From NCBI GenBank assembly GCA_943704415.1, contig CALSCO010001763.1, positions 1-34,299 on the forward strand: a stretch of 34,299 nucleotides of DNA. Direction: 5' to 3'. The stretch is from Parvularia atlantis (Eukaryota). Below are positions 1 to 34,299 of this stretch, piece after piece. The position numbers were made by a program, and so were the translations under genes. The notes beneath the pieces were generated by a model. It was not told where the DNA came from, searched no databases, and was given only the letters and a program-made list of their open reading frames with translations. Numbering within the stretch: the stretch's first letter is position 1; every line of letters begins with the position of its first letter.

Positions 1-278
1 CGCTCGGCAATGTATCCCGCAAAGAGGTCAAGCTCCTGCTTGCGACCGTAAAACAGCGGCGCGCGGTACTCGGAGCCGTCGCCGGCGTGCATGCCGTCAG
101 CAGTGCTCGCCCCGCAGCCGGGCATTTCTCGCGCTATGTTTGGCCCGGAAAGCACATTGAGCCTGAGCCGCAACTTGCGCTTCTCATGCTCCAGCGTCCT
201 GCCACCTACGGCAATGATGAGCCGCTCCAGGCTCTGCCAGCCGGGGGCGTCCGTCGCCGCATCCGAGCTTGCCGACAT
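1..278 (-). CDS. 5' part of a gene running off the window; possible AAA+ ATPase of ORC/Cdc6 type
   Basis: Open frame from ATG at 278: MSASSDAATDAPGWQSLERL...RKLRLRL...PLFYGRKQELDLFAGYIAE. The F-x-G-R-x-x-E-L motif typically precedes Walker A in ORC/Cdc6/AAA_16 ATPases, but Walker A is not in the window. Confidence 0.4.
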   Translation of the reverse strand, partial: MSASSDAATDAPGWQSLERLIIAVGGRTLEHEKRKLRLRLNVLSGPNIAREMPGCGASTADGMHAGDGSEYRAPLFYGRKQELDLFAGYIAE

Positions 279-358
279 GCCGCACGAGTGAATGCCAGGC
301 AAAAACGCGAACTGAGGAACTTTTGTCTGATCGCCGCGCACGGATCGGTGTGGCCGCG

Positions 359-1792
359 ATGGAGAAGTTCTCAAAGTGGCGGGTGAGTGCGCGCGTGCGT
401 TGCGCGCTGCCGCCGCTGGCTCACGCCGTGATGCGTGCGCAGGATGCGAGCACGGGCATCCAGCCGTTCCTGCCGCCCCGGCCGCCCGCATCGACCGAGC
501 TGGTGCGGTAGATGCGACGTGCGCGCAACGATGGCGTCTGACGCACTGCATGTGCGCGCGTCAGGACCGGCGCGTGCTGCACGCGCTCAAGTACTACGCG
601 CTGGGCCCGCTCGTCGCACTCGTGCGGCTGACGCTCGCCGGCGTTGTGATGTTGTGGCTGCTCGTGTTTTCGACCATCGCGGCGGCGGTGCGTCTGAGAG
701 AGCCTGGACGCCTGCAGGTCGGCGCTGAATGTGGTTTGCAGCTGCCGGTCGCGCCGCTGCGCTGGGGCCTGCGCACGTACATAAGTGCGCTCGGGTGCCG
801 GGCGGTGCTGCTGCTACTCGGCTTCTGGTGGATCGGCAGCGAGTGGACGACGCTTCGCAAGGGGCGCGACGCACTGGACACGTCTGGTGTGCCCGGCGGC
901 GGTCTGCGCAGCGGCGACGTCGTGGTGGCCAACTGGTCCTCGTACGTGGACGTGCTCTATCTGGGCTTCCGCTTCGCGCCGACGTTCACGCGCATCGTGC
1001 GCTCGGGGGCGCAGGTGCCGTTGCCCGGCGCGCGTGCGTCGTTGGCTGACGGCGGACGTGAGCGCAGTACCGGCTCGTTCCCGTGTCGCTGTTTGGCGCA
1101 TTGCGGCAGGCGTTCGCCGTGCCGACGCTTGCCGGCGACGCGAGCGAGCCGTCGTTCACGCTGCCCGAGCTGCAGGCACGCGCGGCATCAAGCTGGGGCG
1201 GGCCGATCGTGGTTTTCCCTGAGGTGCGCTGGTGCCGTACCATGCGCGCGTGTGACACCGGGTGCGGCGGACCGCAGGCAACAACGTCAAACAACCGCGC
1301 CGTGCTGGCCTTTGTGCCAGTGCTTGTGCCGACGGCGGCGCGCGCTCTGCAGATCGTCGGTCTCAAGTGAGTTGGCGATGCGTCGCTCGCTGCCGCGTCT
1401 GAGCGTGGGCTCATCGCAGGTACTCGTACGACGACTACGCGCCGACGTACACGGCCGGCTCGCCGTGGGCGCATGTGTTTGGTCTCGCGTGCCAGGTGCG
1501 GACACGGGCTTTACCGGCGTTCGCGGCGCGGCTGACGCACGCATAGGCCATCAACACGCTTGAGGCACACTACCTGTCGCGTGGCGAGACCGAGAGCATG
1601 GGCGGCGGGGCCAGCAGCGGCGGCGGTGGCGGCGGCGGTGGCGGCGATGCGGAGGAAGACGCGATGGGCGCGCAGGTAGCCGCGGCGCTGGCGCAGATGC
1701 TGCGGCTGCGTCGGGTGCGGCTGGGCGTGGTGGACAAGGTCGCGTTCTTGGAGTTTTACACGTCGCAGAAGGCGCGTGGGCGCCGCGAGTGA
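359..1792 (+). CDS. LOA1: Lysophosphatidic acid acyltransferase, Loa1/Vps66-like (multi-exon)
   Basis: Spliced N-terminus MEKFSKWR|DASTGIQPFLP matches the Loa1 family start MEK(Y/F)xxWRDxxTGIxPFLP. Also hydrophobic hairpin, RAVLLLLGFWWI, motif I variant VANWSSYVDVLYL, motif III VVFPE|ATTSNNRAVL and C-terminal LGVVDKVAFLEFY. Confidence 0.85.
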
Positions 1793-1922
1793 CTGCGCGG
1801 CCGTTGAGCGTTGTTGAGTGACATGCACGTCCGTACGCTCAACCGGTGTCTATCAAATGATAACACTTCCCTGCACCAACTCGCGGCAGGCTGACGTGCG
1901 CCCGCCGTCCCCGCCCCAGGCC

Positions 1923-3151
1923 ATGTACCAGCCGTCGTTCGCGCCCCGGCTGCAGCCGCAGCCGTCGTCCGCGCTGCTGGCGCCGGCGTCTGCCCTCCCC
2001 GCGGCGCAGCCCGCGACGCTCGCCGGCCCGACGACGCGCACGCAGGACCCGGTCGTGACGGGCACGTCGGTGCTGGCGGTCAAGTACAAGGACGGCGTGA
2101 TGATGGCCGCCGACACCCTCGGTGCGCCGTGCACCCGTGCGCTGTGCGCCGTGCGCCGTGCGCCGCTCACCCGCCCGCGCGCTCGCCAGCGTCGTACGGG
2201 TCGCTCGCGCGCTTCAAGGACATGGAGCGGATGCTCGCGGTCGGCGACGGCACCCTCCTCGGCTTCTCGGGCGACATGAGCGACTTTCAGTACATCAAGA
2301 ACGTGCTCGAGACGCTCTCGTGCGTGCTCCCACCGCGCGCGCGCGCGGCCGCGGCCTGGCGTGACGTCGCCGCGCGCGCAGCTCGGAGGAGTACTCGCTC
2401 GACGACGGCCACAAGATGTCGCCCTCGCACCACTTCCACTACCTTGCCTCGGTCCGCGCCGCGCCGCCCGCGCCCCGCCCGCGCCGCCCGCTCACACACA
2501 CGCCGCGCGCACCGCCAAGGTCATGTACCAGCGCCGCAACAAGATGAATCCGCTCTGGAACAACGTCGTCGTCGCCGGCTTCAAGGACGACGAGAGGCGC
2601 GTCCACTGCATCCCCCGCCGTTTGCGCGTATAATGCTGACGGCACACACGCGCACGCGCGCAGCTTCCTTGGCGTCGTCGACCTGCGCGGCGGCACGTAC
2701 AAGGCCAGCACGATCGGCACGGGCTACGGCTCGTATCTCGCGCAGCCGCTGCTGCGGAAACGGGTGCGCACCCGCTGCCTGCTCGGTCGCCGCGGTGCGC
2801 GGTCCAACGCCGTTGGCGCGCGGTGCGGCGCAGGTGGAGGGTCGTGAGCACGAGATTACCGAGGCCGAGGCGCAGAAGATCCTGGAGGAGTCGATGCGCG
2901 TGCTGCTGTACCGCGACGCGCGCACGATCAACCGGGTGCGCGGGCGTGCGCCGCCGCATGCGGGGTGTACCCGGGCGCCGCTGAGCCGCGCGTGCGTAGA
3001 TGCAAGTCGCCAAGGTGACCGCGCAGGGCGTGACGATCAGCCAGCCGTACTCGCTCGACACGGACTGGTCGGTCGGCACGGTGAGTGAGCGCGCGGCGGA
3101 CGGCGACAGCCCTGACGCGCTCGTGCACAGATGGTCGAGGGCTACAAATGA
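1923..3151 (+). CDS. PSMB4: 20S proteasome subunit beta type-4 (beta7/Pre4), multi-exon
   Basis: RTQDPVVTGTSVLAVKYKDGVMMAADTL|ASYGSLARFKDMER, GFSGDMSDFQYI, VMYQRRNKMNPLWNNVVVAG, ESFLGVVDLRG, TGYGSYLAQPLLRK, MRVLLYRDARTINR. Last exon MVEGYK-TGA. Confidence 0.97.
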
Positions 3152-3379
3152 AAATGCTGCGGACGCTCGCTGCGCGCAGCCCGTCGCGTCCCGGTGTGTG
3201 CGCGCGCTATCCAGACAGAATCAGCGTTCACGTACACACGGGCGTGGGGAAAACCAATATCAGCACGGTTCAGAGCACTGATGGGGAACTTCAGCGTCAT
3301 GAGCTGCCACATGTGTCCAGGCACACAGTGCCGATCACGGCATGGGCAGCACGCACATGCACCAGCATCATCGTTCACT

Positions 3380-5849
3380 TCAAAAGACTTGCACGCGGTT
3401 GTTGTCCGTGTCCGCGACGACGACCTTGCCGCTCTCGAGGTGGCGCACGCACCATGGGTGGTTGAACTGGCCGTGCGCGGCGCCCTCGCCGCCCCACTCG
3501 TGCAGGCGCCGCCCGCCGGCCAGGGCCCAGACCGAGATCGTGTGCGTGCGGTACTCGGCCACGAGGAGCGAGCAGCCGTCGTTCGAGAGCGTCACGTCCA
3601 CGGGCTGATTCATGCGCGTGCGGCCCGGTGCGACGCCGCCGATCGTGCGCACGTGGTGGCCGTCGACCGTGCTGTACACCTGCAGCCGCGCGTTGCTCGA
3701 GTCGGCGACAACGATCTCCTTCATCAGCGTCGGGCAGATGCCGCGCGGCCCGTGCATATCCGTGGTCCGGAAGCCCATCTGGCCGATGCGTAGGCGCTCG
3801 CTACCGTCGCATGCGTTAAGGATGACGACCTGAGCGCGCGTACGTGCGTGAGTGCGTCTCGCGATCGGCCGCGCGGCGCACAGCACCTGACACTTGGCGC
3901 CGTCGACGACCGCGATTTCACCCTCCGGCAGCACGGCGATGTTGCGCGCGTCAGGGAAGCGAATGACGTTGTGCACGCGCCCCTCCAGGTCCATTACCTG
4001 CCGCGCGCGCGCCAGGTCAGCCACGGCCCCGTTGCAGCGGCGGACCGCACGCACCACGAGCCGTTCGTTGTCGCGGTCCGCCACCCACAGGCGCCCCTGC
4101 TTGTCAAGCGCCATGCTCCACGGCTTGTTGAGGCGCGTGCCCATGCTGCCGCGCACGTTGGGCGCGCACTCGAGGTCGCGGCCGATCGTGCGCACATGCA
4201 CTCCCTCCTGCGTCACCTCCTGTGCACCCCGCGCGCACGTGCTGCGGTGAGTCACGCATCAACGTCGCCAACAGCGCGCTGCACCTGCAGGCGGTGGTTG
4301 TTGAACTCGAGTATGAGCAGGTTGCCGTTCGGCAGCTCGACGACGCTGATCGGGCTGCAGAACTCGAGCGTGCCGTGGCCGTGCTTGCCAAAGACGGTGC
4401 TCGGGGCGCGCACTTTGCTAAAGTCGCGCGTCTTCGCCTCAGCGCCGCGGCCGGGCTGGCGGTAGATGATGCCGATGTCGCAGATGGGCATGGCAAAAAT
4501 GTCCGACGCGGGCGGCATGCTGAAGCGCAGCGTGTTGCCCACGAGCGGCTCCACGTTTGGCTCGCTCAGCGCGGCCGCGCGCACGTGCCGCGCAACGACG
4601 TCTAGAATGCTGACATACTCGAGCTGCTGCTCGTTCGGCGCCGGCGGCTCATCGTCGCCACGCTCGCGCGCGTCACGCAGGAACAAGCGCGCCATGTCGC
4701 CCTTCTGCTGGAACGACTGCCGGAGCACCTCGAGGCTGTCTGCCTGGTCCTCGAGCATCTTGTGGGCTTCATTTGATAGCTTGTTTATACTTTCCTTCAC
4801 TTCCATCTTACGCGCTTCGAGCTCGGCAATTACGACGTCGTAGGCGCTCGTCACATCCTGACACAGGTCCTGCGCCCGCCCCAGGACGCCGGCTGCAGTG
4901 CGGCGCACGGCCACCACGGCGGTTGCAAGGGCGCGTACGTTGTTGTCGACTAGGGGAATCTCCGTTGCCAGCTGTTCAACGAGCTCCTTGTGCTTCTCGC
5001 TGAGACGAATGACCTGGTGGTCCACATGTGACGAGCTGCTGGCGCAGAGCGAGCACACGAAGACGCGACAGACGGGGCAGTAGCACGACATGTAAAACGC
5101 TTGATGCAGCGGGCACTTTCCGGCGCTCGCACTGCGCACCACGGCCTGCACATGTGCACCATTTGCACACGCGTTGGCACTGACATCGTCCGGCTGCAGA
5201 AACGCATCGACGAAAGAGTCATCAGCATTGGCTTGATCAGCGCCGTCATGAATTTGGCGCCCTTTCTTGTTGTGATCGTGAGGCCCGGCATCAAACGGTG
5301 CACGAAGGCGCTTTAAAGAGGCCGCAGGGGCGAACGGATCGAGCGGCCCAAGGTCGAGGTCGGCCTCCTGCTTGCCGATCACAGACGGCGGCACGTGCGG
5401 CGGCGAGGCGTCGCGCGAGCCCATCGACTCGTGGCAGACGACGCATATCCACTTGCCCGCGTTGGCATTGGCGTCCTTCTTGCGGTCGGCGTAGCACTGC
5501 GCGCGGCGCACGTCGTATCAGCCGCCGCCGCCCAGCCCGGCGCGAGCTGGCAAAGCACACGCACGTCGGGACACAGCGCGTGCAGGCACGGCAACAGCAG
5601 CGCGCCGGTCGCGGCGCTGAACGGCTCGTTGCAGAACGCGCACACGTCGGCCGGCGGCGCCGTGCTGGCCTCGGGCGCGCCGTCGGGCGGCGGCTCGTCG
5701 CGCGGCTGGGTGACGTCAGCCGAACGGATGTCATGGACCGGGTCGCGCTTCACTCTTGCGCCGTTCGCGGCGGTGCTCGGGTCGGGCGCCCAGCCGAGCT
5801 CGACGTCGAGGGAGCGGTGGAGGTGCGTGTCCGGCACCCCAGGCCTCAT
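3380..5849 (-). CDS. TRIM-NHL type E3 ligase (RING, B-box, coiled coil, NHL beta-propeller), multi-exon
   Basis: RING CAFC...LLPCLHALCPD|C...CVVC. B-box CPLH...YCPVCRVFVCSLC...HVDH. Heptad-rich helix, then NHL repeats (FGKHGHGTLEFCSPISV, LNKPWSMALD..LWVADRDNERL, GPRGI..VVADSSNARLQVY, GQFNHPWCV..VVADTDNNRVQVF). Start codon is a best guess. Confidence 0.85.
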
Positions 5850-6105
5850 CTTCACAGTCCCTGCTTCGCCGACGTTCGTCGCTTCTGTTTGCGGAACACC
5901 ACGCGGCCAAAGACGGTTTCTCGCGTCGCGTCGACGGGTGCCCGAGGCGACGGACGGGCGGCGAAGGAGGCCCTGCGAAAATGAGGCCCGGGGGTGCGGT
6001 TGGCCAGGCGGTTGGCCGGGCGCGCGAGGTCGGCAAGTGGCGCCAGTCACACACACTTTGTGACTTCCCAAGCCCAACGTGGCCGCGGATGAGTGACAGC
6101 GCCCG

Positions 6106-7230
6106 ATGAGCGCCGCGCCGCCCGACCCGCTCTTCCTGGGCTGCTACCTGCTCACGTCGCTCGCGCCGGGCTGCGCCGGCCGCACCTACATCGGCTTCAC
6201 CGTCAACCCGCCGCGGCGGCTGCGCCAGCACAACGGCGAGATCAAGGGCGGGGCGCACCGAACGCGCCTGCGCCAGCCGTGGTGCGCGGGCGCTATCGCT
6301 GGCGTCGCAGCAGCACGGGGACCCGTCGCGGCTGACGACGGCGCACGCGCGCACAGGGAGATGGTCCTCGTCGTCCACGGCTTTCCCAACAAGCTCGTCG
6401 CGCTACAGTTCGAGTGGGCCTGGACTAACCCGCACCAGTCGCGCCACTTCCGCGCGCGCCTCGCCGGCGGCTGGACCCGGCGCCGCCCGGGCTTCCTCCT
6501 GCGCGACAAGGTTCTCGTCGCGCTCGAGATGCTCTCGCTGCCGTGCTGGGCGCGCCTCGCCCTGCGCCTCACCGTCGTCGCGCCGCACCACTGGCCGCTC
6601 GTCCAGGACCAGTTCACGCGCTTGAGCACGCCCGTGCCGGCGCACATGCCCGTGGCCGTGCTGCCACTCGATCGCATGCCGTACACCTTTGCACGTGGCC
6701 GAGGGACCGCGGCGCGGGCGCACGACGACGCGGACGGCATGAGCGACGGCGAGAGCAACGGCGAGGATGGCGACGCCGAGGACGAGGACGAGGACGACCC
6801 GGACGTGGTCGCGTCCATCCTGCGCTCGCCCGTGGCGGCCGCGATCGCGCCGGGACGCGCGGGCAGCAGCAGCCAGGGCGTGCTCGGGTCGTGCTGCGCC
6901 GTATGCAAGATGCCGCTCAGCGCCGCCGACGCGCTCGACTACGCGCTCACGTGCCCCGGCGCGCCCTGCGAGATGGTCAGCCACCTGACGTGCCTCGCGA
7001 CAGCGTTTCTGGAGACCGACCCGACCACGAGCACGGCGCTGCTGCCGTGCACGGGCACATGCCCGCGCTGCGGCAAGACGCTCACCTGGGGTGACCTCGT
7101 CAAGCAGCTGCAGCTGCGGCGCAAGCGGCGCCTGCTCGAGCTGCGCGGGACGGTGGTGGCGGGCAGCGGCGTCGCCGACGCGGACCGGCGGCGGCTGCGG
7201 TTCGGGGACGACGACGACGACGAGCAGTGA
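6106..7230 (+). CDS. SLX1: Structure-specific endonuclease subunit SLX1 (GIY-YIG domain plus C-terminal zinc finger)
   Basis: GCYLLTS...[51 protein letters not shown] and C-terminal CAVC...C..C...SHLTCLA...LLP..GTCPRC. One in-frame 75-nt intron at 6282-6356. Confidence 0.95.
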
Positions 7231-7262
7231 ACAGCTCACCTTGTAGAGCTTGAGCTTGAACG

Positions 7263-8614
7263 ATGGAGGGCGCACGCGCGACACAGGGCGCCCTGCGCGA
7301 CTTCCTACTGCTGCTCAGCCTGCGCGTGCGCAAGCCCGAGGACGTGGAGCGGATTGGCGACGCGCTGGAGAAGGCGCGTGCGGGCGGCGCGGTGTACGGC
7401 GCGCGTGCTGACGCCGCGCGGCCGGCCGTGCAGAGCGGGATCACGCAGGAGGGCCTGATCACGGTCTCGGTGCAGACCATCCTCGACCGCATCACGACCA
7501 GCCACCAGGAGGCCGCGGCCGTGCTGCACACGATCGCCGGTGCGCACGCGTGTGCGGCCCGCGACCGACCGCCGAACGTGGCGCGCGACAGACTACTTCT
7601 TCGGCATCGACCCGATGGGCACGACGCGGCGGCGGCGCGCGGCCAGCGGGGGCGGTGGGCGCCCGTCCGTGCGGCTGCCCGGCACGCGCTGAGCCGCCGC
7701 GCGCGGGGGCGCAGAGGACGAGTTTGACCGCCTAACGCCGAGCAAGCGCGCGCGCATCCTTGCCTCAACCGTGCGCCGATGCCGACGCCGACGCCGTCCC
7801 GGCCGCGCACTGATGGCTCGTCGCGGCCGCGCAGGTCGTCAACAGCGCGCACGGGCAGGTCGTGGCCATCTGCCGCACGTCGTTCAACGAGACGTTTGGG
7901 ACGGCCATGAGGTGTGCGGTGCTGTATGCGCTGTTGCTGCCTCTGTATGCGCTGTTGCTGCCTCGCTGACCTCGCTGACCTCGCTGACCTCGCTGACCTC
8001 GCTGACCTCGCTGACCTCGCTCGCCTCGCTCACCTCGCTCGCCACCCGGCGGCACGCGCCGACATGACTCCTCTCGCACCCCCCAGCGGCATGACCAAGT
8101 GGAACGAGATGGTCGAGCTGCAGGGCCCCGGTGGCCGCGGCGCGCTGGACGAGTGGGCCGAGCAGATCGTCGAGCGCATCCGCGAGATGCTGCCGGACCA
8201 GGCTGACGGAGTCGAGGTGCTGCCTCGCCTCGCCTCGTCGTGCGCGGCGTGACGCGTGACCCGTGGCCGCGCCGCGCAGGTCGACAACGTGCTCGCCTGG
8301 GCCAAGGAGTACTTCCTCAACCGCAAGTCGTACAAGAAGAACGCCGACAAGGCGCGCGCGCTGGCTGCAGCGGGCGGGCGGTCGCGGCGGCTGACGGCGC
8401 GACCGCGCGCGGCCAGGTCAAGGACCGCGCCAAGCAGCGCTACTTGGCCGGCGTGCGCGGCGGGGCGGCCGCGGCGGCGCACGGCAGCGGCGGCGGCGGC
8501 GGCGGCGGGCACGGCGGCAGCAGCAGCGGCAGCGGCAACGAGGGCGCGGCGCCGGCTGCGCCCGGGCAAGCGGCGGCGTCGCTGACGGGCGGGGTGGGGC
8601 GCGCGGGGGCGTAG
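7263..8614 (+). CDS. Hypothetical multi-exon protein (possible SAM-like N-terminus, basic helical C-terminus)
   Basis: Coding-like codon bias. Introns join into one frame: MEGARATQGALRDFLLLL...IGDALEK|SGITQEGLITVSVQTILDRI...|SGMTKWNEMVELQ...|VDNVLAWAKEYFLNRKSYKKNADK|VKDRAKQRYLAG...TAG. No family recognised. Confidence 0.65.
7922..8042 (+). repeat. Intronic tandem repeats: 21-bp unit x2 followed by 9-bp CTCGCTGAC x6 plus 3 degenerate copies
   Basis: CTGTATGCGCTGTTGCTGCCT at 7922-7942 and 7943-7963. CTCGCTGAC perfect x6 at 7962-8015, degenerate copies to 8042. All lie within the intron at 7912-8086. Confidence 0.95.
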
Positions 8615-8678
8615 TGCGCGCAGTGCTACATGTCGTGTCTGCTGCTGCGTGCCGCGAGGGAGAGAGACACGGCGGCGC

Positions 8679-9043
8679 TCACTTGCTCGTGCCCAGGCCG
8701 TCCTGCGACCTCGTCAGCCCTCCCGCACCCCGGCCCACCCCGGGTCACGCGCCGCACACCGACTGGACGTTGTGACGGCCGGTGATGCGCGCGTCGCGCT
8801 CGATCATGCGCCGGTCCCACTCGTCCAGCAGCGTGCGGCGCGGCTTGCCGTTGTTGAACGCGCGGTGGACGAAGCTCATCCCGTACCCGGCGATGCCCAC
8901 GAGCCCCGTGATAATGATGAACGCGGGGAAGACCTGGGCCGTGCGCGCGGGTCGAGGTGTGCGTGGTGAGGGCAGGGCACGGGCGCGGCAGGGGCGGCGC
9001 GGCAGGGCGGCGCCACCTCGAAGGTGCCCATCGGCGACACCAT
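8679..9043 (-). CDS. NDUFA1: NADH:ubiquinone oxidoreductase MWFE subunit (NDUFA1), 3 exons
   Basis: Spliced: MVSPMGTFE|VFPAFIIITGLVGIAGYGMSFVHRAFNNGKPRRTLLDEWDRRMIERDARITGRHNVQS|DGLGTSK*. Single TM followed by the NGGK..R and W...MMERD.R.(S/T)G signature. Confidence 0.92.
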
Positions 9044-9179
9044 GATGGGCTGGGCGGCGCGCGGGATGCGACGCACGTAACTATACATCTACAAGCACGA
9101 GGGGTATACACGTCTCGCTTTTTGCATCGTGCTTAGGCCTATCTGGCAAGAAGGGGGAGAAAAAAAAATGCATGGCTCC

Positions 9180-11508
9180 TCACGGCGCAAAGTGCGCAAA
9201 CGAGAAGATGCCCGCCGTGACGATGCTCGCAAACAGCAGCGTGAACACCCACGACGTGAACGTCTTGATGAACAGCATCGCGTTGAAGCCGCTCTTGCCC
9301 TCGAGCAGCCCCACCGCCACCGTCGAGCCGACCTGGCAGTGCGTCGACGAGATCGGCAGGCTCAGCATCGACGCCGAGATGACAACCGTGGCCGACGCAA
9401 GCTCAATGCAGAAGCCGCGCGCGGGCGTGATCTTGATCAGCTCGATGCCGATCGAGCGCATGACCTGGCGTGCGCCGTGCGCGCACGGTCAGCCTCGCGC
9501 GGCACCGCAGCAGGACAGGCACGCACGTGGTAGCCGTACGTGAGCAGGCCGACGACGATGCCACCGCCGCCCATCGCCAGGATCCACAGCGGCACGGTCG
9601 ACGTCGACGACACGTTGCAGTCGTTGTAGATGTTCACGATGGCCGAGAACGGGCCTGCGCCGGCGCATCAGCCCTCGCCACCAACAGGCCGTAAGGGGAG
9701 ACTGACGTACCGATCGAGTTGGCCACGTCGTTGGCGCCGTGCGCGAACGACATGAAGCACGCCGTCACAACCTGCAGGTACGAGAACAGGTGCTCGGTCT
9801 TGACGTCAAACAGCTCTGCGTTGCGGTGCATCTCCTTGACGTGCTCCTGCGGAAACCGTGCCCGCGTTCAGCGCGGCGCACGTGACACCCATGTGCCCTG
9901 TCGCACCGACTCGAACGCCGTCTCCTCCATGTCCTCGCCCATCATGCGCCGCCACTGCGCCTTTAAGAACGACTTCTCGTCGTCGATCGGCACGACCGCG
10001 CTCAAGCTGCTCCCAGCCACCTGGGCACCGTGCGTCAGTGCACCGCGCAGGCAGCAGTATACCGCGCGCACCGCCTCATCGCCCTTGGTCGCCTCGTCCG
10101 TGCCCTGCAGACGAGCGCACAAGGACGTGTGAGCAACGCCGGACATGCCGCGGCGCAGAGTGGGTGGGGGTGGGGGGCGGCGGCGTGCACAGCCGGAAGG
10201 GAAGACGAACGAAGGGGGGAAATCGCTGGCCTGGCAAAGCGCGCGGGCAAGAGCAAGGGGTCCGCGTGGCGAAAAAGAGAATGACCTGATAGGTCGCCAC
10301 CTGGGTGGTGTTGATGAGGCTCTGGCGCGGGTTCTCGAGGTTGTCGTAGTCGGCCGTCGTCGCTGGGGCCTGCTGGATGTGCGTCCGGGCGCGCCTAGGT
10401 GAGCGAGGCACTGCGTACGCGCCCGGGTGCTCACCGTCGCGCCCCACGAGTGCGTCTGCAGGCGCTTGGCGAGCCACGGCACGAAGGTGAAGTGAACGAT
10501 GATAGCAAGGCCGATGCCGATGCCGATGGAGATCAGCAGACCCTGCGTGCCGGCCGAGGTCAGCTACAGGCAGCGGAGAGGCCCGGTAGCGCACGTGCCT
10601 GCCAGACGGGCAGCGTGTCATCGATGTTGAAGCCCGAAAGGCCCTTGTAGGTGATGTAGAAGGCGTTGATGACGACCGTGACGAAGACGAGCAGCGGATA
10701 GAAGTTGAGCCCGCGCGCGACCGAGTTTGGCGAGCGCAGGATGAAGCGGCGCACGCACTGCACGCGGCGTTGTGCGTGAGGCGGCCGCGCGAGGGACCGT
10801 GCACGCGACACGGGCGACGCACGTAGAAGACGCTGGCCGAGACGAGGCCGGCGAGGACGGGCGAGATGACCCAGGAGAGGACGATGAAGCCGACCTCCTC
10901 CCAGTCGACCGCACCCCAGCCGTGCGCGACGATGGCGAAGCCCATGATGGCGCCGACGATCGAGTGCGTGGTCGAGACGGGCAGGCCGAGGCGCGTGGCG
11001 ATGAGCACCCAGCCGCCGGCGCCTGGCGCGACGTCGTCAGTGTGGTGACAGTGGCAGCAAGGGCAGCAGAAGGCGCACCCATCAGCGCCGTCAGCATGCC
11101 CAGCATGAGCACGGCCGGCTCGTCCTTGAACAGGTTCGGGTCCGTGATGCCCTTGGCAATCGTGCTCGTGACCGACGCGCCCATCAGCGACCCGGTGAAC
11201 TCGAGCACTGCGGCGATGCACACGGCCTGGCGTCGCCGTCCGCGTCAGGGCCGCCGCGACCTACCGGCGTCCGCACGACGGCGCGCACCTGCCACAGCTT
11301 GAGCGTCTTGGAGCCGACCGAGGTCGCGAAGGCGTTGGCGACGTCGTTGGCGCCAATGCCGTACGCCATCACGAACGAGAAGATCTTTGGCGCGCGAATC
11401 AGCGCCCGCACGGCCTAGCCCGCCTGCGCGCACCCCGCCGACGACGACGATCCAGAGGTAGTCGCGCGGGTTGTACTCGCCGTACGACTCGCACAGCGCG
11501 TCCGACAT
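9180..11508 (-). CDS. PHO89: PiT/PHO4 family (SLC20/Pho89-like) inorganic phosphate transporter, multi-exon
   Basis: Both signatures present: [20 protein letters not shown] and [16 protein letters not shown]. Also [32 protein letters not shown] and [12 protein letters not shown]. Confidence 0.95.
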
Positions 11509-11985
11509 GGCGAAGGGCGACGAACGGCGCGTCACGCGGCGGCGACAGTGAAGTGGCTGGCCACGCGCGCTGGCCGTCGCCACGTGCCCGTGCTGTGCGT
11601 GCTGGTTGGCTGGCCGTGCGCCACACTGCAGTGCGCGCGACTCGCAGACATGCGCGCATGATGGCGGTGCATCCGTGACGGCGAGTCGCGGCGTGCGGGC
11701 GGCTCGTGTGGCCCGTGTGGCCCGCCGTGCGGCTCGCCGCTTGCTGTGCGGGTGCAAGGGACGCCGCTTGTGCTGCCTGTGCGTTGCGTGCGATTCTGGT
11801 GGCGCTGCGGGGAGAAGAATGACCGCGCCCGGGCTGTGCACTCGCACGACCTGCCCGGCTCACGCACGCACCACCTGCCCGAGCTCAATCGCCCGCCCGC
11901 TCGGCGACTGACACGGCGCCACGCCACGCCGGCACCACTGGTGCAGCCGCAGATTACCCCACTTGCGTCGACCCGCAGGCCGCGC

Positions 11986-12575
11986 ATGGCATCGCTGCAG
12001 CTGATCAACGTCGCCGAGGCGACCATCGGCCCGTTCTGTGCGCCAACACCTGATCGCACTCACACCCGCTCACGCACGCTCGCGCGCAGCCAACGCGGCC
12101 GTCGTTGACGGCAAGATCGTCTACCTCAGCGGCATCGTCGGCGTCCCGCCCGGCGGCCCCCTGCCCGACGCGTTCGAGGCGCAGCTCACGCAGATCTTTG
12201 TCAACCTGCGCAGCGTGCGCCCGCATCCCCGCTCCCCGTTGGTCGCGGCTCACTGTCGCTGTACGCGCAGGTGCTCGCCGCCGCCAAGTCGGACCTGCAG
12301 CACGTCGTCAAGTGCGCCCTTTGCCGCCCTCGAGCGCACCGTCCTCACGCGGCCGCGCCGCAGGTGCAACGTGTACCTGATCGACATGAACGACTTTGCC
12401 AAGCTCAACGAGATGTACGCGGCCGAGTTCAACGGCCACAAGCCTGCGCGGTGCGCGCCCCTCGCCACCCACCTGCCTGCCGTGCCAACGACGCCGCAGC
12501 ACGACCGTGCAGGTATCGCGCTTGCCGCTGGGCGCCAAGGTCGAGATCGAGGCCGTGGCCGTTGTCGCGCAGTGA
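11986..12575 (+). CDS. RIDA: RidA/YjgF/YER057c/UK114 reactive-intermediate deaminase, multi-exon
   Basis: IGPFS|NAAVVDGKIVYLSG, QIFVNLRS|VLAAA, VVK|CNVYLIDMNDFAKLNEMYA, KPAR|TTVQVSRLPLGAKVEIEAVA. The catalytic Arg of the PAR motif is retained. Confidence 0.93.
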
Positions 12576-12677
12576 TGCCGCTGTCGCGGTCGGGACACGC
12601 AGCTCGTTGTGCGACACACGGCAAGGGGGGCAAGGGAAGGAAAAAGCACGCAAACAATCGGGAAGAAACGATCGTGC

Positions 12678-13726
12678 CTACACCTTGGGCTTCTGCTCGG
12701 GATGGCCCGTGGTGTAGTACGTCTGCTCGTTGTCGCGGTTGAGGCGGCGGGCCTCGTCCAGCAGCGCCTGCGTCGGCGCCGCCGCCATCGTCAGCGGCGT
12801 CGCTCGCAACCCGGCCAGCGGCCAGCGGCGTCCGCACCTGCTCGCGCTCCTCCTTGGTCGGGATGCGCTGGATGAGGCAGCACGCGAACAGGATCACGAG
12901 CAGCTCGAGCGCGCCCACGCAAATCGCCGTCACACCGATGGCAAACAGGTTCTGCGCGCCGCGCGCGATCAGCGGCGGCGGCAGAGGTGGTGAGCGGCGG
13001 CCGCGAGACACACCTGCTCGATCGAGTTGACGATCGCGCCCTCGCAGCCCATCATGCTATCCGACATGCATCCGGGCGAGGCGCGGTCGGTGGAGTCAGT
13101 CCTGTGCGCGCGAAGCGTCAGCACCGGCGTTCGCAAGAAACGCGCGTGCGCACCAGCCGCAGCAGTCGAATGCGTTCTCGAGGTCCGCCTTGCCTTGCGG
13201 GGTCAGGTTGGTCCAAGCCTCCGAGGCCCACGTGGGGATGTCGTCGCGGAGGACGTAGGCGGTGATGCCGAGGGCGATCTGAGCGGGCGCAACGTCAGCG
13301 CTGTGCCACACGAAGAGGAGGCGGGCGCACCTGGATGAGCATGATCACGAGCACAAAGCCAAAGTAGGCCTTGAGCAGGCCGCGGCTCTCGTACATGGCG
13401 CCGCAGCAGCCGACGAGGGCGATGAGCGTGACGAGACAGCCGAGGACGATGAGGCCTGCGGCGGCGCGGGCGTGAGCGACACAAGAGCGAGGACCGAGTG
13501 AGCGCACCAATGGCCAGGTTGGTGCTCGAGATGCCCTCGACGTAGTTGGTGAGCGACCACGAGCCGAGGGCGATGAGCAGCACGCCGCCGACCTGCGCGC
13601 CGCGCGTGCGTGCGTCAGTCGGGGGTTGCCCCACGCCCCTCAGCCGGCGCTGCGGCGCACGAGGAAGATGAAGTCGACGAGGACGAGGAGCAGCTTGTAG
13701 CACTTGAGGTCTGCGGTGAAGCCCAT
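12678..13726 (-). CDS. Tetraspanin, multi-exon
   Basis: Four TM segments (KCYKLLLVLVDFIFL|VGGVLLIALG; GLIVLGCLVTLIALVGCCGAMYESRGLL; YFGFVLVIMLIQ|IALG; AIGVTAICVGALELLVILFACCL). Large loop with AFDCCGW (CCG motif) and a later GC. Confidence 0.92.
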
Positions 13727-13871
13727 GGTGGCTGGCTGGCTCGGGGTGGCTGGCGGGGCAGGGTGGCGGGGCTGCGGGCAGCAGCGGTCGCGTGCGCGGC
13801 GGGGTCAATGTCAAGCGGTGACGTCGACGCGGCTGATGTGCGGCGCGGCGGGAAAAGGCGCGTGTGCGCGC

Positions 13872-13875
<4 letters not shown>

Positions 13876-13904
<29 letters not shown>
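13876..13904. repeat. (GT)14 microsatellite upstream of the tetraspanin start
   Basis: Pure GT dinucleotide run visible in the sequence. Confidence 0.9.
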
Positions 13905-13906
<2 letters not shown>

Positions 13907-14479
13907 GGGGACAGCGGGTGGGCACGGAGGGGGGAGGGCGCAGAGGCGCGGCGTGAGGCGCGGCGTGAGGAGCGGAGAAGGGCAGCGGCGTGCGGCGGCG
14001 GGCTGAGGAAAGGGAAGTTCCCCATTCTGTTACCCGGGTAGCAGTGTGACAGCGCATGCCGGCGAACGCATGACGCCGATCGACGCGCCCGATGTGCCCC
14101 GCCCCACACGGCCCCAGCACGCGGATCGCACCCGGCATCGATCGCAGCCTGCCGCCCGCAAACAGCCCGCATCGTGGGAGCCGCACGGACACTGCACCGC
14201 GCACGGCCCAGCACGCCCCACTCGTTGATTTGCGTCGCTGCGGAGGGCCACGTGCCGCCGCCGCCGCCGCCTCCCCGCCGCCTTTCCGCCGTCCGCGCAC
14301 CCCCCGCGACCGCAAGCGCTCTGTTTTTTTTTTCGCCGCGCGCGTCGCCTGCTGCACGTCGCCCGCGCGCGGCTGACCTGCACCGCCGCGCCTGCCAAGC
14401 CCTGCCCTCTGCGGAACATTCGGCCCGCTTGCCTGCTCCTGCCGCGGAACATAAGCATCACAAGACCCGCGGGCGCACC

Positions 14480-17400
14480 ATGCTCGAGACCCTCGCGCGC
14501 GCCGTCCCCGCGCCCATGCGCCGCCTCGGCGCCGCCCTGTACGGCTGTGTCGACGCGTCGCTGCCACCGTGCTCGGTGCGGACGCGCCGCTGTGCGCGCA
14601 CACTGGCAGGCTGCAAGTGCTGACCCGCCCGTGCGTACGGCGCGCAGGTCGAGCAGGTGCGCCGGCGCCTCGTCATGACGATGGTGGCCATGGGCGTCGT
14701 CTTCTTCTGCGTGCGCCTCTGCGCTTACTCCGTCAGCACCGCCCCGCGGCAGCTCAACGTGTGCTCGTTCGCTGCGGGGCCTGCGCCGTGCTCACGCGAG
14801 CGCCCTCGCCCGCCCGCCCGCCAGCTCTGGATGGACGTGGCCGCGCTGATCGTCCACTCGGGCGCGTTCTCGATGCTTGAGCGCGATGTGATTGATGCCG
14901 CAACCGTCGGGTGAGCGCGCACGTCTGCTGCCTCCTTGCGCGCGCTGCTGACACGCCTGTGCGCAGTGACGTCGCCGTGTGGATGTTCGCGGCGATGTAC
15001 GCCATGAACGTGTTTGTGATCGAGGAGCACATGTTCTCCCTCATCTCGTTCGCGTCGACCATCCTACCCGTCCTCGCAAGCTTCATCGCCACACGCAAGA
15101 CGGCCGCGCGGGTGAGCCTGGTGCACCTGCTGCCTCTGGCGCCTGACGGCACCGACGCCGCGTCGCAGATCATCGCCTTTATGACCTTCATGTACATCGT
15201 CGCATTCTGCAAGAGCGCCGACCGCCCCGCGCGCACGCTGCAGGTGCGCAGGCCGCGCGCTTTGCAGACACCAGACCGCTCATGCTGCCCGCCGCGTGTG
15301 CACTCAGCTGACCGACGTCGACGGCCTGTTCACGCTCCTCGGCACGGTCGTGTGCATCTCGCTACTGGCACAAATCTACGTCTCGCACGTGCAGCGCAAC
15401 TTTGACGGTGCGGCGCACCCCGACCGCTCCGTAGACCGCTCACTCGGCCGCCGCCGCCGCAGCGATGGTCCAGACGACCGGCACGGTCGAGCAGGCCAAC
15501 ATGACCAAAACCATGTTCATCGCCAACATCTCGCACGAGCTGCGTACGCCGCTGCACGCGATCCTGGCCGCGGCGTCATTCCTCAAGAGCGCGGACTTGT
15601 CGTCGGTGTGCGCACGGCTCGGACGCGGCTACGATCGCTCACGCGCGCGCCGCCGCAGGAGAGCCACATGTTTGTGAACACGATCCTGACCTGTAGCGAC
15701 ACGATCAAGTCGCTCGTCGGCAACATCCTCGACCTGTCGCGGATCGAGGCCGACATCCTCGAGTGGAACTGTCAGACGTTCGACCTGCTCGGCCTGGTCG
15801 AGGAGGTGCGGCGCGGGGCGGCGCGGGGCGGCTCGTACGGCCCGGCTGACACGCGCTGCGGCAGGTGGTCGACGGCATGGCCGTGTTTGCGCACAACAAG
15901 GGCATCCGGCTGCACCTGCGCTGCCCGATCGCCCCGCCCTTCCGCTGGCAGTACATCTACTCGGACAGGATCCGCCTTAAGAAGATTGTCGGAAACGTGC
16001 GTCTCGCTGTTGTGTCGGCAGCGCACCACCTCAACCGGCGCGCGCGCAACGTCAGCTGGTCGACAACGCGATCAAGTTTTGCAACGTCGGGCGCGTCGAC
16101 GTGCGTGTGACTTGCGTCGGCTACTACGGTGCGCGCCGCGTGTGCGCCGAGGGCGGCGTGGGCTGACCCTGCGTGGCCCGCAGTGAGCGCCAGCGTCAAC
16201 AGCGACGAGCTGCACCCGATGTCGTCCATGCGCAAGACGCCGGCCACGGTCGTGTCTGAGCTGTTCCCGAACTACGTGCGTGGCGGCCGGCAACCGTCGC
16301 CGAGGCTCACGCGCGCGGCGCAGCACCGCGACTTTGTGCCGCCCAACTCGCCCCTGCGCCGTCAGCCGTACGCCGCGCGCATCCGCTTCGAGGTCAGCGA
16401 CACGGGCATCGGTGCGCTCGCCTCGCGAAAGGGGACGTGGGCGCACTGATCGCTGCTTGTGCGCAGGCATCGCCCCGCACTACCTGCCCGACGTCTTCGA
16501 GCCGTTCAGCCAGCCGCTCCGGCTCAAGGAGGGCCCCGGGCTGGGCCTGTGCGTCTCGCAGCGGCTCGCGCTGGGCCTGGGCGGACGCATCCACGTCGAG
16601 AGCAAGCAGAACGAGGGCTCGCGGTTCTGGTTCGAGCTTGTTGTGCCCGTGACGTGCGTGCCACGTGTGCGCGCGAGTGATTGACGCGCGGCTCAAAACC
16701 GCACAACCGCACACATATGCAGCCCCTGCGTCGAGCAGCAGCACGCGAAGGAGGCCGTCATGCCGCTCGCCGAGGGCGACGTCAACATGTCATCGTCGTC
16801 GCGTTCGAGCTCGGGCACGATGCCGGGCGGGCGCTCAGCCGTGTGCAGCCGGCTGCTCAGCGACCTGCACGAGCGGCGCACGCTCGGGCGCTTCTACTTC
16901 TGCCGCGAGCTGACGCCGTGCGGTGCGTGCGCGCACCTGCTTGCTTGCAGGCGCTCTGACGCGCTGCGCGCAGCGGAGGACTTGCTGGAGGAGCTTGACC
17001 TGTGTGGCTTCGCAACGTGCAAGATTGCAAAGCGTGAGCTGCTCGCCCTGCTGAAAGTGCGCCCCTCTCTTGCGGCTGTGCCATGTCGCGCTCACCACAC
17101 GCCCACCCGCAGTCGCGCCACCAGCCGCACACGTCGAACGGGGCTGGGACGATCGACCTGGTGCGCAGGGCTGCGCGGGGGTGTGCTGCGGGTGGCACGC
17201 CTCACGCCGCACGGCGCGCGTGCGCGCGCAGAGTGTCGAGCGCGCGACGCAGGCGCTGCACGAGCTGGACGTGGTCGTGATCGACGAGCAGCTGATGACG
17301 CTCGAGGAGGTGCTGCCGTGGCTGCAGTCGCAGACGTTCAACGGGGTGCGCTCGCGCGCGCACGTCCGCTCGCGTCTCATGTCACGCGCGGCCAGCAGAA

Positions 17401-19394
17401 AAGCTTCTGCCCCGTGGTCGTCTTCCTCGCGCTGATGGGCCAGGAGGACATGGTCCTGCGCACGCTCAACCAGCAGCAGCAGCAGCGCCTGCTGATCATC
17501 AGCAAGCCCGCGGGCCCGGTACGTCGCATGTGCCAGCGACGCTGAACCCCCGTGTGTGTGACAACTGCACGCTGCGCAGATCAACCTGCTGCAGTCGCTC
17601 AACCGTCTGATCGACATGGTCATGCAGTACTACGAGAACGTGGCCGAGCGCCCGCGCCGCCTGCTGCTGCCGCGCCCGACGATGAAGTGCGCCCGCTGCC
17701 CGGCCCATGCGCGTGCTGAACTGCTTTGCGCAGCCGCACGGCGTCCGTCGCTGGCACGGCGTCCTGGGCCGCGCATGCGAGTCGCGCGGGCGCCCCGGGC
17801 GGCTCGGTGGCGATGTCGCCGCGGCGAGTCGCACACGACCATCCGTCGGGTGCGCGTCGCAAGCATCGTGTGCACCCGCTGTGTGCTCACCCGAGCTTGC
17901 GCGCGAACAGTCGTCAGCAGCGCGTCCTTCACCCTATCGCATGCGCCCGTGCGCGCGGCCGCGATCGCACGGTGCGCGTGCGCTGCGGTATCAGCGGCGC
18001 AAGGTCGCGCTGACACCGCGAACACAGGTCCAAGAGCGACCAGACGCAGGCGACACCCGGCGCGTCCTTCCGCGGCCGGCGGCCGGCTCCCGTCCTTGCG
18101 CCGATCCCGGAGCACCCGGACGAGCACCAACGTGCGGGACGCTCACTGCGCATCGCCGCTGTGTGACGCGCGCTTGCACGCAGCCCTGACGCCGCTCTCC
18201 CCCGTGCACGAGGAATCGCCCGCGACGCCCGCGACGCCCGCGACGCCGGCCTCGCCGCCGGAGCAGGAGTATGGCGGCACCAAGACCCCGGTCGAGCACG
18301 GTACGCGCCCGATTGCGCCTTGACATGCCGGGGCCGGCTAATCGCGCATGCCCCGCCGCAGAGCACCGTCTCAAGGGCGAGCCGACCGCGCACGATGAGG
18401 GCGAGCACAACGGCGAGCACAACGGCGAGCAGTCGAGAGGCCCCAACGAGATCGACGACATTACGCCCGCGGGACCGAGCGAAGCAGCCGAGCACAGCGA
18501 CGACGGCGAACACGGCGACGACGAGGAGGACGACGACGACCTGTCGATGGACCAGACGTCGCTCTCGCACCGCCTGATCGGTGTGCCGACGGCCGCGATG
18601 GCCGCACATCCCGACGTCTCCGCCAGGTGTGTTCATGTGTGCGCATGCGGCGCGTCTAAGCACTGGCACAGCCTGCGCGGCGAGCGGTCGCTGTCGATTG
18701 AGACGGCCAGCGAGACGGTCCTGAGGTGCGCACGTCCCCTTGCGTGCGCCGCAAGCCGCTGACGTCGCGGCGGCAGCGGCGAGGGGCGCAAGCAGCCGCT
18801 GCCGATCCTTGTCGTGGAGGACAACCCGATCAACCAAATGATCATGAAGCACCTGATCACGAAGAAGATGGGGCTCGAATGCGAGGTGTGCTCACGCACG
18901 CGCGGTGCGGCCGAGACGAATGCTCGCGCCCAGATCGTGGACAACGGCCGCAAGGCGCTCGAAGCGTGGAGCGAGCGCGACTTTTCGCTCATCTTTATGG
19001 ACATCCAGATGCCCGTGATGGACGGGTGCGCGCCTGCCCCGCCCCGCGCACGTGGCCAGTGCTCACTGTGCGCGTTTGGCGCAGGCTCACGGCGATGCGC
19101 GAGATCCGCCGCCTGGAGCGCCTGGAGGGGCGCAAGCGCGTGTGGATTGTCGCGATGACCGGCCTTGCGTTCATGGAGGACCGCGACGCGGCGGTCGAGG
19201 CCGGTGCGCACGCATTCGCGGTGCGGCTGAGCGGCGCGTGCGCTGAGACACGGCGCGACGGCGCAGGCTGCGACGAGTTCCTGTCAAAGCCGGTCGACAT
19301 GGAGATGCTGCAGAACCGCGTCCTGGTCTGGCTGGCCGAGTCGTCGGCGTCGCCCGCGACCGCGCTCGGGCCGCCCGGAGGCAGCGGCGCGTGA
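14480..19394 (+). CDS. Membrane hybrid histidine kinase (TM sensor, HisKA, HATPase, degenerate receiver, receiver), many exons
   Basis: H-box KTMFIANISHELRTPLHAIL (His codon 15534), NILDLSRIEA, N-box N|LVDNAIKF, G1 EVSDTGI|GI, F-box VFEPFSQ, G2 GPGLGL...GGRIHVES...GSRFWF. Receiver ILVVEDNPINQ...LIFMDIQMPVMDG...AMTG...GCDEFLSKP. About 5-6 N-terminal hydrophobic segments. Confidence 0.93.
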
Positions 19395-19655
19395 GGAGCC
19401 GAGAGTGAGAGCGCAGAGAACGAACTGATCAAATGCTGACATGCGTATGCCGCCATGCCGGACACCGCGCCGTCAGCCAGTGCGGCGCATGCCATGGCCG
19501 AACATTGCCCGATCAGCCAGAGCGGCGTCGCACAGCATGCCGGACATTGCGCTGTCAGCGAATCGCGCGTCTGTGATGGCAGACGGCTGATGTCGCTCGC
19601 CTCCGCGCTCAGACCCGCGCAACAGCTCAGCGCCCCGCCCTGCCCCAAGCCGCCG

Positions 19656-20473
19656 ATGGACGCCGACACCCTGGCCGGCGTGGCCGTGCGCGATTTCGCC
19701 TACAAGCCCGAGGACCCGCGGCACGCCGGGCCGCCGCTGGACCACAGCGGCGCGCCAAAGTACGCGCCCAAGCACGACCCCGCGGACGACGACGGTGCGG
19801 GGCGCGGGGGCACGCGGACGTGCGGGGCGTGCGGGCGTGCGGGCGTGGCCGTGACGCGCGGTGCAGAGGACGAGCCGGTCAAGGTGCAGGCGCAGTACGA
19901 CTTTGACACGGAGGTGCCCGGCGAGCTCAGCTTCAAGGCGCGTCCGTCCGCCTGCGGGCATCGGCGCCGTCCTTGGCTCGGCTGAACGTGGCGCCCGCGT
20001 CGTCGACCGCACGCGCACACGCACGCGCACCGCGCTCGACCGCAGGCCAACGACATCATCATCGTGACCGAGAACCGCGGCGATGGGTGGCTGCGCGGCA
20101 AGCTCGCGGGCGTGTCGGGCTTTGTGCCAGAGTCGTGCGTGGCTGCTGTGCGATGCGCTCTCCGCCGCTCTGCTCTGCTCTGCTGCGCCTGTCGCGCTTG
20201 CCTGCCTGCTGTGCCGCTCGCCTTGGCCGGCTTCACAACGCGGTCTCATACAGCCGCGAGCGCAGCTACGTCAAGCCGCTCGACACGCCCGCGTCCAAGC
20301 ACAACAAGCTTGGCAGCGGCGGCCCGGGCGCGGCGCAGGGGGCAGCCGCGGCGATGGCAGCCGTCGCGGCAGCTGAGGCCGTGGCCGCGAGCAGCGCTGC
20401 GTCGGCCAGTGCCGCTGCCGCCGTGCCATCGTCGGCCGCGCCATCGTCAACCGCGTCGTCGATTTCGGCATGA
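19656..20473 (+). CDS. NBP2: SH3 adaptor, Nbp2/Skb5-like, multi-exon
   Basis: N-terminal VRDFAYKPEDPRHAG resembles the (I/V)(R/K)D(F/Y)AY...PxHxG motif of fungal Nbp2. An acidic linker leads to the SH3 AQYDFDTEVPGELSFK|ANDIIIV...GWLRG...GFVPES|YVK. Confidence 0.75.
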
Positions 20474-20486
20474 TCCGACCCGTCGC

Positions 20487-20556
20487 GCCCCCTGTCGCCC
20501 CTGTCGCCCCCGTCGCCCCTGTCGCCCCCGTCGCCCCCGTCGCCCCCGTCGCCCCT
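20487..20556. repeat. 9-bp tandem repeat (GTCGCCCCY) x ~7 just after the SH3 gene stop
   Basis: Consecutive CCCCTGTCG/CCCCCGTCG units visible between the stop at 20473 and the next ATG at 20611. Confidence 0.9.
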
Positions 20557-20610
20557 CGTACGGTTGTGTGACAGAACGTGCGTGACACGAGTTGCAGCCA
20601 GGCGAGAGAC

Positions 20611-23600
20611 ATGGCCGACGTGCGCCGCCGCGCGCCGCCGCCGTCGTCGGCCTTCGCGGGGCTCGACGCGGTGCGCCGCCCTCCCTGCCGCCGTGCCGTG
20701 CAGCGCTGTGCCGTCTCACGGCGCTGCACGCCCCGCACACACAGCAGCAGCCCGCGCGCAACGCCGCCCTCGCAGCGCTCACCGGCGCCGACGCCGCGCC
20801 CAAGCTGACGCTCGACCTGCGCGCGTCGGCGTTCCAGCACAATGCGCGCCTCTGGGTCGCGTTCCTGCCCTGCGCGCTCGTCCTGCTCGCGTTTGGTGGC
20901 CAGCTGTGCGCGCGCCGCTCGCACCGCTCGCGCCAAGCTGACCCGTGCACCGCGCACAGGATGGCCGCCATCGTCGTCCTCGGGCTGATCGTCGCCTACA
21001 TCGCCGACGCGTTCGGCAGCCGCGAGGGGTGCGCCGCGCGCTTAGCGTGCCCGGTGCATGCTCAGCACCCGCGCGTGCGCCCACGCGCACGCAGCAACCT
21101 CGGCGCCGTTTGGGCCACCGTCATCGGCGTCGAGCTGCACCTTGTCGTGCTCGGCTCGGGCCTGCTCTGGTGCGCGCGCGCAGGCCGCCTGCACTGCGCG
21201 TGCACACGTGCTCAGACTCGCGCACAGGAAGTCGCTCATGAACATTGGCCTGCTCTACGTCTTCGGCGCGTACACGCTGCTAACGGGGCTCTGGGCCACA
21301 ATGCAGTTCCACTGGGTCGTGCGCGAGTACCCAAGCTCGATGATCGTGCGCGACGCCGCGCTCGCCTCGCACGCACGCGCTCTGATGTTGTGCGGCGGCC
21401 CCGCGCAGCTGTTTGAGCGCGTGCTCGTCGCCGCTTTCCCCGTGCAGTGCTTCGGCATTCTCGCGTGGGGCCTGATTGGCATGGCCGGGCCGACCGCCGC
21501 ACCCGTGCGTCTCGCACCCTGGAGCATCGCACGGCACGTCGGCCGTCTCATGCACGTCGCTCGTGCGCGCGCAGTTTTACCTCGCGTTCGCTGGCGCCGT
21601 CATGGTCGAGCTGTACTCTCTGCCGGTCTGCGCGCGCCTGGGCAACGCCCGCCGCCGCTCACCGCCACACGCACGTCCGCCGCAGCTCACGTCCTCGTTC
21701 CGCTTCGCCATCGCTGACCCCAAGGCGACGAACAAGTTCGGGCGGCGAACGTACGACGTCGACCAGGGTGTGCCGTGTGCGCCAGCCATCGTCGCTGCTC
21801 ATGCGTGACACTGCGCGCGCCGCGAAGGTTACATCCTCGGCAAGCTCGACGTCGGCCTGCAGCTGCTCTTCTTCCTGTACTCGCCGGGTGCGCTCAGTGC
21901 GGCGCGATACTGAGTAGTGCCGCGGTCTGACGCGCTTGGCTGGCGCAGCTATTGTCTACGTGCTGCTCAACTTTTTCGAGATTTGGGCCGACTGGACGCG
22001 CCTGACCGACGTCGCGCTGCTGCTGTCCATCCCCGTCTTCAACATGTACCGCCTGTCCCACCGCGGTATCCTCTGGTGGTGCGGTGCGTAGAGCGGAACG
22101 CGCGACAGGGATGCCGAGCAAACTGCTCACGCATCCCCACAGACATCAGCGAGGAAGACCTACAGTTTGTGCAGAGTGCGACGATCGGCGCGGCCGCGCT
22201 GCTGCTCCTCTTTTTCTTCGAGGTCCGCATCGTCTTTCGGGTGCGCGCGCTGTCGCTGCCTGTGCCGTGCTGACAAGGCTGGCGCCGCCGGCGCAGTCCT
22301 TCCGCTCGCTGATTGCCATTCCGTTTCCGTGGAACGTCGTTGCCGTGACGGTCGGGCTGCTTGCGTCGGCCGGCGTCATGCTGTACGCGTTTGTGAACCC
22401 GCGAAAGTGCGCCGCCGTGCCTCGCTCGCGTGCACCGCTGCTCACGCGCGTGTGCAGAACCCAGTTCGCCATGATCGTCTCGCTCGTCGTCGGCGCGGTC
22501 GGCACGTCGGCGCTGTGGTTCGCGCTGCAGCTCGGCTGGATCTACCTGCTGCTGCTCAACGGGAGCGTCCTCTTCCTGATCGCATTCATCTACCAGCGCA
22601 GTCTCTGGGTGCGCTTGCTCGCCGCACTTTTCTCAGCTGCACGCACCGCCTCACATGCGCCCTGCACAGGAGTACATCAACTTCTGCATGTGCACGACGC
22701 TCACGTTCATCCTGCTCTTCCGCTCGCACGTCGGCTTCCTCAAGTGTGCTCGGTGCTCGATGTGCTGCGCGCGGTGGCCGCTGAGACGCGCGTGCGCTGC
22801 GCAGGTTCTCGTTCTCATCGGTGCAATGGGACTTTAACACGTTCGGCTTGACGCTGCTCGTGTCGATCATCATCGCGATGCTCATTCCGGGCTTCCTGAT
22901 CACGCCGGTGCGCTGCTTGCCGCGCAAGCTGTACGCACGCAGCTTACAGAGCGGCTGCGCAGGGCCTCTCGCACGGCCTTGTGTCGACCGTCGTGAACCT
23001 GTCGCTGCTGGTCCACGCGGCGCTGTTTGCGTGCCTCGAAGACGCCCTGTTTATGCAGCACGAAGGTGCGCTGGCGCGCGCGTGGAGCGCGTGCCTTGCT
23101 GATGCCTGCCGCAGAGATGTACCCGGCGTACTGGGTCCTCGGCTCGTCCGTCGTCGGCCTGTACATGACGCACTCGCTCGCATCGGCGCGCCAGCTGGCC
23201 GACATGACGCGTGTCGGCCTGACGACGATCTTCGTGGCCAAGTGCGTGGCGCAACGCGGCGACGCTCGTGCAGCCGGCTCATGTGCACGCGCGCAGGCTT
23301 GCCGTGCTCGTCGTGTCGGACAGCTGGCTGACGGTGCCGTGCACGGGCGCGCTCGTGGCCCTTGTGTCGCAGCTCGAGCTCGTCGAGCAGCCAAAGCAGC
23401 TGACCACGACGCACGTGCGCGCCCCCAACAGCTTGCGGTGAGGGTGTCGAGTGCTGAGCATGCGCGCGCGTACGCAGGGCATCGTCTACGGCGTACTGCT
23501 GCTCGCAGCGTCGTACGCCGCCAGCTTCTTTGTGCCGCGCCACATGCTCGCGCTGCTGCTCCAGAGCGACTCGGAGGCGACATGGCTTGGTGCGCCTCGC

Positions 23601-25628
23601 CACGTATGTGCGTGTGCGCCCTTGCACTTACACGCGCACTAGCGTCCTGGCTGCTTACCTGGGCGGCGTCGCTGCTGCCGCTCGCGCTGCGCTTCTTCCC
23701 GGAGGTGTGCTACACGTTGACTGCGCTTTGGCTGCGATGGCTAACGCAGGCGTGTGGCAGGAGCGCACGCTGCGCAGGCTCGTCGCGTCCGTCGCGGCCG
23801 TTGCGGCCCTGCTCGCGTACCTGCAGCCCTCGCTCGACCTTGCAGCTGTGCTGAGTGCGTTCAGGTATGCGCTTTGCACGCTTGTACTGTGGCCGGCACG
23901 CGCTCATGCACATCGCGCAGGCTGTCGTGGACCGCCGGGCCAACGGCCGTCCTGCAGCAGGGGCATCTAAAGTGCGCACCGTCGCCATCGCGGGCCGCGC
24001 ACGCTGACAGTGTGCCGCACGCAGCTCGTCGCTGTGGACGCCCTGGGCGCTCATCGCTCTGCTAGTCGTCAATGCGGCTCATGCGCTCAACCCGCCGAAG
24101 CCTGGCGGGCCGCCGCTCGTGTCGGTGCGCCCACATACGTGCATGCGCGATGTTGCAGCAGCCCACGCGTCGTGCGCACAGCGCCTCACATCTTTGGCCA
24201 CGATCGTCGCTTCGGTCGCCCTTGTCGCGCTCTACATCTGGGGCGCGCTGTATCCTCGCGTCGCGTTCCTCGGTGCGCGGCGCGGCGAAGCATTGCCTGC
24301 CCGTGCGGCTGACCATCGACGCCACCGCGCCACAGGCTCGCTCATCTTTGCGCTGTACGTGCTCGCGCTCGTGCTGCTGGCCGCGGTCGTGCAAGAAATT
24401 GTGATCCGCCGCGAGCGCGCCACCGCGTTTGTGCTCTACGTTGGGTGCGCACCTCAGCTGGCGTGCGACGCCGGCGTGCCTGCTGAGGAGCGCGTCCGTG
24501 GCGCAGCTTCTATGGCTTTGTGGTCATGCTGCTGGTCATTCTGCGGATGCAGTCGCGCGTGTTCCTGCAGCTGGGCACGATCGTCAACCGCGGTGCGACT
24601 CGCTGCAGCGAAGACGTGCCGCACGCGGCTCTGACGCGGCGGAGCAGAGAGCAAGGAGGACGTGACGACGCTGCTGCTCGGCGGGTACGCCGTGGCCACG
24701 ACGCTCGTTGCGCTGCTCGTAAAGCTTACGACGGACGCGCACCACGTGCGTCTGCATTGCGACGACGGCCGTGTGCGCTTACGCTCGCGCCGGCCGCAGA
24801 CTGCGCTCGCTGCGGGCGCGGGCGGGTCACCGCAACGGCCGTCGCGGTCTGACCTGCGGGAACGCGCTCTGCTGCGCGTTCTGCCGGTGCGCACGCGTGG
24901 CGTACTGTGCGTGACGCTCACCTCGTGCGCGCTGCAGGCGTCAGCCGGGTCAGGCACGGCGGCCGCCGTTCCCTCGGGCAGCCCGCTCGCCGCCCTCGCC
25001 CATGTCGGCAACGCGGCCGTCGTACTCTCGTTTGGCCTGGCGACGTACATCGCCTTCCAGTCGTTCCACGCGCCGCTGCTCGCCCCGGTTGTCCTTGCGC
25101 CGCTCTTCCTGCTCCTGTCGCGCGGGGCGACGCCAGCGACAGCCTGGCTCAGCACGAGCAACCGCTACGGTCCCGTTGCGCTCGCGGCTGCCGCGTCGCT
25201 CGGCGTGCGGGCCGCGCACGACGTTGTGCAGACCGGTGCGTGCGCGTCGCTGCTGCGTGTTTGAGTGTGCTGACGGTGTGCCGCGCTGCGCAGCGACCGC
25301 GTACTATGCCACACTTTGGTTCACGGCGCTGCAGCTGGCGCTGCTCGTGCTGACGCTGCCGGCCGTCTTCGCGACGCTGAGCTTTGCCTTCGCGGCGTAC
25401 ATGACGTCGGCCTCGTGCGTGGCCGCGCGTTCCATGCGCGCCGCCAATTGACGCTGGTGCGGCAGGCTGCTGCTCTCGCCCTACTGGATCGGGCCTGTGG
25501 CGCTGCTGGCGGCTGTCGTCGCGTCGTCGCCGGCGCTGCAAGTGCTCGCCGCCGGGGCGGTGCTGGGCGCGGTGGCGCGGGAGGTGGTGGTGCAGCGGCG
25601 GCGGAGTGCGTCGCTGCGGGTCCTGTGA
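20611..25628 (+). CDS. NEF1: Large multipass membrane protein resembling plant NO EXINE FORMATION 1 (NEF1), >25 exons
   Basis: SAFQHNARLWVAFLPCALVLLAFGG..IVVLGLIVAYIADAF, TGLWATMQFHW...PS..|LFERVLVAAFP...LAWG...FYL...YSLP|LTSSF. These parallel my recollection of Arabidopsis NEF1 (SSFxxNxRIAIALVPCAAFLLDLGG; GxWxSLQFKW..ENPS..ALERLLFAC.P). Many further TM exons follow to ...RSASLRVL*. Confidence 0.75.
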
Positions 25629-25689
25629 ACAACTTCTAGATGGGCGAATGAGCGGGACCCGCAAGGGAGAGAGGTCGGTTCATGACAGC

Positions 25690-26705
25690 ATGCCGGCGAA
25701 GCGCGGGCCACGTGGCGCGGCCGTGCGGGACGTGTACGACGCGCTCGGCCTGAGCGACGACGAGAGCGCCGACGAGGCCCCGGCGCCCGTGCGGCAGCGG
25801 CGCGAGCGGCGTGCGGAACAACAGCAGCAGGCCGATGCGCGGCCACCGGCCAAGAAGCAGCGCAAGCCAAAGCAGCGCGACGCAGCAGAACTTCAAGCCG
25901 ACGACGCGGACGAGGCGCCGCCCGCAGCCGAGGCGCCGCCCGCAGCCGAGGCCGAGGCTGCCGCACCGGCCAAGGCGCCTGTCGTGGCCGAGCACAAGCA
26001 CATCATCAGCAAAGGTGCCGCTGCTGCTGCTGCTGCCGCCTTGCGCCATCGATGGCTGACGCGGCGGCGCGGCAGCCCTCGCGCAGCTACCGCAGGACCG
26101 GACGGTGCACATCGGCAACCTGCCGTACGACGCGGACGAGGCCGGGCTCAAGGCAGTGCTGGTGCGCGCGCGATGCATGTGGCGCGTGCTGCCGCCGTCC
26201 CACGACCGACGCGGCTGCGTGTGTGCGCGCGCACAGGAGGACGGCGCCGGGGCGCTCGAGTCGATGGTCTTCCCGCGCAACAACTCGGGCCGCGCGTCGG
26301 GCTACGCCTTCGCGGCGTTCGTCGACCCCGACACCGCGGCCAAGGCGGTTGCGGCCGAGCTTGATCTGCTGGGGCGACGGCTGCGTGTCGTGCCGTTCAA
26401 CCGCAAGGTGCGCTCCGTCTGCATGGTGTGCACTGCATGTGCCGTGCGCGTGACGCGCTGCTGCAGTTTGCGCTCAAGCAGCGGCAGCGTGTCAAGCCCA
26501 AGCAGATGAAGAAGCTGGCGGCGCTGCAGCGCGAGAAGCGCAAGTCGCGGCTCCAGGTGGGCCTCGGGGCGGCGGCCAAGCGGCGGCCGCTGACCCGTTG
26601 TGCGCGCGCGGCCCGCAGAAGAAGGAGCGGCGGCAGGACCGTCAGAAGGCCAACAAGAAGGCGGGCCGGGCCAAGGCCGCGACGGCGGGCGACGACTGGG
26701 AGTGA
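25690..26705 (+). CDS. Single-RRM RNA-binding protein with basic tail (likely nucleolar), multi-exon
   Basis: RNP2 TVHIGNLPYD and RNP1 ASGYAFAAF, then LLGRRLRV. Lys/Arg-rich C-terminus ending GDDWE*. Confidence 0.85.
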
Positions 26706-26773
26706 GGGGTGGCGGATGCTGTTGCCGCGCTGAGGCTGCCGCTGCCGCACTTCCAGTTTGACTGATCAGCTCG

Positions 26774-28064
26774 ATGGACCGCTGCATCGCCTGCCTCGAC
26801 GACGCGACGGCCGCACCGCTGCTCGTGCTGCCGTGCCTGCACCGCACGTGCACCGCCTGCGCCATGGACCTGGCGGCGCGCGGCCGCTGCGTCGAGTGCG
26901 ACGCGCCGGTGCCGCGATCGCCGGCCGCGCTGTCGCCGCTGCGCCCGACTGCGAGCACCGTGCCGCGTGCCGCCGGCCGCCCGCCCGCGCCCGCACGACA
27001 CTCGCCGCTACCGAGGGCGGTGCCGGGGCCGCGCGGGCGCGCGCAGCAGCTGCTGGCGGCGGCCGTGGCGCGTCTGGCCGCGTCGGCAGCGGCATTGGAC
27101 GCGGAAGCGGCGACGGCGGCCGTCGCCCCACCCGTCGCCGTCCCCGACGCGTCGCCGGCGCGCGTCGCGGTGCTGACGGCGCGCGCGGCCGGGCTGGCGA
27201 CGGCGCGGCGCAAGGCGCTGGAGGACGCGGCCGACGCGGTGCGGCTGCAGGCGGCGCGGCTCGCGGCGCTGCGCGACGACGGCGGCGCACCGATGCGCCT
27301 CGTCCGCGCGCGGCTCGACGACGCGTCGGCGGCCGAGGACGTGGCGCGGCGCGCGCGGCCGGCGCCTGTGCGGCTCGCGGTGCTGCGGCCGGGCGCCGTG
27401 TCGGCGACGTGGGCGGCCGCGCTGCCCGATGCGGCGCGCGGCTACGTCGGCGGGCTGTGGCGCGACTACGACGCGGTGGCGCGGCGGCTGCTGTCGTCGG
27501 ACGTGGCGAGCGACGCCGAGGAAGGCGACGACGAAGGCGACGAGGACGAGAGCAGCACGGACGACGACGACGACGACGATCAGCAGCAGCAGCAGCAGCA
27601 GCAGCTGCTGCTGCTGCGCTTCCCGTGCGGCGCGTGCGCCACGGCCGACGGGCGCCGCGTCGTCGTCGCCGACTCGCTCAACCGGCGCCTCGTCGTGCTG
27701 GACGCGCGCGGGCGCACGCGCGGCACCGTCGACACCGGCGGCCTGCGCCCCTTCGCCGTCGCCGTCGACCCGCGCTCGGGCCACGTCGCCTTCACCTCGG
27801 TCGACGCCCTCGCCGTGCTCTTCGTCGCCCTCCCGTCCGGCCTGGCGCAAGGGCCGGCGCGTGCTGGGCGGCGGCGTGCCGTCTTCTTTGATGTGCGCGA
27901 CGACGACGAGGACGACGAGGACGACGACGAGGACGACGAGGACGACGACGAGGACGCGGACGAGGGCCAAGACGACGAGGGCAGCGTGTACGAGGACGCG
28001 CCCGAGCAGCTCGAGGACGACGACAACGACAACGACGATGGCAATCAGGACGATCAAGACGACC

Positions 28065-28119
<55 letters not shown>

Positions 28120-28845
28120 CCAAGCCAATCGGGACCACGACGACGAGGAGGGCGAGCAGCCGCCGATCACCCGCCGCGTCGACTGCGCGTCCGACAACCG
28201 CGGCCTCGCCTTCGCGCGCGACGGCAGTGCCATTGTGGCGCGCGCGGTCGAGAAGGACCACTTTGTGACGCGCCTCGCCCTCGCACCGGGCCCGCACGGC
28301 GCCGCCGTCGAGCGCTGGACGAGCCACGGTGCCGGCTTTGACCTGCCGCTGGGCGTGGCCGTGCTGCAAAACCCGATCGACGCCGCGCGCGACCCGGACG
28401 CCGGCACCGTCGCCGTCTGCGACGCGCGCACCGACCGCGTTCAGCTGCTGGCCCTGGCCGACGGCGCGCTGCTGCGGCTGCTCGGCGCGGGGCTGCTGCG
28501 CGTGCGTCCCGCGAAGTTCTCGCTGATCGCTCGCTGATCGGCTCGGACGCGCGCAGACGCCCAACCACTGCGCCGCCACGCCCGACGGCCACCTCGTCGT
28601 GACCGAGGCGCACACCCACGAGGGTGACCGCGTCTCCGTCTGGGACGTCGCCACCGGCGAGCTCGTCTGGGCCCTCGGCGTCACCGGCGTCCTCCCCGGC
28701 CAGTTCCGCTTCCCGCGCGGTGCGCCGTCACCCGCCCTTCTGCCCGCCATGACTGGTGCTCACGACGCGCGCAGGCGTCGCCGTCCTCAACAGCGGCCGC
28801 ATCGCCGTCGTCGAGAGCGGCAACTGGCGCGTCCAGTTCCTGTGA
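26774..28845 (+). CDS. RING-NHL repeat protein with acidic and polyQ insertions
   Basis: N-terminal RING CIAC..LPCLHRTCTAC..CVEC and Ala-rich helix. NHL repeats LRFPCGA..VVVADSLNRRLVVLD, FDLPLGVAV..VAVCDARTDRVQLL and GQFRFPR|GVAV..IAVVESGNWRVQFL*. Two introns near 28502 and 28720. Confidence 0.8.
28067..28117 (+). repeat. (CAG)17 coding trinucleotide repeat (polyQ); (CAG)8(CTG)4 also at 27581-27616 and GAC/GAG tracts at ~27899-27980
   Basis: Counted directly from the sequence. Confidence 0.95.
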
Positions 28846-28861
28846 CCCGTCTCGCATGTAC

Positions 28862-31817
28862 TTACAAGAAGTCGTCGTCGCCCGCCACGCGCGCCTTGTG
28901 CAGCTTCTTCTTCCGCGGCTTGGCTGCCGCCGCCGTTGCCGCTCCCGCCCCCGCCGCTGCGCTCGAGCCCGACCCGCCGACGTAGCCCACGCTCGACATG
29001 ACCGAGGACCCTGTGCGCGGCACCGCCGTCAGACAGCGCACCGCGGCACAACAAATGCGAGCGCGCACCGGCGTCCGGCAGGTGCACGACTGTCTTCTTG
29101 GACGGGTAGAACGCGTTGTTGAGCTTCACGGCCGGGTTCACGTTCGCGCCCGCCTCCCACCCCTGGAAAACGGGCTGCATCGGCGGCGTGTACTGGCACG
29201 CACAATGCCTCGTCAGCGTGACCACTTCCGTCGCCCACCGTGCACGCACCACCTCCGGCGGCAGCATCTTGCCGAGGCGCCGCACCGTGTCTAGGTCCTG
29301 CACGCACCGCCGTTCCGTGTCAAGCATCGGCCGCATGCGGTCCCTCCGCCGGCCTTTCTTGCTCGTCTTCGTCACCTGCACCGCTCCCACGTCAGTCGCT
29401 GACACGCCACGCCAGCACGACGCAGAACGCACGAAGCGCCGCTGGTAGACCGCCTCGACCTGCTTCGAGGCCGTGCTCAGCAGCGTCTCGTACTCCTGGA
29501 ACGCCATGAACTCAAACGCGCGCGGATGCAGCCGCGCACGCCGCGCGTTGTTGAGGGCGACCTGCCGCCTCGAGCATCAGCACCGCAAAAGCCACCCTCG
29601 TCGCCGTCGCACACCTGCACACGCAACTGCGACTGCAGCACGCGCAGCTGGAACGAGATCTCGTCGTCCTGCCGCTCGTTCGACGGCAGCAGCAGGGCCG
29701 GCTGGCCCTCGGGGTCGTTTGGCGACGCATCCGGGCCGTCCTCCTACAGCACCGTTCAAACTTTCTCCACCTGCCGCACACGCGCGCACCTTCTCGTCGT
29801 CCAGCAGCCCGGCAAAGATCAGCTCGCGCTTGATCCGCGTCTCTAGCAGCGTCGGGTCCATGCGCGCCGCGCCCTTGCCGGCGGTCTCGCCCGCGCCTGC
29901 ACACGCGCGTCAGCACGGGATTTCAGACAGAGTAGCAATCACACACCGTCCTCCACAGCGTCACCCGGGCCCTGCACCGCGTTTGCGCCCGCCGTGATCG
30001 AATGCGGCAGGAAGCCCTCCTCAAGCATGGCGCCCACGAGCCGCGACACGAGCGTGCCGCACGGCGGTGTGATCGTCTCGCCCTCGGTCGCTGTCGCGCC
30101 CATGAGCGCAAGCCACGGAGGCGTGCACGGACGCACGTGGCGAAGCGTAGACGCGCGCCTGCTGCGTCAGATCCTCCGTGTCGTCGCCGATCAGCCCAGG
30201 GTACGCCAGCCGGTCCTGCTTGGCCCACTCAAGCGCGTAGTGCGGGCCGAGCGGCGGGATCAGGTACACGTACTCGTCCACCTCCTGCAGACCACGCGCA
30301 GTGAGTCGCAGTCACACCCAGATGGTGTCATCAGAGCTCTACCGGCGAAACTTCCAGCGACGTCAGGTCCTGCTCGGTCAGCGGCCTGAAGTACGGTTCA
30401 ATGAAGCGCAAGAACGTGTCGAACGAGCTGCTGCCCGTCTGCAACCCCCCAGCGTGTCAGCGACGCGCCTGATGCACCTCTGAAACGTACCTTGGCTGGC
30501 CGGCTGTCGTCCTCGAGCAGGTCGACGTTCTTGAGCGCCGCCGTCGGCTGCGACTGCGACTGCCCCTCGCCACTCGCAGCGTCGCCAGCCTGCGCCTGTG
30601 CCCCGGCCACCGTGCCTGCGCGCACTCAGTGTAAGCACACTGGTACCGCACACTAGTACGCAAGCGAGCGCGCGCGAGCCGCACCGCTGCTGCTGACTGA
30701 CTTTGACGCGACCGACTTTGACGAGTACTTGCGCTTCTTGAGCTTGTTGTCCTTGAGCATCGACGATGGCGGCGGCGAAGAGCCCGGCGACGAGCCGAAA
30801 GGGGGCGCGCTCGCAGACGCGTCTGCACAGCGGGTCGTCAGCCAGCAGTGGCGCGTACATGTATGTGCGGCCGCACCACGCAGGGGCAGTGCCGCGTCCG
30901 ACCCTGCCGGCCTCGACAGCGACGCGGCGGCCGACACGGTCATCGTGCCCGTCAACGAGCCCATCGACGTGGCGATGTCGGTCGGGATACGGATGCGGAA
31001 GCTGGGCGCGGCGGCGGGCACGGTCGCGCCCGTGCTGCTGCTGTTGCTGCTGCTGTTCTGGCTCATGGAGGGCGCTGCAGGCACAGCTGCAGCCGTGGTG
31101 CTCGCGCTGGCCGCCACCGCGAGCAACCCGGGCGGAACCGTTTTGCCGATCGTCGGTGGGTGCGGCACGTCGCCGCTCGCGACGCGCTTGCGCTTGTCTG
31201 CAGGCACCACACAATCAGCGCGCCCTTCAACCACGCGTGGACGCGCACCGGCCGCGTCGGGGCTCGTCGGCGCCTCGCCCTCAAGCGCATCCGTCCCCTT
31301 GCGCTTGACCGTCGTGCCCCGCCCGGCGCCGCGCGCCGCCTTGACCTTCGCGCCGAACGCGTCCTCTGCCGCCGCCGCCAGTCGATCAGCACGGTCACGT
31401 GCGCGGCCGTGTGGGGTCACGTGCCCTGGAAGTCTTCGAGCGAGTCGGCCTCGGACGAGGGCGGCGCGGCGCGGCGCGAGGTCGGCGGCGGACGGGGCGC
31501 CCAGGGCAGCTGCTCGGCGGCCGCATCGCTCCCAAGGCGCTCGACGCCGTCCAGCTGCTGCTGCAGCACGGCGCGCTGCGTGCCGGTGCTGGACGCGAGA
31601 TGCCCAAGCTCGAGCTGCAGCTGCCGCAGCTCGTCGAGCGGCGGGACGGCGGCGAGCGGGCGCTCTGCGCTCTGGTGCGGTCGAGATTAGCAGCTCGGCA
31701 CGAGACGCGGGACCGCAGGCGGCGCACCACGAGCGCGGCGTAGCGCGGATGCGACGGGGCGGCGGGCGGCGCGGCCCGATCCAGCCCCGCCACACCTAGT
31801 AGCGACCCTAGCTCCAT
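28862..31817 (-). CDS. TADA3: SAGA/ADA complex subunit Ada3 (TADA3/Ngg1), multi-exon; 5' end uncertain
   Basis: PRYAALV|...PPLDELRQLQLELGHL resembles the TADA3 N-terminus. Also NTFLRFIEPYFRPLTEQDL, YLIPPLGPHYALEWA, CGTLVSRLVGAMLEE, LETRIKRELIFAGLL, DDEISFQLRVLQSQL and MAFQEYETLL. Confidence 0.88.
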
Positions 31818-32281
31818 ATGTATCTCCCACCGTGCATGGATGGACGACTGTCGTAAACACACTCCCACCTCCAAGACGCACACCACCAACACCACAGCAC
31901 AAACGCACCGCTCGTCCCGTCCACCACCGTCGACGTGAACGACACCCCGATCCAGCTTGACCAGGCTCGTCTGCACCGCCGCGGCCTGCTCTGCCGGCGA
32001 CGGCACCGCGCGCTTGCCCGACGACGCCCCCGCCAGACCGTTGATCGCCTCCGTTAGGCTCGCCACCGTCGACACGTACTCGCCCGCGCTCTCGCCCGCG
32101 TACGCCACCAGCGCCTCGAGCACGTCCAGCAGCGCCTGCACGCTCGCCCCAGACAGCTCCGACGGCTTGCTCGACAGTACCTGCACCACCTGCGGGTGCA
32201 CAACGCATCAGCAGCGGCAAGCGGCCCAGCATTCAGCAACGCGGACCACACCCGCGCTCCGACCACGCGTTGATCGCGCAT
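31818..32281 (-). CDS. Probable additional 5' exons of TADA3, or a small separate gene
   Basis: Coding-like helix VVQVLSSKPSELSGASVQALLDVLEALVAY... follows a CAG acceptor near 32190 and lies in the same open frame as the TADA3 N-terminus (ORF 31395-32201). Candidate ATG at 32281. Confidence 0.45.
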
Positions 32282-32476
32282 CACGAGATACTCCGGGTGC
32301 GACGGTCACGCGGCCCGGCTGGCACCCTGGCGGCGTGCACAAGCAAACGTCCAGGAAGCAAACGTCCAGAGGTACAACAACGAGCGACCTGACATTCACG
32401 TCGACAGCCACGGTCCGTCAGCGTCCACGCCGCACAGTCCACACGGCACGCGGTCGACACGGCACTCTCGCGCAGC

Positions 32477-33444
32477 TCATGCCCAGCCACCCGCAAACGC
32501 CAGCACCTGACCCGTGATAAAGTCCGACTCGCGCGAGGCCAGGAAGATGACATACTGCGCGGCCTCGGCGGGCGCGGCCAGGCGGCGCAGCGGGATCGCG
32601 GCTGTGATTTTGGCGCGGCGTGCCGGGTCGACCAGCACCGCCTCCGAGAAGTACGACGGCGACTCGACGTAGTTGGCCGCGATCGCGTTGCTCGTCACGC
32701 CCAGCGGCGCCAGCTCCTTGGCCAGCGAAAGCGCCAGCGCGTTGATCGCGCCGCGCGCCGTCACGTACGGCGCGTAGTTGGGCAGCCCTGCACCCGTCGC
32801 ACGTCAACCACGTCCATCTTTCCCGCCCACGAGAGCACACACGCACCTCTCAGCGGCGCGGCCGACGACAGGAACAGCAGCTTGCAGCCGGCCGCGCCAC
32901 CCGGCTGCGCCTTAATCTGGCGCACGACCTGGCCCGCAAGCATGAACGGGTCAACGGTGAGCGTCCGCAGCGTCGCCAGCAGCAGCTGCTCGTCGCAGGC
33001 ATCGATGGGCGCGCGCGTGGCCGGGAAGACGTCGTTGCTGACGAGCACGTCGATGCGCCCGTGCGTCCGCGCCACATCCTCCACGAGCCCTATTGCGGCG
33101 TGCTCAGCGCCATCACGCGGCGGATCGCCGGCCGCGCACCGTCCAGCAGCGGCCGCGCCGAGACGTGCAGCCCGGGGAACCGTGCCCCAAAGCGATCGCG
33201 TGCCGCCGCGTCGTCCACGAACGTGGGGTCGTGCGCCGTCACGCGCGCGCCCTCGCGCAGCAGCGCATCCACAGCCGGCGTGCCGAGAAAGCCCTGCGCG
33301 CCACGCATCGCACGCGCGATCAGCGCACGCACCGATCAGTGCACACAGACGCACGAGCACGTTGGTCACAAGCACGACGCGGCCCGCCAGCCGCCCCGCC
33401 ACCGCGACTTGCGCCGCGACACTGCCGATCCGCCCCGCCGCCAT
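32477..33444 (-). CDS. hheF: Halohydrin dehalogenase (haloalcohol dehalogenase, SDR fold; HheF-like), 4 exons
   Basis: Removing introns 33294-33354, 33090-33139 and 32788-32846 gives VTNVL|GFLG (T-X4-F-X-G) and S-AAPLR|GLPNYAP-Y-VTA-R (S-X12-Y-X3-R). Also VSNDVFP, AIAANYVESPSYF, IPLRRL and ITGQVLAFAGGWA*. In-frame upstream ATGs (33486, 33471) make the start uncertain. Confidence 0.88.
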
Positions 33445-33637
33445 GCTGCACTCAACTTGTCTGATAAACATACGGGACCCGCTCATCGCTCACTCGCTCA
33501 AAGGCGGTCATGCAACAGCGAAAGGGGTATAGGTAAAGCAAGCGCGAGACACGGACGAAAGCGAAAGACACGGTCCGAACGGAACAGCGAGCGGGTACAT
33601 AGAAAGGGCGAGAAACGGACGAAAGCGAAAGACACGG

Positions 33638-34299
33638 TCAGAACGGAACTTCCTTCTCGTTGTTCGCGACGGTGGACGACGGGTCGCTCGGGCCGCCGAG
33701 CTGCCGGCACCAACAGTTAGTCAAAGCGACGACCTGGCACCCACGACCGACACACCTCCATGAGCTCGGTGAGACGCTGGTCGGCGTCGAGCGAGCGCCG
33801 CGATGCGCCCACGTTGAACGTGCCGGCGAAGATCGACGAGCGCGAGCGCATCGGCTCCGCATCATCATCGCCTGGTCGCACGCACGCCGTGTAAGTGCAC
33901 GTCCGCTCGCACGCGCAAGCAGCCACACACACCCTTGCCCTCCTTGCGGTTGCGTGCCCACATGAACGCCACAATGATCGCCAGAATCACCACCACGCCC
34001 AGAACGACGCCCACCGTCACGCCGATGATGACCTGAGCGGCATGCCGTCAGCACACCTTTGCGCAGCAGCACAGGCGAGCGACGCGCACCGGGTTGTTGG
34101 ACTGCTCCGCCGAGCCAGTTGGCGTGCCTGTCGGAGCCTCGGTCGTTGGGGCGTTGGTCGGACTGTTGGTCGGGCCGTTGGTTGGGTTGGAAGTCGGGCC
34201 GCTGGTTGGGCCGTTGGTTGGGTTGGAAGTCGGGCCAGACGAGGGGCCGCTCGACGGGCCGCTGGTAGGGCCAGACGAAGGGCCGCTGCTCGGGCCGCT
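33638..34299 (-). CDS. 3' part of a single-pass membrane protein with a Ser/Pro/Thr mucin-like stalk (runs off window)
   Basis: (SGPS/SGPT/SNPT/NGPT)n stalk, then TM VIIGVTVGVVLGVVVILAIIVAFMW, stop-transfer ARNRK and a short cytoplasmic tail ending EKEVPF*. Confidence 0.8.
   Translation of the reverse strand, partial: RPEQRPFVWPYQRPVERPLVWPDFQPNQRPNQRPDFQPNQRPDQQSDQRPNDRGSDRHANWLGGAVQQPGARRSPVLLRKGVLTACRSGHHRRDGGRRSGRGGDSGDHCGVHVGTQPQGGQGCVWLLARASGRALTRRACDQAMMMRSRCARARRSSPARSTWAHRGARSTPTSVSPSSWRCVGRGCQVVALTNCWCRQLGGPSDPSSTVANNEKEVPF
34140..34299 (-). repeat. 12-bp period coding repeat encoding x-G/N-P-S/T units
   Basis: Recurrent GGGCCGYTG/GTTGG units on the + strand, translating to SGPSSGPTSNPTNGPT on the - strand. 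Confidence 0.85.

Follow-up and report, generated by a model that had tools for sequence, protein, structure and literature searches.

We conclude that the nucleariid Parvularia atlantis possesses a spliced nuclear gene encoding a protein of the halohydrin dehalogenase (HHDH) family. The gene was found in a 34,299 nt stretch of contig CALSCO010001763.1, the whole of which we call the window. The reading that we favour, and hold with moderate confidence, is that the product is a predicted cofactor-free haloalcohol/epoxide enzyme whose gene probably came from an alphaproteobacterium, by way of an ancestor common to Parvularia and a second holomycotan lineage.

Table 1. Coordinates of the HHDH-family gene in the window and of related features on two metagenome contigs.
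Feature	Position	Strand	Remarks
Exon 1 (residues 1-30)	33355..33444	(-)	ATG at 33444; N-terminal extension and first half of the first motif; agrees with P0001
Intron 1 (61 nt, GT-AG, phase 0)	33294..33354	(-)	interrupts T-X4-F-X-G; spliced out in X2 contig
Exon 2	33140..33293	(-)	Phe32 (33290-33288) of the nucleophile-pocket motif
Intron 2 (50 nt, GT-AG, phase 1)	33090..33139	(-)	spliced out in X2 contig
Exon 3	32847..33089	(-)	catalytic Ser157 (32865-32863); 4-residue insertion ahead of the strand running to Ser157
Intron 3 (59 nt, GT-AG, phase 1)	32788..32846	(-)	interrupts S-X12-Y-X3-R; spliced out in X2 contig
Exon 4	32477..32787	(-)	Tyr170 (32767-32765), Arg174 (32755-32753), stop TGA 32479-32477
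Loop N201-F209	32674-32648	(-)	in exon 4
Possible 14-codon in-frame upstream extension	33445..33486	(-)	ATG at 33486, second ATG at 33471; EukProt model uses the extension
Putative PTS2-like nonapeptide (residues 5-13, R-I-x5-Q-V)	33406..33432	(-)	position 9 off the canonical motif
Intronless HHDH-family gene	L001:1100-2041		metagenome contig
Intronless HHDH-family gene	L002:5843-6772		metagenome contig
PRPP synthetase, Prs5 type, ~15 extra regulatory-loop residues	L002:3885-5380	(-)	head to head with the HHDH gene

The four-exon coding sequence (minus strand, 33444-32477; Table 1) comprises 798 nt and specifies 265 residues with no internal stop, and retention of any of the three introns shifts the frame. 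The initial annotation, made from the sequence alone, had proposed three GT-AG introns and a product of about 260 residues, and had asked that the junctions be checked against transcripts. One contig of run X2—RNA by software guess only, no matching run being recorded as RNA—lacks exactly the three intron stretches and so confirms all three junctions, the short side of the first being only 26 letters. The introns of both neighbouring genes are also spliced out in other X2 contigs. All 265 residues of the spliced product recur unchanged in the EukProt model P0001, which has 14 more upstream, from the ATG at 33486, 13 of which agree with the window translation; a query with exon 4 retrieved a 100% identical EukProt protein, EP00160_Parvularia_atlantis_P006697.

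The gene is also physically tied to its surroundings, given that an unspliced contig of run X1 (32223-33782) joins it to both spliced neighbours, at a depth of 246 against 244 and 254 for contigs farther left; it is important to note that X1 is possibly the source of the window, and is therefore not independent evidence. Run X3 (share 0.08) gave short pieces only and was left out. The intron sizes (61, 50 and 59 nt) match the mean of 60.67 bp given for P. atlantis in PMC9492541. The GC content of the gene (0.72) is similar to that of the window, with a GC3 of 0.90, and the 13 of the 138 window ORFs that have Pfam matches include Ada3, SLX1, B-box/NHL, RRM, RING and SH3 proteins. The eukaryotic host proposed at the outset is thus upheld.

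Some other features of the window may be recorded here. Run X1 and the window differ by single bases at 33076, 33436, 33465 and 33509; both differences inside the coding sequence from 33444 are silent, and the variant at 33465 agrees with the EukProt residue. The upstream neighbour (33510-34299, minus strand) is spliced, combines Ser/Gly/Pro/Thr-rich repeats with a hydrophobic stretch and has no Pfam match; its transcript contig extends to 33510 and so comes within 24 nt of the HHDH gene's ATG at 33486. At 15185-16681 (plus strand) a HisKA domain (below cut-off) and a HATPase_c domain (above it) are spread across two consecutive ORFs, likely a two-component sensor histidine kinase gene in a nucleariid, while 3383-5517 (minus strand) encodes a B-box zinc finger followed by NHL repeats, in TRIM-NHL-like order.

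That the protein belongs to the HHDH family is established by motifs, homology, predicted fold and tree. The motifs and the mechanism of the family are described in PMC4989007. Residues 27-34 of the spliced protein form T-X4-F-X-G, as in the N-terminal HHDH motif T-X4-F/Y-X-G, and residues 157-174 form S-X12-Y-X3-R (Ser157, Tyr170, Arg174), in alignment with 6A41 and HheA, while the TGxxxGxG and YxxxK motifs of the classical NAD(P)-dependent short-chain dehydrogenases (SDRs) are not present in the 265 residues. Both HHDH motifs and the lack of the two SDR motifs had been read from the letters initially, as had the splitting of each motif by an intron (intron 1 falls after residue 30, intron 3 within codon 163). 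The further claim that ORF-level motif scans would miss the gene needs one correction: EukProt already contains the spliced protein, filed with nothing but an ORF name, and a scan at the protein level would not miss it. Taken singly, the motifs have 3 and 1 chance matches, respectively, when the window is read in all six frames; each motif alone being weak, we base the assignment on motif positions together with homology over the whole length.

Both HHDH motifs occur in 119 of 124 near homologues and TGxxxGxG in none of these, and neither HHDH motif is found in any of 109 more distant SDR matches. The leading match in a sequence search of the PDB is 6A41 (E 3.6e-54), with entries for HheA and HheC next, and the best 14 matches are all either labelled as (de)halogenase-type or are 7B73 or 8XXB. 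The AlphaFold model (pLDDT 82.9, low over residues 1-29 of P0001) is a Rossmann fold of SDR type that lacks the cofactor motif; searching with it returns 6A41 as best match (rmsd 1.5, TM 0.83), the next seven places being taken by HheC chains and the ninth by FabG. A comparison with classical SDRs by homology and tree had been called for, and its outcome agrees: in a FastTree analysis against 8 classical SDRs the protein groups with the HHDHs with support 100.

The relatives are mostly alphaproteobacterial HHDHs of 45-55% identity, including HheA7 and PDB 6A41. HheA7 (WP_025899379, Sneathiella glossodoripedis; Table S1 of PMC4989007, where it is catalogued without experimental verification) shares both motifs with the window protein at 47% identity and falls in the same 45-row clade at 100/96; however, it is bacterial, has 243 residues without the N-terminal extension or the loop insertion, and is not the sister of the window protein. 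The HHDH of Alphaproteobacteria bacterium 46_93_T64 (OUR79898; AZL96753), also bacterial, has both motifs and 45% identity and lies in the same clade. The AZL96753 record is labelled 'halohydrin dehalogenase [synthetic construct]', and we take this enzyme to have been shown active. The best match by both sequence and fold, 6A41 ('Dehalogenation enzyme'), has 43% identity and a nearly identical triad motif, but L162, to which it is closely related, does not come out as the sister of the window protein in the tree; we found no paper on this enzyme in the literature searched. The SDR fold, the Ser-Tyr-Arg triad and the pocket motif are common to HheA/HheA2 (4Z9F, 1ZMO) and HheC (1PWX), with TM 0.80-0.81 and only 31-34% identity. 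As regards subtype A, the protein sits in the broad clade of HheA7, yet has 32-34% identity to HheA/HheA2, about the same distance as HheC. The C-terminal Trp extension of HheC is absent, since the window protein ends at GGWA. With HheF (BAH89601), the putative closest subtype of the initial annotation, it has the family motifs in common by definition.

By analogy with the family mechanism (PMC4989007), Ser157 would hold the substrate hydroxyl and Tyr170, its pKa lowered by Arg174, would take the proton, upon which the alkoxide would displace the adjacent halide. The motif-1 loop with Phe32, probably together with the 201-209 loop, would form the halide pocket that takes the place of the NAD(P) site, and in the opposite direction halide, azide, cyanide or nitrite would serve to open epoxides. 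We therefore predict halohydrin dehalogenase activity, that is, the cofactor-free interconversion of vicinal haloalcohols and epoxides. The likeliest role would be the detoxification or salvage of halogenated alcohols or epoxides from food bacteria and water, and this is the weakest step of the proposal.

Three other readings of the protein must be weighed against this one. That it is a bacterial contaminant or the product of a chimeric assembly might be suspected, given that bacteria are present in the P. atlantis culture (PMC9492541) and that the protein is bacterial in type; the initial annotation considered this unlikely, and the spliced contig refutes it, three introns of host size being removed and the gene being joined to spliced neighbours at equal depth, with the GC content of the window, such that the probability left to it is negligible. 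Very small, if a little larger, is the chance of an ordinary NAD(P)-dependent short-chain dehydrogenase. Pfam and NCBIfam yield generic SDR models only, and there is no HHDH model among the best 25 NCBIfam models listed per protein; however, all 25 lie far below their cut-offs, both cofactor-type motifs are absent, and sequence, fold and tree all place the protein with the HHDHs.

The remaining reading deserves more weight: that the protein is of the HHDH family but has as its natural job an endogenous or dietary epoxide, halohydrin activity being weak or incidental. The natural substrate and role of HHDHs are described as unsettled even in bacteria in PMC4989007, which leaves other functions possible, only two HHDH genes adjoining an epoxide hydrolase. 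The commonest neighbours in 80 bacterial loci (PurK 26, PurE 23, GGDEF 21, DUF2390 18, sulfate permease 14, COQ9 12) are housekeeping genes, and no catabolic partner was found among the nine neighbour families scanned in those loci, nor any partner gene among the 13 Pfam-positive window ORFs. Against this, every catalytic and pocket motif residue is retained, and 19 enzymes selected by these motifs were confirmed active (PMC4989007). Such a role is a matter of physiology and agrees with activity in vitro; we consider it possible, though unlikely.

Turning to ancestry, alphaproteobacterial names account for 78 of the best 80 of 131 genome loci, the class being our own assignment; the other two are 'Proteobacteria' and Anaerolineae. 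In a random sample of Pseudomonadota 12 of 401 genomes match at 1e-38, and only the centre genome G001 and G226 do so at 1e-90 or better, while a plasmid collection gave no match at E 1e-20. Two careful trees were built, the first of 44 rows (42 of 275 pool proteins after clustering at 62% identity, and two added rows), the second of 55, with 15 rows removed and 26 added, two of the latter trimmed of unrelated tails. The holomycotan clade is nested among bacterial proteins, which, with the preponderance of Alphaproteobacteria, supports the bacterial ancestry first proposed. Its sister group is unstable. Both the eukaryotic proteins and the bacterial rows nearest to them have long branches and are rich in GC-coded residues, and the bacterial sister group is lost in two of three composition controls, so that no donor family can be named. 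Geminicoccaceae (L160) were considered as donor and rejected, the support having collapsed under these controls.

The closest non-bacterial relatives, at 53-54% identity to the window protein, are P0004 and P0234/P0005, the products of intronless genes on metagenome contigs L001 and L002 that are 81% alike in DNA. The scan concerned covered 27 of 64 parts of the metagenome collection and retained 80 of 527 relatives. Among the 80, only those on L001 and L002 are close; S-X12-Y-X3-K occurs in 77 of the remaining 78, which were thus set aside as classical SDRs. To judge by the genes around P0234, which encode an MMM1-family protein, an AAA ATPase and a PRPP synthetase interrupted by GT-AG stretches resembling introns, L002 is eukaryotic DNA. 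One exon of the PRPP synthetase encodes 48 residues against 33 in the human enzyme, with about 15 extra in the loop after YARQ. According to PMC12238573, an insertion in the regulatory loop marks Prs5, which is exclusive to Holomycota; on this one marker, the L001/L002 organism is probably a holomycotan.

P0001, P0004 and P0234 form a clade at 99/96 in both careful trees, the bootstraps of which are not fully settled. The clade retains SH-aLRT values of 88, 94 and 93 in three composition controls in which biased columns were removed or recoded, and is recovered under a site-mixture model as well. Furthermore, a loop of 24 residues in 268 of 271 other pool proteins has 28-29 in the window and L001/L002 proteins, which thus have an insertion of 4-5 residues in common. 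P0322, an unplaced protein, has a loop equal in length to that of the window protein. Rare residues were also tried as evidence of common origin and proved uninformative: P0001 and P0004 have 5 in common, while P0004 and some bacteria have up to 6. It is probable, then, that the HHDH gene has been kept in at least two probable holomycotan lineages. Of the initial proposal of a domesticated transfer into a protist, the bacterial ancestry holds, on homology and tree, but the notion of an event confined to a single species does not, given the L001/L002 genes and a diplonemid member described below. After the transfer, the Parvularia line would have gained host-type introns, or else the other line would have lost them, and the protein would have acquired an N-terminal extension that may direct it to peroxisomes.

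HMMER, run in full against 1.84 billion representatives, found 29 proteins at E 1e-30 or better, and 74 of 148 new matches carry at least one motif. Ten matches, picked partly by eye, were looked up: one, P0312, is a EukProt protein, two clusters are bacterial and seven came without an organism. P0312 (EP01065 Artemidia motanka P030264, from a transcriptome, such that contamination by prey is possible) has both HHDH motifs, and comes from what we take to be a diplonemid. Three word-based searches and the full HMMER search yielded two named eukaryotes only. P0317, P0322, P0327 and P0396 are divergent HHDH-motif proteins that are eukaryote-like by eye only. With such genes present in a diplonemid as well as in a second, probably holomycotan lineage, the distribution of eukaryotic HHDHs seems to be sporadic and not confined to Parvularia.

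The N-terminal extensions bear a pattern reminiscent of the peroxisomal signal PTS2: R-I-x5-Q-V in the window protein, R-L-x5-T-L in P0004 and P0234, and R-V-x5-H-V in P0312. The canonical motif is [RK]-[LVI]-x5-[HQ]-[LAF] within the first 40 residues, Val at position 9 being a likely but unvalidated variant (PMC7710942). None of the four proteins has the canonical motif, the window sequence failing at position 9. A relaxed pattern, defined after the sequences had been seen, arises at shuffle rates of 0.004-0.019 for the extensions and matches 2 of 271 pool proteins, 5 of 254 other SDRs (one being P0312 itself), 7 of 441 Met-started window stretches and none of the four unnamed eukaryote-like proteins. 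Peroxisomal targeting of eukaryotic HHDH-family proteins through such a non-canonical N-terminus is therefore a tentative suggestion, made from sequence, to which we give a minority share of belief.

How many times eukaryotes acquired the gene may be viewed in several ways. We regard as improbable that Parvularia and the L001/L002 organism received it in independent transfers and are grouped by an artefact of long branches or composition. The two proteins are no more like each other than either is like the best bacteria, both are rich in GC-coded residues, and one gene has three introns where the other has none. In AU tests after short searches, four trees that separate P0001 and P0004 all escaped rejection (p 0.14-0.78), the searches being too short to converge; a longer search left one such tree 47 log units below the free tree, with no new AU test. 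The clade nevertheless holds under the site-mixture model, column removal and recoding, and the same-site insertion is nearly missing elsewhere in the pool. At the other extreme, the enzyme may be the same but its gene ancient, from the mitochondrial alphaproteobacterial ancestor or one very early transfer, kept patchily in Holomycota, diplonemids and other protists but gone from most eukaryotes. The overwhelmingly alphaproteobacterial relatives, the PTS2-like N-terminus in holomycotan and diplonemid proteins alike, the diplonemid P0312 inside the same large clade as the window protein (55-row tree) and the p-AU of 0.605 when all eight proteins, eukaryotic or eukaryote-like, are constrained to one clade are points in its favour. 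However, the free tree sets P0312, P0317, P0322, P0327 and P0396 apart from the holomycotan clade; P0317, P0327 and P0396, themselves a clade at 100/98, stand beside the bacterial L108 at 99/90 in the free tree of 55 rows; and with two named eukaryotes very many losses would be required, making this quite improbable too. Less improbable, but still doubtful, is that eukaryotic HHDHs are an unrecognised group, taken at least twice from Alphaproteobacteria (by Holomycota, diplonemids and perhaps more), each fitted with a peroxisomal signal of PTS2 type. We retain as the preferred reading a transfer into an ancestor common to Parvularia and the second holomycotan lineage.

Metabolic gene transfers from bacteria to protists are common, and HHDH chemistry is itself already known, which tempers the novelty of the finding. 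On the other hand, the 2016 catalogue lists 69 HHDHs, all from bacteria or metagenomes (PMC4989007), and the family is called prokaryotic in the review PMC2792337. We found no report of a eukaryotic HHDH in the literature searched, most HHDH papers sitting in subscription journals; the accessible parts of PMC12660952 and PMC9351486 contain nothing on the subject, and eukaryotic entries may be present in the HaloCycDB tables. Found spliced and embedded in the genome of a relative of the fungi, this gene extends the HHDH family to eukaryotes. With at most 55% identity to any bacterial relative found, and an insertion of its own, the protein is a fresh biocatalyst candidate. That the gene has been kept in at least two lineages that are probably holomycotan is an argument for a function under selection. 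The natural role of HHDHs can now be put to the test in a protist that grows in culture and whose protein carries a possible peroxisomal signal. If a peroxisomal group of eukaryotic HHDHs were indeed to exist, a peroxisomal epoxide or halohydrin would be suggested as the long-elusive natural substrate of the family.
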